Shown here: one piece after another, positions 1-64,000 of the stretch
How the letters are laid out: each line of letters opens with the position of its first letter
Position numbering within the stretch: position 1 is the stretch's first letter
DNA from: Escherichia coli
GTDB taxonomy: Bacteria > Pseudomonadota > Gammaproteobacteria > Enterobacterales > Enterobacteriaceae
Direction: 5' to 3' (one strand)
Assembly: GCF_001677475.2 (NCBI RefSeq)
Contig: NZ_CP015229.1
Length of the DNA: 64,000 nt
The notes under the pieces: model-generated
What the model saw: only the letters and a program-made list of their open reading frames with translations
The model's database searches: none
Told to the model about the DNA's origin: nothing
Made by a program: the position numbers and the translations under genes

Positions 1-127
1 ATATGGATGATATTGAGAGAGAAATAGAAAAGATAAAATGTTGGGAGAAGCCGGGTGATTAATATAAAACGGGAAGGCATGTAGCCTTCCCGTTGAGCCT
101 GTCAATCATTCTGTGTAAATGCCTTTC

Positions 128-583
128 TCAGAAGTGACCGTCAAGGCAGTCCCCGAACTCGATAATAAAGCGACTCATGGCTATCCGCCAGTCCTGAAGT
201 GGCATCGTCCATTTCTGTGAGGCTGACTGGATAGCCAGCCACACCACTTTTTTCACCGAGTCGTCTGTCGGGAACACTTTCCGTTTCTTTATCGCATGTC
301 TGATGACGCTATTCAGCGATTCGATTGCGTTAGTGGTGTAGATAACCTTGCGGATCGCCTCCGGGTACACGAAGAAGGTGGCAACATTCGGCCAGTTTGC
401 CCGCCAGCTGCGACTTATCTGCGGGTACCGTGCATCCCATTCCTTCCCGAACGCATCCAGCGCCTGCAACGTGCCTTCTTCCGTGGCTGCGCGGTAAACC
501 TGTTTCAGGTCACGGGTTACCGCTTTATAGTCTTTCCACGCCACGAACCGCAGGCTGTTGCGTACCATGTGTACTATGCACAA
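128..583 (-). pseudogene. IS256 (Mutator)-family transposase, C-terminal remnant; N-terminal two thirds absent
   Basis: 151-aa ORF carries the family C-terminal signature (...YTTNAIESLNSVIRH...); full-length members are ~400 aa; upstream coding sequence missing. Confidence 0.6.
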
Positions 584-742
584 CTGGATCTGCGTCTCAG
601 GGAAAGATCACGTAACGCTACTTTTTTGTACTAAATAATTGGCATTTTATGTTTAAAAATTGAGATATTCCTCATTACCTAAAGCTGTTTTTTTATTGCT
701 TATACATGATCAAGTACTCCTTACATAATTAAGGAGAACAAA

Positions 743-1534
743 ATGGAACTTAAAAAATTGATGGAACATATTTCTATTATTCCCGATTACAGACAAGCCT
801 GGAAAGTGGAGCATAAATTGTCAGATATTCTACTGTTGACTATTTGTGCCGTTATTTCTGGTGCAGAAGGTTGGGAAGGTATAGAGGATTTTGGGGAAAC
901 ACATCTCGATTTTTTGAAGCAATATGGTGATTTTGAAAATGGTATTCCTGTTCACGATACTATTGCCAGAGTTGTATCCTGTATCAGTCCTGCAAAATTT
1001 CATGAGTGCTTTATTAACTGGATGCAAGATTGCCATACTTCAGATGATAAAGACGTCATCGCAATTGATGGAAAAACACTTCGGCATTCTTATGACAAGC
1101 GTCGCCGCAAGGGAGCGATTCATGTCATTAGTGCGTTCTCAACAATGCACAGTCTGGTCATCGGACAGCTCAAGACGGATGAGAAATCTAATGAGATTAC
1201 AGCTATCCCTGAACTTCTTAACATGTTGGATATTAAAGGAAAAATTATCACAACTGATGCGATGGGTTGCCAGAAAGATATCGCAGAGAAGATACAAAAA
1301 CAGGGCGGTGATTATTTATTCGCTGTAAAAGGAAATCAGGGGCGGCTTAATAAAGCCTTTGAGGAAAAATTTCCACTGAAAGAATTAAATAATCCAGAGC
1401 ATGACAGTTACGCAATGAGTGAAAAGAGTCACGGCAGAGAAGAAATCCGTCTTCATATTGTTTGCGATGTCCCTGATGAACTTATTGATTTTACGTTTGA
1501 ATCGAAAGGGCAGCTATGGACAGAAACTACCTGA
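743..1534 (+). CDS. ybfD: H-repeat-associated (ISAs1-family) transposase-like protein, truncated; YbfD-like
   Basis: 263-aa ORF resembling the N-terminal part of Rhs H-repeat ORF-H proteins; lies immediately upstream of ybgA as in K-12. Confidence 0.6.
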
Positions 1535-1651
1535 CGTCAGTCCTTGCGGGGAGCGGGCTTTCGTAATCTTGCCCTGCTACAACAGGATTAACTTCACAAA
1601 CATCATTTACCAACGTCTACACTTACTCCTGTTAATATCTCAGGAGCAGTA

Positions 1652-2161
1652 ATGAATCAGCAACGATTTGATGACAGCACCCTAATCCGTATCTTCGCCC
1701 TTCATGAGTTACATCGACTGAAAGAACATGGCTTAACGCGCGGGGCGCTTCTCGATTATCACAGCCGCTATAAACTCGTCTTTCTGGCTCATTCCCAGCC
1801 GGAATACCGCAAACTTGGCCCGTTTGTGGCTGATATTCATCGGTGGCAAAGTCTGGATGACTATTACAACCAGTACCGCCAACGCGTAATTGTTTTGCTT
1901 TCTCACCCCGCCAACACGCGCGATCACACTAACGTTTTGATGCACGTTCAGGGATATTTTCGCCCACATATTGATTCCACAGAACGCCAGCAGCTGGCGG
2001 CGCTTATCGACAGTTATCGCGGTGGCGAGCAACCGCTTCTTGCGCCGCTGATGCGTATCAAACACTATATGGCGCTTTATCCTGACGCCTGGCTTTCAGG
2101 GCAGCGTTATTTCGAACTTTGGCCGCGTGTGATTAACTTGCGCCATTCAGGAGTTTTATGA
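1652..2161 (+). CDS. ybgA: DUF1722 protein YbgA
   Basis: 169-aa ORF; 4-bp overlap with phr start (ATGA), same arrangement as K-12 ybgA-phr. Confidence 0.9.
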   Translation: MNQQRFDDSTLIRIFALHELHRLKEHGLTRGALLDYHSRYKLVFLAHSQPEYRKLGPFVADIHRWQSLDDYYNQYRQRVIVLLSHPANTRDHTNVLMHVQGYFRPHIDSTERQQLAALIDSYRGGEQPLLAPLMRIKHYMALYPDAWLSGQRYFELWPRVINLRHSGVL

Positions 2162-3576
2162 CTACCCATCTGGTCTGGTTTCGCCAGGATTTACGTCAGC
2201 ACGATAATCTCGCGCTGGCTGCCGCCTGCCGCAATTCGTCTGCGCGCGTGCTGGCGTTGTATATCGCTACCCCACGCCAGTGGGCGGCGCATAATGTGTC
2301 GCCGCGTCAGGCTGAACTTATCAATACACAACTTAATGCGCTGCAAAACGCGCTGGCGGAAAAAGGTATTCCTTTATTGTTCCGTGAAGTGGATGACTTT
2401 GTCGCCAGCGTCGAAATAGTTAAACAGGTGTGCGCGGAAAACCGCGTTACTCATCTTTTTTATAACTATCAGTATGAGGTGAATGAGCGGGCGCGGGATG
2501 TGGAAGTTGAAAGAGCGCTGCGTAACGTGGTGTGTGAAGGATTTGATGACAGCGTGATCCTGCCGCCGGGGGCGGTGATGACTGGCAATCATGAGATGTA
2601 CAAAGTCTTTACGCCATTTAAAAACGCCTGGCTGAAACGGCTGCGGGAAGGGATGCCGGAGTGCGTCGCTGCGCCAAAAGTACGTAGTAGTGGATCGATA
2701 GATCCCGCGCCATCCATTACGCTGAATTACCCTCGTCAGTCTTTCGATACTGCGCATTTCCCGGTGGAAGAAAAAGCGGCGATTGCGCAATTACGCCAGT
2801 TTTGCCAGAACGGTGCCGGAGAGTACGAGCAACAGCGAGATTTCCCTGCGGTAGAAGGCACCAGCCGTTTGTCCGCCAGCCTGGCAACGGGCGGGTTATC
2901 GCCTCGCCAGTGTCTGCATCGCCTGTTGGCGGAACAGCCGCAGGCGCTGGACGGTGGGGCCGGTAGTATCTGGCTTAATGAGCTGATCTGGCGCGAGTTT
3001 TACCGTCATCTGATAACGTATTACCCCTCGCTGTGTAAACATCGTCCGTTTATTGTCTGGACCGACCGCGTGCAGTGGCAGAGCAATTCCACGCATTTAA
3101 AGGCCTGGCAGGAAGGCAAAACGGGATACCCGATTGTTGATGCTGCCATGCGTCAGCTTAACAGCACTGGCTGGATGCATAACCGGCTACGGATGATTAC
3201 AGCCAGTTTTTTGGTGAAAGATTTATTGATCGACTGGCGCGAAGGTGAGCGATATTTCATGTCGCAGCTGATTGATGGTGATTTGGCAGCCAATAACGGT
3301 GGCTGGCAGTGGGCCGCTTCAACCGGAACCGATGCAGCGCCGTATTTTCGTATTTTTAATCCGACAACCCAGGGCGAGAAATTTGACTGCGAAGGCGAGT
3401 TTATCCGCCGGTGGCTACCAGAGTTGCGCGATGTACCAGGGAAAGCGGTGCATGAGCCGTGGAATTGGGCAGATAAATCAGGTGTGACGCTGGATTATCC
3501 GCAACCGATAGTCGATCACAAAGAAGCGAGAGTACGAACGTTGGCAGCGTATGAGGCGGCGAGGAAGGGGAAATAA
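2158..3576 (+). CDS. phr: deoxyribodipyrimidine photolyase
   Basis: 472-aa ORF with photolyase/cryptochrome FAD-binding C-terminal region (WMHNRLRM..., GGWQW...). Confidence 0.95.
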   Translation: MTTHLVWFRQDLRQHDNLALAAACRNSSARVLALYIATPRQWAAHNVSPRQAELINTQLNALQNALAEKGIPLLFREVDDFVASVEIVKQVCAENRVTHLFYNYQYEVNERARDVEVERALRNVVCEGFDDSVILPPGAVMTGNHEMYKVFTPFKNAWLKRLREGMPECVAAPKVRSSGSIDPAPSITLNYPRQSFDTAHFPVEEKAAIAQLRQFCQNGAGEYEQQRDFPAVEGTSRLSASLATGGLSPRQCLHRLLAEQPQALDGGAGSIWLNELIWREFYRHLITYYPSLCKHRPFIVWTDRVQWQSNSTHLKAWQEGKTGYPIVDAAMRQLNSTGWMHNRLRMITASFLVKDLLIDWREGERYFMSQLIDGDLAANNGGWQWAASTGTDAAPYFRIFNPTTQGEKFDCEGEFIRRWLPELRDVPGKAVHEPWNWADKSGVTLDYPQPIVDHKEARVRTLAAYEAARKGK

Positions 3577-4147
3577 CAGACGCGTCAGGCAATCTTGCCC
3601 GGATGCCGGATACTGCGTGATGAACTGCACCCCAAATGTTGGACATAATCTGACATCTGAAGGTGCAGTTTATGAAACATTCATTTGAAGTAAAACTTGC
3701 CGCTGTAAATCATTACCTGGCTGGTCATGCAGGCATCATTTCTACGGCAAAACTCTTTCAACTTTCTCACACCAGCCTCTCACACTGGATTAATCTTTTT
3801 CTTCTTCACGGTCCTCGGGCACTGGATTGCAGACACAAGCGTAGCTATTCTCCTGAAGATAAACTTTGCGTGGTTCTTTATGCTCTCGGGCATTCTGAGT
3901 CTCTACCCCGGGTAGCTGCCCGGTTTAACATTCCCAGCCACAACACGGTTAAAAACTGGATAAAAGGCTACCGCAAATCTGGTAATGAGGCCTTTATCAG
4001 GCGCAGGAAGGAGAAAAGCATGACCCGTTCTGATGATACCCATGAAAACGAGGCAAACATGACGCCGGAAGAGATGAAGAATGAGCTGCGTTATCTTCGC
4101 GCAGAAAATGCATATCTGAAAGCCATGCAGGAGCATCTCCTGGAAAA

Positions 4148-5052
<905 letters not shown>

Positions 5053-5110
5053 GAACGCCTTCTCCGGCTTGGCAAATAGTGCAAATTCAATATATTGCAG
5101 GGACATCCAG

Positions 5111-5143
5111 GCCTGATAAGACGCATTAAGCGTCGCATCAGGC
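5111..5143. repeat. REP/PU-like palindromic element
   Basis: gcctgataagacgcattaagcgtcgcatcaggc, imperfect palindrome of REP type in the IS-dtpD spacer. Confidence 0.55.
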
Positions 5144-5158
5144 ATCGGTGCTGGCCTG

Positions 5159-6823
<1,665 letters not shown>

Positions 6824-6910
6824 TTAATATGTCAAAAGATTGGCTATCGACGAACAGGCGAGGTAACGCTATGTTAACGGAGTAGCTATCAGAATACGGA
6901 AGGCGCGAAG

Positions 6911-7654
6911 ATGAAAAACACCGAACTGGAACAACTGATTAACGAAAAACTGAACAGCGCGGCGATTAGTGATTACGCGCCGAATGGTTTGCAGGTGGAA
7001 GGCAAAGAGACGGTGCAAAAAATTGTTACCGGTGTCACTGCCAGCCAGGCTTTGCTCGATGAGGCAGTGCGTCTGGGCGCGGATGCGGTCATTGTGCATC
7101 ATGGCTACTTCTGGAAAGGCGAATCTCCGGTCATTCGCGGCATGAAGCGTAACCGTTTAAAAACGTTGCTGGCGAATGATATCAACCTGTATGGCTGGCA
7201 TTTGCCGCTTGACGCACATCCTGAACTGGGCAATAACGCACAGCTGGCGGCGTTACTGGGGATCACGGTCATGGGCGAAATTGAGCCGTTGGTGCCGTGG
7301 GGCGAACTGACTATGCCTGTGCCGGGACTGGAGCTGGCTTCCTGGATTGAAGCGCGTCTGGGACGTAAGCCGTTATGGTGTGGCGATACCGGACCTGAGG
7401 TGGTCCAGCGCGTCGCCTGGTGCACGGGCGGCGGGCAAAGTTTTATCGATAGCGCCGCGCGTTTTGGCGTGGATGCTTTTATTACTGGCGAAGTTTCTGA
7501 ACAGACCATTCATTCAGCCCGCGAGCAGGGATTGCATTTTTATGCTGCGGGTCACCATGCCACTGAACGCGGTGGTATTCGCGCATTGAGCGAGTGGCTG
7601 AATGAAAATACCGATCTTGATGTGACCTTTATTGATATTCCTAATCCTGCATAA
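6911..7654 (+). CDS. ybgI: NIF3-family metal-binding protein (GTP cyclohydrolase 1 type 2 homolog)
   Basis: 247-aa ORF, first gene of ybgI-pxpBCA cluster. Confidence 0.93.
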   Translation: MKNTELEQLINEKLNSAAISDYAPNGLQVEGKETVQKIVTGVTASQALLDEAVRLGADAVIVHHGYFWKGESPVIRGMKRNRLKTLLANDINLYGWHLPLDAHPELGNNAQLAALLGITVMGEIEPLVPWGELTMPVPGLELASWIEARLGRKPLWCGDTGPEVVQRVAWCTGGGQSFIDSAARFGVDAFITGEVSEQTIHSAREQGLHFYAAGHHATERGGIRALSEWLNENTDLDVTFIDIPNPA

Positions 7655-7676
7655 CGAATAATCAGAGGGATCGAAA

Positions 7677-8333
7677 GTGCAACGAGCGCGTTGTTATCTG
7701 ATAGGTGAAACGGCGGTAGTACTGGAACTGGAACCGCCGGTGACGCTGGCTAGCCAGAAACGGATCTGGCGACTGGCACAGCGTCTGGTGGATATGCCGA
7801 ATGTGGTTGAAGCCATTCCTGGCATGAACAATATCACAGTGATTTTGCGTAATCCTGAGTCGCTGGCGCTGGATGCCATAGAGCGTTTGCAACGCTGGTG
7901 GGAGGAGAGTGAGGCGCTGGAGCCGGAGTCTCGCTTTATTGAAATTCCGGTGGTTTACGGTGGCGCAGCCGGACCGGATTTGGCGGTGGTCGCGGCGCAT
8001 TGTGGATTGAGCGAAAAACAGGTTGTTGAATTGCACTCCTCCGTGGAATACGTGGTCTGGTTTTTAGGTTTTCAACCGGGCTTCCCGTATCTCGGGAGTT
8101 TGCCGGAACAACTACACACGCCACGGCGCGCTGAACCGCGCTTGCTCGTTCCGGCAGGTTCTGTCGGGATCGGCGGGCCGCAGACCGGTGTTTATCCGCT
8201 GGCAACGCCGGGTGGCTGGCAGTTGATTGGTCATACATCACTCAGCCTGTTTGATCCGGCGCGTGACGAACCCATCTTATTACGTCCGGGAGACAGCGTG
8301 CGCTTTGTACCCCAGAAGGAGGGAGTATGCTGA
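7677..8333 (+). CDS. pxpB: 5-oxoprolinase subunit B
   Basis: 218-aa ORF, kinase-inhibitor/allophanate-hydrolase-subunit-1-like; synteny. Confidence 0.9.
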
Positions 8334-9252
8334 AGATTATTCGTGCGGGCATGTATACCACTGTGCAGGATGGCGGTCGTCACGGTTTTCGCCAGTCGGG
8401 TATCAGCCACTGCGGCGCACTGGATATGCCCGCGTTACGCATTGCTAACCTACTGGTGGGTAATGACGCCAATGCCCCCGCGCTGGAGATCACGCTCGGT
8501 CAGTTAACGGTTGAGTTCGAAACTGATGGGTGGTTTGCTCTGACGGGGGCCGGTTGCGAAGCGCGGCTGGATGATAACGCCGTCTGGACCGGCTGGCGCT
8601 TGCCGATGAAAGCAGGTCAGCGTTTAACGCTTAAACGCCCGCAGCACGGGATGCGCAGTTATCTGGCGGTCGCGGGTGGTATTGATGTTCCGCCGGTAAT
8701 GGGGTCATGCAGTACCGATCTCAAAGTGGGGATTGGTGGGCTGGAAGGCCGTTTACTGAAGGATGGTGACCGACTCCCGATGGGTAAATCGAAGCGTGAT
8801 TTTATGGAAGCGCAGGGCGTTTGCTGTGGGGCAACCGCATTCGCGCCTTGCCGGGGCCGGAATATCATGAGTTCGATCGCGCCTCGCAGGATGCATTCTG
8901 GCGTTCGCCCTGGCAGCTTAGTCCGCAAAGTAACCGCATGGGCTATCGCTTACAGGGGCAAATTTTAAAACGCACCACCGATCGCGAACTGTTATCTCAC
9001 GGTTTGTTACCGGGCGTGGTGCAGGTGCCACATAACGGGCAGCCGATTGTGTTGATGAACGACGCACAGACCACCGGTGGTTATCCGCGTATTGCCTGTA
9101 TCATCGAGGCTGATATGTACCATCTGGCGCAAATTCCGCTCGGTCAGCCGATTCATTTTGTCCAGTGTTCACTGGAAGAAGCACTGAAAGCACGGCAAGA
9201 TCAGCAACGTTATTTCGAACAATTAGCGTGGCGGCTGCACAATGAAAATTGA
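8327..9252 (+). pseudogene. pxpC: 5-oxoprolinase subunit C, reading frame broken near 8819-8821
   Basis: Expected single ~310-codon gene is split into two overlapping ORFs (8327..8968 and 8821..9252) in different frames; both halves look like genuine protein sequence. Confidence 0.6.
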
Positions 9253-9976
9253 CCTGAACGCCGATCTGGGCGAAGGCTATGCCAGCGACGCAGAGCTATT
9301 AACGCTGGTTTCCTCTGCCAATATTGCCTGTGGATTTCATGCAGGCGATGCGCAAACCATGCAGGCTTGCGTGCGTGAAGCAATAAAAAATGGTGTTGCG
9401 ATTGGCGCTCACCCGAGTTTTCCCGACAGGGAAAATTTTGGGCGCAGCGTCATGCAGCTGCCGCCAGAAACCGTTTACGCCCAGACGCTGTATCAAATTG
9501 GCGCGCTGGCAACGATTGCCCGTGCGCAAGGCGGTGTTATGCGTCATGTCAAACCTCACGGCATGTTATACAACCAGGCAGCGAAAGAGGCACAACTGGC
9601 AGACGCCATCGCCAGAGCGGTATACGCTTGCGATCCGGCATTGATTCTCGTCGGGCTGGCGGGAAGCGAGCTGATTCGTGCAGGCAAGCAATATGGCCTG
9701 ACAACGCGCGAGGAAGTGTTTGCCGATCGCGGTTACCAGGCTGACGGCTCGCTGGTGCCGCGAAGCCAGCCAGGCGCGTTGATTGAAGACGAAGAACAGG
9801 CGCTTGCGCAAACGTTGGAGATGGTGCAACACGGCAGAGTCAAAAGTATCACCGGCGAATGGGCAACGGTCACGGCGCAAACGGTCTGCCTGCATGGCGA
9901 CGGCGAGCACGCACTGGCATTCGCCCGCCGACTACGCTCTACATTTGCCGAAAAGGGGATTGTTGTCGCAGCATAA
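9242..9976 (+). CDS. pxpA: 5-oxoprolinase subunit A (LamB/YcsF family)
   Basis: 244-aa ORF, LamB/YcsF N-terminus (DLNADLGEG). Confidence 0.93.
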
Positions 9977-10011
9977 CCCCGTTTAATAAAGAATGAAAAA
10001 AGGATATCACC

Positions 10012-10803
10012 ATGCCTGAAGGCCCGGAGATCCGCCGTGCAGCGGATAACCTGGAGGCGGCGATCAAAGGCAAACCACTAACTGATGTCTGGTTTGCCTT
10101 CCCGCAGTTAAAATCTTATCAATCACAACTTATCGGTCAACACGTTACCCATGTGGAAACGCGTGGTAAGGCGTTGTTAACTCATTTTTCCAACGAATTA
10201 ACGCTCTACAGCCATAATCAGCTTTACGGCGTCTGGCGCGTGGTTGATACCGGCGAAGAGCCGCAGACTACGCGAGTATTGCGGGTAAAACTGCAAACGG
10301 TTGACAAAACTATTCTGCTTTATAGCGCCTCGGATATTGAGATGTTGACGCCGGAACAACTGATCACGCATCCGTTTTTACAACGAGTCGGCCCCGATGT
10401 GCTGGATCCGAATCTGACGCCGGAGGTGGTAAAGGAACGGTTATTGTCGCCGCGCTTTCGTAACCGTCAGTTTGCTGGATTACTGCTCGATCAGGCGTTT
10501 CTGGCTGGGCTTGGCAATTATTTGCGGGTGGAGATCCTCTGGCAGGTTGGGTTGACTGGAAATCATAAAGCGAAAGATCTCAATGCGGCGCAACTGGATG
10601 CACTCGCACACGCGTTACTGGATATTCCTCGATTTTCCTACGCTACGCGGGGGCAGGTGGATGAGAATAAGCATCATGGGGCGCTGTTTCGCTTTAAGGT
10701 TTTTCATCGTGATGGCGAACTGTGCGAACGCTGTGGCGGCATCATTGAGAAAACCACGCTGTCATCTCGCCCGTTTTACTGGTGCCCTGGCTGTCAGCAC
10801 TAG
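10012..10803 (+). CDS. nei: endonuclease VIII (DNA glycosylase/AP lyase)
   Basis: 263-aa ORF, N-terminal MPEGPEI catalytic motif, C-terminal zinc finger CxxC...CxxC. Confidence 0.95.
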
Positions 10804-11846
10804 GCCGTACGTTTCGGCGCATAGGTTGAAATAAACCGCGCAATGGCTGGTCCCGTCAGCAAAATACTGAACAGGCGCAGGGTTTGCATCGCCATAATGA
10901 GCGCCATATCGGCATTGCTCCCTGCGGCGATGACCGCCACGGTATCAAGCCCGCCGGGGCTGGTGGCGAGGTAGGCAGTCATAAAATCAATGTGCATAAA
11001 TCGGGTCAGTCCCCACGCCATACCCGCACAAATAGCCAGCAGAGCAAAAATCGACAGCAGGATTTGTGGCAGTGGGCGCAATGCCCGCAGTAATATTTGT
11101 TTATCGAAACCAAGACCAATCCGCCAACCAATTGCCATATACGCCATCGCCAGCAGCCATTCTGGTAGTTCGATGGTGATGAGCTGACCAGACTGGAGCA
11201 CTGCGCCCGCCAGCATCGGGATGAGCATCGTGCCGGAAGGAAGACGTAGCAAGCATCCCGCCGTACCGGCAACGACCGCGAGCAAAATCGTAAGCAGGAG
11301 ATTAATGCTCACTGGCGGAAACCAGACGATCTGCTGGTTAACCGCTTCAGCGTTATCGCCCAGCATCATGCGGGTGACCAGAACAGCGGCCCCCGCGACG
11401 AACAGCACTCGCAGATATTGCATAAACGCCACCAGGCGAATATCTGCGCCGTAATCTTGCGCCATAGCGACCATTGCCGCCGCGCCGCCAGGAGAGGAAC
11501 CCCAGGCACCGGTATTTCCAGGCAATGAGCTATAGCGCACCAATAACCAACCCACAATGGCGCTGGAAAGCAGCGTTACCAGTAAAATTGCAAGCACGAT
11601 CGGCCAGTTGACGGCCAGGGTGGTGAGAATCGAACCAGTGAGGTTTTGCGCAATCATGCAGCCAAGAATGGCCTGGGCGGCGAGAAAAGCGGAGCGGGGA
11701 AGTTGCAGAGTAATTCCGCGCATACTAAAGATGATCCCGGCGATCATCGGCCCAAGTAATAGCGCCGCCGGGAGATGTACCGCGAGGAAACCAATAGAAA
11801 GGAGAAGTGATAGCACACATAACATTCCCCACTGCAAAACTGGCAT
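10800..11846 (-). CDS. abrB: AbrB-family membrane protein (putative transporter/regulator)
   Basis: Polytopic membrane ORF; track ORF runs to 11924 but the Met at 11846 gives the expected ~348 aa. Confidence 0.85.
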
Positions 11847-12076
11847 CCTTCGCTCCCTCATTATTTTCTCTTTGGTGTATCGATACAGCATAAAGAAAGC
11901 TGGGCCAGGAAAAAATAACAGCAATCAAGGAAAAGGGGAAAATCAGCAATTTTCTGAAAGAGATGCCCTTTCCGGCGGCAAAGGGCATCATGGTAAATCA
12001 GTTATAGTTAATCTTAAAAAGCACCACTGTATCGAAGGGGCCAGCCTCGATGGGGGTGCCTGCAATGGACGAAAGT

Positions 12077-13102
12077 TCAGCAGTATAGGTTTTTTTCGTA
12101 GATCAGCATATCGCTGGTGAAATCGGCGTATTCAGCATATTTATTGAATGTATAAGGCGAGGCGTTTTCATCTAGTAAACGTAGCTTCAGACCATTACCA
12201 ATCAACAATGCTTTATCCTCTTCAATCAATGTTTCTTCGGTATAAAACGAAGAGCTGACCTTAAATCCGTCGGTGCACTGGTCATTTTGTGATTTTGTCG
12301 TCTTAATACTGAATGTTTTCGACATTGTGTGGCGGCGAATATCCAGCAGATTAAATTTACCAAAATCAATCACCTGTGTTTCTGGTGAAATAGAAAAATT
12401 GACGCTGCAATCCAGTACACGAATGTTTTCCAGACCAGTAATATGGTATTTCAGGTTTTGGGCGGTAGGGTCTTCGTTAACGCTACCGGCACCATCAAAT
12501 TGCACGACGATGTAGTCGCTAAGCGTACTTTGATAATCATGCGGCGGCATTTCGCGAATCTTAACGTATAACCGCATACGAGCGAGAAAGGTTCGCGACA
12601 TGTGAATATTAGCGGGGTCACCCGAGCATATTTTGTTCTGCCAGCCCATCGCGATAAGCTGCTCAGGGGTATAAATGTTAATGTTCTTACTGTCGATACA
12701 CTGGTTGGTGTCGATGCGGCTTTTCCCCAGACTGGCATCGTAATCGACACCATTGTATGTCACGCCGAGTTGATAATAACGATCCTGTACCCCTGGGTAG
12801 GGGTTTACCCATGCGTAGACATGTTCGCTTTCAAAGTTGCCGTTGGTATTGTTGTCGCAATAGACGGGAATTTTAATATCGTCAGATTCCCAGATCTTAT
12901 CGCCGAGTTTGGCATTACCTGGCACAGCAAAGGGTTGAATCGCTTCCGATTTTTCTACCGTTCCGCCGGAAGTACCAAAATAGCAGTTCAGCGCTAGCGC
13001 AGACTTCAATGGTAGAAATAACAGACAGATGACGAGCAACAATCCTTTGCCAGTACTCATTTCTTCGCCTCCACTGCTTGTAAACGGCAATGTCCGTTGC
13101 AA
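12077..13102 (-). CDS. ybgO: fimbrial adhesin-like protein of the ybgD chaperone-usher operon
   Basis: 341-aa ORF with signal peptide, last gene of the four-gene minus-strand fimbrial cluster; start uncertain. Confidence 0.75.
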
Positions 13103-13788
13103 TTGAGCGTCGTCATGCGTAACGCGCCGTAATCATCCATATAACCGAGATAAAACTGACTGCCGCTATAACTTCCGGTGTTTGTAATTACTGTACTAAA
13201 AGGCGCAACCATCACGGTTTTGAAGCCCGGGAGAACAGCTTGCTCATTTCGTCCCAGGTAGGCGATTGTCAGGTAATAGCCGGTCGGGTTTTTTAAGTTA
13301 AGTTGATTGCCCTGCTGGCTGACTTGTAACTGTAGCTCGACTTTTTCTCCTGCTTTCTTGCGTAACGCGGACGGTCTCCAGAACACCTTGATACGACTCT
13401 GGATGGCGACCTGCAGAACGGCATGACTGCTGTTTTTTTCTGGGGAGGGAGGAATTTCACGCATATTGTAGAAAAATAGCGTTTCGCGATCGCCAGGTAA
13501 TTTCGCGGTCGAGGCTTGCTTGACTATCCGCACCTGCGTTGTTGCTTTCGGTTCCAGACGTTGTATCGGTGGCAGGGCGACCAGAAGATCGTCGCTTTTC
13601 TCCCCTTTTTCATTTTCGAGCCAGGAATAAGCGAGGTAGGGGAGTTTATCGCTACGATTATCCACTCGCAGGCTGGTGGCTTTATCATTAGCGTTAAACA
13701 CAATGCGAGTGCGATCGGGTTGTAGCGCAGCGTAGCTGCACAGACTGGCAATCAACAACAAAAGGGGAAGTCCTTTCATAAATGTCAT
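13057..13788 (-). CDS. ybgP: periplasmic fimbrial chaperone (PapD-like)
   Basis: 243-aa ORF, signal peptide, pilus-chaperone fold motifs; synteny. Confidence 0.85.
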
Positions 13789-13803
13789 TTTTCATTTCCT
13801 TAA

Positions 13804-16305
13804 TTAATGACAAGGTAAAATCAGGCGATTTGCGGTGTCTTCCATATGTTCAGGAAGATGGATCGAGCAACGCTGGCTATCACCCCAGACCACGGTAAAT
13901 TGTTGATTTTCAGCGACTCCACTTAACCAGGCGTGTCCTTCCTCGCCAACCATCCCCACGCTAATGCCGCTATCATTCTGACGGATATCCGCACCGAGGG
14001 GAGGGAACTGACCGCTGGCGTTGCGAATGATGACGTTAACGTTATTACCGGAACGGGAAGCCAGCGATTTGTAACCTATCGCGCCTTCAATCCACGTTTC
14101 TTTGATAACGTTTTCTGCCACTGTTACGCCGTCGGGTAAGTCATTCATGTTCACCGCCACGGTGGAAGGCTGATAACTGGAAATCAACGGCACCACCGCA
14201 ATGCCAAAATGGTTGGTGTAGTCGAGATTGCCCTGAACCGGAATATCTGCCACGCCATCGGTACTGACCATCAGACGTGGTTCATTGGTGGAGCTGCGAC
14301 GATGGAACGCCGCACCATATTGAGTTGCCGTGAAAGAACCGCTCCAGCTGCTGCTGACGGAACTGTAATCATTGGCGGCATAGGTACCAGAAATATCCCA
14401 CTCACCCGCTGAACTCAGGTGCTGATAGTTACCGCTCACCTGGGCGCCATTGTCAGGACGGTCGGATTGCAGCCCGGCAGACATGCCCCAGCTATTACGT
14501 TCATCCAGCGTATCGTTCCACGACATGCGGTGCGTGGTGCTGTTACTACTGTTTTGCATGTCATAGCCGACTCGACCACCGTTACCGACAGGTAATGAAA
14601 TCGACAGGTAAATCTGGTTGTCGCGATCTTTGTCTTCGTAGTGGGTTGTGTTGAATGACGTCGAGATCGATATATCTTTCCAGTCACCGATATCAATATT
14701 AAAACCTGCCGTTATGTTGGCGGTCGTGGAGGTATTTGCGTTCCACCAGGTCTGATGTAACAGGTTGGCGTACAGGTTGAGGTTCAGAGGGGTTATCGGT
14801 TGGCCTACTGATAAGCTGATCGTCTGTTTTTCGTCTTGTGCATCGTTGTCGTTGTATTTGTGATCCAGATAGTTGGCGTAGCTGTGAAAATGACGATCGG
14901 AGAAGCGATAAGCAGCGAGTGAAATCGTACTATTTGTGGCGTCCACTTGTTTGCTGTAATTGAAACGGTAGCTTAAGCCCCGCTCGTCCTGCTGGGTATC
15001 AAATTGGCTACTGGCCCAGGTGACATCAAACGACAATGCACCAAGCCAGAGTATATTTTGCCCGATACCCATTGCGGCAGAATGGTAGTCGTCACCCGAA
15101 ATCAGCAGGCCGCCGTACAGCGAGGTATTTGACAGCATCCCCCAGGAAACTTCATTGCTAAAAAAGGTTTCATTTTCAGTTTGATGAGACATAGATGTTC
15201 GCGGCTGACCGGCAGCAAGTTTATAGCGAACCTGCCCCTGACGCGTAAGGAAAGGCGTCGATGCTGCCGAAACCTGGAAATTCTTCACCCGACCATCTTC
15301 TTCCGTCACTTTGACATCCAGCGTACCCTGGACGGACTGATTAAGGTCATCAATAATAAACGGGCCTGGCGGGACTTTTTTCTGATAAATAACTCGCCCC
15401 GAATGACTTACGGTGACAGTGGCGTTGGTTTGCGCGATACCGCTGATTTGTGGGGCGTAGCCGCGTAGCTCCCACGGTAACATCCGATCGTCACTTGCCA
15501 GTGCCGCGCCGGTATAAGAAAAGCCGTCGAAAATATTGGAACTGAAATCCGTTTCACCAAGGGTTAATTTTGAACCTAATTGCGGTAATGGACGAAAAAG
15601 ATAGGTGCGTGATATTTCGCCTGACTGTTCATGGTTATCATCGCTATCGGTCTGATTCAATTGGTAATCACTGCGTAAACGCCATGCTCCCGCGTTAATT
15701 CCGGCTGTTCCATAGGCGTTCAGGTTAGTGCTGTTGCTACCATCCTGTGGGCGGTAGCTGCTTGCAAACAGGTTGTAGTCCATCAGGACGCCGGCGACAC
15801 CCTCTTTCCATGTTGAGGGGGGAGTCCAGTTATCTGAGTGCCACGCCAGCCAGGCTTGTGGAATAGTGATATTCAGTTGCTGGCTAGCCTGATCAAAAAT
15901 GAAGAGAATTTCAGGCCGGGAGCTAAAATCGACGCACTGGTTTAACCGTGGTAACGACTGACGAACTTCAGGTTTTAAACCAAATTTATCTACCAGTAAA
16001 TCATTAATACACGGAATGGTTTGGTCACCGTTCTTTTTCCAGTCAATTTTTTGTCCGTTACTGATTTGGTTGTTATTTACTGCAACGCTAACAAAATATT
16101 CACCGGGAACAATGCCCCCTTTTTCCTTTAATAATGAAATATCAATGCGATCTCGCATCGATTTATCGAGGACATTCAGGTTGAATTCGACCGCCAATGC
16201 GGAAGGCATCGCCATGACCAGGCAGGATATAAAAGAGAGTCGATAAATATTCACGGTGTCCATACCTGATAAATATTTGAAGAAAGGCGACGATGACGCC
16301 GCCAA
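13804..16305 (-). CDS. ybgQ: outer-membrane fimbrial usher
   Basis: 833-aa ORF (true start probably an internal Met), usher family; synteny. Confidence 0.88.
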   Translation of the reverse strand: MAASSSPFFKYLSGMDTVNIYRLSFISCLVMAMPSALAVEFNLNVLDKSMRDRIDISLLKEKGGIVPGEYFVSVAVNNNQISNGQKIDWKKNGDQTIPCINDLLVDKFGLKPEVRQSLPRLNQCVDFSSRPEILFIFDQASQQLNITIPQAWLAWHSDNWTPPSTWKEGVAGVLMDYNLFASSYRPQDGSNSTNLNAYGTAGINAGAWRLRSDYQLNQTDSDDNHEQSGEISRTYLFRPLPQLGSKLTLGETDFSSNIFDGFSYTGAALASDDRMLPWELRGYAPQISGIAQTNATVTVSHSGRVIYQKKVPPGPFIIDDLNQSVQGTLDVKVTEEDGRVKNFQVSAASTPFLTRQGQVRYKLAAGQPRTSMSHQTENETFFSNEVSWGMLSNTSLYGGLLISGDDYHSAAMGIGQNILWLGALSFDVTWASSQFDTQQDERGLSYRFNYSKQVDATNSTISLAAYRFSDRHFHSYANYLDHKYNDNDAQDEKQTISLSVGQPITPLNLNLYANLLHQTWWNANTSTTANITAGFNIDIGDWKDISISTSFNTTHYEDKDRDNQIYLSISLPVGNGGRVGYDMQNSSNSTTHRMSWNDTLDERNSWGMSAGLQSDRPDNGAQVSGNYQHLSSAGEWDISGTYAANDYSSVSSSWSGSFTATQYGAAFHRRSSTNEPRLMVSTDGVADIPVQGNLDYTNHFGIAVVPLISSYQPSTVAVNMNDLPDGVTVAENVIKETWIEGAIGYKSLASRSGNNVNVIIRNASGQFPPLGADIRQNDSGISVGMVGEEGHAWLSGVAENQQFTVVWGDSQRCSIHLPEHMEDTANRLILPCH

Positions 16306-16313
16306 AGTGATAC

Positions 16314-16880
16314 TTATTTATAATCCAGTACGTAGGTCGCATTCGCCGTAACTGCGCCTGGTGTTACGGGCGTAGCCTGATCAATTTGTTCCATCCACGC
16401 AAAGAAATTTAACGTTTGTTCGCTGGAGGTTGGTGCCAGGTCGATATCTGGAGTAGCGTTGCCTAAAACGATATTGGTTTGATCTTTATTCATTAAACGC
16501 ACGCCGACACCAGTCGCTTCACCCGTGCTGGTGTTGTTGAGAATCGGATCTGCGCCGGTGGTTTTCGCTGAGCTGTCAAAGGTGACTGCAACTTTAGAAA
16601 TCTTGCCGCCGGAACCGTTGTTAGAGTTTTCCAGATCGCAGTTGACTAAGCGCAGGTCGACAGCAACGGCATCGCTGTGATGCGACTGATTAATGTGGCT
16701 GGTGGTCACCTGACCGAGTTCAACCTCTTTATCAATATCATCCTGATGTATTTCACACGGTGCTTCAATAACTTCACCTTTAAAGTGAATTTCACCGGAT
16801 CCTTCATCAGCCGCATAAACAGGTGCAGTGAACAGCAGAGATACGGCCAGTGCGGCCAATGTTTTTTGTCCTTTAAACAT
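16314..16880 (-). CDS. ybgD: fimbrial major subunit
   Basis: 188-aa protein from Met at 16880 (MFKGQKTLAALAVSLLFTAPVYA signal peptide); track ORF extends to 16967. Confidence 0.85.
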   Translation of the reverse strand: MFKGQKTLAALAVSLLFTAPVYAADEGSGEIHFKGEVIEAPCEIHQDDIDKEVELGQVTTSHINQSHHSDAVAVDLRLVNCDLENSNNGSGGKISKVAVTFDSSAKTTGADPILNNTSTGEATGVGVRLMNKDQTNIVLGNATPDIDLAPTSSEQTLNFFAWMEQIDQATPVTPGAVTANATYVLDYK

Positions 16881-17268
16881 AGCTGAGTCCTTTAAATAAT
16901 GAGATAGAGTGTTGCGAGGCAAGAATATATTAACTGACAGTTGAATGTATTTGGTTTTATTTAACAATATTAAAAAGCTTGTTATATAAAGAATGGAATA
17001 ATTGAGTGCATAAATTTATTGTTTAATGAGATGAAGGATGGGGGGGATGGATATGCATAATTTTCATTGGGTTAACAATGCTACCGGCAGGAAAGTATAA
17101 AAATAAACTTATCATTCTGCTCAGTATGTGACTTGTCATATTTTTTCACCTTATTAATGGGTATTTGCATCTGGTTTAATTTTTACAATTTATTATGTTC
17201 AGCCATATAAAAAAGAACCCGCTCTATTAAAGGCGGGTCCGGAAAGTAAACGGCTTAGCAATCAACCA

Positions 17269-18552
17269 TTAACGCTTGATATCGCTTTTAAAGTCGCGTT
17301 TTTCATATCCTGTATACAGCTGACGCGGACGGGCAATCTTCATACCGTCACTGTGCATTTCGCTCCAGTGGGCGATCCAGCCAACGGTACGTGCCATTGC
17401 GAAAATGACGGTGAACATGGAAGACGGAATACCCATCGCTTTCAGGATGATACCAGAGTAGAAATCGACGTTCGGGTACAGTTTCTTCTCGATAAAGTAC
17501 GGGTCGTTCAGCGCGATGTTTTCCAGCTCCATAGCCACTTCCAGCAGGTCATCCTTCGTGCCCAGCTCTTTCAGCACTTCATGGCAGGTTTCACGCATTA
17601 CGGTGGCGCGCGGGTCGTAATTTTTGTATACGCGGTGACCGAAGCCCATCAGGCGGAAAGAATCATTTTTATCTTTCGCACGACGAACAAATTCCGGAAT
17701 GTGTTTAACGGAGCTGATTTCTTCCAGCATTTTCAGCGCCGCTTCGTTAGCACCACCGTGCGCAGGTCCCCACAGTGAAGCAATACCTGCTGCGATACAG
17801 GCAAACGGGTTCGCACCCGAAGAGCCAGCGGTACGCACGGTGGAGGTGGAGGCGTTCTGTTCATGGTCAGCGTGCAGGATCAGAATACGGTCCATAGCAC
17901 GTTCCAGAATCGGATTAACTTCATACGGTTCACACGGCGTGGAGAACATCATATTCAGGAAGTTACCGGCATAGGAGAGATCGTTGCGCGGGTAAACAAA
18001 TGGCTGACCAATGGAATACTTGTAACACATCGCGGCCATTGTCGGCATTTTCGACAGCAGGCGGAACGCGGCAATTTCACGATGACGAGGATTGTTAACA
18101 TCCAGCGAGTCGTGATAGAACGCCGCCAGCGCGCCGGTAATACCACACATGACTGCCATTGGATGCGAGTCACGACGGAAAGCATGGAACAGACGGGTAA
18201 TCTGCTCGTGGATCATGGTATGACGGGTCACCGTAGTTTTAAATTCGTCATACTGTTCCTGCGTCGGTTTTTCACCATTCAGCAGGATGTAACAAACTTC
18301 CAGGTAGTTAGAATCGGTCGCCAGCTGATCGATCGGGAAACCGCGGTGCAGCAAAATACCTTCATCACCATCAATAAAAGTAATTTTAGATTCGCAGGAT
18401 GCGGTTGAAGTGAAGCCTGGGTCAAAGGTGAACACACCTTTTGAACCGAGAGTACGGATATCAATAACATCTTGACCCAGCGTGCCTTTCAGCACATCCA
18501 GTTCAACAGCTGTGTCCCCGTTGAGGGTGAGTTTTGCTTTTGTATCAGCCAT
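17269..18552 (-). CDS. gltA: citrate synthase
   Basis: 427-aa [16 protein letters not shown]... N-terminus. Confidence 0.97.
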
Positions 18553-19260
18553 TTAAGGTCTCCTTAGCGCCTTATTGCGTAAGACTGCCGGAACTTAAAT
18601 TTGCCTTCGCACATCAACCTGGCTTTACCCGTTTTTTATTTGGCTCGCCGCTCTGTGAAAGAGGGGAAAACCTGGGTACAGAGCTCTGGGCGCTTGCAGG
18701 TAAAGGATCCATTGATGACGAATAAATGGCGAATCAAGTACTTAGCAATCCGAATTATTAAACTTGTCTACCACTAATAACTGTCCCGAATGAATTGGTC
18801 AATACTTCCACACTGTTACATAAGTTAATCTTAGGTGAAATACCGACTTCATAACTTTTACGCATTATATGCTTTTCCTAGTAATGTTTGTAACAACTTT
18901 GTTGAATGATTGTCAAATTAGATGATTAAAAATTAAATAAATGTTGTTATCGTGACCTGGATCACTGTTCAGGATAAAACCAGACAAACTATATGTAGGT
19001 TAATTGTAATGATTTTGTGAACAGCCTATACTGCCGCCAGGTCTCCGGAACACCCTGCAATCCCGAGCCACCCAGCGTTGTAACGTGTCGTTTTCGCATC
19101 TGGAAGCAGTGTTTTGCATGACGCGCAGTTATAGAAAGGACGCTGTCTGACCCGCAAGCAGACCGGAGGAAGGAAATCCCGACGTCTCCAGGTAACAGAA
19201 AGTTAACCTCTGTGCCCGTAGTCCCCAGGGAATAATAAGAACAGCATGTGGGCGTTATTC
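18553..19260. promoter_or_regulatory. gltA-sdhC divergent promoter/regulatory region
   Basis: ~700-bp AT-rich non-coding spacer between divergent gltA and sdhC; in K-12 this region carries multiple promoters and ArcA/CRP/Fnr control (established knowledge, individual sites not mapped here). Confidence 0.7.
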
Positions 19261-19650
19261 ATGATAAGAAATGTGAAAAAACAAAGACCTGTTAATCTGG
19301 ACCTACAGACCATCCGGTTCCCCGTCACGGCGATAGCGTCCATTCTCCATCGCGTTTCCGGTGTGATCACCTTTGTTGCAGTGGGCATCCTGCTGTGGCT
19401 TCTGGGTACCAGCCTCTCTTCCCCTGAAGGTTTCGAGCAAGCTTCCGCGATTATGGGCAGCTTCTTCGTCAAATTTATCATGTGGGGCATCCTTACCGCT
19501 CTGGCGTATCACGTCGTCGTAGGTATTCGCCACATGATGATGGATTTTGGCTATCTGGAAGAAACATTCGAAGCGGGTAAACGCTCCGCCAAAATCTCCT
19601 TTGTTATTACTGTCGTGCTTTCACTTCTCGCAGGAGTCCTCGTATGGTAA
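19261..19650 (+). CDS. sdhC: succinate dehydrogenase cytochrome b556 subunit
   Basis: 129 aa from MIRNVKK; track ORF begins 15 nt upstream. Confidence 0.95.
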
Positions 19651-19991
19651 GCAACGCCTCCGCATTAGGACGCAATGGCGTACATGATTTCATCCTCGTT
19701 CGCGCTACCGCTATCGTCCTGACGCTCTACATCATTTATATGGTCGGTTTTTTCGCTACCAGTGGCGAGCTGACATATGAAGTCTGGATCGGTTTCTTCG
19801 CCTCTGCGTTCACCAAAGTGTTCACCCTGCTGGCGCTGTTTTCTATCTTGATCCATGCCTGGATCGGCATGTGGCAGGTGTTGACCGACTACGTTAAACC
19901 GCTGGCTTTGCGCCTGATGCTGCAACTGGTGATTGTCGTTGCACTGGTGGTTTACGTGATTTATGGATTCGTTGTGGTGTGGGGTGTGTGA
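19644..19991 (+). CDS. sdhD: succinate dehydrogenase membrane anchor subunit
   Basis: 115-aa ORF, overlaps sdhC and sdhA. Confidence 0.95.
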
Positions 19992-21757
19992 TGAAATTGC
20001 CAGTCAGAGAATTTGATGCAGTTGTGATTGGTGCCGGCGGCGCAGGTATGCGCGCGGCGCTGCAAATTTCCCAGAGCGGCCAGACCTGTGCGCTGCTCTC
20101 TAAAGTCTTCCCGACCCGTTCCCATACCGTTTCTGCGCAAGGCGGCATTACCGTTGCGCTGGGTAATACCCATGAAGATAACTGGGAATGGCATATGTAC
20201 GACACCGTAAAAGGGTCGGACTATATCGGTGACCAGGACGCGATTGAATATATGTGTAAAACCGGGCCGGAAGCGATTCTGGAACTGGAGCACATGGGCC
20301 TGCCATTCTCGCGTCTTGATGATGGTCGTATCTATCAACGTCCGTTTGGCGGTCAGTCGAAAAACTTCGGCGGCGAGCAGGCGGCACGTACTGCGGCGGC
20401 TGCTGACCGTACCGGTCACGCACTGTTGCACACCCTTTATCAGCAGAACCTGAAAAACCACACCACCATTTTCTCCGAGTGGTATGCGCTGGATCTGGTG
20501 AAAAACCAGGATGGCGCGGTGGTCGGTTGTACCGCACTGTGCATCGAAACTGGTGAAGTGGTTTACTTCAAAGCTCGCGCTACCGTGCTGGCGACTGGCG
20601 GGGCAGGGCGTATTTATCAGTCCACTACCAACGCCCACATTAACACTGGCGACGGCGTCGGCATGGCTATCCGTGCAGGCGTACCAGTGCAGGATATGGA
20701 AATGTGGCAGTTCCACCCGACTGGTATTGCCGGTGCGGGCGTACTGGTCACCGAAGGGTGCCGTGGTGAAGGCGGTTATCTGCTGAACAAACATGGCGAA
20801 CGCTTTATGGAGCGTTATGCGCCGAACGCCAAAGACCTGGCGGGCCGTGACGTGGTGGCGCGTTCCATCATGATTGAAATCCGTGAAGGTCGCGGCTGTG
20901 ATGGTCCGTGGGGGCCACACGCAAAACTGAAACTTGACCACCTGGGTAAAGAAGTTCTCGAATCCCGTCTGCCGGGTATCCTGGAACTCTCCCGTACCTT
21001 CGCTCACGTCGATCCGGTGAAAGAGCCGATTCCGGTTATCCCAACCTGTCACTACATGATGGGCGGTATTCCGACCAAAGTGACCGGTCAGGCGCTGACT
21101 GTGAACGAGAAAGGCGAAGATGTGGTTGTTCCGGGGCTGTTTGCCGTTGGTGAAATCGCTTGTGTATCGGTACACGGCGCTAACCGTCTGGGCGGCAACT
21201 CGCTGCTGGACCTGGTGGTCTTTGGTCGCGCAGCGGGTCTGCATCTGCAAGAGTCTATCGCCGAGCAGGGCGCACTGCGCGATGCCAGCGAGTCTGATGT
21301 TGAAGCGTCTCTGGATCGTCTGAACCGCTGGAACAACAACCGTAACGGTGAAGATCCGGTGGCGATCCGTAAAGCGCTGCAAGAATGTATGCAGCATAAC
21401 TTCTCGGTCTTCCGTGAAGGTGATGCGATGGCGAAAGGGCTTGAGCAGTTGAAAGTGATCCGCGAGCGTCTGAAAAATGCCCGTCTGGATGACACTTCCA
21501 GCGAGTTCAACACCCAGCGCGTTGAGTGCCTGGAACTGGATAACCTGATGGAAACGGCGTATGCAACGGCTGTTTCTGCCAACTTCCGTACCGAAAGCCG
21601 TGGCGCGCATAGCCGCTTCGACTTCCCGGATCGTGATGATGAAAACTGGCTGTGCCACTCCCTGTATCTGCCTGAGTCGGAATCCATGACGCGCCGAAGC
21701 GTCAACATGGAACCGAAACTGCGCCCGGCATTCCCGCCGAAGATTCGTACTTACTAA
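19991..21757 (+). CDS. sdhA: succinate dehydrogenase flavoprotein subunit
   Basis: 588 aa from [19 protein letters not shown] (FAD-binding). Confidence 0.97.
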
Positions 21758-21772
21758 TGCGGAGACAGGAAA

Positions 21773-22489
21773 ATGAGACTCGAGTTTTCAATTTATCGCT
21801 ATAACCCGGATGTTGATGATGCTCCGCGTATGCAGGATTACACCCTGGAAGCGGAAGAAGGTCGTGACATGATGCTGCTGGATGCGCTTATCCAGCTGAA
21901 AGAGAAAGATCCCAGCCTGTCGTTCCGTCGCTCCTGCCGTGAAGGTGTGTGCGGTTCCGACGGTCTGAACATGAACGGCAAGAATGGTCTGGCCTGTATT
22001 ACCCCGATTTCGGCACTCAACCAGCCGGGCAAGAAGATTGTGATTCGCCCACTGCCAGGTTTACCGGTGATCCGTGATTTGGTGGTAGACATGGGACAAT
22101 TCTATGCGCAATATGAGAAAATTAAGCCTTACCTGTTGAATAATGGACAAAATCCGCCAGCTCGCGAGCATTTACAGATGCCAGAGCAGCGCGAAAAACT
22201 CGACGGGCTGTATGAATGTATTCTCTGCGCATGTTGTTCAACCTCTTGTCCGTCTTTCTGGTGGAATCCCGATAAGTTTATCGGCCCGGCAGGCTTGTTA
22301 GCGGCATATCGTTTCCTGATCGATAGCCGTGATACCGAGACTGACAGCCGCCTCGACGGTTTGAGCGATGCATTCAGTGTATTCCGCTGTCACAGCATCA
22401 TGAACTGCGTCAGTGTATGTCCGAAGGGGCTGAACCCGACGCGCGCCATCGGCCATATCAAGTCGATGTTGTTGCAACGTAATGCGTAA
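21773..22489 (+). CDS. sdhB: succinate dehydrogenase iron-sulfur subunit
   Basis: 238-aa ORF with Cys clusters for three Fe-S centres. Confidence 0.97.
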   Translation: MRLEFSIYRYNPDVDDAPRMQDYTLEAEEGRDMMLLDALIQLKEKDPSLSFRRSCREGVCGSDGLNMNGKNGLACITPISALNQPGKKIVIRPLPGLPVIRDLVVDMGQFYAQYEKIKPYLLNNGQNPPAREHLQMPEQREKLDGLYECILCACCSTSCPSFWWNPDKFIGPAGLLAAYRFLIDSRDTETDSRLDGLSDAFSVFRCHSIMNCVSVCPKGLNPTRAIGHIKSMLLQRNA

Positions 22490-22689
22490 TTAAATGTTGA
22501 TGCCGGGGAAATCCCCCGGCTATTCAGGAAATCTTTAAAAACTGCCCCTGACACTAAGACAGTTTTTAAAGGTTCCTTCGCGAGCCACTACGTAGACAAG
22601 AGCTCGCAAGTGAACCCCGGCACGCACATCACTGTGCGTGGTAGTATCCACGGCGAAGTAAGCATAAAAAAGATGCTTAAGGGATCACG

Positions 22690-25491
22690 ATGCAGAACAG
22701 CGCTTTGAAAGCCTGGTTGGACTCTTCTTACCTCTCTGGCGCAAACCAGAGCTGGATAGAACAGCTCTATGAAGACTTCTTAACCGATCCTGACTCGGTT
22801 GACGCTAACTGGCGTTCGACGTTCCAGCAGTTACCTGGTACGGGAGTCAAACCGGATCAATTCCACTCTCAAACGCGTGAATATTTCCGCCGCCTGGCGA
22901 AAGACGCTTCACGTTACTCTTCAACGATCTCCGACCCTGACACCAATGTGAAGCAGGTTAAAGTCCTGCAGCTCATTAACGCATACCGCTTCCGTGGTCA
23001 CCAGCATGCGAATCTCGATCCGCTGGGACTGTGGCAGCAAGATAAAGTGGCCGATCTGGATCCGTCTTTCCACGATCTGACCGAAGCAGACTTCCAGGAG
23101 ACCTTCAACGTCGGTTCATTTGCCAGCGGCAAAGAAACCATGAAACTCGGCGAACTGCTGGAAGCACTCAAGCAAACCTACTGCGGCCCGATTGGTGCCG
23201 AGTATATGCATATTACCAGCACCGAAGAAAAACGCTGGATCCAACAGCGTATCGAGTCTGGTCGAGCGACTTTCAATAGCGAAGAGAAAAAACGCTTCTT
23301 AAGCGAACTGACCGCCGCTGAAGGCCTTGAACGTTACCTCGGTGCAAAATTCCCTGGTGCAAAACGCTTCTCGCTGGAAGGCGGTGACGCGTTAATCCCG
23401 ATGCTTAAAGAGATGATCCGCCACGCTGGCAACAGCGGCACCCGCGAAGTGGTTCTCGGGATGGCGCACCGTGGTCGTCTGAACGTGCTGGTGAACGTGC
23501 TGGGTAAAAAACCGCAAGACTTGTTCGACGAGTTTGCCGGTAAACATAAAGAACACCTCGGCACGGGTGACGTGAAATACCACATGGGCTTCTCGTCTGA
23601 CTTCCAGACCGATGGCGGCCTGGTACACCTGGCGCTGGCGTTTAACCCGTCTCACCTTGAGATTGTCAGCCCGGTAGTTATCGGTTCTGTTCGTGCCCGT
23701 CTGGACAGACTCGATGAGCCGAGCAGCAACAAAGTGCTGCCAATCACCATCCACGGTGACGCCGCAGTGACCGGGCAGGGCGTGGTTCAGGAAACTCTGA
23801 ACATGTCGAAAGCGCGTGGTTATGAAGTTGGCGGTACGGTACGTATCGTTATCAACAACCAGGTTGGCTTCACCACCTCTAATCCGCTGGATGCTCGTTC
23901 TACACCGTACTGTACTGATATCGGTAAGATGGTTCAGGCACCGATTTTCCACGTAAACGCGGATGATCCGGAAGCCGTTGCCTTTGTGACCCGTCTGGCG
24001 CTCGATTTCCGTAACACCTTTAAACGTGATGTCTTCATCGACCTGGTGTGCTACCGCCGTCACGGCCACAACGAAGCCGACGAGCCGAGCGCAACCCAGC
24101 CGCTGATGTATCAGAAAATCAAAAAACATCCGACACCGCGCAAAATCTACGCTGACAAGCTGGAGCAGGAAAAAGTGGCGACGCTGGAAGATGCCACCGA
24201 GATGGTTAACCTGTACCGCGATGCGCTGGATGCTGGCGATTGCGTGGTAGCAGAGTGGCGTCCGATGAACATGCACTCTTTCACCTGGTCGCCGTACCTC
24301 AACCACGAATGGGACGAAGAGTACCCGAACAAAGTTGAGATGAAGCGCCTGCAGGAACTGGCTAAACGCATCAGTACGGTGCCGGAAGCAGTTGAAATGC
24401 AGTCTCGCGTTGCCAAGATTTATGGCGATCGCCAGGCAATGGCAGCCGGTGAGAAACTGTTCGACTGGGGCGGTGCGGAAAACCTCGCTTACGCCACGCT
24501 GGTTGATGAAGGCATTCCGGTTCGCCTGTCGGGTGAAGACTCCGGTCGCGGTACGTTCTTCCACCGCCACGCGGTGATCCACAACCAGTCTAACGGTTCC
24601 ACTTACACGCCGCTGCAACACATCCATAACGGTCAGGGCGCGTTCCGTGTCTGGGACTCCGTACTGTCTGAAGAAGCCGTGCTGGCGTTTGAATACGGTT
24701 ATGCCACCGCAGAACCACGCACCCTGACTATCTGGGAAGCGCAGTTCGGTGACTTCGCTAACGGTGCTCAGGTGGTTATCGACCAGTTCATCTCCTCTGG
24801 CGAACAGAAATGGGGCCGGATGTGTGGTCTGGTGATGTTGCTGCCGCACGGTTACGAAGGGCAGGGGCCGGAGCACTCCTCCGCGCGTCTGGAACGTTAT
24901 CTGCAACTTTGCGCTGAGCAAAACATGCAGGTGTGCGTACCGTCTACCCCGGCACAGGTTTACCACATGCTGCGTCGTCAGGCGCTGCGCGGGATGCGTC
25001 GTCCGCTGGTCGTGATGTCGCCGAAATCCCTGCTGCGTCATCCGCTGGCGGTTTCCAGCCTCGAAGAACTGGCGAACGGCACCTTCCTGCCAGCCATCGG
25101 TGAAATCGACGAGCTTGATCCGAAGGGCGTGAAGCGCGTGGTGATGTGTTCTGGTAAGGTTTATTACGACCTGCTGGAACAACGTCGTAAGAACAATCAA
25201 CACGATGTCGCCATTGTGCGTATCGAGCAACTCTACCCGTTCCCGCATAAAGCGATGCAGGAAGTGTTGCAGCAGTTTGCTCACGTCAAGGATTTTGTCT
25301 GGTGCCAGGAAGAGCCGCTCAATCAGGGCGCATGGTACTGCAGCCAGCATCATTTCCGTGAAGTGATTCCGTTTGGGGCTTCTCTGCGTTATGCAGGCCG
25401 CCCGGCCTCCGCCTCTCCGGCGGTAGGGTATATGTCCGTTCACCAGAAACAGCAACAAGATCTGGTTAATGACGCGCTGAACGTCGAATAA
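22690..25491 (+). CDS. sucA: 2-oxoglutarate dehydrogenase E1 component
   Basis: 933-aa ORF. Confidence 0.97.
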
Positions 25492-25505
25492 ATAAAGGAT
25501 ACACA

Positions 25506-26723
25506 ATGAGTAGCGTAGATATTCTGGTCCCTGACCTGCCTGAATCCGTAGCCGATGCCACCGTCGCAACCTGGCATAAAAAACCCGGCGACGCAGTCGT
25601 ACGTGATGAAGTGCTGGTAGAAATCGAAACTGACAAAGTGGTACTGGAAGTACCGGCATCAGCAGACGGCATTCTGGATGCGGTTCTGGAAGATGAAGGT
25701 ACAACGGTAACGTCTCGTCAGATCCTTGGTCGCCTGCGTGAAGGCAACAGCGCGGGTAAAGAAACCAGCGCCAAATCTGAAGAGAAAGCGTCCACTCCGG
25801 CGCAACGCCAGCAGGCGTCTCTGGAAGAGCAAAACAACGATGCGTTAAGCCCGGCGATCCGTCGCCTGCTGGCTGAACACAACCTCGACGCCAGCGCCAT
25901 TAAAGGCACCGGTGTGGGTGGTCGTCTGACTCGTGAAGATGTGGAAAAACATCTGGCGAAAGCCCCGGCGAAAGAGTCTGCTCCGGCAGCGGCTGCTCCG
26001 GCGGCGCAACCGGCTCTGGCTGCACGTAGCGAAAAACGTGTCCCGATGACTCGCCTGCGTAAGCGTGTGGCAGAGCGTCTGCTTGAAGCGAAAAACTCCA
26101 CCGCTATGCTGACCACGTTCAACGAAGTCAACATGAAGCCGATTATGGATCTGCGTAAGCAGTACGGTGAAGCGTTTGAAAAACGTCATGGTATTCGTCT
26201 GGGCTTTATGTCCTTCTACGTGAAAGCGGTGGTTGAAGCCCTGAAACGTTACCCGGAAGTGAACGCGTCTATCGACGGCGATGATGTGGTTTACCACAAC
26301 TATTTCGACGTCAGCATGGCGGTTTCTACGCCGCGCGGCCTGGTGACGCCGGTACTGCGTGATGTCGATACCCTAGGCATGGCAGACATCGAGAAGAAAA
26401 TCAAAGAGCTGGCAGTTAAAGGCCGTGACGGCAAGCTGACGGTTGAAGATCTGACCGGTGGTAACTTCACCATCACCAACGGTGGTGTGTTCGGTTCCCT
26501 GATGTCTACGCCGATCATCAACCCGCCGCAGAGCGCAATTCTGGGTATGCACGCTATCAAAGATCGTCCGATGGCGGTGAATGGTCAGGTTGAGATCCTG
26601 CCGATGATGTACCTGGCGCTGTCCTACGATCACCGTCTGATCGATGGTCGCGAATCCGTGGGCTTCCTGGTAACGATCAAAGAGTTGCTGGAAGATCCGA
26701 CTCGTCTGCTGCTGGACGTGTAG
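25506..26723 (+). CDS. sucB: dihydrolipoyllysine-residue succinyltransferase (E2o)
   Basis: 405-aa ORF, lipoyl domain (ETDKV) and Ala/Pro linker. Confidence 0.97.
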
Positions 26724-26745
26724 TAGTTTAAGCTTCACCTGCACT

Positions 26746-26776
26746 GTAGACCGACGTGGATAGGGTGTCGGTCTAC
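26746..26776 (+). other. intercistronic stem-loop between sucB and sucC
   Basis: gtagaccgac / gtcggtctac perfect 10-bp inverted repeat. Confidence 0.5.
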
Positions 26777-26816
26777 GGTTTAAAAGATAACGATTACTGA
26801 AGGATGGACAGAACAC

Positions 26817-27983
26817 ATGAACTTACATGAATATCAGGCAAAACAACTTTTTGCCCGCTATGGCTTACCAGCACCGGTGGGTTATGCCTGTACTACTCCG
26901 CGCGAAGCAGAAGAAGCCGCTTCAAAAATCGGTGCCGGTCCGTGGGTAGTGAAATGTCAGGTTCACGCTGGTGGCCGCGGTAAAGCGGGCGGTGTGAAAG
27001 TTGTAAACAGCAAAGAAGACATCCGTGCTTTTGCAGAAAACTGGCTGGGCAAGCGTCTGGTAACGTATCAAACAGATGCCAATGGCCAACCGGTTAACCA
27101 GATTCTGGTTGAAGCAGCGACCGATATCGCTAAAGAGCTGTATCTCGGTGCCGTTGTTGACCGTAGTTCCCGTCGCGTGGTCTTTATGGCCTCCACCGAA
27201 GGCGGCGTGGAAATCGAAAAAGTGGCGGAAGAAACTCCGCACCTGATCCACAAAGTTGCGCTTGATCCGCTGACTGGCCCGATGCCGTATCAGGGACGCG
27301 AGCTGGCGTTCAAACTGGGTCTGGAAGGTAAACTGGTTCAGCAGTTCACCAAAATCTTCATGGGCCTGGCGACAATTTTCCTGGAGCGCGACCTGGCGCT
27401 GATCGAAATCAACCCGCTGGTCATTACCAAACAGGGCGATCTGATTTGCCTCGACGGCAAACTGGGCGCTGATGGCAACGCACTGTTCCGCCAGCCTGAT
27501 CTGCGCGAAATGCGTGACCAGTCGCAGGAAGATCCACGTGAAGCACAGGCTGCACAGTGGGAACTGAACTACGTTGCGCTGGACGGTAACATCGGTTGTA
27601 TGGTTAACGGCGCAGGTCTGGCGATGGGTACGATGGACATCGTTAAACTGCACGGCGGCGAACCAGCTAACTTCCTTGACGTTGGCGGCGGCGCAACCAA
27701 AGAACGTGTAACCGAAGCGTTCAAAATCATCCTCTCTGACGACAAAGTGAAAGCCGTTCTGGTTAACATCTTCGGCGGTATCGTTCGTTGCGACCTGATC
27801 GCTGACGGTATCATCGGCGCGGTAGCGGAAGTGGGTGTTAACGTACCGGTCGTGGTACGTCTGGAAGGTAACAACGCCGAACTCGGCGCGAAGAAACTGG
27901 CTGACAGCGGCCTGAATATTATTGCAGCAAAAGGTCTGACGGATGCAGCTCAGCAGGTTGTTGCCGCAGTGGAGGGGAAATAA
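26817..27983 (+). CDS. sucC: succinyl-CoA synthetase beta subunit
   Basis: 388-aa ORF, ATP-grasp. Confidence 0.97.
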
Positions 27984-28852
27984 TGTCCATTTTAATTGAT
28001 AAAAACACCAAGGTTATCTGCCAGGGCTTTACCGGTAGCCAGGGGACTTTCCACTCAGAACAGGCCATTGCATACGGCACTAAAATGGTTGGCGGCGTAA
28101 CTCCAGGTAAAGGCGGCACCACCCACCTCGGCCTACCGGTGTTCAACACCGTGCGTGAAGCTGTTGCTGCTACTGGCGCTACCGCTTCTGTTATCTACGT
28201 ACCAGCACCGTTCTGCAAAGACTCCATTCTGGAAGCTATTGATGCAGGCATCAAACTGATTATCACCATCACTGAAGGCATCCCGACGCTGGATATGCTG
28301 ACCGTGAAGGTGAAACTGGATGAAGCGGGCGTTCGCATGATCGGCCCGAACTGCCCAGGCGTTATCACTCCGGGTGAATGCAAAATCGGTATCCAGCCTG
28401 GTCACATTCACAAACCGGGTAAAGTGGGTATCGTTTCCCGTTCCGGTACACTGACCTATGAAGCGGTGAAACAGACCACGGATTACGGTTTCGGTCAGTC
28501 GACCTGTGTTGGTATCGGCGGCGACCCGATCCCTGGCTCTAACTTTATCGACATTCTCGAAATGTTCGAAAAAGATCCGCAGACCGAAGCGATCGTGATG
28601 ATCGGTGAGATCGGCGGTAGCGCTGAAGAAGAAGCGGCTGCGTACATCAAAGAGCACGTTACCAAGCCAGTTGTAGGTTACATCGCTGGTGTGACTGCGC
28701 CGAAAGGCAAACGTATGGGCCACGCGGGTGCGATCATTGCCGGTGGGAAAGGGACTGCGGATGAGAAATTCGCTGCTCTGGAAGCCGCAGGCGTGAAAAC
28801 TGTTCGCAGCCTGGCGGATATCGGTGAAGCACTGAAAACTGTTCTGAAATAA
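27983..28852 (+). CDS. sucD: succinyl-CoA synthetase alpha subunit
   Basis: 289-aa ORF, 1-nt overlap with sucC. Confidence 0.97.
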
Positions 28853-28951
28853 ATATCTGTAATAAGAAATAGCCCTCGCCGCTTCCCTCTACAGGAATGG
28901 CGAAGGGCTGTCGGTTTCGACATGGTTGGCCATCGTATGATGGCCTTTTTT
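28853..28951 (+). ncRNA. sdhX: sucD 3'UTR-derived sRNA region (SdhX/RybD-like) ending in an intrinsic terminator
   Basis: Two hairpins (agccctcgcc...ggcgaagggct at 28871-28909; ggccatc...gatggcc plus T6 at 28928-28951) directly after sucD stop; position matches the known SdhX locus; sequence identity not verified. Confidence 0.5.
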
Positions 28952-30347
28952 ATGCCTTAAACGTTAACCACGGTCGAAATCTGACCGCTGGCTGAATTAA
29001 TCCGGCTTCTTGTTGAGCTTCGATAACCGGACCAATATCTTTATAAGCCGCTGGCGCTTCTTCAAGACGTCGTTCTTCGCGCAATGTGACGCATTGCCAC
29101 GGCAGCGTTGACTCTTCAGTCACGCGTGAGCGCATGGCCTGCCGACGCTGGCTGCGTCCTGCTCCGTGACTGCATGACCACAGCCACTCCGGGTTGCCGC
29201 AACCTACCGCAAGCCACGAATAATCGCCCATTGAACCAGGGATTAATGCCAGATCACCCACTCGTGCCGGTGTTGCGCCTTTGCGATGAATATTCATTTC
29301 ATGCTCGCGAAGGATGATGTTATGTGGCACATCCACCACCAGATGCGAATTGTCCTGATGAAAGAGATCGGCAAAACATACGCGCACCATTTCGGCAATT
29401 GTGACGCGATTTAACCATGCGTAACGCGCCGCCATCCCCATCGCTTGTAGATATTCCTCCGCCAGTCCACCGGTTAGACCATATAACTCGCTTTGTGGAT
29501 GTTTATGCCCGGCAGGCCAGGCGGCACGGGCGCGATCCATCCAGCGTCTTCCGACGTAAAAGCCAACATCTCGCGATCCACTGTGGATCATCACCACAAT
29601 ATCGCCTGTTTTCAGCCCTTGTTGCCAGGCTACATGGCGATCAACCACGCTATCAACGACCTGAAGTTCAATAAAATGATTACCTGAACCCGGCGTACCC
29701 AGACAAGGATCGCGGAGTAATGCGCGGTCCGTTGCCAGCAGGGCGGGTGGGGCATAACGCGAATGACTGTTATGCTCGTTAAGCCCAATGCAGCGGTCAA
29801 TCTCTTGTACCATTCGGGGGATATTCGTGCGTGTCCAGAGACCTGCTGATGGCAAGGTCGACACGCAATCTGCCGGTCCGTCATCAAAAAGCGCGGTGAA
29901 CGCCTGTGCGGATAACGGAACATCGCGCTCATTTTGCAGTAGCACTTGCGTTAACCGCTGAGCGATGACGTCTTTATGCGCTTCGGCTTGCTCAAGTGTT
30001 AATCCGGTCGTCAGCAGCCGCATGCCACAAGAAATATCGGTGCCGATGGCGGCAGGAATGACTAAATCCGGCGTTGAGGCCACCACCGCGCCAACGGGGA
30101 CGCCATTGCCGGGATGAAAATCTGGCGTCGCGCACGTCTGGCGCACATAACCTGGGTGGTCTGGTAGCTTCACTTCTGCAAAATCAAGCAGTTGTGTTAC
30201 TGCTTTTTCTTCCAGCGGCAGTTCGTCCGGCAGCAGTACGCGGGCACTGGCACCTGATGGACGAGATAATGAAACAATATTGTTGGCGCGGGAAAGTTGG
30301 ATCCCTTTGCGCAGAAAGGCTTTATCAAGCCTTGAAAGATGATGCAT
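28950..30347 (-). CDS. RtcB-family RNA ligase paralog (3'-phosphate/5'-OH ligase family)
   Basis: 465-aa ORF with RtcB motifs aligned to E. coli RtcB from memory: PAAIGTDISCGM, GSGNHFIE, IHSGSRDVG, IPGSMG, SCSHGAGR, AYKDI. Confidence 0.85.
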   Translation of the reverse strand: MHHLSRLDKAFLRKGIQLSRANNIVSLSRPSGASARVLLPDELPLEEKAVTQLLDFAEVKLPDHPGYVRQTCATPDFHPGNGVPVGAVVASTPDLVIPAAIGTDISCGMRLLTTGLTLEQAEAHKDVIAQRLTQVLLQNERDVPLSAQAFTALFDDGPADCVSTLPSAGLWTRTNIPRMVQEIDRCIGLNEHNSHSRYAPPALLATDRALLRDPCLGTPGSGNHFIELQVVDSVVDRHVAWQQGLKTGDIVVMIHSGSRDVGFYVGRRWMDRARAAWPAGHKHPQSELYGLTGGLAEEYLQAMGMAARYAWLNRVTIAEMVRVCFADLFHQDNSHLVVDVPHNIILREHEMNIHRKGATPARVGDLALIPGSMGDYSWLAVGCGNPEWLWSCSHGAGRSQRRQAMRSRVTEESTLPWQCVTLREERRLEEAPAAYKDIGPVIEAQQEAGLIQPAVRFRPWLTFKA

Positions 30348-30938
30348 AACGCTGTCCTGAAATATAGACGTTAAACAACCCCCTGTATTGCGAGGGTAAT
30401 TTTGTCTTTCCGGTCAGCAGCCAGCAAAAGGGAAAGAAAACGCGCGTAGTGTATGTGGCGATAGCAAGTTTTACAAGTGGTAAATCTGGCTTATTGTTAA
30501 AGAGAAATTATCTTTAGCGAAGCCTTTTAAGGCCATGACTCATTCAATTTAACCGGACACAGAGATTATATAACATAGGGTATCTAAATTTATCATTGTA
30601 TACTTGTCATACTTCAAGTTGCATGTACTGCATCGATGTTCGCTCAGCCTGGCCACTTACTTATGTAAGCTTCTGGGAATTCATTATTTGTTGCCTTCCT
30701 GCAACTCGAGTTATTTAGAGTATATTTACACATATGAATAATATACTTACAATAATGTTTTTAAAGTATTGCATGCGGATAACTGAGGTGAAATTCCTGT
30801 TTTAGGATTATTGTCACTTTATTTTCCTGGTTGGACATATAGCTGACTGGTTTGTTTATTTGAATTATGATATTCATTAGTGCTACTGTTTTTTTATAAA
30901 ATAATTTTTTGAATTGTTATTTTTTCACGGAAGGCATT

Positions 30939-31844
30939 ATGCGAGGGAAAATACCTAAAACGGAACTGCTGGTGACTTTTGAGGTCGTCGCACGTCATGA
31001 AAGTTATACCAGAGCGGCAGAGGAGTTAGCGTTAACCCAAAGTGCAGTATTCAGACAAGTGAGTGCGCTGGAGGAATTTTTACATACTCCGTTATTTTCA
31101 CACTCTAAAAAACGTATTTTTCTTAATGATGCAGGGAAGTATTACCTGGGGATAGTAAAAGAAACATTAAATAAGCTGGAACGCGATACCAATACCATTA
31201 TGACCTGGCAACCTACAGTTAAGGTTATTGAACTTGCCGTGAATCCTACGTTTAGTACCCACTGGTTAATCCCAAATTTACATGAATTCACAAAGTTACA
31301 TCCCGATATTATTGTTAATATTCACTCTTTAGCTAATAACGGCGATTTTCTTAATCGGGAGTACGATGCTGTCATTATGCGCGAAAATTTTTGCGCGCCC
31401 TGGGCGGAAGTAGAATATCTCTTTGAAGAAGAGATTTTGCCGGTATGCAGCGGCAGTTTGCTTGCAATGTCCGATCAAAAACTGTCAGTGGCAGAACTGC
31501 TTACAGAGTTACCACTTCTGCATCAAAGTACCCGTATTACTGGCTGGGAAGAGTGGTTTGCTTTATCTGGCGTTAGCAGTCCGCTGGTCAATAACGGACC
31601 ACGTTTCGATTTGCTTTCAATGCTGATTGCCGCCGTGCGCTCTAATCTCGGCGTGGCGCTGTTACCACGGTTCGCTATTCAACATGATTTGGATAGTGGC
31701 GATATGGTGATTCCCTGTGATGTGCCTATTCGTACCGGTAATCGTTTTATTATGACGTGGCAGGAAGAGAAGTCTGACTCGCCGCACTTGCAGCAATTTC
31801 GTGAATGGTTGCTGGCGAAATCGGTCGTACCGCAGGAGATGTAA
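30939..31844 (+). CDS. LysR-family transcriptional regulator
   Basis: N-terminal HTH (LVTFEVVARHESYTRAAEELALTQSAVFRQVSALE), ~300 aa, GGAAGG Shine-Dalgarno before ATG at 30939; divergent from the RtcB paralog. Confidence 0.85.
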   Translation: MRGKIPKTELLVTFEVVARHESYTRAAEELALTQSAVFRQVSALEEFLHTPLFSHSKKRIFLNDAGKYYLGIVKETLNKLERDTNTIMTWQPTVKVIELAVNPTFSTHWLIPNLHEFTKLHPDIIVNIHSLANNGDFLNREYDAVIMRENFCAPWAEVEYLFEEEILPVCSGSLLAMSDQKLSVAELLTELPLLHQSTRITGWEEWFALSGVSSPLVNNGPRFDLLSMLIAAVRSNLGVALLPRFAIQHDLDSGDMVIPCDVPIRTGNRFIMTWQEEKSDSPHLQQFREWLLAKSVVPQEM

Positions 31845-31877
31845 AACCTGCGCCTGGCGGGATGCCAGGCGCAGTTA

Positions 31878-32480
31878 TTACCAGTCGATACCCGGCTGGG
31901 CCTGAATGCCGCTATCAAAAGCATGTTTGACGGGGCGGATTTCGCTGACCGTATCCGCCATTTTTAATATCTGACTGTGGCAACCGCGTCCGGTGACAAT
32001 GACACTTTGTTGTGCCGGGCGGTTTTGCAGAGAAGCGATCACTTCTTCGGTATCCAGATAATGGTAAGCCAGCATATAGGTGAGCTCATCAAGCACCACT
32101 AAGTCGTAACGCTTGTCAGCCAGCATCCGTTTGCTTTCCGACCAGACCTCTTTCGCCGCGTCGATATCCGCTTGTCGGTTCTGTGTTTCCCAGGTAAAAC
32201 CGGTTCCCATAATATGAAACTCAACCCCCAGCGGCTGGAGAAGGTTGTATTCGCCGTTGTCCCATTGCCCCTTGATGTACTGCGCAACCCCCACCGTTTT
32301 GCCATGACCCACCGCGCGCGTCACAGTACCAAACGCGGCAGTGGATTTCCCTTTGCCGTTGCCGGTGAAAACAATCAAGATCCCTTTTTTCTCTATCGCC
32401 GCCGCGACGCGCGTATCGACCTGTTCCTTCAATTTCTGCTGGCGCTGCACATGCCGTTCTGTTGAAATTCGCGCTTCCAT
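31878..32480 (-). CDS. ATP:cob(I)alamin adenosyltransferase, BtuR/CobA-type paralog
   Basis: 200-aa ORF closely resembling E. coli BtuR (VFTGNGKGKSTAAFG P-loop, VVLDELTYM, RPVKHAFD); last gene of the island operon. Confidence 0.85.
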   Translation of the reverse strand: MEARISTERHVQRQQKLKEQVDTRVAAAIEKKGILIVFTGNGKGKSTAAFGTVTRAVGHGKTVGVAQYIKGQWDNGEYNLLQPLGVEFHIMGTGFTWETQNRQADIDAAKEVWSESKRMLADKRYDLVVLDELTYMLAYHYLDTEEVIASLQNRPAQQSVIVTGRGCHSQILKMADTVSEIRPVKHAFDSGIQAQPGIDW

Positions 32481-32489
32481 TCATTTTCC

Positions 32490-34142
32490 TTAATGTCCCG
32501 CAGGGCAACTGGCGCAGCGGTGTTGCTGCTCAAACTGACTAAAGAAATTATTGCCTTTATCATCTACCAGGATGAATGCGGGCAGATTTTCCACTTCCAT
32601 CATCCACACCGCTTCCATACCCAGCTCCGGGTATTCAAGGCAACGCAGACTTTTGACATATTCTTGCGCCAGTAACGCAGCTGCACCGCCAATACTTCCC
32701 AGATTGAAGCCGCCATGTTTGTGACAGGCATCGGTGACCTGCTGGCTGCGGTTACCTTTCGATAACATCACCAGACTGCCGCCAGCCGCCTGGAAGGTAT
32801 CGACATAACCGTCCATTCGACCGCCCGTGGTTGGACCCAGTGAACCGCAGGCCATGTTCTCCGGTGTTTTCGCCGGGCCAGCGTAATAGACAATATGATG
32901 CTTCAGGTAATCCGGCATCGGTTCGGCGCTATCCAGCCGCGCTTTTATTTTGGCGTGGGCGATATCGCGTGCCACTACGATGGGACCACTTAACGACACG
33001 CGGGTGCCTACCGGTAATCTGGCGAGATCCTGCATCACGTCACGCAACGGACGGTTTAGATCCAGATGTACATGTTGCGCGTGATTTTCTTCCCGCAGTG
33101 AGGCTGGAATATATTGCCCCGGATTGTGTTCGAGTTTTTCCAGCCAGATACCGTGCTTGTTAATTTTTGCTTTGATATTGCGATCGGCAGAACAGGAGAG
33201 CGCCATAGCTATCGGACAAGAGCCACCGTGACGCGGCAGACGAATGACGCGAATATCATGAGCGAAATATTTACCCCCAAATTGCGCACCAATACCAAAT
33301 TGCTGACTGGCCTCGAGCAACACTTTTTCCAGCTCAATATCACGGAATGCTTGTCCCTGCTCGTTTCCGCTGGTGGGCAAATTGTCGTAATATTTCGTTG
33401 AGGCCAGCTTGGCAACTTTTAAGGTTTGATCGGCTGAAAGCCCTCCGACGACAAAGGCGATGTGGTAAGGCGGGCAGGCAGCGGTGCCCAGCGATTTCAT
33501 TTTTTCGATTAAAAATGCGGTCAGTTTTTCTGGTTGCAATAAGGATTTGGTTTCCTGATAAAGTGCGGCTTTATTGGCGGAGCCGCCCCCTTTATTAACA
33601 CAGAGAAAATGGTACTCATTACCAGCGACAGCGTTGATATCAATCTGCGCCGGGAGATTGGTTTGCGTATTGACTTCGGTATACATATCCAGCGGCGCAT
33701 TTTGTGAAAAGCGCAGATTATTTTCCTGGAAAGTGGTGTAAATGCCTTTGCTTAAGGCTTCAGCGTCGTTACCTCCGGTCCATATCTGTTGCCCTTTACT
33801 GGCAACAATAGTTGCGGTGCCGGTATCCTGACAGTTGGGTAATACCCCTTTTGCTGAGACTTCAGCATTACGTAATAACTGCAACGCAACGTATTTATCA
33901 TTACTACTGGCCTGCGGATCGTTAAGAATGCTGGCGACCTGTTGCAAATGAGCGGAACGTAAGAAAAAAGAAGCTTCATAAAATGCCTGCCGGGCAAGCA
34001 GCGTTAATGCTTCAGGTGCGATTTTTATCACTTCTTCGCCGTCTAATTCCGTTACTGTAATATGCTGATCGCTAATTAATGTATATTCTGTACCGTCTTT
34101 ATTTTGTAGAAATGGTTCTTGCCAGATAAATGGTTTGGACAT
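32490..34142 (-). CDS. fumD: class I fumarate hydratase homolog, probable mesaconase/fumarase (FumD-like)
   Basis: 550-aa ORF highly similar to FumA/FumB along its length ([39 protein letters not shown]); clustered with glutamate mutase and methylaspartase. Confidence 0.85.
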
Positions 34143-34249
34143 ATTTCACTTTTCACCTTAAACGTTAGTGTTACTTAATTGCCGTCTAACTTCATGATCC
34201 GGCTTATAAAAATGCATAGTCATTGGCTTCTGATTGCTTAAGATCCCCC

Positions 34250-35530
34250 TCAGGGCAGAGCAACGTTCGATTCATTGGGTTTTAATGCTTTACCCCGACA
34301 GCCCTCGCCGAAATGTTCGCCTTCCCACCGACTCACCATCGCAGCGCCCATTGCGTTGCTCATGACGTTTGTCGCGGAACGCCCCATATCAAGGAACGGA
34401 TCAACGCCCATCAGCAAGATCAGCCCCGCTTCCGGAATATTGAACTGGTTGAGCGTGGCGGCGATAACCACCATTGAAGCGCGTGGTACGCCAGCCATTC
34501 CTTTCGAGGTCAACATCAGGATCAACAGCATGGTGATTTGCTCACCGATGGATAAATGGATATTGCAGGCCTGGGCGATGAAAACTGTGGCGAAGGAGCA
34601 GTAGGCCATTGATCCAACGAGATTAAATGAGTAGCCAATGGGTAAGACAAAGCTGGCAATTTTGGGGGAAACGCCAAATTGCTCCAGTTTTTCAAGCGTT
34701 CCTGGAAAAGCCGCTTCAGAACTGGATGTGGTAAATGCCAGCAGGGCGGGTTCCGAAAGGGCGCGGGTCAGGCGTCTGATGCAGGGGCCGACATAAACGA
34801 TGGCCAGACCGATAAGCAGCACCCAAAGTAACAACATGGTGAAATAAAATTCACCCATAAAGATCCCGGCGCTCACCATAACTGCCAGTCCTCGTTCAGC
34901 AATCAATGCTGAAATAGCGGCGAATACGGTCAGGGGAGCGAAGAGCATGACGTAGCCAGTGAGCTTTAACATGGCATGTGCCAGCGAATCTAAGGCGTGA
35001 ACGATGGCGCTGCCTTTCTCGCCAATCGCCGTCAGGCTACAGCCGAGGAAAATTGAGAACACCACGATTTGCAAAATTTCATTGTGCGCCATGGCATCGA
35101 CAATGCTGGTGGGGAAAGCATGCGAAATAAATACTTTTAGCGTGAAGGGTTCTGACGCGACCACTCCAGTGGTTTCGGCACCGTGTGCAACAAAATTAAT
35201 TCCTGTACCTGGCATGAAGAAATTTACTGTTATTAAGCCTAAGGCAATTGACAGCAATGAGGCGCAAATAAATAAAAAGAGTGTTTTAGAAAAAATACGA
35301 CCAAGGGCTTTGGCATCGCCCATTTTAGCAATACCTACCACCAGGGTAGAGACCACTAACGGAGCGATAATCATTTTTATCAGTCGTAAGAAAATCGTCG
35401 TGAATATCGATATTTCTTGCGCATAGAGTTTTGCGGTTTCCGGTGAAGCAGTGTTATTGAGCACTACGCCGATAACCATTCCAAGTACCAGCGCCAAAAG
35501 AATCATCGTGGTTAAACTTATTTTCTTCAT
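34250..35530 (-). CDS. dicarboxylate/amino acid:cation symporter (DAACS family; GltP/DctA-like)
   Basis: Polytopic ORF with DAACS-type motifs; Met at 35530 preceded by GGAGG; substrate not inferable. Confidence 0.8.
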   Translation of the reverse strand: MKKISLTTMILLALVLGMVIGVVLNNTASPETAKLYAQEISIFTTIFLRLIKMIIAPLVVSTLVVGIAKMGDAKALGRIFSKTLFLFICASLLSIALGLITVNFFMPGTGINFVAHGAETTGVVASEPFTLKVFISHAFPTSIVDAMAHNEILQIVVFSIFLGCSLTAIGEKGSAIVHALDSLAHAMLKLTGYVMLFAPLTVFAAISALIAERGLAVMVSAGIFMGEFYFTMLLLWVLLIGLAIVYVGPCIRRLTRALSEPALLAFTTSSSEAAFPGTLEKLEQFGVSPKIASFVLPIGYSFNLVGSMAYCSFATVFIAQACNIHLSIGEQITMLLILMLTSKGMAGVPRASMVVIAATLNQFNIPEAGLILLMGVDPFLDMGRSATNVMSNAMGAAMVSRWEGEHFGEGCRGKALKPNESNVALP

Positions 35531-35575
35531 TTTTTCCTCCATCAGGTGCACGGCGATAAATCAGAATCAGGAGAA

Positions 35576-35607
35576 GTAGATGCCTGAATAGAGATTCAGG
35601 CATCTAC
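35576..35607 (-). other. intercistronic perfect hairpin (14-bp stem, 4-nt loop)
   Basis: gtagatgcctgaat-agag-attcaggcatctac between the small coupled gene and the transporter gene. Confidence 0.5.
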
Positions 35608-35690
35608 CTGCTATTACAACCTTACAAATAGCTGAAGTGTTGAACTGCAATAAGTGACGGGATGTCAGTTGGCTAAAAGTGTTCGGATTT

Positions 35691-36008
35691 TTACAAATCG
35701 AAACTCATATTTAATAAAGGTGCATGTTGCTGTGCACCATAGACATCATTGTCACCTACATTCCCGGAGATAATATCTCGTGGCATGACGATTTTTACTG
35801 CGTTAGAAGGATCAAACCAGACAATACGATGAATAAAGTCAGGTTCAACATGATATAAGCGCGCAATCAGTTCTGGGGTTAATTGCCCTGATGATTTAAC
35901 TCGCTCATAGTTTTCTTTGGTTTTAAATAAAATATCTAAAACCAGTTCGTAAGGTCCGGCATTTTTCGAACGAATGACTTGCGCCAGTGAGACAATTGAC
36001 TGTTTCAT
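35691..36008 (-). CDS. uncharacterized small protein, partner of the upstream 456-aa protein (possibly DUF4387-like; unverified)
   Basis: 105-aa ORF overlapping the upstream gene by 4 bp; no motif I can assign. Confidence 0.55.
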   Translation of the reverse strand: MKQSIVSLAQVIRSKNAGPYELVLDILFKTKENYERVKSSGQLTPELIARLYHVEPDFIHRIVWFDPSNAVKIVMPRDIISGNVGDNDVYGAQQHAPLLNMSFDL

Positions 36009-37375
36009 GCCTGAACTCCTTCTGGCGTCACCTGTTCAATATGGAAATCAAAACGCAGAGCGTCGTTGGCTTCAATCAGGTGATATATGGAAAATTCGTA
36101 TACTGGCCCGCCCTGGATATCAGAAGGGGAGAACGGGAACGCCAGGTTGCCTGCGGTAGCGATGCGGTTTTCATAGCCGTAGTGCAGCATAGTAGAGCGC
36201 ACCAGCGAGCAAACGCTGTTGGCAATTTCCTGGGTCGATGCAACTACATCTAGCACAATCCCCAGCTCATGCCCGGCAGTTTGCATCGGTTCATGGTCGC
36301 CCATCACCCCGTTTTTGCCGTACAGGTGGAAATTGATGCGAATGCTGTCATCGTCGAGCGACAGGTTACGCGAAACGCTGGTTTTGACTTCATCGATGAT
36401 TTTATCGATCCCGGCGATCATGATCGGGTCGCGCGTTCCTGCGATGGTCAGACAGCGGAAGCCCACTCGTCGCGCACCTTCCAGTTTCAGGGCATACGGC
36501 GTTCCTTCATGCTTAGAACCGCTGACGTACACTTCGCCGTCATTGACCGCTTTAAATGTGCAGCCTTTCAGGTTCAACACGCCGCCAGGTCCAGGCAGGA
36601 AGTAGGGATCGGATTTCTCATACAGTGTGTGTGCAGCCGCTGACGTTTCGGTAAATTTACGCTTCGGATTAAATGTCTTCAGCGTAAAGCCGTTGTCATC
36701 AATGATGCCCATCGCACAGTCAGAGCCTGAGCCGGGCGTTGCGGCGATTGCCGCGCATTCAAGGATTTTCCCACAATGCAGCGCCAGACCTTCATCAAAG
36801 CCTTGCATGATCGGTAGCGCAGCAAAGCAGGCCGGGTCGTAAGCGCGCCCGCCCAGCACCACTTGCGCGCCTTCTTTCAGCGCCTGCTGGAAGGGTTCGA
36901 TGCCCATTTGCGCGACGATATACGTACTTTCGTCAATCGCGTCGTGGGTTAACGGCGGGACAAAATCCAGCGCCGTGATTTTGCCGTTATCCAGCGCCTG
37001 GTGGACGATGGCTTTGTCAACGTCTGCCGGGATCAACGCCATCGAGAACGAGAGGTGCTCTTCCCGGGCAATCTCATGAATTATTTCTCGGCACCACTCC
37101 AGGTGTGGTGCGGCACCAGAACCGCCAGCCGTTCCGATCACCACCGGTATATTATTTTGCACGCCTGCGGTGATCATATAGCGCAGATCGCGCTTGACCC
37201 CTGCGCGATCGGTAAACGGTTTGCCTGCCCCGAGGTAGTGGGGGCCTGGATCGGAAGAGCCTGCATCAACGGCGATCAGATCGGGCGATTCTGCCATCGC
37301 TTTGCGGAAGCTCTCTTCCGGGAATCCATACCCGAGGATTGCCGTTGGCGATAAGACTTTAAAAGAACGAGCCAT
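36005..37375 (-). CDS. uncharacterized protein, large member of a coupled pair (possibly DUF1446/AtuA-like or an AcnX-type hydratase; unverified)
   Basis: 456-aa ORF starting 3 bp after methylaspartase; several conserved-looking Cys/Gly-rich stretches (GTAGGSGAAPH, HCGKILECAAIAATPGSGSDC); family assignment needs an HMM search. Confidence 0.55.
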   Translation of the reverse strand: MARSFKVLSPTAILGYGFPEESFRKAMAESPDLIAVDAGSSDPGPHYLGAGKPFTDRAGVKRDLRYMITAGVQNNIPVVIGTAGGSGAAPHLEWCREIIHEIAREEHLSFSMALIPADVDKAIVHQALDNGKITALDFVPPLTHDAIDESTYIVAQMGIEPFQQALKEGAQVVLGGRAYDPACFAALPIMQGFDEGLALHCGKILECAAIAATPGSGSDCAMGIIDDNGFTLKTFNPKRKFTETSAAAHTLYEKSDPYFLPGPGGVLNLKGCTFKAVNDGEVYVSGSKHEGTPYALKLEGARRVGFRCLTIAGTRDPIMIAGIDKIIDEVKTSVSRNLSLDDDSIRINFHLYGKNGVMGDHEPMQTAGHELGIVLDVVASTQEIANSVCSLVRSTMLHYGYENRIATAGNLAFPFSPSDIQGGPVYEFSIYHLIEANDALRFDFHIEQVTPEGVQA

Positions 37376-37378
37376 TTG

Positions 37379-38620
37379 TTAATCCTTAGCCTGCAACAGC
37401 GCGATAGTACGATTCATTTCGTTGAAGACAATATCGAGGCCTTCGTCAAAGCCCATCCCAGGTTTTACCAGCATACGCATAGGGCGAGCGGCAAGGGCGA
37501 CGTGGACACAGGTGCGTGCACTGACATCAGTTTCATTGCAGGTGCCGCCCTGGTACGCTTCCATGTTGTGGCTGTTGCAATAAAGAACTGCATCGACGAT
37601 GTTGTGAATACTGCCCAGATCCGGGGTTTTGATTTGCACCATGTGGCAACTGGCGGCATCAGTGAAATCAACAATATCCTGGTAGGTGTTACACCATTCA
37701 TCGGCCACAATTTTCACGCCGGAACCGAGGCGCATCAGCTCTTTGGTAATCGCGGTCAGCAGGCGAATTTGATCGGGCTTGTTACCGGCATCGACCGGCC
37801 CTTCAATGTAGAGCGGCAGGCCTTGCGCTTCTTTTTCCAGGCTGGCGATGTATTGCGCACAGCGAAGCGGATCCATATCGAAGATCAGACCGATAGTGCC
37901 GTATACATCGATGTGCAGGGTTGGGTGGTAGCGTGCGCTGGTGCGCTTGCTCAGAATGCGATCCGACAGCCAGCGGACATATTCGCGCAGTTTTTCACCT
38001 TTAAAGCCCAGCTTCTCTTCGACGTTATTAATCAGCGCATGGGGCAGCACGTCGATGCCTTTAAGGATCATCTTATCGACGGCGATATATCGATCGTCGC
38101 CGCTCTGACCAAATAATGGAATGGATTCCGCCACGCGTGGCAACTGCCATTCATCACAGACCACTTCAGTTTTCAGACGGCCGGTTGCCAGCGCGGCAGC
38201 ATCAAGCAGCGCCTGTGATAATCCGTAGCGCACGGCGGTATGCAGCAAGTTGCCGTCAATACGCAATTTGTCGAAGAAACGGGCATTCGGCAGGAAAGCA
38301 TCCACATCGCGGCCTACCAGTAATGGCTTAATATGGTCGTTGAGGAACGGAATAAAGTGCTCTGCGAGGAACAGTGGATCGCGACCACCTGCCCCGGAAT
38401 ACTGTACGGCAGCACAGTCACCTACAGCGACCGCGCCGTTTTCCAGAATCAACTGTACCGATACGCACTCCCCAGCCTGACGTACGGCGTTAAACCCTTG
38501 TGTTACTGGCTCCCCGGTATAAAAAAAGCCGTCGTGACCCGCTCCGTTTTTTATCGCCTGCTGGTCATCGAAATAGAATGAGGAATAGCCAGCGGTGAAC
38601 AGGGCCTGTTTTATTTTCAT
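37379..38620 (-). CDS. mal: 3-methylaspartate ammonia-lyase (beta-methylaspartase)
   Basis: 413-aa ORF, enolase-superfamily methylaspartase signature (FYFDDQ.AIK.GAGHDGF N-terminus). Confidence 0.9.
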   Translation of the reverse strand: MKIKQALFTAGYSSFYFDDQQAIKNGAGHDGFFYTGEPVTQGFNAVRQAGECVSVQLILENGAVAVGDCAAVQYSGAGGRDPLFLAEHFIPFLNDHIKPLLVGRDVDAFLPNARFFDKLRIDGNLLHTAVRYGLSQALLDAAALATGRLKTEVVCDEWQLPRVAESIPLFGQSGDDRYIAVDKMILKGIDVLPHALINNVEEKLGFKGEKLREYVRWLSDRILSKRTSARYHPTLHIDVYGTIGLIFDMDPLRCAQYIASLEKEAQGLPLYIEGPVDAGNKPDQIRLLTAITKELMRLGSGVKIVADEWCNTYQDIVDFTDAASCHMVQIKTPDLGSIHNIVDAVLYCNSHNMEAYQGGTCNETDVSARTCVHVALAARPMRMLVKPGMGFDEGLDIVFNEMNRTIALLQAKD

Positions 38621-40065
38621 TATGGTCTTCCTATTAATTTACTGTGGGATACAGCATTGATGTCATCTACAACCATCTGGAATGTCGGTTGGCGTCCTTC
38701 AAAGCGTGCGCGTTCCGCAACGTAATCGTGGTGGAGGTCGAGAATATCTTTTGGCAATGGAACGGCTCCGGCTTCCAGTACGCGTATCGCGCCGGTGTTG
38801 TCACGGACCGGAAGAATTTTGCCCGCGTTGCAGGCGGCTGGCGCAAATGGCACATCCAGTACGCCCGCTTCAAATGCCAGCACCGTTCCGCGCGCAATAT
38901 CATCATTACCCAGTTCGAACACTTTATTCAGTACTGCGCGAACCTCGCTCTTAATCAGTTCAATTTCCAGTTCAACCGCAGGGCACGGCGGAAATTTCTG
39001 CTCATTGACCATGTTGAGCATCTGGCGGGAGGCTTTTAGCCCCTGAATGTTGGCAGCGGCAGTCGGGATGCCCCAGGCTTCGTGCGGACTTTTGGTGATG
39101 ACTTTGGTGGCACCAGACATCCCCGCGACGGCTGCGCCCCAGGAGATAATAGCGAACGCTTTCGATTCGTCTTCCGGAAAGCCGCCCATCCACTGGTGAA
39201 ACACGGTACTTAATTCATAGTCGGTATAGCCATAGCTCTGAAAGTAGTCATGTGCAAGTTCACGCAGAGACTGGATCGCCGCAACATCCTGCGTCAGGCT
39301 GCCGACCTGTCCATAACCAACGGTGATAGATTTCACACCCTGTTCCAGTGCCAGCAATCCTTCGATTATCGCGATAGAGTGCGAGATAAACGGCGGGATC
39401 AGCGTACCCGTTAGTGGGCCAAACGGTTCGCGGTTGATGCGGATCCCGTGTTCTTCATACATCCCCATTAAACGGTCGCAGTACTGCCAGTCGCGGATCG
39501 ATTTTTCCAGCGTTACGCGTTTGGCATACGGAATGTTGTAGGAAATGCCGCCGCCTTCATAACTGGTAAAGCCGCTGGACATCGAGATTTCAGCCAGCAG
39601 ACGTGCATCTGGCGTGCCGTGGCGGATCTGTAGCGGTTTTTGCAGGGTTTCGGTGAGGCGACGGCAAGCAGCGACACCATGGTTAACTACCGGTAAACCG
39701 TTCAGTTTAGAGGTTCCGGCTTCGATGGATTTTTTAATCCCTACAGCCGCTTCTTCGTACCGATTCAGACGGGTATATGCATCGATGGTGCTTGGCAGCA
39801 GATCGCACTCTTCTTGTAGTGTTTTCAGTAGTTCGATGTGTTCGTCCATCAGCGCCACACCTGCGCGTGGTTGGCTAAGGGTTTTTCCTTCCTTGTCTGC
39901 TTTCAGCAGCGCAAGAGAGAAGCGTTTATGCTCAGGAATGGTTTGTTGGTATTTAACGCCATCTTCAAAGTTTTCAACATCCTTGCCGGTTTCCCAGGTT
40001 TTCAGTACCTGTTGCCGCTCGGTCATGAATTCGTCATGGGTTAATTTCTTATTTCGAAGTTCCAT
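38620..40065 (-). CDS. glmE: glutamate mutase epsilon (E) subunit
   Basis: 481-aa ORF matching methylaspartate mutase E chain; 1-nt overlaps with mal and near glmL. Confidence 0.88.
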   Translation of the reverse strand: MELRNKKLTHDEFMTERQQVLKTWETGKDVENFEDGVKYQQTIPEHKRFSLALLKADKEGKTLSQPRAGVALMDEHIELLKTLQEECDLLPSTIDAYTRLNRYEEAAVGIKKSIEAGTSKLNGLPVVNHGVAACRRLTETLQKPLQIRHGTPDARLLAEISMSSGFTSYEGGGISYNIPYAKRVTLEKSIRDWQYCDRLMGMYEEHGIRINREPFGPLTGTLIPPFISHSIAIIEGLLALEQGVKSITVGYGQVGSLTQDVAAIQSLRELAHDYFQSYGYTDYELSTVFHQWMGGFPEDESKAFAIISWGAAVAGMSGATKVITKSPHEAWGIPTAAANIQGLKASRQMLNMVNEQKFPPCPAVELEIELIKSEVRAVLNKVFELGNDDIARGTVLAFEAGVLDVPFAPAACNAGKILPVRDNTGAIRVLEAGAVPLPKDILDLHHDYVAERARFEGRQPTFQMVVDDINAVSHSKLIGRP

Positions 40066-40083
40066 TGATTGCAGCCTTAATTG

Positions 40084-41472
40084 TTATAGGGTTAAGCATT
40101 GAATACTGGTGCGCGCGGCGGCCAGCGGATCGACTCTGGCGACGTTTGCCAGCAGTGGTAATAGCCCCCGGGAATCGCGGTAATATTCAAATTCGGTCGG
40201 TAAGAGAATGCGTTTACCGTCGTCGTTTAACTCGCGGTATTTCAACCAGTGATGCATATCGAACTGACTGGCACGCGAGAGCCATCCGCCGGAACCCACG
40301 ACTTTACGCACGGTTGTCAGGTCACGTCCCATCTGTAAATCGACATTGCCGACGCAGGTGCAGACCTCTTTTTTGGTGCCCGCATGTCTTTCGGTGGCAT
40401 AACCCACACACAGTCCGGCCAGGACGGTATCGAAATATTTCTCTTCTGCATTTGCGGGTAAGTAGTCGGGATGAGCGACTAAATGACGGAGATAATGATA
40501 AAAAGCGTCCAGCTGTGCGGGTTGCTGAGCAAAATTCACATTGACTAACTCTTTCGCACTTTCACCAACCACCACTGCCGAGACGCGCATTCCCAGATCG
40601 CCTTCCACCGTCCGTTTTACGAAGGGTTCCGGTACGCCGTGTAAAACGGTGTCGGGCGAGAGCGTGTTGGCACAGGCGGAATAGACATCGGTGGTTGCGC
40701 CGCCCATGTCGATCAGCATGAACTCTTTCCAGCTGTGATCGACGTTACTGATTGCCTTAACCAGTTCAAAGACCGTCCATGGTGTCGGCCTTGGTTCTTC
40801 GCCTGTTTTATCAACAATGACATCCAGCCCTTTCCCTTTAACGATGCGTTTAAGGAATATGTCGCAAATAGCCTGGCGTGCGGCTAAAGGGTTCGGATGG
40901 TCAAGATCGGGCAGAACGTTGTCGACGATGGTCAGGTCTTTATGCCCGAGGAGCTCCTGCACCTCGTCCTGAATATCCCGGTTTCCGGCATAAATAATGG
41001 CGCAGTCGAGTTGGGATTCTGCCAGCACACGGGCGTTATTCAGTCCGTAACTTTCTTCTCCGCCGTCGGTGCCGCCGGTGAACAAGAGAATATCGGGCTG
41101 CGTTTCTTCCAGTGCCTGGATATCACGGCGGTTCAGCTTGTAGGAGTAATATTGCGCAATTTTAGCCCCCGCAGAGTGAGCGGTTACTTTCGCGGTTTCC
41201 AGGGTGATAGAAGGCACCAATCCCATTGCGGCAACCGCCAGCCCACCTTTGGCAGAGGAGGAATACTTTAATGCAACCTCACCACTGTTTAACAGGGGGA
41301 GGGCATCATCTACGTTTAACACCTGGTCCAGGCTGGAGAAAAACCCCTTCGCCAGATGATGGGTGGTGGTTGGGGTCAGAACGTGGTTAACCAACGTTAA
41401 CGCGTCCCCCTCCCGGGTGAAGAGGGCTGCTTTGGTCCACGTCGAACCAATATCGACAGAGACGATTTGCAT
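40084..41472 (-). CDS. glmL: glutamate mutase accessory protein (GlmL/MutL)
   Basis: 462-aa ORF between S and E subunit genes as in clostridial glmS-glmL-glmE; overlaps glmS stop. Confidence 0.8.
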   Translation of the reverse strand: MQIVSVDIGSTWTKAALFTREGDALTLVNHVLTPTTTHHLAKGFFSSLDQVLNVDDALPLLNSGEVALKYSSSAKGGLAVAAMGLVPSITLETAKVTAHSAGAKIAQYYSYKLNRRDIQALEETQPDILLFTGGTDGGEESYGLNNARVLAESQLDCAIIYAGNRDIQDEVQELLGHKDLTIVDNVLPDLDHPNPLAARQAICDIFLKRIVKGKGLDVIVDKTGEEPRPTPWTVFELVKAISNVDHSWKEFMLIDMGGATTDVYSACANTLSPDTVLHGVPEPFVKRTVEGDLGMRVSAVVVGESAKELVNVNFAQQPAQLDAFYHYLRHLVAHPDYLPANAEEKYFDTVLAGLCVGYATERHAGTKKEVCTCVGNVDLQMGRDLTTVRKVVGSGGWLSRASQFDMHHWLKYRELNDDGKRILLPTEFEYYRDSRGLLPLLANVARVDPLAAARTSIQCLTL

Positions 41473-41921
41473 CAGATTGCCTCTTCAAGAATGCGAGTAT
41501 CAACGTCATGACGTTGGTTGATATCGTGGGCCATCAGCTGACAAACATCTTCTAAGTCATGACTTGGGGAAAAGACGCGATCAAATCCCATCTCTTTGAA
41601 CTTGGTTTCCACGTCAGCGAAGTCATGTTTTCCGACCACCAGGTTACCGCCCACATAGAGCAGGATGTTACCCAGCCCACGCTCGATGCAGCGTTCGCGC
41701 ATGCCCAGACAATCGATATCGCCATGCCCATAGATAGAAGAGACGACAATCGCGTCAGCGCCAGTTTCAATAGCAGCATCAATATATTCGTCCTGGCTGA
41801 CCATTACGCCCAGATTAATGACTCTGAAGTCGTGGTTGCTAAAAACGCGGTCCAGAACTTTATTGCCTACTGCATGGCAGTCCGCGCCAATAACGCCAAT
41901 CACAAGTGTTGCTTTCTTCAT
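41472..41921 (-). CDS. glmS: glutamate mutase sigma (S) subunit, B12-binding
   Basis: Cobalamin-binding motif ([10 protein letters not shown]); start at 41921 ([19 protein letters not shown]) preferred over track start 41984. Confidence 0.88.
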
Positions 41922-41984
41922 GGGTAATCCTTTGTAAGACAGAGAGTAAAATAAGTTACACACGTCGTATTTATGGCCGCTCAT

Positions 41985-42468
41985 AACGGCACAGGTTTAA
42001 TATCACAGGAGTGTCTTTATCTGACCGTAATGTTGCAATTGATCTATTTTCAAAATGTCTTTCGGGAAATGATTGTTTAAAGTGTGTTTTCAAATTCTCA
42101 TTTTAATTCAGTGTGTTATGTCAACTAATGTCATGAATGTTAAATTTTTAAAATTAACTTGATTTGATGTATTGAGATAATTGTGATCAACTTCTAATTT
42201 GCATTTTTGTGACGTGGCTTTAGCCATGAGTAAATGCATTTCATAAAAGTTAAGTCGAATTTCACTGCAATTCATCTCTGCTTAATGTAAAAATAATGTT
42301 GAAAATAACAAATAATTAATGATTCATGCGAATTATGACCTTTGTTAGCTCTTTTGATTTTTCGTAAAAAAGAAAAGCACATGAAGGTGCTACCAGTACG
42401 AGAAACGTTAATCAAAAGTTTTATTACGTCTGGCAATAACGCAGGCCATTTTTCGCGACAGGAGGGAT
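41985..42468 (-). promoter_or_regulatory. AT-rich leader/promoter region of the glmS-led operon
   Basis: ~480-bp very AT-rich non-coding spacer upstream of glmS; individual sites not resolved. Confidence 0.5.
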
Positions 42469-42891
42469 TTAATCAGTATAATCCTCATACAATAGGTCAG
42501 GATTTACAGAACCGTTAACGGGGTTTTGGTGTTGAAATTTAGAAATGGTGGAGTCAATCAATGAAGACAGTATCGAAAAAATGACTGTGTCAGAACTAAT
42601 TTCAATTAATCCTTCTCGTTGTTGATCAAAAAAGATATTTATCTTGATTTCATTTGTACTACGGCAATCAATATGTAGTAATTTTTGATCGCTGAGATTT
42701 TCTGTTTCATAAATGTTTTTGGCGATAGTCGGATGTATTGATGCCAGACATCTGCTCAGATAAGCCATATCCTTTAAGGAACTCCCCGCTGAGTAGAGGA
42801 TGTCAGAGAATTTTTGTGTGTCAACTGTTGTCTCTGAAGCGTATGTTGCATTGACAGGAAGAGTATTGAAAGAGATCTGAGATGGTATCAT
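42469..42891 (-). CDS. hypothetical protein (no recognisable family)
   Basis: 140-aa ORF in low-GC DNA, co-oriented with and 81 bp downstream of the 314-aa ORF. Confidence 0.5.
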   Translation of the reverse strand: MIPSQISFNTLPVNATYASETTVDTQKFSDILYSAGSSLKDMAYLSRCLASIHPTIAKNIYETENLSDQKLLHIDCRSTNEIKINIFFDQQREGLIEISSDTVIFSILSSLIDSTISKFQHQNPVNGSVNPDLLYEDYTD

Positions 42892-42972
42892 TATTTAAAT
42901 CTTTCCGTGAGTAATAAAAATTAATCCCCAGGCATTGTTTAGCAATATTTGCCATAGGGGATATATAGAAAA

Positions 42973-43917
42973 TTAAAGTATTTTATTGGCTTCGGTTAAC
43001 TGATCTATAACCAGTGCCAGATTGGTAAACATTTTGAAAAAGCGATACTGGCTCGGAATATCTCTTTCAAAGACGAAACATTCAAGGTCATTGTTTGAAA
43101 AATAAAGGACTAGTGTTGCTGATTCGTCAGGGAAAACATGGAAATGTATCTGGTTACCAGAAGGAGGATAGTCCAGAAGAAGGGTATCTTTGCCCGTCAC
43201 ATACCTGTTGTTGTCGTGGACGCTACGCTCACACTTCATCAGAGGTGTCAGGATACTCATGTATTCATCTGATGTTAATTTATTAAAATCATCATTCATT
43301 TTAAAGAAACGATAAAGTAACAGTACATCCTCTTGCGTAACCGGTTCGTTTGTTTTTAGAGGGAAATAAGCGGGAACCAGAAGATGAGGTTCTAATCTAT
43401 TTTGTTGAGCGCTATAACTGAATTTGAACATAAATTCTGGATCGCTCATCAATTGAGCGACATAATTATGCCTGGCTTCAAAAATTTTAATTTTTATCAG
43501 GTTGAATAAGTCTGTTTCGTCATCCTGTATTAAAAGACATTGGCCATAGCAGCCTGGATTTTTTTCATTATAAGCAGAAACGGTTATTCTGTCAGAGGTG
43601 TCAACGTTATATTCAAAAGCCAGATAGTGACCTTCTTCATCGCGATTTGTTTCCAGGTTATTTAAATTCATCACATGAAGTGTTTGCAATGCTGATTCAA
43701 TGAGTTGTTGACTCTCTGAGGTAAATGTTTTGCGCTGCGTTGTATAAAGTGTATCAATTCCAACGACTATCCGATGTGGATCAAGGATGGCGGCAATCAT
43801 CTTTATTACCTGCACAGTCACGGGTGATGTCATTGATTCTTCATCTGTTTTTAGAGGATCATTAGATGGCCAACCTGAGAAGCGATTGACAGCCGAACCG
43901 ATATTATCTGGACTCAT
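42973..43917 (-). CDS. hypothetical protein (no recognisable family)
   Basis: 314-aa ORF, low GC (~37-38% by eye versus ~51% backbone), no motif I can assign. Confidence 0.55.
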   Translation of the reverse strand: MSPDNIGSAVNRFSGWPSNDPLKTDEESMTSPVTVQVIKMIAAILDPHRIVVGIDTLYTTQRKTFTSESQQLIESALQTLHVMNLNNLETNRDEEGHYLAFEYNVDTSDRITVSAYNEKNPGCYGQCLLIQDDETDLFNLIKIKIFEARHNYVAQLMSDPEFMFKFSYSAQQNRLEPHLLVPAYFPLKTNEPVTQEDVLLLYRFFKMNDDFNKLTSDEYMSILTPLMKCERSVHDNNRYVTGKDTLLLDYPPSGNQIHFHVFPDESATLVLYFSNNDLECFVFERDIPSQYRFFKMFTNLALVIDQLTEANKIL

Positions 43918-44722
43918 AGCAGCAACCTCATTGTAATCAAGCGAGGCGCTGAGCGTACTCGGCTATAGAAAAACTAACTTGCAAAAATCGCTCATTTTTC
44001 ATTTATCAGGCGAAAGTGGCCTCTGTTCACTCAGAAACAATCACTCCCGCTAAGTCATACCTGTTTCATCGATACATTTAAGTGATTATTACTAATGAAA
44101 CAATAACATAACGGGCTTACGGTCGGTGCTCATAAAGGCAACAATCAATTAACTTTGATAAAAATATGTTATGTAAAATAGCAACAAATTGGCTACTCTA
44201 ATCAATTGGTATTATAAAAAGAGGATAAGGCGGTTCTGTTAAATAAAACACTGGTTTTTTATCTATACCTTTTCATTGTAATAATTGTGTTGCATAAATA
44301 TTTCACAATAAATTAACAATAAAATCACCAATGATCTATGGTTTATACATAATTAACATATTTGGTTGGTTTTGATATAAATCAATTTTTAATTCTTGAA
44401 AAAAATCTGCAAAACACGATAAATTGTCGTAGATCAAATTGGTGAGATCGTGACAATTTCGCTATAAATTGATCACTGTCGAAAAATGCAAATTTGCTCA
44501 ATAAAAACCTGTTTATTGTAAGGATTTTGCGGCGTAATATAATTACGGGATCAATTTGGTTTATTCATTAACATATTTGTAACTTTTTTATCATTGTCTT
44601 TTCCTCTTTTGATGAAATGGCAACGATAGAGGCGAGCAAATAATTTTGTATTGGGGCATGCGTGTGACCCTTTCTAACGGGGTTCACTCTCGGAGTCTTC
44701 ATGCGATGAGCAAGGAGTCATG
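43918..44722 (+). promoter_or_regulatory. cydAB upstream regulatory region
   Basis: ~800-bp AT-rich non-coding region before cydA; in K-12 this carries multiple promoters under ArcA/Fnr control (established knowledge; sites not mapped here). Confidence 0.6.
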
Positions 44723-46291
44723 ATGTTAGATATAGTCGAACTGTCGCGCTTACAGTTTGCCTTGACCGCGATGTACCACTTCCTTTTTGTGCCACTGACG
44801 CTCGGTATGGCGTTCCTGCTGGCCATTATGGAAACGGTCTACGTCCTTTCCGGCAAACAGATTTATAAAGATATGACCAAGTTCTGGGGCAAGTTGTTTG
44901 GTATCAACTTCGCTCTGGGTGTGGCTACCGGTCTGACCATGGAGTTCCAGTTCGGGACTAACTGGTCTTACTATTCCCACTATGTAGGGGATATCTTCGG
45001 TGCGCCGCTGGCAATCGAAGGTCTGATGGCCTTCTTCCTCGAATCCACCTTTGTAGGTCTGTTCTTCTTCGGTTGGGATCGTCTGGGTAAGGTTCAGCAT
45101 ATGTGTGTCACCTGGCTGGTGGCGCTCGGTTCAAACCTGTCCGCGCTGTGGATTCTGGTTGCGAACGGCTGGATGCAAAACCCAATCGCGTCCGATTTCA
45201 ACTTTGAAACTATGCGTATGGAGATGGTGAGCTTCTCCGAGCTGGTGCTTAACCCGGTTGCTCAGGTGAAATTCGTTCACACTGTAGCGTCTGGTTATGT
45301 GACTGGCGCGATGTTCATCCTCGGTATCAGCGCATGGTATATGCTGAAAGGTCGTGACTTCGCCTTCGCTAAACGCTCCTTTGCTATCGCTGCCAGCTTC
45401 GGTATGGCTGCCGTTCTGTCTGTTATTGTTCTGGGTGATGAATCCGGCTACGAAATGGGCGACGTGCAGAAAACCAAACTGGCTGCTATTGAAGCTGAGT
45501 GGGAAACGCAACCTGCGCCTGCTGCCTTTACTCTGTTCGGCATTCCTGATCAGGAAGAGGAGACGAACAAATTTGCGATCCAGATCCCTTACGCGCTGGG
45601 CATCATTGCAACGCGTTCCGTGGATACTCCAGTTATCGGCCTGAAAGAACTGATGGTGCAGCATGAAGAACGCATTCGTAACGGGATGAAGGCGTACTCT
45701 CTGCTCGAACAACTGCGTTCTGGTTCTACCGACCAGGCGGTTCGTGACCAGTTCAATAGCATGAAGAAAGACCTCGGTTACGGTCTGCTGCTGAAACGCT
45801 ATACGCCAAACGTGGCTGATGCGACTGAAGCTCAGATTCAACAGGCAACCAAAGACTCCATTCCGCGTGTAGCGCCGCTGTACTTTGCGTTCCGTATCAT
45901 GGTGGCGTGTGGCTTCTTGCTGCTGGCAATCATCGCGCTCTCTTTCTGGAGTGTCATCCGCAACCGCATTGGCGAGAAAAAATGGTTGCTGCGCGCCGCG
46001 CTGTACGGTATTCCGCTGCCGTGGATTGCTGTAGAAGCGGGCTGGTTCGTGGCTGAATATGGCCGCCAACCGTGGGCTATCGGTGAAGTGCTGCCGACAG
46101 CTGTGGCAAACTCGTCACTGACCGCAGGCGATCTCATCTTCTCAATGGTGCTGATTTGTGGCCTGTATACCCTGTTCCTGGTGGCAGAATTGTTCTTAAT
46201 GTTCAAGTTTGCACGCCTCGGCCCAAGCAGCCTGAAAACCGGTCGCTATCACTTTGAGCAGTCTTCCACGACTACTCAGCCGGCACGCTAA
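44723..46291 (+). CDS. cydA: cytochrome bd-I ubiquinol oxidase subunit I
   Basis: 522 aa from [20 protein letters not shown]. Confidence 0.97.
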
Positions 46292-46306
46292 GACAGGAGT
46301 CGTCAA

Positions 46307-47446
46307 ATGATCGATTATGAAGTATTGCGTTTTATCTGGTGGCTGCTGGTTGGCGTTCTGCTGATTGGTTTTGCAGTCACTGACGGTTTCGACATGGGGG
46401 TGGGCATGCTCACCCGTTTCCTCGGTCGTAACGACACCGAGCGTCGAATTATGATTAACTCCATTGCTCCACACTGGGACGGTAACCAGGTTTGGCTGAT
46501 CACCGCGGGCGGCGCACTCTTTGCTGCCTGGCCGATGGTCTATGCTGCTGCGTTCTCCGGCTTCTATGTGGCGATGATTCTCGTGCTGGCGTCTTTGTTC
46601 TTCCGTCCGGTCGGTTTTGACTACCGCTCCAAGATTGAAGAAACCCGCTGGCGTAACATGTGGGACTGGGGCATCTTCATTGGTAGCTTCGTTCCGCCGC
46701 TGGTAATTGGTGTAGCGTTCGGTAACCTGTTGCAGGGCGTACCGTTCAACGTTGATGAATATCTGCGTCTGTACTACACCGGTAACTTCTTCCAGTTGCT
46801 TAACCCGTTCGGCCTGCTGGCAGGCGTGGTGAGCGTAGGGATGATCATTACTCAGGGCGCGACTTATCTGCAGATGCGCACCGTGGGCGAACTGCACCTG
46901 CGTACCCGTGCAACGGCTCAGGTGGCGGCACTGGTGACACTGGTCTGCTTCGCACTGGCTGGCGTATGGGTGATGTACGGTATCGATGGTTATGTCGTGA
47001 AATCGACAATGGACCATTACGCAGCCTCTAACCCGCTGAATAAAGAAGTGGTTCGTGAAGCTGGCGCATGGCTGGTTAACTTCAACAACACGCCAATTCT
47101 GTGGGCTATTCCGGCACTGGGTGTGGTTCTGCCGCTGCTGACCATCCTGACTGCACGTATGGATAAAGCCGCATGGGCGTTTGTGTTCTCCTCCCTGACG
47201 CTGGCCTGCATCATCCTGACTGCCGGTATCGCAATGTTCCCGTTTGTGATGCCGTCCAGCACCATGATGAACGCAAGTCTGACAATGTGGGATGCAACTT
47301 CCAGCCAGCTGACACTTAACGTCATGACCTGGGTTGCGGTGGTTCTGGTACCGATCATTCTGCTCTACACCGCCTGGTGTTACTGGAAAATGTTCGGTCG
47401 TATCACCAAAGAAGATATTGAACGTAACACCCACTCTCTGTACTAA
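46307..47446 (+). CDS. cydB: cytochrome bd-I ubiquinol oxidase subunit II
   Basis: 379-aa ORF. Confidence 0.97.
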   Translation: MIDYEVLRFIWWLLVGVLLIGFAVTDGFDMGVGMLTRFLGRNDTERRIMINSIAPHWDGNQVWLITAGGALFAAWPMVYAAAFSGFYVAMILVLASLFFRPVGFDYRSKIEETRWRNMWDWGIFIGSFVPPLVIGVAFGNLLQGVPFNVDEYLRLYYTGNFFQLLNPFGLLAGVVSVGMIITQGATYLQMRTVGELHLRTRATAQVAALVTLVCFALAGVWVMYGIDGYVVKSTMDHYAASNPLNKEVVREAGAWLVNFNNTPILWAIPALGVVLPLLTILTARMDKAAWAFVFSSLTLACIILTAGIAMFPFVMPSSTMMNASLTMWDATSSQLTLNVMTWVAVVLVPIILLYTAWCYWKMFGRITKEDIERNTHSLY

Positions 47447-47460
47447 GTAAGGAGCTAAAA

Positions 47461-47574
47461 ATGTGGTATTTCGCATGGATTCTGGGAACGCTTCTTGCCT
47501 GTTCGTTTGGGGTAATCACCGCGCTGGCGCTTGAGCACGTCGAATCAGGCAAAGCCGGTCAAGAAGACATCTGA
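47461..47574 (+). CDS. cydX: cytochrome bd-I small subunit CydX
   Basis: 37-codon ORF MWYFAWILGTLLACSFGVITALALEHVESGKAGQEDI, absent from the ORF track because of size; stop overlaps ybgE start. Confidence 0.9.
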   Translation: MWYFAWILGTLLACSFGVITALALEHVESGKAGQEDI

Positions 47575-47867
47575 TGAGTAAGATTATCGCAACCTTGTAT
47601 GCGGTAATGGACAAGCGCCCCCTGCGGGCGCTTTCCTTCGTGATGGCGCTTCTGTTAGCAGGATGTATGTTTTGGGACCCATCACGTTTTGCCGCGAAGA
47701 CCAGTGAACTGGAAATCTGGCATGGTTTATTGCTGATGTGGGCCGTCTGTGCTGGTGTGATTCACGGCGTGGGCTTTCGTCCGCAGAAGGTTCTTTGGCA
47801 AGGGATTTTTTGCCCATTGCTTGCCGATATTGTTCTCATTGTCGGGCTGATTTTCTTCTTCTTTTAA
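47574..47867 (+). CDS. ybgE: cyd operon protein YbgE
   Basis: 97-aa membrane ORF. Confidence 0.9.
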   Translation: MSKIIATLYAVMDKRPLRALSFVMALLLAGCMFWDPSRFAAKTSELEIWHGLLLMWAVCAGVIHGVGFRPQKVLWQGIFCPLLADIVLIVGLIFFFF

Positions 47868-48016
47868 ATCAGAATTCTCTTTAAAAAATTATGGGCCGCT
47901 CCAGGCCCATAAATTTTTACGCTCCCTTAACTTGCCCTCATTCCCAAACCTCAATCGCGCGCGTATAGTAGCAGCGTTTAAAAGCTCTAACTTTTGTTGC
48001 ATTACCGGGATGTAAA

Positions 48017-49110
<1,094 letters not shown>

Positions 49111-49113
49111 GCC

Positions 49114-49542
49114 ATGGCCAGAGCGCGTGGACGAGGTCGTCGCGATCTCAAGTCCGAAATCAACATTGTACCGTTGCTGGACGTACTGCTGGTGCTGTTG
49201 CTGATCTTTATGGCGACAGCGCCCATCATCACCCAGAGCGTGGAGGTCGATCTGCCAGACGCTACTGAATCACAGGCGGTGAGCAGTAACGATAATCCGC
49301 CAGTGATTGTTGAAGTGTCTGGTATTGGTCAGTACACCGTGGTGGTTGAGAAAGATCGCCTGGAGCGTTTACCACCAGAGCAGGTGGTGGCGGAAGTGTC
49401 CAGCCGTTTCAAGGCCAACCCGAAAACGGTCTTTCTGATCGGTGGCGCAAAAGATGTGCCTTACGATGAAATAATTAAAGCACTGAACTTGTTACATAGT
49501 GCGGGTGTGAAATCGGTTGGTTTAATGACGCAGCCTATCTAA
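49114..49542 (+). CDS. tolR: Tol-Pal system protein TolR
   Basis: 142-aa ORF, ExbD family. Confidence 0.96.
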   Translation: MARARGRGRRDLKSEINIVPLLDVLLVLLLIFMATAPIITQSVEVDLPDATESQAVSSNDNPPVIVEVSGIGQYTVVVEKDRLERLPPEQVVAEVSSRFKANPKTVFLIGGAKDVPYDEIIKALNLLHSAGVKSVGLMTQPI

Positions 49543-49606
49543 ACATCTGCGTTTCCCTTGCTTGAAAGAGAGCGGGTAACAGGCGAACAGTTTTTGGAAA
49601 CCGAGA

Positions 49607-50872
49607 GTGTCAAAGGCAACCGAACAAAACGACAAGCTCAAGCGGGCGATAATTATTTCAGCAGTGCTGCATGTCATCTTATTTGCGGCGCTGATCTGGA
49701 GTTCGTTCGATGAGAATATAGAAGCTTCAGCTGGAGGCGGCGGTGGTTCGTCCATCGACGCTGTCATGGTTGATTCAGGTGCGGTAGTTGAGCAGTACAA
49801 ACGCATGCAAAGCCAGGAATCAAGCGCGAAGCGTTCTGATGAGCAGCGCAAGATGAAGGAACAGCAGGCTGCTGAAGAACTGCGTGAGAAACAAGCGGCT
49901 GAACAGGAACGCCTGAAGCAACTTGAGAAAGAGCGGTTAGCTGCTCAGGAACAGAAAAAGCAGGCTGAAGAAGCCGCAAAACAGGCCGAGTTAAAGCAGA
50001 AGCAAGCGGAAGAGGCGGCAGCGAAAGCGGCGGCAGATGCTAAAGCGAAGGCCGAAGCGGATGCTAAAGCTGCGGAAGAAGCAGCGAAGAAAGCGGCTGC
50101 AGACGCGAAGAAAAAAGCAGAAGCAGAAGCCGCCAAAGCCGCAGCCGAAGCGCAGAAAAAAGCCGAGGCAGCCGCTGCGGCACTGAAGAAGAAAGCGGAA
50201 GCGGCAGAAGCAGCTGCAGCTGAAGCAAGAAAGAAAGCGGCAACTGAAGCTGCTGAAAAAGCCAAGGCAGAAGCTGAGAAGAAAGCGGCTGCTGAAAAGG
50301 CTGCAGCTGATAAGAAAGCGGCAGCAGAGAAAGCTGCAGCCGACAAAAAAGCAGCAGAAAAAGCGGCTGCTGAAAAAGCAGCAGCTGATAAGAAAGCAGC
50401 GGCAGAAAAAGCCGCCGCAGACAAAAAAGCGGCAGCGGCAAAAGCAGCAGCTGAAAAAGCCGCTGCAGCAAAAGCGGCCGCAGAGGCAGATGATATTTTC
50501 GGTGAGCTAAGCTCTGGTAAGAATGCACCGAAAACTGGGGGAGGGGCGAAAGGGAACAATGCTTCGCCTGCCGGGAGTGGTAATACTAAAAACAATGGCG
50601 CATCAGGGGCCGATATCAATAACTATGCCGGGCAGATTAAATCTGCTATCGAAAGTAAGTTCTATGACGCATCGTCCTATGCAGGCAAAACCTGTACGCT
50701 GCGCATAAAACTGGCACCCGATGGTATGTTACTGGATATCAAACCTGAAGGTGGCGATCCCGCACTTTGTCAGGCTGCGTTGGCAGCAGCTAAACTTGCG
50801 AAGATCCCGAAACCACCAAGCCAGGCAGTATATGAAGTGTTCAAAAACGCGCCATTGGACTTCAAACCGTAA
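49607..50872 (+). CDS. tolA: Tol-Pal system protein TolA
   Basis: 421-aa ORF with long Ala/Lys/Glu-rich helical domain II. Confidence 0.96.
   Translation: MSKATEQNDKLKRAIIISAVLHVILFAALIWSSFDENIEASAGGGGGSSIDAVMVDSGAVVEQYKRMQSQESSAKRSDEQRKMKEQQAAEELREKQAAEQERLKQLEKERLAAQEQKKQAEEAAKQAELKQKQAEEAAAKAAADAKAKAEADAKAAEEAAKKAAADAKKKAEAEAAKAAAEAQKKAEAAAAALKKKAEAAEAAAAEARKKAATEAAEKAKAEAEKKAAAEKAAADKKAAAEKAAADKKAAEKAAAEKAAADKKAAAEKAAADKKAAAAKAAAEKAAAAKAAAEADDIFGELSSGKNAPKTGGGAKGNNASPAGSGNTKNNGASGADINNYAGQIKSAIESKFYDASSYAGKTCTLRIKLAPDGMLLDIKPEGGDPALCQAALAAAKLAKIPKPPSQAVYEVFKNAPLDFKP
50020..50480 (+). repeat. degenerate tandem repeats encoding the TolA domain II Ala/Lys-rich helix
   Basis: Repeated gcagc(a/g)ga(a/g)aaagc(g/a)gc(t/a)gc(t/a)ga units (KAAAEKAAADKKAA...). 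Confidence 0.8.
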
Positions 50873-51004
50873 TCGCGATGTTGACTGTTCCGACGGTCAA
50901 CATCAGGCACCGGTTGCCACGGGGTTCTGGTAGTTTTGTGTATTTTAGTTTGTTAACATTCTGCTAAATTATCGTGGGCCATCGGTCCAGATAAGGGAGA
51001 TATG

Positions 51005-52297
51005 ATGAAGCAGGCATTACGAGTAGCATTTGGTTTTCTCATACTGTGGGCATCAGTTCTGCATGCTGAAGTCCGCATTGTGATCGACAGCGGTGTAGAT
51101 TCCGGTCGTCCTATTGGTGTTGTTCCTTTCCAGTGGGCGGGTCCTGGTGCGGCACCTGAAGATATTGGCGGTATCGTTGCTGCTGACTTGCGTAACAGCG
51201 GTAAATTTAATCCGTTAGATCGCGCTCGTCTGCCACAGCAGCCGGGTAGTGCGCAGGAAGTTCAACCAGCTGCATGGTCTGCGCTGGGTATTGACGCTGT
51301 GGTTGTCGGCCAGGTCACTCCGAATCCGGACGGCTCTTACAATGTTGCTTATCAACTTGTTGACACTGGCGGCGCACCGGGTACTGTACTTGCTCAGAAC
51401 TCGTACAAAGTGAACAAGCAGTGGCTGCGTTATGCTGGTCATACCGCTAGTGACGAAGTATTTGAAAAACTGACCGGCATTAAAGGTGCGTTCCGTACCC
51501 GTATTGCCTACGTTGTTCAGACCAACGGCGGTCAGTTCCCGTATGAACTGCGCGTATCTGACTATGACGGTTACAACCAGTTTGTCGTTCACCGTTCACC
51601 ACAGCCGCTGATGTCTCCGGCGTGGTCACCGGATGGTTCTAAACTGGCTTATGTGACCTTCGAAAGCGGTCGTTCCGCGCTGGTCATCCAAACGCTGGCA
51701 AATGGCGCTGTACGTCAGGTGGCTTCATTCCCACGTCACAACGGCGCACCTGCATTCTCGCCAGACGGCAGCAAACTGGCATTTGCCTTGTCGAAAACCG
51801 GTAGTCTGAACCTGTACGTAATGGATTTGGCTTCTGGTCAGATCCGCCAGGTGACTGATGGTCGCAGTAACAATACCGAACCGACCTGGTTCCCGGACAG
51901 CCAGAACCTGGCATTTACTTCTGACCAGGCCGGTCGTCCACAGGTTTATAAAGTGAATATCAACGGCGGTGCGCCACAACGTATTACCTGGGAAGGTTCG
52001 CAGAACCAGGATGCGGATGTCAGCAGCGACGGTAAATTTATGGTAATGGTCAGCTCCAATGGTGGGCAGCAGCACATTGCCAAACAAGATCTGGCAACGG
52101 GAGGCGTACAAGTTCTGTCGTCCACGTTCCTGGATGAAACGCCAAGTCTGGCACCTAACGGCACTATGGTAATCTACAGCTCTTCTCAGGGGATGGGATC
52201 CGTGCTGAATTTGGTTTCTACAGATGGGCGTTTCAAAGCGCGTCTTCCGGCAACTGATGGACAGGTCAAATTCCCTGCCTGGTCGCCGTATCTGTGA
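51005..52297 (+). CDS. tolB: Tol-Pal system beta-propeller protein TolB
   Basis: 430 aa from [21 protein letters not shown]. Confidence 0.96.
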
Positions 52298-52307
52298 TAA
52301 TAATTAA

Positions 52308-52853
<546 letters not shown>

Positions 52854-52862
52854 GAGAATTGC

Positions 52863-53654
52863 ATGAGCAGTAACTTCAGACATCAACTATTGAGTCTGTC
52901 GTTACTGGTTGGTATAGCGGCCCCCTGGGCCGCTTTTGCTCAGGCACCAATCAGTAGTGTCGGCTCAGGCTCGGTCGAAGACCGCGTCACTCAACTTGAG
53001 CGTATTTCAAATGCTCACAGCCAGCTTTTAACCCAACTCCAGCAACAACTCTCTGATAATCAATCCGATATTGATTCCCTGCGCGGTCAGATTCAGGAAA
53101 ATCAGTATCAACTGAATCAGGTCGTGGAGCGGCAAAAGCAGATCCTGTTGCAGATCGACAGCCTCAGCAGCGGTGGTGCAGCGGCGCAATCAACCAGTGG
53201 TGATCAAAGCGGTGCGGCGGCATCAACGACGCCGACAGCTGATGCTGGTACTGCGAATGCTGGCGCGCCGGTGAAAAGCGGCGATGCAAACACGGATTAC
53301 AATGCAGCAATTGCGCTGGTGCAGGATAAATCCCGCCAGGATGACGCAATGGTGGCATTTCAGAATTTCATCAAAAATTACCCTGATTCAACTTACCTGC
53401 CAAACGCCAATTATTGGCTGGGTCAGTTAAACTACAACAAGGGTAAAAAAGATGATGCGGCGTACTATTTTGCTTCGGTAGTAAAAAACTATCCGAAGTC
53501 ACCAAAGGCTGCAGATGCGATGTTTAAAGTCGGTGTCATCATGCAGGACAAAGGTGACACCGCAAAAGCGAAAGCCGTATACCAGCAGGTTATCAGTAAA
53601 TACCCTGGTACTGATGGCGCTAAACAGGCACAAAAACGTCTGAACGCGATGTAA
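52863..53654 (+). CDS. cpoB: cell division coordinator CpoB (YbgF), TPR protein
   Basis: 263-aa ORF, signal peptide, coiled coil and TPR region. Confidence 0.93.
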   Translation: MSSNFRHQLLSLSLLVGIAAPWAAFAQAPISSVGSGSVEDRVTQLERISNAHSQLLTQLQQQLSDNQSDIDSLRGQIQENQYQLNQVVERQKQILLQIDSLSSGGAAAQSTSGDQSGAAASTTPTADAGTANAGAPVKSGDANTDYNAAIALVQDKSRQDDAMVAFQNFIKNYPDSTYLPNANYWLGQLNYNKGKKDDAAYYFASVVKNYPKSPKAADAMFKVGVIMQDKGDTAKAKAVYQQVISKYPGTDGAKQAQKRLNAM

Positions 53655-53737
53655 TGCATAACACACGACCAGAAGTCGCATTATTTCTGGTCGTGTCGTG
53701 CGAATCATAAGCAGTTGAGTGATCTACATCGAAATTT

Positions 53738-53776
53738 TTGTTGCGCTCAAGTCTGAAATCAGTAATATATGCCGCC
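53738..53776 (+). promoter_or_regulatory. candidate sigma70 promoter of the lysT tRNA operon
   Basis: TTGCGC (-35, 53741-53746), 16-nt spacer, TAATAT (-10, 53763-53768), GC-rich discriminator GCCGCC; about 45 nt before lysT. Confidence 0.4.
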
Positions 53777-53818
53777 GTTGCCACGGGATATCAAACAAAC
53801 CGAAAGCAACGAAAAAGT

Positions 53819-53894
53819 GGGTCGTTAGCTCAGTTGGTAGAGCAGTTGACTTTTAATCAATTGGTCGCAGGTTCGAATCCTGCACGACCCACCA
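53819..53894 (+). tRNA. lysT: tRNA-Lys (anticodon UUU)
   Basis: 76-nt sequence GGGTCGTTAGCTCAGTTGGTAGAGCAGTTGACTTTTAATCAATTGG...CACGACCCACCA. Confidence 0.97.
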
Positions 53895-54029
53895 ATCGCT
53901 AAGGTGGAAGCGGTAGTAAAACGTGAAGGATAACGTTGCGTCAGCAACGGCCCGAAGGGCGAGACGAAGTCGAGTCATCCTGCACGACCCACCACTAACA
54001 TAGTTAGTTGTAGTATCCAGCGTAGTATC

Positions 54030-54105
54030 GGGTGATTAGCTCAGCTGGGAGAGCACCTCCCTTACAAGGAGGGGGTCGGCGGTTCGATCCCGTCATCACC
54101 CACCA
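54030..54105 (+). tRNA. valT: tRNA-Val (anticodon UAC)
   Basis: 76-nt sequence GGGTGATTAGCTCAGCTGGGAGAGCACCTCCCTTACAAGGAGG...CACCCACCA. Confidence 0.97.
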
Positions 54106-54107
54106 CC

Positions 54108-54183
54108 GGGTCGTTAGCTCAGTTGGTAGAGCAGTTGACTTTTAATCAATTGGTCGCAGGTTCGAATCCTGCACGACCCACCA
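54108..54183 (+). tRNA. lysW: tRNA-Lys (anticodon UUU)
   Basis: identical Lys tRNA sequence, 2 nt after valT. Confidence 0.97.
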
Positions 54184-54234
54184 CTAATTACGGTGGGTTC
54201 GGTGGAAGTAGTTTGTAGTATCCAGCGCAGTATC

Positions 54235-54310
54235 GGGTGATTAGCTCAGCTGGGAGAGCACCTCCCTTACAAGGAGGGGGTCGGCGGTTCGATCCCGTCA
54301 TCACCCACCA
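54235..54310 (+). tRNA. valZ: tRNA-Val (anticodon UAC)
   Basis: identical Val tRNA sequence. Confidence 0.97.
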
Positions 54311-54313
54311 CTC

Positions 54314-54389
54314 GGGTCGTTAGCTCAGTTGGTAGAGCAGTTGACTTTTAATCAATTGGTCGCAGGTTCGAATCCTGCACGACCCACCA
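54314..54389 (+). tRNA. lysY: tRNA-Lys (anticodon UUU)
   Basis: identical Lys tRNA sequence. Confidence 0.97.
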
Positions 54390-54535
54390 ATTTTAACATC
54401 AAACTCAGATGTTAAGCGTGAAGGATAACGTTGCGCCAGCAACGGCCCGTAGGGCGAGCGAAGCGAGTCATCCTGCACGACACACCAATTTTAAAGATTG
54501 GTTCCGAGTAGAAATCTTTCAGGTAACACCCGTAT

Positions 54536-54611
54536 GGGTCGTTAGCTCAGTTGGTAGAGCAGTTGACTTTTAATCAATTGGTCGCAGGTTCGAATCCTGC
54601 ACGACCCACCA
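54536..54611 (+). tRNA. lysZ: tRNA-Lys (anticodon UUU)
   Basis: identical Lys tRNA sequence. Confidence 0.97.
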
Positions 54612-54644
54612 TCCTGAATGATTAAAGCAGCATAATCCCGCAAG

Positions 54645-54720
54645 GGGTCGTTAGCTCAGTTGGTAGAGCAGTTGACTTTTAATCAATTGGTCGCAGGTTC
54701 GAATCCTGCACGACCCACCA
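54645..54720 (+). tRNA. lysQ: tRNA-Lys (anticodon UUU)
   Basis: identical Lys tRNA sequence. Confidence 0.97.
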
Positions 54721-54724
54721 ATGT

Positions 54725-54751
54725 AAAAAAGCGCCCTAAAGGCGCTTTTTT
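54725..54751 (+). terminator. intrinsic terminator after lysQ
   Basis: aaaaaagcgccctaaaggcgctttttt hairpin with flanking A/T runs. Confidence 0.8.
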
Positions 54752-54880
54752 GCTATCTGAGATATTCAAAGATTCGAACCTGCAGCAGGTTCGAGTTGAG
54801 CGCAGCGAAACAACGGAGCCGCTCGCGGCGACGGCCCGAAGGGCGAGCGAAGCGAGTCATCCTGCACGACCCACCAATGC

Positions 54881-54907
54881 AAAAAAGCGCCCTAAAGGCG
54901 CTTTTTT
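54881..54907 (+). terminator. second copy of the same terminator (tandem duplication)
   Basis: Identical hairpin aaaaaagcgccctaaaggcgctttttt preceded by a tRNA 3'-end-like fragment. Confidence 0.7.
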
Positions 54908-55063
54908 GCTATTCAGGCATCTCTCAATTTCAATTCTTGACCCTGATGACATACTCCGCGCTTGCTGCGTAAACAACTCTACGTCGGAGGAATAAGACGC
55001 AAAGTGTGGCATTCGGCATCTCATACGTAATTCGAGTGACTTTTCCCCACCATTCGACTATCT

Positions 55064-55081
55064 TGTTTAGCATATAAAACA
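55064..55081 (+). promoter_or_regulatory. candidate NadR operator in the nadA promoter
   Basis: tgtttagcatataaaaca, near-palindrome resembling the TGTTTA-N6-TAAACA NadR box, ~75 bp upstream of nadA start. Confidence 0.5.
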
Positions 55082-55153
55082 AATTTCACCGATAACAGCG
55101 AATATTACGCTCATGTCGGTTTTAACGTTAAGCCTGTAAAACGAGATGGTAAG

Positions 55154-56197
55154 ATGAGCGTGATGTTTGATCCAGACACGGCGATTTATCCTTTCCCCCC
55201 GAAGCCGACGCCGTTAAGCATTGATGAAAAAGCGTATTACCGCGAGAAGATAAAACGTCTGCTAAAAGAACGTAATGCGGTGATGGTTGCCCATTACTAT
55301 ACCGATCCCGAAATTCAACAACTGGCAGAAGAAACCGGTGGCTGTATTTCTGATTCTCTGGAAATGGCGCGCTTCGGTGCAAAGCATCCCGCTTCTACGT
55401 TGTTAGTCGCTGGGGTGAGATTTATGGGAGAAACCGCCAAAATTCTCAGTCCGGAAAAAACAATTCTGATGCCGACACTTCAGGCTGAATGTTCACTGGA
55501 TCTCGGCTGCCCTGTTGAAGAATTTAACGCATTTTGCGATGCCCATCCCGATCATACTGTCGTCGTCTACGCCAACACTTCTGCTGCGGTAAAAGCGCGG
55601 GCAGATTGGGTGGTAACTTCAAGCATTGCCGTCGAACTTATTGATCATCTGGATAGTTTGGGTGAAAAAATCATCTGGGCACCCGACAAACATCTGGGAC
55701 GTTACGTGCAAAAACAGACGGGCGCAGACATTTTATGCTGGCAGGGTGCCTGCATTGTGCATGATGAATTTAAGACTCAGGCGTTAACCCGCTTGCAAGA
55801 AGAATACCCGGATGCTGCCATACTGGTGCATCCAGAATCACCGCAAGCTATTGTAGAGATGGCGGATGCGGTCGGTTCCACCAGTCAACTGATTGCTGCT
55901 GCGAAAACATTGCCACATCAGCGACTTATCGTGGCAACCGATCGGGGTATTTTCTACAAAATGCAGCAGGCGGTGCCAGATAAAGAGTTACTGGAAGCAC
56001 CAACCGCGGGTGAGGGCGCAACCTGCCGCAGCTGCGCGCATTGTCCGTGGATGGCCATGAATGGCCTTCAGGCCATCGCAGAGGCATTAGAACAGGAAGG
56101 AAGCAATCACGAGGTTCATGTTGAGGAAAGGCTGCGAGAGAGGGCGCTGGTGCCGCTCAATCGTATGCTGGATTTTGCGGCTACACTACGTGGATAA
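55154..56197 (+). CDS. nadA: quinolinate synthase A
   Basis: 347-aa ORF. Confidence 0.96.
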
Positions 56198-56234
56198 CGA
56201 ATAATAAGGCGTAACGTTACGCTTTGGGGGAAAG

Positions 56235-56954
56235 ATGGATTTTTTTAGTGTGCAGAATATCCTGGTACATATACCAATAGGGGCAGGCGGTTATGATCTC
56301 TCATGGATCGAAGCGGTAGGCACGATCGCCGGGTTGCTGTGTATTGGCCTTGCCAGTCTGGAGAAGATCAGCAACTACTTCTTTGGCCTGATCAACGTCA
56401 CCTTGTTTGGCATTATTTTCTTTCAGATTCAGCTGTATGCCAGCCTGCTATTACAGGTGTTTTTCTTTGCCGCGAATATTTACGGTTGGTATGCGTGGTC
56501 GCGACAAACCAGTCAGAACGAGGCGGAGTTGAAAATTCGCTGGTTGCCATTGCCGAAGGCGCTAAGCTGGTTGGCGGTTTGCGTTGTTTCGATTGGTCTG
56601 ATGACGGTATTTATCAATCCGGTGTTTGCATTTTTGACCCGCGTGGCAGTCATGATCATGCAAGCATTAGGATTACAGGTTGTGATGCCTGAACTGCAAC
56701 CGGACGCTTTCCCGTTCTGGGATTCATGCATGATGGTGTTATCTATCGTGGCAATGATTCTGATGACGCGTAAGTATGTGGAAAACTGGCTGTTGTGGGT
56801 GATTATTAACGTAATTAGCGTCGTTATTTTTGCACTTCAGGGCGTTTACGCCATGTCTCTGGAGTACATCATCCTGACCTTTATTGCCCTTAACGGCAGC
56901 CGGATGTGGATCAACAGCGCACGCGAAAGAGGTTCACGCGCGCTGTCCCATTAA
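56235..56954 (+). CDS. pnuC: nicotinamide riboside transporter
   Basis: 239-aa membrane ORF downstream of nadA. Confidence 0.95.
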
Positions 56955-57892
56955 TGGTGATGATGTGAATGGCCAGACACCCCTTCATTCAGGTGGCAGT
57001 CTGGCCCATGACAAGGTTGATATTCCATCTGAATAGTGGCGTGCTCAATCTGATAGTGATCCATCAGGTAGTGTTGGATCTGATCTAACAAGGCATCGTG
57101 ATCGTGTGGCGGGATCACCTGCACATGCAGCGTCATCACCGGCTTCTCGCCTACCATCCATACATGTACATGGTGCACATTGCGGACTTCCGGGATTTCC
57201 CGGCACATACGACGCTTCAGTTCAGCGATATCCAGCGATACCGGTGCACCTTCAAGTAATTCATTCACGCTATCTTTCAACAGTCGCCACGCGCTACGCA
57301 GAACCAGAAGCGACACCAGTATTGAGAGAATGGGGTCAGCAGGTGTCCAGCCGGTCCAGATAATAATCAACGCGGCAATAATAGCCCCAACCGAACCCAG
57401 CAGGTCCCCGAGCACATGCAGTGCCGCTGCTCGCACGTTGAGGTTTTTCTCTTCGCTGCCGTGATGAAGTAACCAGAAAGAAAGTATATTTGCCAGCAGC
57501 CCAGCCACGGCAATTGCCATCATCATGCCGCCCTCGACCGGACGCGGAGTGCGGAAGCGTTCTATCGCCTCCCAGACAATCAAAATAGTAATCACCACCA
57601 GGGCGATGGCATTCACAAACGCCGCGAGCGTGGTCAATCTTAGCCAACCGAAAGTGTGGCGAATGGTGGGAGGACGACGGGAAAATTGTACTGCGAGTAG
57701 GGCGAAAAGCAGGGCGGCAGTATCGGTCAACATATGACCCGCATCGGCCAGCAATGCCAGAGAACCGGAAAGAAAACCACCAATGACTTCTACGAGCATA
57801 AACCCGGCAGTCACGCCGAAAGCATACAACAAGCGACGAGCATTATTATCTTCTGGCAGGTGTGAGGACGTGTGTGAGTGTGAGTGCGCCAT
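56951..57892 (-). CDS. zitB: zinc efflux cation-diffusion facilitator
   Basis: 313-aa ORF, His-rich termini, CDF motifs; 4-bp convergent overlap with pnuC. Confidence 0.95.
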
Positions 57893-58005
57893 GACGAGTC
57901 ATCCCTTAATTATTCTCACTTAACTTTATGACATCATACTGCTTTTAGAAGGGAAAAATTAAAAGGGAGAGACTCCGCTCTCCCATTATTGGCTATTTCG
58001 CAGGG

Positions 58006-58386
58006 TTACTGCGTGGTACCGTCGGTTTTGGTATCGACATCATTGTTGATGCCATCACCGGTTTGGACTTTTTTATTGATATCCGGGCAGCGACCATCTT
58101 TGCACATGGTGTTCTTGTGCTCTTCATCTTTGGTCATGCCGTCATTGTTCATTGAAGAACCATCCGGATGCAGCATTGTGCCGCCAGAACCGGTATTTAC
58201 CCCGTTATTGTCGACGTTATTTGGCGCGACATTTTCACGGGCATCAGGGGCTACCTGGCCCGCATCAGCTGCGGCGTTTGCCTGGCCGTTATTGCTTTGC
58301 GCTCCGCTATCGGCAGCCAGTGCGGCACCGCTGGCAAGGCTTAGAGTGGCAGTCAAAAATAGTGTGGCCAGTTTTGTCATTTTCAT
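58006..58386 (-). CDS. ybgS: secreted Asn/Gly/Asp-rich protein YbgS
   Basis: 126-aa ORF with signal peptide. Confidence 0.9.
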
Positions 58387-58613
58387 AGGATGCTCCTGTT
58401 ATGGTCGTTATGTCGGATAACCTCTTCCAACAGTGCATTTGCAGGTGAATATAAGGCAATGGTTTAAGATTTCAGCCAGGCAAAGATACCCAGCAGAGAA
58501 TCTTGAAATAATTAACAAACAAAGGAGTTACAGTTAGAAATTGTAGGAGAGATCTCGTTTTTCGCGACAATCTGGCGTTTTTCTTGCTAATTCCAGGATT
58601 AATCCGTTCATAG

Positions 58614-58631
58614 TGTAAAACCCCGTTTACA
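58614..58631 (+). promoter_or_regulatory. TyrR box in the aroG promoter
   Basis: tgtaaaaccccgtttaca matches TGTAAA-N6-TTTACA exactly, ~70 bp upstream of aroG start. Confidence 0.75.
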
Positions 58632-58701
58632 CATTCTGACGGAAGATATAGATTGGAAGTATTGCATTCACCAAGATAAGTATGGCAACACTGGAACAGA
58701 C

Positions 58702-59754
58702 ATGAATTATCAGAACGACGATTTACGCATCAAAGAAATCAAAGAGTTACTTCCTCCTGTCGCATTGCTGGAAAAATTCCCCGCTACTGAAAATGCCGCG
58801 AATACGGTCGCCCATGCCCGAAAAGCGATCCATAAGATCCTGAAAGGTAATGATGATCGCCTGTTGGTGGTGATTGGCCCGTGCTCAATTCATGATCCTG
58901 TCGCGGCTAAAGAGTATGCCATTCGCTTGCTGGCGCTGCGTGAAGAGCTGAAAGATGAGCTGGAAATCGTAATGCGCGTCTATTTTGAAAAGCCGCGTAC
59001 CACGGTGGGCTGGAAAGGGCTGATTAACGATCCGCATATGGATAACAGTTTCCAGATCAACGACGGTCTGCGTATTGCCCGTAAATTGCTGCTCGATATT
59101 AACGACAGCGGTTTGCCAGCGGCGGGTGAGTTTCTTGATATGATCACTCCACAATATCTCGCTGACCTGATGAGCTGGGGCGCAATTGGCGCACGTACCA
59201 CCGAATCGCAGGTGCACCGCGAACTGGCGTCTGGTCTTTCTTGTCCGGTCGGCTTCAAAAATGGCACCGACGGTACGATTAAAGTGGCTATCGATGCCAT
59301 TAATGCCGCCGGTGCGCCGCACTGCTTCCTGTCTGTAACCAAATGGGGGCATTCGGCGATTGTGAATACCAGCGGTAACGGTGATTGCCATATCATTCTG
59401 CGCGGCGGTAAAGAGCCTAACTACAGTGCGAAACACGTTGCTGAAGTGAAAGAAGGGCTGAACAAGGCGGGTTTACCGGCGCAGGTGATGATCGATTTCA
59501 GCCATGCAAATTCGTCCAAACAGTTCAAAAAGCAGATGGAAGTTTGCGCTGACGTTTGCCAGCAAATTGCCGGTGGCGAAAAAGCTATTATTGGCGTGAT
59601 GGTTGAAAGCCACCTGGCGGAAGGGAACCAGAGCCTGGAAAGCGGTGAGCCGCTGGCCTATGGCAAGAGTATCACCGACGCCTGCATTGGCTGGGAAGAT
59701 ACCGATACTCTGTTACGTCAACTGGCGAATGCAGTAAAAGCGCGTCGCGGGTAA
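58702..59754 (+). CDS. aroG: DAHP synthase, Phe-sensitive
   Basis: 350-aa ORF. Confidence 0.97.
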   Translation: MNYQNDDLRIKEIKELLPPVALLEKFPATENAANTVAHARKAIHKILKGNDDRLLVVIGPCSIHDPVAAKEYAIRLLALREELKDELEIVMRVYFEKPRTTVGWKGLINDPHMDNSFQINDGLRIARKLLLDINDSGLPAAGEFLDMITPQYLADLMSWGAIGARTTESQVHRELASGLSCPVGFKNGTDGTIKVAIDAINAAGAPHCFLSVTKWGHSAIVNTSGNGDCHIILRGGKEPNYSAKHVAEVKEGLNKAGLPAQVMIDFSHANSSKQFKKQMEVCADVCQQIAGGEKAIIGVMVESHLAEGNQSLESGEPLAYGKSITDACIGWEDTDTLLRQLANAVKARRG

Positions 59755-59848
59755 TTTATAGTCGAATCGCATGACTGTAAGTTTGTAGCCTTGATAAGAC
59801 GCGCAGCGTCGCATCAAGCAATGTGCTCCATTGTTAGCAACGACAAAC

Positions 59849-59887
59849 AAAAAAGCCGACTCACTTGCAGTCGGCTTTCTCATTTTT
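59849..59887. terminator. bidirectional intrinsic terminator between convergent aroG and gpmA
   Basis: aaaaaagccgactcacttgcagtcggctttctcattttt: 7-bp stem flanked by A-run and T-run. Confidence 0.75.
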
Positions 59888-59900
59888 AAACGAATGACGT

Positions 59901-60653
59901 TTACTTCGCTTTACCCTGGTTAGCCACCGCCGCTGCTTTCGCTGCGATCTCGTCAGCATTACCCAGATAATAGCGTTTCAGCGGTTTGAAGTTCTCGTCA
60001 AACTCATACACCAGCGGCACGCCAGTCGGGATATTCAGCTCAAGAATCTCTTCTTCGCTCATGTTGTCGAGATATTTCACCAGCGCACGCAGGGAGTTAC
60101 CATGAGCGGCGATGATGACGCGCTCACCGCTCTTCATACGCGGCAGAATGGTTTCATTCCAGTAAGGGATCACGCGATCAATGGTCAGCGCTAGACTTTC
60201 AGTCAGCGGCAGTTCTTTCTCGCTCAGCTTCGCGTAACGCGGATCGTGACCCGGATAACGCTCATCATCTTTAGTCAGCTCCGGCGGAGTCACCGCAAAA
60301 CCACGACGCCACTGTTTCACCTGCTCGTCGCCATACTTTTCAGCGGTTTCTGCTTTGTTCAGACCCTGCAACGCACCGTAGTGACGTTCGTTCAGTTTCC
60401 AGGATTTCTCAACGGGCAGCCATGCCTGATCCAGTTCGTCCAGCACATTCCACAGGGTATGGATAGCGCGTTTCAGCACAGAGGTGTAAGCAAAGTCAAA
60501 GCTGTAACCTTCCTCTTTCAGCAACTTACCTGCTGCTTTTGCTTCGCTTACGCCTTTCTCAGACAGATCCACGTCGTACCAACCGGTGAAACGGTTTTCT
60601 TTGTTCCACTGACTTTCGCCATGACGAACCAGAACTAGCTTAGTTACAGCCAT
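59901..60653 (-). CDS. gpmA: 2,3-bisphosphoglycerate-dependent phosphoglycerate mutase
   Basis: 250 aa from [17 protein letters not shown]; track ORF starts 15 nt upstream. Confidence 0.96.
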
Positions 60654-60681
60654 ATACTTACTCCTCAAATCATCTTTTAAT

Positions 60682-60699
60682 GATAATAATTCTCATTAT
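60682..60699 (-). promoter_or_regulatory. candidate Fur box upstream of gpmA
   Basis: gataataattctcattat resembles the GATAATGATAATCATTATC Fur consensus, ~30 bp upstream of gpmA start. Confidence 0.6.
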
Positions 60700-60855
60700 A
60701 TTGCCGTAACGAAGCAACAGCAATGCTTACGCATAACCATAGCGAAAATAGTGTCGCAGTGTAAGGTTGTTGTGAATATTGAGTTGCAAATATGTCGGTG
60801 TTTGCTGGTGATTTGAACAATATGAAGATAAAGCCCTCATGACGAGGGCTTAACA

Positions 60856-61896
60856 TTACTCAGCAATAAACTGATATTCCGTCAGGCTGGAATACTCTTC
60901 GCCAGGACGCAGGAAACAGTCCGGTTGCGGCCATTCAGGGTGGTTCGGGCTGTCCGGCAGAAACTCGCTTTCCAGAGCCAGCCCTTGCCAGTCGGCGTAA
61001 GGTTCGGTTCCCCGCGACGGTGTGCCGCCGAGGAAGTTGCCGGAGTAGAATTGCAGAGCCGGAGCGGTGGTGTAGACCTTCAGCTGCAATTTTTCATCTG
61101 CTGACCAGACATGCGCCGCCACTTTCTTGCCATCGCCTTTGGCCTGTAACAAGAACGCGTGATCGTAACCTTTCACTTTGCGCTGATCGTCGTCGGCAAG
61201 AAACTCACTGGCGATGATTTTGGCGCTGCGGAAATCAAAAGACGTTCCGGCGACAGATTTCAGGCCGTCGTGGGGAATGCCGCCTTCATCAACCGGCAGA
61301 TATTCGTCCGCCAGAATCTGCAACTTGTGATTGCGCACGTCAGACTGCTCGCCGTCAAGATTGAAATAGACGTGATTAGTCATATTCACCGGGCAAGGTT
61401 TATCAACTGTGGCGCGATAAGTAATGGAGATACGGTTATCGTCGGTCAGACGATATTGCACCGTCGCGCCGAGATTACCCGGGAAGCCCTGATCGCCATC
61501 ATCTGAACTCAGGGCAAATAGCACCTGACGATCGTTCTGGTTCACAATCTGCCAGCGACGTTTGTCGAACCCTTCCGGGCCGCCGTGCAGCTGGTTAACG
61601 CCCTGACTTGGCGAAAGCGTCACGGTTTCACCGTCAAAGGTATAACGGCTATTGGCGATACGGTTGGCATAACGACCAATAGAGGCCCCCAGAAACGCGG
61701 CCTGATCCTGATAGCATTCCGGGCTGGCACAGCCGAGCAGCGCCTCGCGGACGCTGCCATCGGAAAGCGGAATACGGGCGGAAAGTAAAGTCGCACCCCA
61801 GTCCATCAGCGTGACTACCATCCCTGCGTTGTTACGCAAAGTTAACAGTCGGTACGGCTGACCATCGGGTGCCAGTGCGGGAGTTTCGTTCAGCAC
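60856..61896 (-). CDS. galM: aldose 1-epimerase (galactose mutarotase)
   Basis: 346-aa ORF. Confidence 0.96.
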
Positions 61897-63038
61897 TGTC
61901 CTGCTCCTTGTGATGGTTTACAAACGTAAAAAGTCTCTTTAATACCTGTTTTTGCTTCATATTGTTCAGCGACAGCTTGCTGTACGGCAGGCACCAGCTC
62001 TTCCGGGATCAGCGCGACGATACAGCCGCCAAATCCGCCGCCGGTCATGCGTACGCCACCTTTGTCGCCAATCACAGCTTTGACGATTTCTACCAGAGTG
62101 TCAATTTGCGGCACGGTGATTTCGAAATCATCGCGCATAGAGGCATGAGACTCCGCCATCAACTCGCCCATACGTTTCAGGTCGCCTTGCTCCAGCGCGC
62201 TGGCAGCTTCAACGGTGCGGGCGTTTTCAGTCAGGATATGACGCACGCGTTTTGCCACGATCGGGTCCAGTTCATGTGCAACAGCGTTGAACTCTTCAAT
62301 GGTGACATCGCGCAGAGCTGGCTGCTGGAAGAAACGCGCACCGGTTTCGCACTGTTCACGACGGGTGTTGTATTCGCTGCCAACCAGGGTACGTTTGAAG
62401 TTACTGTTGATGATGACGACAGCCACACCTTTCGGCATGGAGACTGCTTTGGTACCCAGTGAGCGGCAGTCAATCAGCAAGGCATGATCTTTCTTGCCGA
62501 GCGCGGAAATTAGCTGATCCATGATCCCGCAGTTACAGCCAACAAACTGGTTTTCTGCTTCCTGGCCGTTAAGCGCGATTTGTGCGCCGTCCAGCGGCAG
62601 ATGATAAAGCTGCTGCAATACGGTTCCGACCGCGACTTCCAGTGAGGCGGAAGAACTTAACCCGGCACCCTGCGGCACATTGCCGCTAATCACCATGTCC
62701 ACGCCGCCGAAGCTGTTGTTACGCAGTTGCAGATGTTTCACCACGCCACGAACGTAGTTCGCCCATTGATAGTTTTCATGTGCGACAATGGGCGCATCAA
62801 GGGAAAACTCGTCGAGCTGATTTTCATAATCGGCTGCCATTACGCGAACTTTACGGTCATCGCGTGGCGCACAACTGATCACGGTTTGATAATCAATCGC
62901 GCAGGGCAGAACGAAACCGTCATTGTAGTCGGTGTGTTCACCAATCAAATTCACGCGGCCAGGCGCCTGAATGGTGTGAGTGGCAGGGTAGCCAAATGCG
63001 TTGGCAAACAGAGATTGTGTTTTTTCTTTCAGACTCAT
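61890..63038 (-). CDS. galK: galactokinase
   Basis: 382-aa ORF, GHMP kinase motifs. Confidence 0.97.
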
Positions 63039-63041
63039 TTC

Positions 63042-64000
63042 TTACACTCCGGATTCGCGAAAATGGATATCGCTGACTGCGCGCAAACGCTCTGCTGCCT
63101 GTTCTGCGGTCAGGTCTCGCTGGGTCTCTGCCAGCATTTCATAACCAACCATAAATTTACGTACGGTGGCGGAGCGCAACAGAGGCGGATAAAAGTGCGC
63201 GTGCAGCTGCCAGTGTTGATTCTCTTCGCCATTAAATGGCGCGCCGTGCCAGCCCATAGAGTAGGGGAAGGAGCACTGGAAGAGGTTGTCATAACGACTG
63301 GTCAGCTTTTTCAACGCCAGCGCCAAATCGCTGCGCTGGGCGTCGGTCAAATCGGTGATCCGCAAAACGTGGGCTTTGGGCAGCAGTAGCGTTTCGAACG
63401 GCCAGGCAGCCCAGTAAGGCACAACGGCTAACCAGTGTTCGGTTTCGACAACGGTACGGCTACCGTCTGCCAGCTCGCGCTGAACATAATCCACCAGCAT
63501 TGGCGATTTCTGCTCGGCAAAATATTCTTTTTGCAGGCGGTCTTCGCGCTCAGCTTCGTTAGGCAGGAAGCTATTTGCCCAAATCTGTCCGTGCGGATGC
63601 GGGTTAGAGCAGCCCATCGCCGCGCCTTTGTTTTCAAAGACCTGCACCCACGGGTATGTTTTCCCCAGTTCTGCGGTTTGCTCCTGCCAGGTTTTGACGA
63701 TTTCCGTCAATGCCGCAACGCTCAGTTCTGGCAACGTTTTACTGTGATCCGGTGAAAAGCAGATCACCCGGCTGGTACCGCGCGCGCTCTGGCAACGCAT
63801 TAGCGGATCGTTGCTTTCTGGCGCATCTGGCGTGTCAGACATCAAGGCCGCAAAGTCATTAGTGAAAACGTAAGTCCCGGTGTAATCGGGGTTTTTATCG
63901 CCTGTCACCCGCACATTACCTGCGCAGAGGAAGCAATCTGGATCGTGCGCAGGTAACACCTGTTTGGCTGGCGTTTCCTGCGCCCCCTGCCAGGGGCGCT
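63042..64000 (-). CDS. galT: galactose-1-phosphate uridylyltransferase, 5' end truncated by window edge
   Basis: Open frame continues to the window end; HPHGQ active-site motif present. Confidence 0.93.

Follow-up and report, generated by a model that had tools for sequence, protein, structure and literature searches.

A conserved sense-strand stem-loop predicted between the enzyme and transporter genes of the methylaspartate operon in Escherichia coli and other Enterobacteriaceae

The methylaspartate island and its long spacer

The window analyzed in this study is a stretch of 64,000 nucleotides from an Escherichia coli genome (RefSeq assembly GCF_001677475.2, contig NZ_CP015229.1), and all positions refer to it unless a locus identifier is given. 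It contains the methylaspartate (glutamate mutase) island, which in E. coli 042 is located between sucABCD and cydAB and is annotated, on one strand, with glmS, glmL, methylaspartate mutase E, methylaspartate ammonia-lyase, an AtuA-family gene, DUF4387, a DAACS symporter, a class I fumarate hydratase and cobO; a divergent LysR-family gene flanks the island after cobO. The 3.5 kb around the hairpin described below matches approximately 1120 of 5426 complete E. coli genomes at 98.9% identity. The methylaspartate glutamate-fermentation cluster, whose FumD is a mesaconase, was described by Kronen & Berg (2015; PMC4682846). According to that paper, which contains no regulatory data, pathway activity was undetectable in cultured O157:H7 (PMC4682846), and literature searches on the locus tags ECs0757-0761 and on DUF4387 found no transcript or regulatory data.

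All island genes in the window lie on the minus strand, and the upstream enzyme genes overlap or are 3 nt apart, while the interval between DUF4387 and DAACS is the sole long untranslated spacer of the operon. The features of this boundary, in the direction of transcription, are as follows.

35691-36008, minus strand: DUF4387 gene, the last of the tightly packed enzyme block glmS-glmL-glmE-methylaspartate ammonia-lyase-AtuA-DUF4387
35608-35690, minus strand: untranslated spacer of 83 nt separating the hairpin from the stop codon of DUF4387 (from alignments)
35572-35612, minus strand: predicted extension of the helix to 18 pairs, with a G·U pair among them and a single bulge, AGCAGGUAG...CUACUUCU (from local folding)
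35576-35607, minus strand: core hairpin, a perfect 14-bp stem with a 4-nt loop (from sequence reading, a hairpin scan and folding)
35531-35575, minus strand: spacer of 45 nt that separates the hairpin from the start of DAACS, with a pyrimidine-rich, G-poor tail UUCUCCUGAUUCUGAUUUAUCG that has no U-run
34250-35530, minus strand: DAACS (GltP-like) transporter gene, ATG at 35530, heading the block DAACS-fumD-cobO

The DAACS gene likely starts at the conserved ATG at 35530, which is preceded by a GGAGG Shine-Dalgarno sequence at 35536-35540. This ATG is the RefSeq start of the orthologue (a CDS of 1281 nt) and, together with its Shine-Dalgarno sequence, is conserved across genera at 50 loci. Two in-frame candidates further upstream, GTG at 35551 and ATG at 35542, have no Shine-Dalgarno sequence, and because of them gap sizes based on open reading frames are misleading here. 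An earlier reading of the window by a model that saw only the letters and their open reading frames (the sequence-only reading) had given a gap of 139 bp on the assumption of the GTG at 35551; measured from the conserved ATG, the spacer is 160 nt (83 nt, the hairpin and 45 nt). The same reading had correctly placed the hairpin between the enzyme block and the DAACS gene, since it falls within the untranslated DUF4387-DAACS spacer. At the other end of the island, a perfect 11-bp G+C-rich hairpin (CTGCGCCTGGCGGGATGCCAGGCGCAG, 31848-31874) lies between the convergent cobO and LysR-family genes and probably marks the end of the operon.

Sequence and predicted folding of the hairpin

The plus-strand letters at 35576-35607 are GTAGATGCCTGAAT-AGAG-ATTCAGGCATCTAC, which matches exactly the perfect 14-bp hairpin claimed at this place by the sequence-only reading; the sense RNA of the core hairpin reads GUAGAUGCCUGAAU-CUCU-AUUCAGGCAUCUAC. 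Six of the 14 pairs are G-C, and the base of the stem is A/U-rich. In our own scan (loops of 3-10 nt) the hairpin ranked first by perfect-stem length in the 64-kb window, and it is beyond shuffled expectation, as the longest perfect stems in 30 dinucleotide-preserving shuffles were 8-12 bp compared to the 14 bp observed. The folding calculation that had been proposed as a check indicates a stable structure, with a predicted free energy of -20.9 kcal/mol for the 32-nt core alone and -23.8 kcal/mol for the extended sense-strand helix (35572-35612), which is also present in the minimum-energy folds. A 156-nt spacer sequence folded better than all of its 200 shuffles (z = -3.47; 0/200 as good), while the DAACS-fumD spacer is unstructured (z = +1.65), leaving the DUF4387-DAACS interval as the only structured spacer of the operon.

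Several other potential RNA structures were found in the window. The same scan identified perfect hairpins of 10-12 bp at 6730-6763, 53663-53696, 68-94, 59852-59878 and 11962-11989. Two copies of a bidirectional terminator-like hairpin of the form A6GCGCC...GGCGCT6 (54725-54751 and 54879-54909) end a cluster of seven tRNA genes with RtT repeats (Rfam matches at 53819-54876), and beside one such hairpin, at 54911-54924, there is a match with two mismatches to the arm of the spacer hairpin (AGAGATGCCTGAAT), which is probably due to chance. In addition, the region at 52754-52892 matches the CpoB/ybgF intercistronic RNA thermometer over its full length (RF02782, 142 bits).

Conservation across Enterobacteriaceae

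For comparison, 80 loci were taken from species-representative genomes via alignment of DUF4387 proteins. With the exception of two Escherichia lineages, DUF4387 is next to DAACS in every Enterobacterales locus (L002-L056). The largest body of comparisons came from a set of loci termed class A (Citrobacter, Klebsiella, Enterobacter, Salmonella arizonae and diarizonae, Buttiauxella, Lelliottia, Pluralibacter and Raoultella), in which the spacer is 160-170 nt long. At the position of the E. coli hairpin, the class-A spacers contain a stem-loop of 15-17 bp with a very different sequence (e.g., GGCGUGCGUCUGAGC...GCUCAGGCGCACGCC) and a predicted free energy of -21 to -38 kcal/mol. When 32 spacers (from E. 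coli, Citrobacter, Klebsiella, Enterobacter, Salmonella, Buttiauxella, Lelliottia and others) were analyzed with RNAalifold, a helix equivalent to this stem, P3, was predicted. Across these 32 spacers, 94% of the cells of the helix are paired, and 11 of its 13 pairs have changed on both sides; none of 500 shuffles reached the observed values, and sliding the partner by 1-3 columns reduced pairing to 30-43%. The apical CCUGA/UCAGG core of the stem is conserved.

The balance of G·U and A·C cells identifies the strand on which the structure forms. G·U cells outnumber A·C cells by 46 to 11 in the hairpin helix, and by 59 to 3 and 26 to 0, respectively, in two further helices of the spacer (P1 and P2, see below). 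Since G·U is so far above A·C, it is the sense-strand RNA of the operon that folds, and on the same asymmetry a structure in an antisense-strand RNA or a DNA cruciform was rejected. The compensatory changes and the excess of G·U over A·C thus bear out the earlier proposal of an RNA-level element on the minus (sense) strand.

A covariance model (R1) was built from 30 class-A sequences and no Escherichia sequences, and identified the following feature as its sole meaningful match in the window.

35566-35631, minus strand: predicted orthologue of the covarying stem-loop P3 with its flanks (covariance model R1, 26.3 bits, E = 2.8e-4)

The other match, at 31848-31874, was weak (E = 6.5). The model also recovered the E. 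albertii site and the site of another Escherichia species. These sequence comparisons make the E. coli hairpin orthologous to a stem-loop whose pairing at this boundary appears to have been maintained by selection across Enterobacteriaceae, and the conservation that had been named as a check is present at the level of structure, which is kept across genera, and not of sequence. We therefore regard it as very probable that the hairpin is a selected sense-strand RNA structure and not a terminator. A strong hairpin (-12 to -38 kcal/mol) is found in the DUF4387-DAACS spacer of every Enterobacterales lineage examined, and an expression boundary at this location therefore appears to be general. The form of the hairpin differs in Yersinia, Morganella, Hafnia, Budvicia and Pseudescherichia, where the strongest one is found 10-40 nt beyond the stop codon, with short U-runs after it.

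Outside E. coli, the stem is part of a larger arrangement. The class-A spacer contains a motif of ~165 nt (L006-L037, e.g., L037:4319-4492, equivalent to window positions 35531-35690) composed of the P1 hairpin upstream of P3, a linker, P3, a tail and the candidate helix P2. Six of the nine pairs of P1 are compensated; the linker is a near-invariant stretch of 24 nt, AUUCAUGCGGUUGGUCAYAACAGG; and the tail is conserved as ACCCUACA. P2 is a candidate long-range helix (GGUUGG/CCARCC) that would enclose P3, in which one position is U-A, U·G or, in Pseudescherichia, C-G; the corresponding pairing in the Pseudescherichia group is GCUGG/CCAGC, and the changes within class A are one-sided only. Conservation of the spacer is higher than that of the third codon positions of DUF4387 (majority fraction 0.846 vs 0.763; invariant columns 29% vs 13%). 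Because P1 covaries near the start of the spacer, that region is evidently transcribed; sense-strand scans of the E. coli and Citrobacter spacers called no sigma-70-like promoter, and these two observations together speak against an internal sigma-70 promoter. A leader peptide or small ORF beginning at the ATG of the conserved linker was likewise rejected, as the loop indels are not multiples of three. Searches of the E. coli and Citrobacter spacers against Rfam gave only chance-level matches (E > 1), and nothing in the island reached an Rfam gathering threshold.

Two representatives have longer spacers, with 115-200 extra nt in one Citrobacter amalonaticus (L013:4319-4606) and one Klebsiella oxytoca (L024:4319-4688); the K. 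oxytoca insertion lies upstream of an intact motif (75 bits), while the C. amalonaticus motif is degraded (35 bits). The metagenome matches listed for a conserved 16-mer (GCGGTTGGTCAYAACA) were mostly due to chance, with both DUF4387 and DAACS present in 6 of at least 120 loci; these six were added as orthologues for the model search. A 7.3-kb contig labelled as a Collinsella sp. MAG (L002, JAIJJM010000101.1) is 98.5% identical to the window and contains the E. coli hairpin; it is almost certainly DNA of E. coli that was binned there by mistake.

Variation within Escherichia

E. coli and E. albertii retain P3, in a lengthened form, and have lost P1, P2, the linker and the tail; the 83 nt upstream of the E. 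coli hairpin (35608-35690) align with P1 and the conserved linker as found in other Enterobacteriaceae, both of which are degenerate in E. coli. The E. albertii hairpin (GUGGAUGCCUGA...UCAGGCAUCCAC) has a compensatory change from A-U to G-C and a loop of 8 nt, and E. fergusonii has a 12-bp hairpin (CCUGACGUUAAG...CUUAACGUCAGG) located 8 nt past the stop codon. Within E. coli there is little variation, and 1057 of 1124 records show at least 99% identity over a region of 221 nt. Among the variants inspected, the loop is changed from CUCU to UUUU or CUUU and one U-A pair is changed to U·G; one strain has an uncompensated A·C mismatch near the base of the stem, which counts against the explanation favored below.

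In E. marmotae, E. whittamii and a related lineage, the DAACS gene has been lost, and ~285 nt of spacer separate DUF4387 from fumD (L004, L005, L087 and L088; about 4319-4600 and 2319-2602). These lineages retain a 13-bp hairpin ~30 nt past DUF4387, whose arms can be aligned to the E. coli arms at 9 of 11 positions, with a matched 2-nt insertion in both arms and two pairs changed from G-C to A-U. Since the hairpin is kept without DAACS, it appears to be tied to the end of the enzyme block.

In E. coli strain 100416 (L082:3249-4000), the element has been knocked out naturally, in that IS1 and an adjacent deletion have removed DUF4387 and the 5' arm of the hairpin, such that the end of IS1 abuts CTGAATCTCT within the hairpin.

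Potential function at the operon boundary

We propose, with moderate confidence, that the hairpin marks an intercistronic boundary of differential decay or processing, acting as a barrier to 3' exonucleases, as a protective 5' hairpin, or as both. The enzyme and transporter blocks are presumably co-transcribed across the spacer, and the stem-loop would act post-transcriptionally. In this scheme the stem-loop would fold in the sense RNA of the polycistronic methylaspartate-pathway transcript, at the boundary between enzymes and transporter, and endonucleolytic cleavage would occur within the single-stranded, pyrimidine- and A/U-rich, G-poor part of the spacer. The hairpin would then block 3'-to-5' exonucleases such as PNPase and RNase II and stabilize the upstream enzyme mRNA, as in malE-malF; alternatively or additionally, it may shield the 5' end of the downstream segment, in the manner of papBA. 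With either variant, the two halves of one transcript would be present at different steady-state levels. Because the hairpin is kept in the lineages that have no transporter gene, the form protecting the upstream segment is favored. It is plausible that the hairpin sets the ratio of enzyme to transporter, as the sequence-only reading suggested, with the qualification that the lineages without DAACS also keep it.

Dar & Sorek (2018, PMC5927463) showed that at least 12% of the operons of E. coli are reshaped by protective structures located where two segments meet, and that conservation of such structures in Salmonella and Enterobacter is frequent. The spacer hairpin resembles the protective 3' stem-loops of malE-malF (REP hairpins), Rhodobacter puf and the Dar & Sorek set (PMC5927463) in being a stable stem-loop without terminator features at the boundary of operon segments, with a structure that is conserved in related genera. 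As in other differentially decaying operons, the products of the upstream genes, which are soluble proteins, would be expected to be required in larger amounts than the downstream membrane transporter. However, the hairpin is single-copy and not a REP, in contrast to those of malE-malF, and it is located in a spacer, whereas most of the Dar & Sorek examples lie inside the downstream ORF. The similarity to RNase E processing of papBA consists of an intercistronic hairpin with single-stranded A/U- and pyrimidine-rich flanks, which are possible RNase E targets, and of a downstream gene, here DAACS, with its own strong Shine-Dalgarno sequence (GGAGG). Unlike in papBA, the hairpin persists where the immediately downstream gene has been lost.

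A simple exonuclease barrier needs no sequence conservation, and therefore the conserved CCUGA/UCAGG core of the stem, as well as the linker and ACCCUACA tail found outside E. coli, count against a purely passive barrier. These conserved elements hint at a function more specific than that.

Alternative explanations

There are several potential alternatives to a decay or processing boundary. The hairpin may be the surviving core (P3) of a larger cis-regulatory leader for the transporter gene, made up of P1, P2, P3 and conserved unpaired nucleotides and responsive to a ligand, a protein or a small RNA. The class-A spacers are consistent with this, as they combine two covarying hairpins (6/9 and 11/13 pairs compensated in P1 and P3, respectively), the candidate enclosing helix P2, a near-invariant linker, a conserved tail and conservation above that of the third codon positions of the flanking gene, and no Rfam family matches them. 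In addition, the start of the spacer contains ARN-type repeats (AACAAUAACAAC), which we take to resemble Hfq distal-face sites. The similarity to riboswitch-type leaders thus extends to covarying helices and highly conserved unpaired nucleotides upstream of a transporter gene in Enterobacteriaceae other than E. coli, but there is no Rfam match and no evident expression platform, and the additional parts are lost in E. coli. Both E. coli and E. albertii keep P3 without P1, P2, the linker or the ACCCUACA tail, the hairpin is present in lineages without DAACS, the changes in P2 are one-sided within class A, no covarying alternative fold sequestering the Shine-Dalgarno sequence was found, and the data point to no ligand or binding protein. 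On balance, a leader RNA is a credible but unlikely explanation of the hairpin. We are similarly doubtful of the related proposal that the class-A arrangement is a previously undescribed multi-helix motif acting as a specific cis-regulator of the transporter, and not as a passive decay barrier, which in E. coli has been reduced to a bare stem. In E. coli itself, sequestration of the Shine-Dalgarno sequence by the UUCUCC tail would involve 6 pairs on paper, but was rejected, as this pairing is neither conserved nor robustly predicted.

A second possibility is that the hairpin is a leaky intrinsic terminator (an attenuator) that halts a fraction of RNA polymerases before the transporter gene. 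Rho-independent terminators and attenuators are likewise stable hairpins that lie in untranslated RNA, on the transcribed strand, and the sense-strand tail of the E. coli hairpin (UUCUCCUGAUUC) includes a stretch, UUCUCCUG, with 4 U in 8 nt, which is richer in U than the tails of other genera. Moreover, the same spacer of Yersinia alsatica contains a canonical terminator-like hairpin (10 pairs followed by T6), indicating that termination at this boundary may occur in relatives. However, that hairpin aligns with P1 and not with the E. coli stem (P3). The E. coli hairpin lacks the U-tract of an intrinsic terminator (at least 5 U in the 8 nt directly 3' of the stem), a terminator scan of the spacer did not call it, and there is no T-run beside it on the plus strand; a scan of the Citrobacter spacer likewise found no terminator-like site. 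Because neither strand has a U-run after the hairpin, it is not a canonical intrinsic terminator. The absence of a clean U-run on the minus strand, pointed out by the sequence-only reading, is confirmed by the tail and by the lack of a call, and its view that this is not a full terminator holds for the orthologues of other genera as well, where no U-tract is found either. The E. coli tail would also give an RNA:DNA hybrid containing G and C, and the stem differs from Rho-independent terminators in its A/U-rich base (6 of 14 pairs G-C) and its position inside an operon. In class A, the tail following the stem (ACCCUACAC) has a single U, and for this reason the conserved function of the homologous stem cannot be intrinsic termination. 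Partial termination at the hairpin is therefore decidedly unlikely, and a boundary of decay or processing remains the reading that we favor.

The hairpin might alternatively be a cleavage site for RNase III that splits the polycistronic mRNA. Known RNase III sites occur at intercistronic locations such as this one, and the helix is long and regular, with 14 perfect pairs, 18 with the extension and bulge, and 15-17 bp in other genera. However, E. coli RNase III substrates typically span about two helical turns (roughly 20 bp or more), of which 14-18 bp fall short, and nothing in the data is specific for this enzyme; we consider cleavage by RNase III highly unlikely.

With respect to mobile repeats, the hairpin shares with REP/BIME elements its nature as an extragenic palindrome of ~32 nt with GTAG/CTAC ends, and REPs can stabilize upstream mRNA. 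It differs from them in occurring once per genome, in being a perfect palindrome with GTAG inside the stem, in not matching the REP consensus, and in being orthologous and syntenic across genera, with covariation. It was found at one place per genome in 1123 of 5426 genomes, all of which carry the island, and in a single copy in the window, where the REP-arm pattern matched at 5130, 47537 and 59806 and not at the hairpin. REP identity, which the GTAG/CTAC ends might suggest, was thus rejected on copy number and on mismatch to the REP consensus (GCCKGATGCGRCGY...). More broadly, a DNA-level element (an operator palindrome bound by a dimeric regulator, e.g., the neighboring LysR-type protein, a mobile repeat of the REP type or a hotspot of recombination) would agree with the perfect palindrome, its REP-like GTAG...CTAC ends, the LysR-family gene flanking the island and the IS1-associated deletion that ends inside the hairpin in one strain, but is extremely unlikely given the strand-specific excess of G·U over A·C, which points to RNA, the single copy confined to island-bearing genomes, the lack of a REP consensus match despite REP-like matches elsewhere in the window, and arms that differ almost wholly between genera around loops of 4-17 nt while pairing is kept, a pattern of variation that is incompatible with fixed operator half-sites.

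Conclusions

Roughly one in five complete E. coli genomes carries the methylaspartate island, O157:H7 among them, as do many opportunistic Enterobacteriaceae. A selected RNA structure in the sole long spacer of its operon would provide a testable handle on the uncoupling of enzyme and transporter expression, and the class-A motif is an unannotated candidate structured RNA that is absent from Rfam. If the hairpin is only a decay barrier, it adds one more case of a well-known principle; most likely, it is an unannotated example of a familiar kind of operon control.

Follow-up and report, generated by a model that had tools for sequence, protein, structure and literature searches.

A methylaspartate-pathway island of Escherichia coli carries a gene pair very probably encoding the CoA- and ACP-independent citramalate lyase CmlAB

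The classical citramalate and citrate lyases (CitD-CitE-CitF; EC 4.1.3.22 and 4.1.3.6) of Clostridium tetanomorphum and its relatives comprise three subunits, work through an acetyl thioester on the prosthetic group of an ACP, and need CitC, CitX, and CitG for activation. Like CmlAB, the enzyme considered here, they convert (S)-citramalate overall into pyruvate and acetate and act at the end of the methylaspartate pathway (Kronen & Berg, 2015; PMC4682846). Another route, through succinyl-CoA:citramalate CoA-transferase and (S)-citramalyl-CoA lyase, also converts citramalate to pyruvate and a C2 unit (PMC4682846, Fig 2); unlike CmlAB, it is CoA-dependent, is divided between two separate enzymes, and gives acetyl-CoA as its product, and most enterobacteria lack its genes (PMC4682846). 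The same study characterized FumD of E. coli O157:H7 as a mesaconase of high activity, recorded a DUF1446 gene after mal, and found no cleavage of citramalate by citrate lyase, isocitrate lyase, or methylisocitrate lyase. No citramalate lyase activity was detected in extracts of E. coli ATCC 700728, no condition for expression of the cluster was found in E. coli, and the authors wrote that "the fate of (S)-citramalate ... is still unclear" (PMC4682846).

The closest described system is the CmlAB enzyme of Klebsiella/Raoultella, represented in the PDB by entries 9ERQ ("Citramalate lyase - AMPPNP - citramalate complex", released 22 Oct 2025) and 9EVF ("Citramalate lyase - ADP - pyruvate complex", released 8 Oct 2025), in which the depositors named the chains "Citramalate lyase, subunit A (cmlA)" and "subunit B (cmlB)". 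A preprint presents CmlAB as the citramalate-cleaving enzyme, reporting growth of E. coli that depends on cmlAB and mesaconate, as well as label flow from mesaconate via cmlAB into acetyl-CoA; with heterologous CmlAB, growth was obtained only following laboratory evolution, and the CmlAB used was a gift from the Berg laboratory (bioRxiv 10.64898/2026.01.16.699985). A literature search on CmlAB returned only the 2015 study of Kronen and Berg and this one preprint of 2026, and did not find a primary biochemical paper. The name citramalate lyase rests on the PDB depositors and the one preprint, and was given to the Klebsiella/Raoultella enzyme.

Here, we analyzed a 64,000-nt stretch of an E. coli genome (contig NZ_CP015229.1; hereafter, the window), in which two adjacent genes very probably represent cmlA and cmlB, encoding the two subunits of a single enzyme, the CoA- and ACP-independent citramalate lyase CmlAB (Table 1). 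In a PDB sequence search, the large protein matched chain A of 9ERQ and 9EVF (E 4.3e-291) with 419/456 identical residues (91.9%) and no gaps, and the small protein matched chain B (E 5.2e-57) with 88/104 identical residues (84.6%); beyond these two entries, the search gave no significant match for either chain. Because both chains are present in the same two PDB entries, CmlA and CmlB are expected to form one complex. Differences from the Klebsiella/Raoultella proteins are limited to species-level substitutions, 37 in CmlA and 16 in CmlB. Among 32 sequences of at least 61% identity, 157 columns are invariant, and none of the 37 differences between the window protein and 9erq_A falls within them; likewise, no CmlB substitution lies at a conserved column. 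The 9erq_A sequence is 100% identical to a gene product of Klebsiella michiganensis DSM 25444, whose locus has the order glmS-glmL-glmE-mal-cmlA-cmlB-symporter-fumD-cobO, as in the window. These comparisons suggest, with high confidence, that citramalate lyase function can be transferred to the window genes. An earlier reading made from the sequence alone (the sequence-only reading) could not assign either protein to a characterized enzyme; that statement is now out of date, as chains 92% and 85% identical have been crystallized as citramalate lyase, and the pair is orthologous to this named enzyme.

Table 1. Coordinates of the gene pair, its junctions, and neighboring genes within the window
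Feature	Position	Strand	Source
cmlA, predicted citramalate lyase large subunit, 456 aa, ATG start, AtuA/DUF1446 family	36005..37375	-	
cmlB, predicted citramalate lyase small subunit, 105 aa, ATG start, DUF4387	35691..36008	-	
cmlA/cmlB start/stop overlap ATGA	36005..36008	-	read from sequence
mal-cmlA junction	37376..37387	-	read from sequence
mal, methylaspartate ammonia-lyase, 413 aa	37379..38620	-	PGAP annotation, colinear E. coli locus L001 (98.3% identical DNA)
glmE, glutamate (methylaspartate) mutase subunit E	38620..40065	-	
glmL/mutL, glutamate mutase reactivating chaperone	40084..41472	-	
glmS, B12-binding subunit S of glutamate mutase, 149 aa from annotated start	41472..41921	-	
GltP/DctA-family dicarboxylate/amino acid:cation symporter, 426 aa, probable glutamate uptake	34250..35530	-	
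fumD, class I fumarase/mesaconase, makes (S)-citramalate	32490..34142	-	NCBIfam NF011921, 1279 bits
cobO/cobA, cob(I)yrinic acid a,c-diamide adenosyltransferase; adenosylcobalamin supply for mutase	31878..32480	-	
LysR-family regulator beside cobO, downstream end of gene row	30909..31844	+	longest ORF; PGAP: 301 aa

The close packing of the pair described in the sequence-only reading, with the large gene 3 nt past the methylaspartase stop and overlapping the small gene by 4 bp, agrees with the sequence on every detail. The mal stop codon TAA (37381-37379) is followed by the spacer CAA and the cmlA ATG (37375-37373), with AAGGA at 37387-37383 on the 5' side of this ATG. The cmlB ATG (36008-36006) shares bases with the cmlA stop codon TGA (36007-36005) and follows a sequence, AAGGAG at 36021-36016, that reads as a Shine-Dalgarno element; translational coupling at the ATGA overlap would supply CmlA and CmlB in matched amounts. 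Further upstream, glmS/glmL (41472) and glmE/mal (38620) each overlap by 1 nt, and the gap from glmL to glmE is 18 nt. The proposed glmS-glmL-glmE-mal-large-small unit is therefore borne out in its tight junctions, but not in its end at the small gene: the row goes on after a 160-nt spacer with the symporter gene, fumD, and cobO, all on the same strand as cmlB. Neither gene is a chance ORF, given the Pfam matches reported below, the thousands of homologs of their products, and the annotation of the same two genes by PGAP in E. coli genomes.

Positions 28955-49377 of the window are colinear with a locus of E. coli strain 7/2 at 98.3% identity, where the NCBI names are glmS, glmL, glmE, mal, AtuA family protein, DUF4387, symporter, class I fumarate hydratase, and cobO, with the LysR regulator annotated on the opposite strand. 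The symporter of the island was named GltP by Kronen and Berg (PMC4682846, Fig 5). Two orphan ORFs upstream of glmS set the E. coli island apart from the Klebsiella/Raoultella cmlAB locus, and in the window the island abuts sucD without mngRAB. The two ORFs (42973-43917, minus strand, 314 aa; 42469-42891, minus strand, 140 aa) lie between cydA and glmS, are annotated in E. coli genomes as "hypothetical protein", match nothing significantly in Pfam or NCBIfam, and among the fetched loci occur in those of E. coli only. At its other end, the island finishes with an RtcB-family gene (28950-30347, minus strand) directly abutting sucD, as it also does in E. coli ST2747; in strain 7/2, mngR-mngA-mngB lie beyond the RtcB gene, and colinearity with the window stops at 28955.

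Two noncoding regions of the island are also of note. The spacer between cmlB and the symporter gene contains a perfect 14-bp inverted repeat (GTAGATGCCTGAAT / ATTCAGGCATCTAC) with a 4-nt loop at 35576-35607, followed on its 3' side by a U-rich, interrupted tail; the surrounding 71 nt (35560-35630) have a predicted RNA fold of -25.2 kcal/mol (z -3.3). This repeat may act as a partial terminator, an mRNA stabilizer, or a palindrome bound by a protein, dividing the gene row into two units of expression. Upstream of glmS, approximately 550 nt (41922-42468) are noncoding and, by eye, AT-rich, and this region is likely the promoter and regulatory region of the operon.

Conservation of gene neighborhood was surveyed across the loci of 80 species, from many phyla, that contain close homologs (at least 57% identity). 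In all 77 species-representative loci with enough flanking sequence, cmlB (DUF4387) directly follows cmlA; mal is present in 67/72 loci and stands immediately upstream of cmlA in 61 of the 72. The pair occurs in Proteobacteria, Riflebacteria, Aminicenantes, Spirochaetes, Firmicutes, and others. Three contigs inspected independently showed the same gene order, and two of these also encode a class I fumarase close by. Within E. coli, cmlAB, glmE-mal, and fumD were each found in 1121 of 5426 complete genomes (at least 80% of the query present; counts from three separate searches whose genome lists were not intersected), and these equal counts fit an island gained and lost as a unit. Co-occurrence with glmE and mal, named beforehand as a check on a role in this pathway, is thus strongly positive. 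The CmlAB subfamily is nonetheless not strictly tied to the pathway, since five of the 72 loci contain the pair without mal: three from Shewanella (L064:9992-11664, L078, and L080), one from Accumulibacter (L033), and one from Desulfospira (L065). For these stand-alone CmlAB-like pairs, identity is 57-68%; no glutamate mutase or methylaspartase gene lies within 10 kb of them at any of the five loci, and their neighbors are unrelated (RND efflux, malQ, an HrpA-like helicase, and a protease).

A conserved protein that contains a Walker A motif (GxxGxGKST) and is approximately 315 aa long is encoded beside the pair in 47 of the fetched loci, all of them nonenterobacterial, mostly directly after cmlB (e.g., L003:10677-11618, L002:10712-11665, and L004:10698-11654). 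The copies at two of these loci share 61% identity, and neither Pfam nor NCBIfam gives the protein a significant family match. Either the pathway or CmlAB itself may use it as an accessory NTPase. The P-loop protein is missing from enterobacterial clusters, the window included; the 314-aa E. coli orphan ORF was considered as its counterpart, and the two are unrelated, as BLASTP finds nothing between them (E > 2).

At the level of protein families, the large gene product contains a partial match to Pfam PF07287 (AtuA; E 1.8e-18, 67 bits, residues 63-392) and the small one a match to PF14330 (DUF4387; E 2.9e-39), exactly the DUF1446/AtuA and DUF4387 families at which the sequence-only reading had guessed; no NCBIfam model matches either protein. 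PGAP names the two products "acyclic terpene utilization AtuA family protein" and "DUF4387 domain-containing protein". This name and the Pfam match could be taken to indicate that the pair represents the AtuA protein of acyclic terpene (citronellol/geraniol) catabolism, with no relation to glutamate fermentation. However, the match is partial and holds at the family level only; the annotated neighbors in the colinear E. coli locus include no terpene-catabolism gene (geranyl-CoA carboxylase, acyl-CoA dehydrogenase); mal accompanies the pair at nearly all of the close-homolog loci (67/72); and a 92%-identical protein has been crystallized with citramalate and pyruvate. An atu-type cluster (geranyl-CoA carboxylase, citronellyl-CoA dehydrogenase, hydratase) is not present at the locus, where the neighbors are glm genes, mal, fumD, cobO, the symporter gene, and the LysR gene. 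We consider the chance of a terpene role negligible. AtuA of the Pseudomonas atu cluster, the founder of PF07287, belongs to the same Pfam family as CmlA, but is found in another context and presumably acts on another substrate; its reaction is not known to have been established.

Fused single polypeptides, in which an AtuA part 37-40% identical to CmlA is joined to a C-terminal DUF4387 part, exist elsewhere in the family, which suggests that the two parts work together. These fused proteins retain the CmlA motifs DxGSxDxGP, GxAGGxG, GGRAYDP, HxGKIxECxA, and AAHTLYEK, whereas the CmlA 212-220 loop (ATPGSGSDC) is not conserved in them.

The pair might alternatively act on another intermediate, as a second mesaconate or citramalate hydratase resembling AcnX or as a methylaspartate-converting enzyme. 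The sizes of the large and small subunits fit this pattern, and several homologs carry a matching name: the close CmlA homologs P0002, P0060, and P0071 are called "3-methylaspartate ammonia-lyase" in NCBI records, without containing MAAL domains, a misnaming of CmlA homologs already remarked on in 2015 (PMC4682846). Against it, Pfam finds no AcnX or MAAL domain in CmlA or CmlB, and the true Mal, with MAAL_N and MAAL_C domains, is the product of the upstream gene. Additionally, FumD is already a highly active mesaconase (PMC4682846), and the crystals contain a substrate and a product that fit a lyase rather than a hydratase. Taken together, a role on another intermediate is very improbable, if somewhat less so than one in terpene catabolism. 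The suggestion of an AcnX-type hydratase in the sequence-only reading did not hold up, as Pfam scans of both proteins gave only AtuA and DUF4387, and it has no NCBIfam or PDB support; its further suggestion of mesaconate processing names a role that belongs to the neighboring FumD (PMC4682846). A classical CitDEF lyase (CitF alpha, CitE beta, CitD ACP gamma) likewise finds no support in Pfam, NCBIfam, or the PDB. In contrast with CitDEF, to which it has no homology, CmlAB consists of two unrelated subunits, with no ACP detected and an adenine nucleotide bound; the two lyases are non-homologous isofunctional enzymes.

The preferred assignment to citramalate lyase agrees with the proposal, made from the sequence alone, that the pair is the best candidate for a missing step of the pathway, with citramalate processing given as one example; this matches both the PDB names for citramalate lyase A and B and the account given in bioRxiv 10.64898/2026.01.16.699985. 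On the basis of identity, context, and co-occurrence, the pair would supply the citramalate-cleaving step missing in Kronen and Berg (2015). In the proposed pathway, glutamate would be taken up by the GltP-like symporter and converted to (2S,3S)-3-methylaspartate by the adenosylcobalamin-dependent glutamate mutase GlmS/GlmE, assisted by GlmL and CobO. Mal would then deaminate (2S,3S)-3-methylaspartate to mesaconate, FumD would hydrate mesaconate to (S)-citramalate, and CmlAB would split citramalate between C2 and C3 into pyruvate and acetate. We infer both the activity of the E. coli CmlAB proteins and the flow of the pathway.

By analogy with the AMPPNP-citramalate and ADP-pyruvate complexes, CmlAB would bind an adenine nucleotide beside its substrate or product. 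The nucleotide ligands of 9ERQ and 9EVF are not accounted for by a simple lyase reaction. A tentative alternative to a reversible lyase that binds the nucleotide as a cofactor or effector is that CmlAB is an ATP-consuming lyase, in which the C4 carboxylate of citramalate is phosphorylated to an acyl phosphate and cleavage yields pyruvate and acetyl phosphate, or the products of its hydrolysis. The PDB titles are consistent with this, pairing intact citramalate, apparently trapped, with non-hydrolyzable AMPPNP and pyruvate with ADP, as are the invariant glycine-rich loops of CmlA (D37-x-G-S-x-D-P-G-P, G81-x-x-G-G-x-G, and P214-G-S-G), all three of which are of low confidence and poorly ordered in the AF2 model; on chemical grounds, activation of the carboxylate would also avoid expelling an acetate carbanion. 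However, ATP goes unmentioned in the preprint, where CmlAB is handled as an ordinary reversible lyase (citramalate = pyruvate + acetate) whose thermodynamics are sensitive to acetate (bioRxiv 10.64898/2026.01.16.699985), and stoichiometric ATP hydrolysis would make the fermentation pathway unprofitable. ATP consumption by CmlAB is thus possible, though we would not favor it.

More broadly, it is conceivable, though again doubtful, that the nucleotide is a true reactant or catalytic cofactor and that the AtuA/DUF4387 family comprises unrecognized nucleotide-dependent C-C lyases, which expel acetate or acetyl phosphate from 3-hydroxy-3-alkyl carboxylates. One candidate step of the Pseudomonas terpene pathway also releases acetate from a 3-hydroxy-3-alkyl acid, and this lyase chemistry may extend to AtuA proteins more widely, that of Pseudomonas included. 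If such a class exists, it would account for what AtuA does in Pseudomonas terpene catabolism, for the hundreds of family members, fused or split, in other contexts, and for the conserved P-loop protein after cmlB outside Enterobacteriaceae; much of this may already be contained in the depositors' paper. Were acetyl phosphate the product, glutamate breakdown through the E. coli island would yield one additional substrate-level phosphorylation.

As of June 2026, PGAP, Pfam, and NCBIfam lag behind this assignment, with the proteins labeled AtuA family protein or DUF4387, or wrongly called "3-methylaspartate ammonia-lyase". Synthetic CoA-independent routes already use CmlAB. For E. coli itself, the presence of cmlAB would close a gap that has stood since 2015, namely the way in which enterobacteria, E. 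coli O157:H7 among them, complete the methylaspartate pathway when no classical citramalate lyase is available, and it bears on the use of gut glutamate by about a fifth of E. coli strains.

Follow-up and report, generated by a model that had tools for sequence, protein, structure and literature searches.

Two apparently Escherichia-restricted orphan genes at the cydA-proximal end of the sucD–cydA interval of Escherichia coli

Introduction

What are the two AT-rich genes that lie between glmS and cydA in some Escherichia coli chromosomes, and do they belong to the neighbouring glm operon, to mobile DNA or to neither? The window, by which we mean the whole stretch of 64,000 nucleotides of E. 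coli DNA that was analysed, carries these genes on its minus strand, and we call them A and B. Our analysis suggests that they are probably genuine Escherichia-restricted orphans in the part of the variable sucD–cydA interval that is nearest to cydA, and that they are neither glm-pathway genes nor mobile. The features of the locus are as follows.

41922–42468, no strand assigned: B–glmS spacer, AT-rich (GC about 0.31), about 550 bp, splitting the pair from the glm operon
42469–42891, minus strand: gene B, 140 aa, orthologue of ECs_0766, predicted small acidic orphan protein
42892–42972, minus strand: A–B spacer, 81 bp, GC 0.30, between co-oriented genes
42973–43917, minus strand: gene A, 314 aa, orthologue of ECs_0767, predicted acidic soluble orphan protein
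43918–44346, no strand assigned: haplotype-specific half of the A–cydA spacer, absent from K-12
43926–43929, minus strand: putative Shine-Dalgarno GAGG of A, 8 nt upstream of its ATG, read from the sequence
44347–44719, plus strand: cydAB control region, the cydA-proximal 373 bp of the spacer, 82% identical to K-12

Results and Discussion

Locus layout and base composition

The preliminary description of this DNA had reported two co-oriented ORFs of 314 and 140 aa separated by 81 bp, and its coordinates were exact; the two ORFs read from the minus strand, and each begins with ATG. They correspond to ECs_0767 and ECs_0766 in the annotation of E. coli O157:H7 Sakai, and the orthologues are labelled "hypothetical" in all source names. 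In the complete E. coli genomes that carry it, the pair occupies a single chromosomal place per genome. It is located inside a low-GC block of 2.7 kb (2735 bp) between glmS and cydA, which has a GC of 0.350, compared with 0.503 for the whole window, 0.521 for the glm genes and 0.531 for cydAB. The GC is 0.382 in A and 0.359 in B, confirming that the pair is AT-richer than the backbone and the glm genes, and it is 0.296 in the A–B spacer, 0.314 between glmS and B and 0.333 between A and cydA. The block is thus markedly AT-richer than the host backbone, as H-NS-silenced xenogeneic DNA is, and silencing of the genes by H-NS is plausible on this ground.

The non-coding stretches described on both sides of the pair are AT-rich as stated, but the one next to glmS begins at 41922 with the RefSeq start of glmS (450 nt), and not at 41985. 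The stretch from 43918 onward is not a plain spacer, as its cydA-proximal 373 bp are the cydAB control region. A and B probably form one transcription unit, and no minus-strand promoter-like site was found in the A–B spacer. The promoter of A presumably lies in 43918–44346, and no sigma-70-like promoter for A was found on the minus strand of the A–cydA spacer. An Rfam scan of 41500–45000 gave no match. The terminator-like hairpin after B (42376–42391) was not taken as a terminator, because its 5-bp stem is weak (folding z-score −0.16) and is broken in other E. coli.

Coding status of A and B

The evolutionary pattern indicates that A is a genuine protein-coding gene under purifying selection. 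When the 2735-bp low-GC block was simulated 2000 times with a first-order Markov model, a stop-free run of at least 314 codons was never obtained, and the longest was 207. The dN/dS of A was 0.39 against E. albertii (CI 0.29–0.54) and 0.34 against the divergent E. coli allele (CI 0.21–0.53). The E. albertii protein is 64% identical to A and keeps the 314-aa length without indels, and the counterpart of the GAGG Shine-Dalgarno sequence is AAGG there but otherwise conserved.

B was found to be a real protein gene less securely than A. A stop-free run of at least 140 codons was reached in 3.4% of the simulations of the block, so the length of B alone is not decisive. The dN/dS of B was 0.14–0.27 among close alleles and 0.49 against the divergent E. 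coli allele (CI 0.27–1.07), and its nucleotide diversity (3.25%) is near that of the flanking spacers (3.5%). This spacer-like diversity, together with a confidence interval extending to 1.07, makes the coding status of B less secure. The preliminary description had named a lack of conservation and frameshifts in relatives among the signs that the ORFs are untranslated; A is conserved in E. albertii, with its dN/dS of 0.39, and B is frameshifted in some strains. Three sequences that appeared to be B homologues of 50–59% identity (L004, P0046 and P0047) were rejected as frameshift artefacts of error-ridden assemblies, and a truncated B-like protein of 103 aa, covering less than half of B, is listed from Shigella dysenteriae.

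These data also bear on the idea that A and B are functionless relics, that is, decaying ORFs which have persisted in H-NS-silenced DNA through chance or inertia. Their dN/dS of 0.2–0.5 exceeds the 0.007–0.1 of the neighbouring genes, the disruptions of A or B arose independently in several lineages, and B resembles the spacers in its diversity and could have reached its length by chance. Pseudogenised copies were found in the E. albertii type strain, in Escherichia sp. MOD1-EC7003 and in some E. coli, and the truncated B-like protein of S. dysenteriae is a further example; this recurrence is consistent with a present function that is small or absent, and the repeated decay in side lineages suggests that both genes are dispensable. 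However, the 314-codon frame of A is intact across a dS of about 0.56 in DNA of 38% GC, in which a random frame is soon interrupted, and the bootstrap of A at high divergence never reached a dN/dS of 1 or more. In B, residues 57–113 form an invariant core across alleles differing by 16% overall, and only the tails vary. It is therefore unlikely that the two genes are relics, and we prefer to consider them as genuine genes, which evolve several-fold faster than their neighbours.

Predicted proteins and homology searches

Both predicted products are acidic, with a pI of 4.77 for A and of 4.56 for B, whose mass is about 15.7 kDa. The maximum 19-residue hydropathy is only 1.25 in A and 1.52 in B, so neither protein is predicted to carry a transmembrane segment or a signal peptide. 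Hydropathy and the profile libraries agree with the first reading of the sequence, in which no such segment and no catalytic motif had been seen. The AlphaFold models are poor (pLDDT 47 for A and 40 for B), and at this low confidence they give both proteins alpha/beta secondary structure and a disordered N-terminus. The hexapeptide YRFFKM occurs twice in A, but this repeat was taken as chance, as its local score has a p of about 0.017 and it is missing from the E. albertii protein.

A similar pattern of a helix, three strands and a long helix is seen in both proteins, and it suggested that A might contain a repeated domain, with B as its paralogue. This was rejected, with hhalign giving E=0.051 and a probability of 1%, and Smith-Waterman scores against shuffled sequences giving z from −0.1 to 2.0.

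No domain match above threshold was obtained for A or B in Pfam, NCBIfam, PADLOC, PHROGs or the PDB sequences. The sub-threshold hits were noise, such as the kinase PRK07667 (E=0.042) and DNTTIP1 (E=0.3), and the PADLOC match Cmr6 was at noise level as well (E=0.0096, 13.9 bits). A word-indexed search of 5.8 billion proteins with A, B and a profile of A returned Escherichia orthologues only. An exhaustive phmmer search of 1.84 billion representatives, made with A only, returned the Escherichia orthologues and one protein from outside the genus (P0062), which is a low-complexity repeat protein and was discarded as spurious. In a scan of GTDB species the matches came only from E. coli-like contigs, E. 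albertii and Escherichia sp. MOD1-EC7003. The homology searches, which had been advised at the outset, yielded orthologues and no housekeeping relative. No paper naming the genes was found in the literature searched by locus tag and accession.

From these searches, A and B appear to be taxonomically restricted genes of Escherichia. They are typical lineage-restricted orphans and make up no recognisable new system. As no profile library shows a conserved catalytic signature, a binding role is considered more likely than an enzymatic one, and the products would most likely bind other macromolecules. Our best guess from the sequences is that A and B are conditionally expressed, non-enzymatic proteins, which are predicted to be soluble and acidic with an alpha/beta fold and polar, disordered N-termini.

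Distribution and evolutionary history

The pair is present in 1135 of the 5426 complete E. coli genomes and absent from the other 4291, and the glm operon is likewise present in 1135. Among the carriers are O157:H7, O55:H7 and O145, strains with the labels ST648 and ST2747, and further clinical isolates from humans. K-12 carries mngRAB in place of A, B and the glm genes, and in E. coli the A/B and glm genes are one haplotype which alternates with the mngRAB haplotype. The co-occurrence of the pair with glm inside E. coli is thus due to this shared haplotype. Compared with the L016 allele, the amino-acid identity is 87% for A and 84% for B, whereas the nucleotide identity of glmS and cydA is 97–98%.

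In E. albertii, A stands next to cydA, the glm genes are absent altogether and B survives only as a remnant, and among the listed members of the E. albertii cluster most A proteins are full length. The A–cydA arrangement, including the cydA control region, is common to E. coli and E. albertii. Since E. albertii has it without glm, the arrangement predates the glm operon or is independent of it, and the pair is to be counted with the cydA-proximal locus and not as cargo of glm. Linkage to glm, one of the points proposed for checking, is complete in the finished E. coli genomes and fails in E. albertii. The patchy distribution could reflect homologous recombination between Escherichia lineages instead of ancestry.

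The pair had been described as separately acquired cargo at the edge of an island. A history apart from glm is supported by E. albertii, but the term cargo is not. No mobility genes or convincing flanking repeats were found around A and B, and the only flanking repeat, an inverted one of 24 nt (75%), is probably chance. Neither tblastn against phages nor a scan of viral contigs gave a match, and the plasmid matches were sequences of 0.7–4.9 Mb, that is, mislabelled chromosomes. The pair looks like a non-mobile resident of the cydA-proximal locus.

The relation to the O157:H7 methylaspartate (mesaconate) cluster (glmS/L/E, mal, fumD and gltP) was considered further. A and B are adjacent to it and co-occur with it perfectly in complete E. 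coli genomes, but they differ in GC (0.37 against 0.52) and are separated from it by the AT-rich spacer of about 550 bp. The cluster as described in O157:H7 omits the pair, and Klebsiella, Citrobacter, Salmonella and Yersinia are among the bacteria reported to have it (Kronen and Berg 2015, PMC4682846). Our protein database searches found no A/B homologues in the non-Escherichia enterobacteria that have the glm cluster. The co-occurrence does not extend across taxa, and the pair is outside the methylaspartate pathway cluster.

A and B as partners

Two kinds of partnership were considered, a toxin with its neutralising neighbour and an effector with its chaperone. In the first, one product would be harmful and the small acidic neighbour would neutralise it. 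Two co-oriented genes with a short spacer do resemble type II toxin-antitoxin and polymorphic toxin-immunity modules, and B recalls immunity proteins and antitoxins. However, E. albertii retains an intact A, evolving under purifying selection, beside only a remnant of B, and in two E. coli (L007 and L008) B is frameshifted next to an intact A. No toxin, antitoxin, immunity or defence model of Pfam, NCBIfam or PADLOC matched, and the single non-mobile copy per genome has no association with a mobile element, Rhs, CDI or T6SS. The genes are not co-dependent and not always retained together, a toxin-antitoxin pair is disfavoured, and we regard a toxin/immunity function, as first proposed, as extremely improbable. 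These findings also answer the question of whether the two genes always travel together, which they do not. A does not need B, and the product of A would act independently of it.

In the second kind, A and B would be secreted host-interaction proteins, for example substrates of the LEE or ETT2 type III secretion systems (T3SS), or B would serve A in the manner of a class I chaperone. The share of S, T, N, Q and P in the first 25 residues is 0.44 in A and 0.52 in B, the top two of the 48 proteins of the window (median 0.24), although this composition is partly an effect of AT-richness and the measure is a crude one, not a validated predictor. The two N-termini also have few charges and one Leu each and are modelled as disordered. 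The genes evolve fast, are rich in AT and fall into divergent allele classes, and T3SS-bearing O157:H7 and E. albertii are among the carriers. Class I chaperones are typically of the size and charge of B, and its predicted alpha/beta fold fits as well. The arrangement of a larger gene beside a gene for an acidic alpha/beta protein of about 15 kDa in AT-rich DNA thus resembles pairs of the Tir-CesT type.

Unlike these pairs, A and B have no sequence match or credible structural match to a known family, with no effector or chaperone family found in Pfam or NCBIfam, and the neighbourhood contains no T3SS genes. Intact copies of both A and B are present in 118UI, ST648, AR_0015 and 14EC033, strains isolated from urine, pleural effusion and further clinical material, and such lineages usually do not have the LEE. 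The persistence of A without B in E. albertii indicates that B is not a required chaperone, and it argues against an obligate effector/chaperone pair. Secretion of these proteins is consequently quite unlikely.

The control region shared with cydAB

A adjoins cydA divergently in every case, in E. coli and E. albertii alike. No part of the low-GC block is more conserved than the 802-bp spacer between them. Homology to K-12 begins only at 44347, and the cydAB control region that starts there has a perfect FNR box at 44372–44385 and varies less than any other segment of the block (pi 0.6%). The haplotype-specific half (43918–44346) has a diversity of 1.1%, compared with 3.5% in other spacers, and contains a block of about 90 bp (about 44134–44213) that is almost invariant in the alignment of E. 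coli and E. albertii. According to PMC3708157, cydAB is under the control of H-NS, ArcA and FNR, and H-NS represses the cydAB promoter of K-12 with ArcA as its antagonist (Govantes et al. 2000).

It could be supposed that A and B are regulatory accessory proteins of cydAB, respiration or anaerobiosis, such as a divergently expressed anti-regulator. The constant divergent position of A, the conservation of the spacer, including its haplotype-specific half and the block of about 90 bp, and the distinct cydA control-region allele of the carriers would agree with this. On the other hand, no DNA-binding or signalling domain was found, both proteins are acidic, and the 4291 E. coli genomes that lack the pair still regulate cydAB. 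The adjacency to cydA may be physical linkage alone, and conservation of the spacer is expected from the regulation of cydAB itself. We consider such a regulatory role very unlikely.

We favour the explanation of resident orphan genes, in which A, probably together with B, would be transcribed from within the AT-rich spacer, in the direction opposite to cydAB, with expression probably kept low by H-NS-type silencing. A bolder reading, which we hold to be a long shot, is that A and B are a new, fast-evolving Escherichia-specific family acting in biological conflict or host interaction, with expression wired into the oxygen-responsive region shared with cydAB. If so, they would be LEE or ETT2 type III substrates, or modulators of a host or phage target, and the H-NS/ArcA/FNR-controlled region would switch them on in the micro-aerobic gut.

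In most respects A and B are an ordinary example of lineage-restricted orphan genes. Like other AT-rich orphan genes of Enterobacteriaceae, they have a GC of 36–38% against 50%, are confined to one genus and evolve fast, and they are patchy across strains, often pseudogenised and annotated as hypothetical. They are unlike silenced orphans of this type in that they lie on no recognisable mobile element and keep a fixed site, common to two species, beside the control region of a core operon. ECs_0767/ECs_0766 are found in about one in five complete E. coli genomes, and A is present in E. albertii too. For annotation and for work on the glutamate-fermentation island, it is useful to treat them as genes under selection that lie outside the glm pathway and do not form a toxin-antitoxin pair. 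The fixed site they keep at the cydAB control region provides a concrete, testable link to oxygen-dependent regulation, and a distinct allele of this control region travels with them.

Two AT-rich genes of the sucD-cydA interval

In the E. coli sucD-cydA interval, two genes, here called A and B, occupy a low-GC block with the methylaspartate (glm) genes on one side and cydAB on the other. Their counterparts in O157:H7 Sakai are ECs_0767 (A) and ECs_0766 (B). Both are annotated as hypothetical proteins in all RefSeq genomes inspected and in all named cluster members, and a literature search by locus tags and accessions found no paper naming either. The features are as follows.

42469-42891, minus strand: B, ORF of 140 aa
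42973-43917, minus strand: A, ORF of 314 aa
44347-44719: cydAB control region, the cydA-proximal 373 bp of the A-cydA spacer, common to K-12 at 82% identity
44372-44385: perfect FNR box, TTGATATAAATCAA, placed as in K-12

The two-gene, low-GC finding of the preliminary description is real and was correctly described: its coordinates and 81-bp gap match the window exactly, and both ORFs lie on the minus strand. The block (41985-44719, 2735 bp) has 35.0% GC, with values of 0.382 for A, 0.359 for B and 0.30-0.33 for the spacers, compared with 0.521 for the glm genes, 0.531 for cydAB and a window mean of 0.503, which bears out the AT-richness noted earlier. A Shine-Dalgarno GAGG lies 8 nt upstream of the ATG of A. 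The terminator-like hairpin 3' of B is weak and not conserved and therefore does not define the 3' end of the transcript. Neither protein sequence has a hydrophobic stretch long enough for a signal peptide or membrane helix, as the preliminary description had it, and both are acidic (pI 4.77 for A, 4.56 for B). These predicted properties show A and B to be soluble acidic proteins.

Coding status and selection

When the block was simulated 2000 times with a first-order Markov model, no simulation gave 314 codons without a stop (0/2000; the longest stretch had 207). Stretches of 140 codons appeared in 3.4%, and the case for B therefore has to rest on more than ORF length. A and its E. albertii orthologue, both 314 aa, share 64% amino-acid identity with no indels (dN 0.22, dS 0.56, dN/dS 0.39, bootstrap 95% CI 0.29-0.54; dN/dS of at least 1 in 0/300 replicates). 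Against L016, a divergent E. coli allele, dN/dS was 0.34 (0.21-0.53) for A and 0.49 (0.27-1.07) for B, and it was 0.14-0.27 for B among closer alleles. In the L016 comparison, residues 57-113 of B were invariant, and the changes clustered in its N-terminal third and at its C-terminal tail. These dN/dS values leave no doubt that A encodes a protein and is under relaxed purifying selection, and they make the same very probable for B. That the genes are functionless relics is hard to reconcile with the dN/dS of A and its preserved frame. The neighbours are under much tighter constraint (glmS 0.07, glmL 0.10, cydA 0.007). Protein identity to L016 is 87% for A and 84% for B, and DNA identity of glmS and cydA is 97-98%; by sequence comparison, A and B are fast-evolving.

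Homology and possible function

The proteins had been called unrecognisable, and Pfam, NCBIfam, PADLOC, PHROGs and PDB sequences indeed gave no significant match for either. A word-indexed search of 5.8 billion proteins with A, B and a profile of A returned Escherichia orthologues only, and an exhaustive search of A against 1.84 billion representatives returned same-family fragments plus one spurious repeat protein. Apparent homologues of B with 50-59% identity were rejected as frameshift artefacts in poor assemblies. Comparison of A with B detected no relationship, and no significant repeat was found within A. A and B are thus orphan genes restricted to Escherichia and under selection, an ordinary case of the known phenomenon of lineage-restricted AT-rich orphan genes, with a modest chance that they conceal something more interesting.

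The earlier caution on function was appropriate. Because the profile libraries show no recognisable catalytic signature, A and B may act by binding rather than catalysis, which we suggest only weakly. The case for an effector/chaperone pair is circumstantial: the N-termini of A and B are the most polar among 48 window proteins, the size and charge of B would fit, and the genes are AT-rich and fast-evolving, but no family match was found, and both genes are intact in clinical strains, among them isolates from urine and pleural effusion. Such strains usually lack the LEE.

Distribution and relation to the glm operon

Of 5426 complete E. coli genomes, 1135 carry the A/B pair, in single copy and always between glmS and cydA, and the glm genes are likewise present in 1135. 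K-12 holds mngR-mngA-mngB instead, and its homology to the window restarts at 44347, 373 bp 5' of the cydA ATG. Constant linkage of the pair, and of the pair to glm, therefore holds in E. coli, but not in E. albertii. There, both a contig (L003) and the type strain (L014) carry cydA, the same spacer and A with no glm operon, followed by a decayed B remnant, an unrelated 258-aa ORF and sucD. Homology to the window sets in at 42865, inside the first 27 nt of B, and continues unbroken across A and the spacer and on into cydA. The glm cluster has been described across many enterobacterial genera (PMC4682846); our protein searches found no A/B homologues in the glm-bearing genera. Since E. albertii has A without glm and these genera have glm without A/B, the two genes are part of the cydA-proximal locus rather than of the glm pathway. 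Their perfect linkage in E. coli is that of a single haplotype in an interval prone to replacement. As A survives where B is lost, A is independent of B, and the proposed toxin-antitoxin or immunity pair is disfavoured. What is new here is the ECs_0767/ECs_0766 identity and the recognition of genus-restricted orphans under selection that are not glm cargo, not mobile and not co-dependent.

The E. albertii 258-aa ORF (L003 11786-12562), in the place of the glm operon, resembles a signal peptide at its N-terminus and matches nothing in NCBIfam; the type strain has a version cut to 114 aa. It is another unrecognised gene of the same interval.

The suggestion of separately acquired cargo was not supported. 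Phage and viral collections gave no match to A/B, "plasmid" matches were mislabelled chromosomes, and the flanks contain neither mobility genes nor convincing terminal repeats; A/B are not mobile. An imperfect 24-nt inverted repeat (42055-42078 and 44035-44058, 75% complementary, 1956 nt between arms) flanks the genes and is probably due to chance in AT-rich DNA. Contigs of MAGs labelled Collinsella sp. (L012) and Citrobacter sp. (L013) are 97.5-97.7% identical to this region, most likely binning contamination and not true occurrences beyond Escherichia.

The spacer and the cydAB control region

The flanks described as long AT-rich non-coding stretches are AT-rich, but the 802-bp spacer from A to cydA contains, as its cydA-proximal 373 bp, the cydAB control region, which thus makes up much of the AT-rich DNA around the pair. 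According to Govantes et al. (2000, cited in PMC3708157), cydAB is repressed by H-NS, and ArcA antagonises this. Whereas cydA coding DNA is 96% identical to K-12, the control region is only 82% identical; carriers barely differ in it (pi 0.6%), and its identity to E. albertii is 94%. Judged on these identities, it is a distinct allele travelling with the A/B-glm haplotype. Among ten E. coli-type sequences, diversity was lowest in the spacer (0.6% in the cydA-proximal half, 1.1% in the haplotype-specific half), compared with 2.3% for A, 3.25% for B and 3.5% for the two remaining spacers. In the haplotype-specific half, E. coli and E. albertii share a near-invariant block of about 90 bp (~44134-44213) with ArcA-like GTTAATTGATTGTT repeats, against some 77% identity in its flanks. 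It is a candidate promoter/operator of A or distal cydAB element.

A and B would be transcribed divergently from an AT-rich region common with cydAB, and H-NS-type silencing may keep their basal expression low. A cyd-linked regulatory role would rest only on adjacency to cydAB and spacer conservation, and cydAB regulation alone would account for the latter.

Decay and variable edges

In Escherichia sp. MOD1-EC7003 (L015), both genes are disrupted by two inverted ERIC/IRU-like 127-bp elements (8345-8472 and 9087-9213), which break up A and stand in place of the 5' two-thirds of B. In E. albertii, cluster members of A among the matches listed are mostly full-length (314 aa); in the type strain, a frameshift divides A into 209 and 108 aa. 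B is independently frameshifted in some E. coli. A truncated B-like protein of 103 aa, matching less than half of B, is among the matches listed for Shigella dysenteriae. These cases show that decay is recurrent and that A and B are dispensable. The frameshifts in B of another locus (L011) look like homopolymer sequencing errors.

The same 127-bp element occurs in the window at 30599-30725, in the AT-rich spacer upstream of a LysR gene. Directly downstream of sucD lies a 465-aa RtcB-family RNA-ligase-like ORF (28950-30347, minus strand), whose score of 207 bits is below the NCBIfam cut-off of 407. The interval varies at its sucD-proximal edge too, because this ORF is missing there in Sakai and in strain 118UI, the latter having a 255-nt hypothetical ORF in its place.

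Follow-up and report, generated by a model that had tools for sequence, protein, structure and literature searches.

What are the tRNA-like sequences in the spacers of the lysT operon, and why does this operon end in two copies of one terminator? In the window (the whole 64-kb stretch of Escherichia coli DNA analysed here), the operon lies between the core genes cpoB and nadA. It comprises seven tRNA genes on the + strand (53819-54720), called by ARAGORN and matched by the Rfam tRNA model, in the order Lys-Val-Lys-Val-Lys-Lys-Lys, as annotated for b0743-b0749 of K-12. Beyond the five true tRNA-Lys ends, a repeat search recovered three extra copies of CGAGTCATCCTGCACGAC(C/A)CACCA, at 53971-53994, 54464-54487 and 54853-54876. 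A sequence-only reading had pointed to such copies in the spacers, and to an exact second terminator after the third, and took them for remnants of unequal recombination or of past integration at tRNA 3' ends that could serve as secondary attachment sites. The observations were borne out, with tRNA-like ends at 53994, 54487 and 54876 and the terminator repeated exactly; the interpretations are considered below.

The repeats are longer than their tRNA-like ends. Homology between the elements reaches 50-70 nt further upstream in the repeat search, with 92% identity between 53916-53963 and 54411-54458 and 94% between 54439-54489 and 54828-54878. The core pattern CCCGNAGGGYGA-N(6-24)-GARTMATCC matched three times in the 64-kb window and not at all in 100 shuffles of it. 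Against the Rfam model for RtT (RF00391, gathering score 45) the elements scored 60.6, 51.6 and 51.5 bits (E-values 1e-8 to 1e-11), copies 1 and 2 being scored together with the upstream tRNA. Chance similarity or low-complexity sequence is not a tenable explanation for three matches where none was expected, with such E-values and with conservation across genera. The three elements are members of the known TLR/RtT family.

Copy 1 (53921-53994, + strand) occupies the lysT-valT spacer and combines three hairpins with a closing stem; it repeats 18 nt of the tRNA-Lys 3' end at 53977-53994, and its predicted fold is -28.5 kcal/mol (z -3.8). Copy 2 (54416-54487, + strand; repeat families D3, D5 and D6) lies in the lysY-lysZ spacer, its 18-nt end at 54470-54487. 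For both, the RtT model places its 5' half on the tRNA-Lys upstream and needs a 44-nt insertion to do so; scored alone, both fall slightly below the cut-off of 45 (42.3 bits for the spacer part of copy 1). We class them as a short, 5'-truncated form because the spacer part matches model positions 51-130 only. Copy 3 (54745-54876, + strand), between the two terminators, is full length and covers model positions 1-130. The sequence-only reading had found this copy but drew it too short. It comprises the 5' half of a pseudo T-arm, GCAGGTTCGA (54785-54794), a 64-nt core (54795-54858) and the 18-nt tRNA-Lys end (54859-54876). All three elements are on the + strand, that is, downstream of a stable-RNA gene and on the same strand, with cores starting 27, 27 and 25 nt past lysT, lysY and lysQ, respectively. 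Their last 18 nt, ATCCTGCACGACCCACCA, equal the tRNA-Lys 3' end at 18/18 positions in copies 1 and 3 and at 17/18 in copy 2, which carries a C->A change at 54482 that is private in the alignment with K-12 and strain KK19-02.

These ends are no chance product of decay, but a defining and conserved feature of the family: in a TLR, the last 18-19 bp match the tRNA or rRNA upstream exactly (PMC8144298). Neither ARAGORN nor the Rfam tRNA model found a pseudo-tRNA or cloverleaf in the window besides the seven genes, and copy 3 retains T-arm halves only, with no recognisable cloverleaf. The position homologous to copy 3 is annotated as 'RtT sRNA' by RefSeq in the near-identical strains EcPF15 and KK19-02, and in 11 of 11 chromosomal records among the matches listed. 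Short open reading frames that run over the cores and would encode Arg-rich peptides (compare the annotated tpr in rttR) were read as a by-product of the GC-rich hairpins.

The family has a long history (Egan & Landy 1978; Rudd 1999). According to the summary in PMC8144298, its first sighting, in tyrT, dates from 1978. The 22 TLRs of K-12 are spread over ten loci, with between one and five at each, and no function is known for them in the literature (PMC8144298). The current text of the CoCoNuT paper and that of the TRIC-seq preprint are without RtT content.

The second part of the question concerns the terminators. The hairpin AAAAAAGCGCCCTAAAGGCGCTTTTTT occurs in identical form at 54725-54751 and 54881-54907, both on the + strand, and both copies have the features of Rho-independent terminators: each stands at an operon's end and is a GC-rich hairpin with a U tract behind it. 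Terminator 1 folds at -19.1 kcal/mol (z -6.3) and terminator 2, its exact copy (repeats D4 and I1), at -21.1 kcal/mol (z -6.8). A simple terminator scan listed neither of them on the + strand, though both fold strongly; stem extension may perhaps have swallowed the A/U tracts. The hairpin is included in a 54-nt direct repeat (54703-54756 and 54859-54912, 98% identity) with a spacing of 156 bp. The region 54703-54912 (+ strand, repeat D4) can thus be described as 1.35 copies of a 156-bp tandem unit made up of the 18-nt tRNA end, the terminator and the RtT element. Tandem Repeats Finder did not report this unit; the sole tandem repeat that it reported is a 205-bp duplication, valT-lysW/valZ-lysY.

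The lysT-operon terminator has been described, and its sequence is the same as that of the valU-operon terminator (PMC4176162). In K-12 the terminator is duplicated at lysQ and at lysV, the terminator-RtT module being present after lysV in the valU operon as well, and duplication is also found in other genera. Citrobacter, Leclercia and Enterobacter carry the module too, and the lysV locus of E. cloacae has two units. Within E. coli, the terminator-to-RtT junction was found in 3026 genomes (56% of 5,426), at one to five places in each. The number of 156-bp units after lysQ is 0, 1 or 2; strain KK19-02 has one extra unit and hence three terminators.

Comparison with K-12 identified which elements vary. 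The K-12 lysT operon has five RtT matches, after lysT, lysW, lysY, lysZ and lysQ, and its terminator-RtT-terminator arrangement after lysQ is that of the window. The duplicated terminator is therefore common to both, while the elements after lysW and lysZ are absent from the window, where three of the five K-12 sites are filled. In the alignment, one difference is a clean 98-bp gap and the other a clean 99-bp gap, and any position inside the 18-nt repeat will serve for their ends. The empty site after lysW (54166-54183, + strand; alignment A1 columns 523-620) holds a 98-bp TLR in K-12 and that after lysZ (54594-54611, + strand; columns 1049-1147) a 99-bp TLR; in the window each junction consists of the 18-nt repeat.

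Junction counts were then made over 5,426 complete E. coli genomes; queries were ~62 nt long, and the E-value limit was set so that a match had to be full length to pass. The lysW-valZ spacer is without the element in 3025 genomes and with it in 2298, and the lysZ-lysQ spacer is without it in 3199 and with it in 1787. For the other two spacers the empty junction alone was counted, and it was found in 1793 genomes for lysT-valT and in 1264 for lysY-lysZ. All four spacer sites are thus polymorphic, with an element-free junction in 23-59% of the 5,426 genomes. A core query found 1-11 copies per E. coli genome (median 5). In ~990 genomes (~18%; e.g. CFT073) the sole copy is an 84%-identical one after the serV-arg operon. 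Only 6 of the 24,868 core matches in this search of E. coli genomes were on plasmids.

The structure is not identical in all E. coli references, since spacer sites are filled or empty in thousands of genomes and the unit number varies. It is neither strain-specific nor fixed: this is an old family with turnover in copy number. Because other genera have such elements too, the polymorphism may run in the direction of loss. In natural populations, precise indels and altered unit numbers fall at the repeats that end the elements, and it is here that the proposal of unequal recombination at tRNA 3' ends finds its support: the 98- and 99-bp indels end exactly on the 18-nt repeat, and zero to two units follow lysQ. 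Both the 18-nt repeat (tRNA end against element end) and the 54-nt one (tRNA end with terminator) are substrates of such recombination, in the form of precise deletions and of unit duplications; element number varies between strains as a result. Differences in lysT-operon length between strains can be read as ordinary repeat-mediated indels.

The same 18-nt repeat could also be viewed in another light. Integrases that target tRNA genes leave behind a direct repeat with its start in the T loop and its finish at CCA, and the repeat in the lysT operon likewise begins in the T loop. The tRNA-end copies might then be attR-like scars of phage or island integration at tRNA-Lys, still usable as attachment sites. 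What they share with attL/attR at tRNA genes is this direct repeat of the tRNA 3' end; what lies between the repeats is different. There are merely 80-140 nt, occupied by a conserved, covarying, structured element that is also found beside many tRNAs and 5S rRNA, with no integrase, island or other foreign gene, and the operon is flanked by cpoB and nadA. ARAGORN called no pseudo-tRNA. Among 50,697 phage records, no match covered 80% of the query, and the few matches in the phage file were chromosomal Salmonella contigs or unannotated fragments of 1-7 kb; the search for an att source thus returned nothing relevant, and no phage record carries the element. We regard integration as a very improbable origin. 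The elements are already known and annotated; recombination is supported as the source of their variation and integration is not, and the spacers should be labelled TLR/RtT rather than tRNA fragments or att sites.

If the elements are not scars, what has kept them recognizable? Copies cognate to Lys, Arg, Pro and Tyr tRNAs share one predicted fold, consisting of a closing stem, hairpins b, c and d, and a single-stranded tail. Hairpin b is CGUUGC-NNNN-GCAACG, hairpin c is GCCC-GNA-GGGC, and hairpin d varies and has GA on its flanks. In the closing stem, the 3' strand is the ATCC... repeat derived from the tRNA upstream, whose T-stem and acceptor 3' strand it duplicates, and the tail ends in ...ACCCACCA. 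A scan for the core in one genome per species found at least 120 stretches in many Enterobacterales and other Gammaproteobacteria, a host list that is biased because the scan pattern demanded an ATCC ending and finds only copies that have one. In 50 diverse copies, 91.4% of cells in the three hairpins were paired, compared to 74.4% in shuffles and 25-42% in slid controls, and double-sided changes were found in 103 cells vs. 35 in shuffles; hairpin c, being fixed by the search pattern, is uninformative in the pairing test. The three-hairpin core fold is kept by compensatory changes across Gammaproteobacteria, and covariation in RtT has also been found in the R-scape/CaCoFold work (10.1101/2020.02.04.933952).

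Outside the hairpins, sequence follows the cognate tRNA. The 5' strand of the closing stem is CGTG(A/T)AGGAT for Lys, GGGAGGAT for Arg, GGGGAAGGAT for Tyr and ACGGCAGGAT for Gln. Among the matches listed, most copies with an upstream tRNA end in exactly the last 18 nt of that tRNA and the rest are off by one or a few bases; the end of the element follows the upstream tRNA even where the acceptor sequence varies between species. The core adjoins Lys, Tyr, Arg, Pro, Ser, Gln and Val tRNAs and 5S rRNA, among the matches listed plus the rrnB spacer.

A fold maintained by compensatory changes over so wide a phylogenetic range would fit functional small RNAs, regulators or sponges freed from the tRNA precursor in the manner of RrA/RrB/RrF or the leuZ 3'ETS. 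RtT RNAs have been detected by RNA-seq in Klebsiella and by Northern blots in Actinobacillus, in vitro binding of Hfq and CsrA is documented for the TLRs located between rrn T1 and T2 (PMC8144298), and copy 3, like them, lies between two terminators. Against this, for each lysT-operon site a large proportion of natural E. coli do without the element, and ~18% of genomes have just one distant copy elsewhere. The CsrA-binding score was below 0.01 for 19 tRNA-operon TLRs (PMC8144298). In K-12, Northern blots with spacer probes described precursors in RNase P mutants and reported no stable spacer RNA (PMC4176162). The sole published RtT phenotype, better recovery from amino-acid starvation with the help of rtT RNA, was later retracted (PMC8144298), and for this reason the strong structural conservation is functionally unexplained. 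On balance we consider a role of the lysT-operon elements as functional small RNAs unlikely.

Rather than independent small RNAs, copies 1 and 2 would be by-products, co-transcribed with the tRNAs and cut out by the tRNA-processing enzymes. The K-12 lysT operon is a single transcript of ~1100 nt that ends at the first terminator; RNase P removes the terminator and then splits the tRNAs apart, with assistance from RNase E (PMC4176162). Copy 3 would be transcribed only when polymerase reads through terminator 1, as is the case for TLRs between rrn T1 and T2, which arise from read-through transcripts with processing adjacent to the repeat (PMC8144298). The tRNA-like 3' end probably fixes the 3' processing point, as has been suggested for the 5S-like end of RrB.

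How the elements arose is suggested by the layout of copy 3, in which the 64-nt core stands between GCAGGTTCGA and ATCCTGCACGACCCACCA, that is, between two halves of a tRNA-Lys T-arm, the second of which continues into the acceptor end. In Photorhabdus caribbeanensis, ~175-bp units form arrays, one of at least 6 units and another of at least 13, in which each unit is a whole tRNA-Lys split at the same point as copy 3, and in Citrobacter a near-whole tRNA-Tyr is likewise split by the core. Taken together, these sequences suggest that TLRs are the remains of extra gene copies that carried the core 18 nt from the 3' end. Each lysT-operon element would thus be what is left of an extra tRNA-Lys gene copy bearing the ~64-nt core, and the second terminator would then be explained as the degenerate copy's own. 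In the rrnB T1-T2 spacer, the same hairpins are followed by the 3' end of 5S rRNA; with the core thus also placed behind 5S rRNA genes, a T loop is no requirement for the origin. A specific association of the core with GGTTCGAATCC T loops, which we had entertained, was weakened both by this occurrence after 5S rRNA and by the circularity of a scan that requires ATCC.

The split genes also raise the question of whether the core itself has moved, as a past or present mobile or copy-and-paste module that lands ~18 nt from the 3' ends of stable RNAs and of which the E. coli elements are decayed products. Its presence within whole tRNA-Lys copies of Photorhabdus and a near-whole tRNA-Tyr of Citrobacter would agree with such movement, as would its place beside seven kinds of tRNA (Lys, Tyr, Arg, Pro, Ser, Gln, Val) and 5S rRNA, and its occurrence inside ~260-nt imperfect palindromes away from tRNAs in several Gammaproteobacteria. 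No transposase, target duplication or recent insertion event was seen with these cases, tandem amplification alone can build arrays, and recombination in the shared GGTTCGAATCC box could spread the core between tRNA types; the host list on which its breadth is judged is the one biased toward ATCC-ending copies. Mobility of the core is a possibility that we hold only tentatively. The same reserve applies to the broader picture of an ancient, structure-constrained module with a mobile past, carried in MITE-like palindromes, whose lysT-operon members have decayed and are still turning over, which we find conceivable but rather doubtful.

The dispersed ~260-nt palindromic repeats with the same core were seen in distant Gammaproteobacteria. 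An Rfam search with these dispersed elements matched no family. We also considered ERIC repeats as their identity, and an ERIC probe had no match in the window.

We consider it highly probable that the account as a whole is correct: TLR/RtT elements, probably processed by tRNA enzymes, with copy number changed through their repeats, and derived, it would seem, from split tRNA-Lys copies. What stands out is a contrast, in that a family known for 45 years and without a function has a fold conserved across Gammaproteobacteria, yet each lysT-operon copy is widely dispensable in E. coli. The only candidates for novelty are possibly the split whole-tRNA arrays and the dispersed palindromes with the core. 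That contrast, together with a possible link of the family to these arrays and palindromes, is the sole part of this material that might reward more work.

Several known systems can be set beside the lysT-operon elements. The leuZ 3' external transcribed spacer is likewise an RNA by-product of tRNA-operon processing (PMC8144298), but it acts as an Hfq-linked, base-pairing small-RNA sponge, whereas no partner or Hfq link is known for the lysT-operon elements. RrA, RrB and RrF (rrnA, rrnB and rrnD T1-T2; PMC8144298) resemble copy 3 in lying between two terminators and in read-through expression, which for copy 3 is presumed. They share the core AACGTTGCG..GCAACGGCCCG.AGGG, and their ends copy the 3' end of the upstream RNA. 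They differ in following 5S rRNA, in having a T1 and a T2 unlike each other, and in GGA motifs that bind CsrA, while tRNA-operon TLRs are predicted not to bind it (PMC8144298); the RtT covariance model gave no score on RrA, RrB or RrF. With the TLRs of K-12 the window elements are the same in kind, three of the five K-12 lysT-operon sites being filled. The rttR/RtT element of the tyrT operon (RF00391; Bosl & Kersten 1991), to the extent that it is described in PMC8144298, PMC3318445 and PMC4986893, shares the core hairpins and the closing stem, a 3' end equal to the last 18 nt of the upstream tRNA, location in a tRNA operon and tandem units variable in number. The cognate tRNA is Tyr there and Lys here; in the lysT operon, copies 1 and 2 are without model positions 1-50 and sit in internal spacers, and the 156-bp unit contains a terminator.

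In Photorhabdus caribbeanensis (NZ_RCWB01000021.1), arrays of a ~175-bp unit, one with at least 6 copies and one with at least 13, lie downstream of two intact tRNA-Lys genes (compared stretches L027 8950-9668, L028 1-700 and L029 5230-7900, each in its own coordinates). Each unit comprises a complete tRNA-Lys sequence in which the 64-nt RtT core sits in the T loop, between TTCGA and ATCC. The arrays differ in their state of preservation, one being nearly mutation-free and the other decaying. In Citrobacter werkmanii and Citrobacter sp. FP75 (L035, L067), a near full-length tRNA-Tyr pseudogene is found directly upstream of an intact tRNA-Tyr gene; here too the RtT core is inserted after TTCGA, and the 3′ end of the pseudogene is degenerate.

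The three-hairpin core was also found where tRNA genes do not adjoin it, at the center of dispersed imperfect palindromes of ~260 nt with inverted ends (e.g., GGGCACCTCGAAAAACC...GGTTTTTCGAGGTGCCC). These occur in the metagenome-assembled genome (MAG) SZAS LIN-96 (L007-L023), a Rhodanobacteraceae MAG (L080-L089), Thioalkalivibrio (L102-L104), Budvicia (L099), Photorhabdus cinerea (L055), and Pluralibacter (L110). The core inside them shows compensatory changes, and a comparison of the palindromes with Rfam matched no family. The same core as in RtT (AACGTTGCGAAGCAACGGCCCGGAGGGTGGCGGGCAGGACGCCCGCC) is present in K-12 rrnB, between terminators T1 and T2 (L128 262-326), in a spacer that is in wide use. 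A copy of the 5S rRNA 3′ end follows it, and the RtT covariance model gave no score on this core.

The number of tRNA genes under the match varies between E. coli strains, with, for example, two Lys and one Val or four Lys and two Val. Because these counts (E. coli genome BLAST matches, rows H13-H30) take in only features under the BLAST match, they do no more than suggest that recombination between identical tRNA-Lys genes may be behind the strain differences. Within the window's lysT operon, positions 54008-54389 hold 1.9 copies, at 98% identity, of a 205-bp unit (spacer, tRNA-Val, tRNA-Lys), which is the valT-lysW / valZ-lysY duplication. The tRNA-like end of copy 2, the second RtT element (GACACACCA), carries a C-to-A change at 54482 that is present neither in K-12 nor in the two closest strains examined.

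A CpoB/ybgF intercistronic RNA thermometer (Rfam RF02782) was matched upstream of cpoB (52754-52892, 142 bits), and across lysZ and lysQ (54556-54696) lies a sub-threshold match to YrlA, a Y RNA-like family, which scored 44 bits where the cut-off is 69. Arginine-rich short ORFs run across RtT cores at 53923-54003 and 54796-54972. Similar to the “protamine-like” tpr ORF that is annotated within rttR, the RtT locus of the K-12 tyrT operon, these ORFs probably arise incidentally from the GC-rich hairpins.
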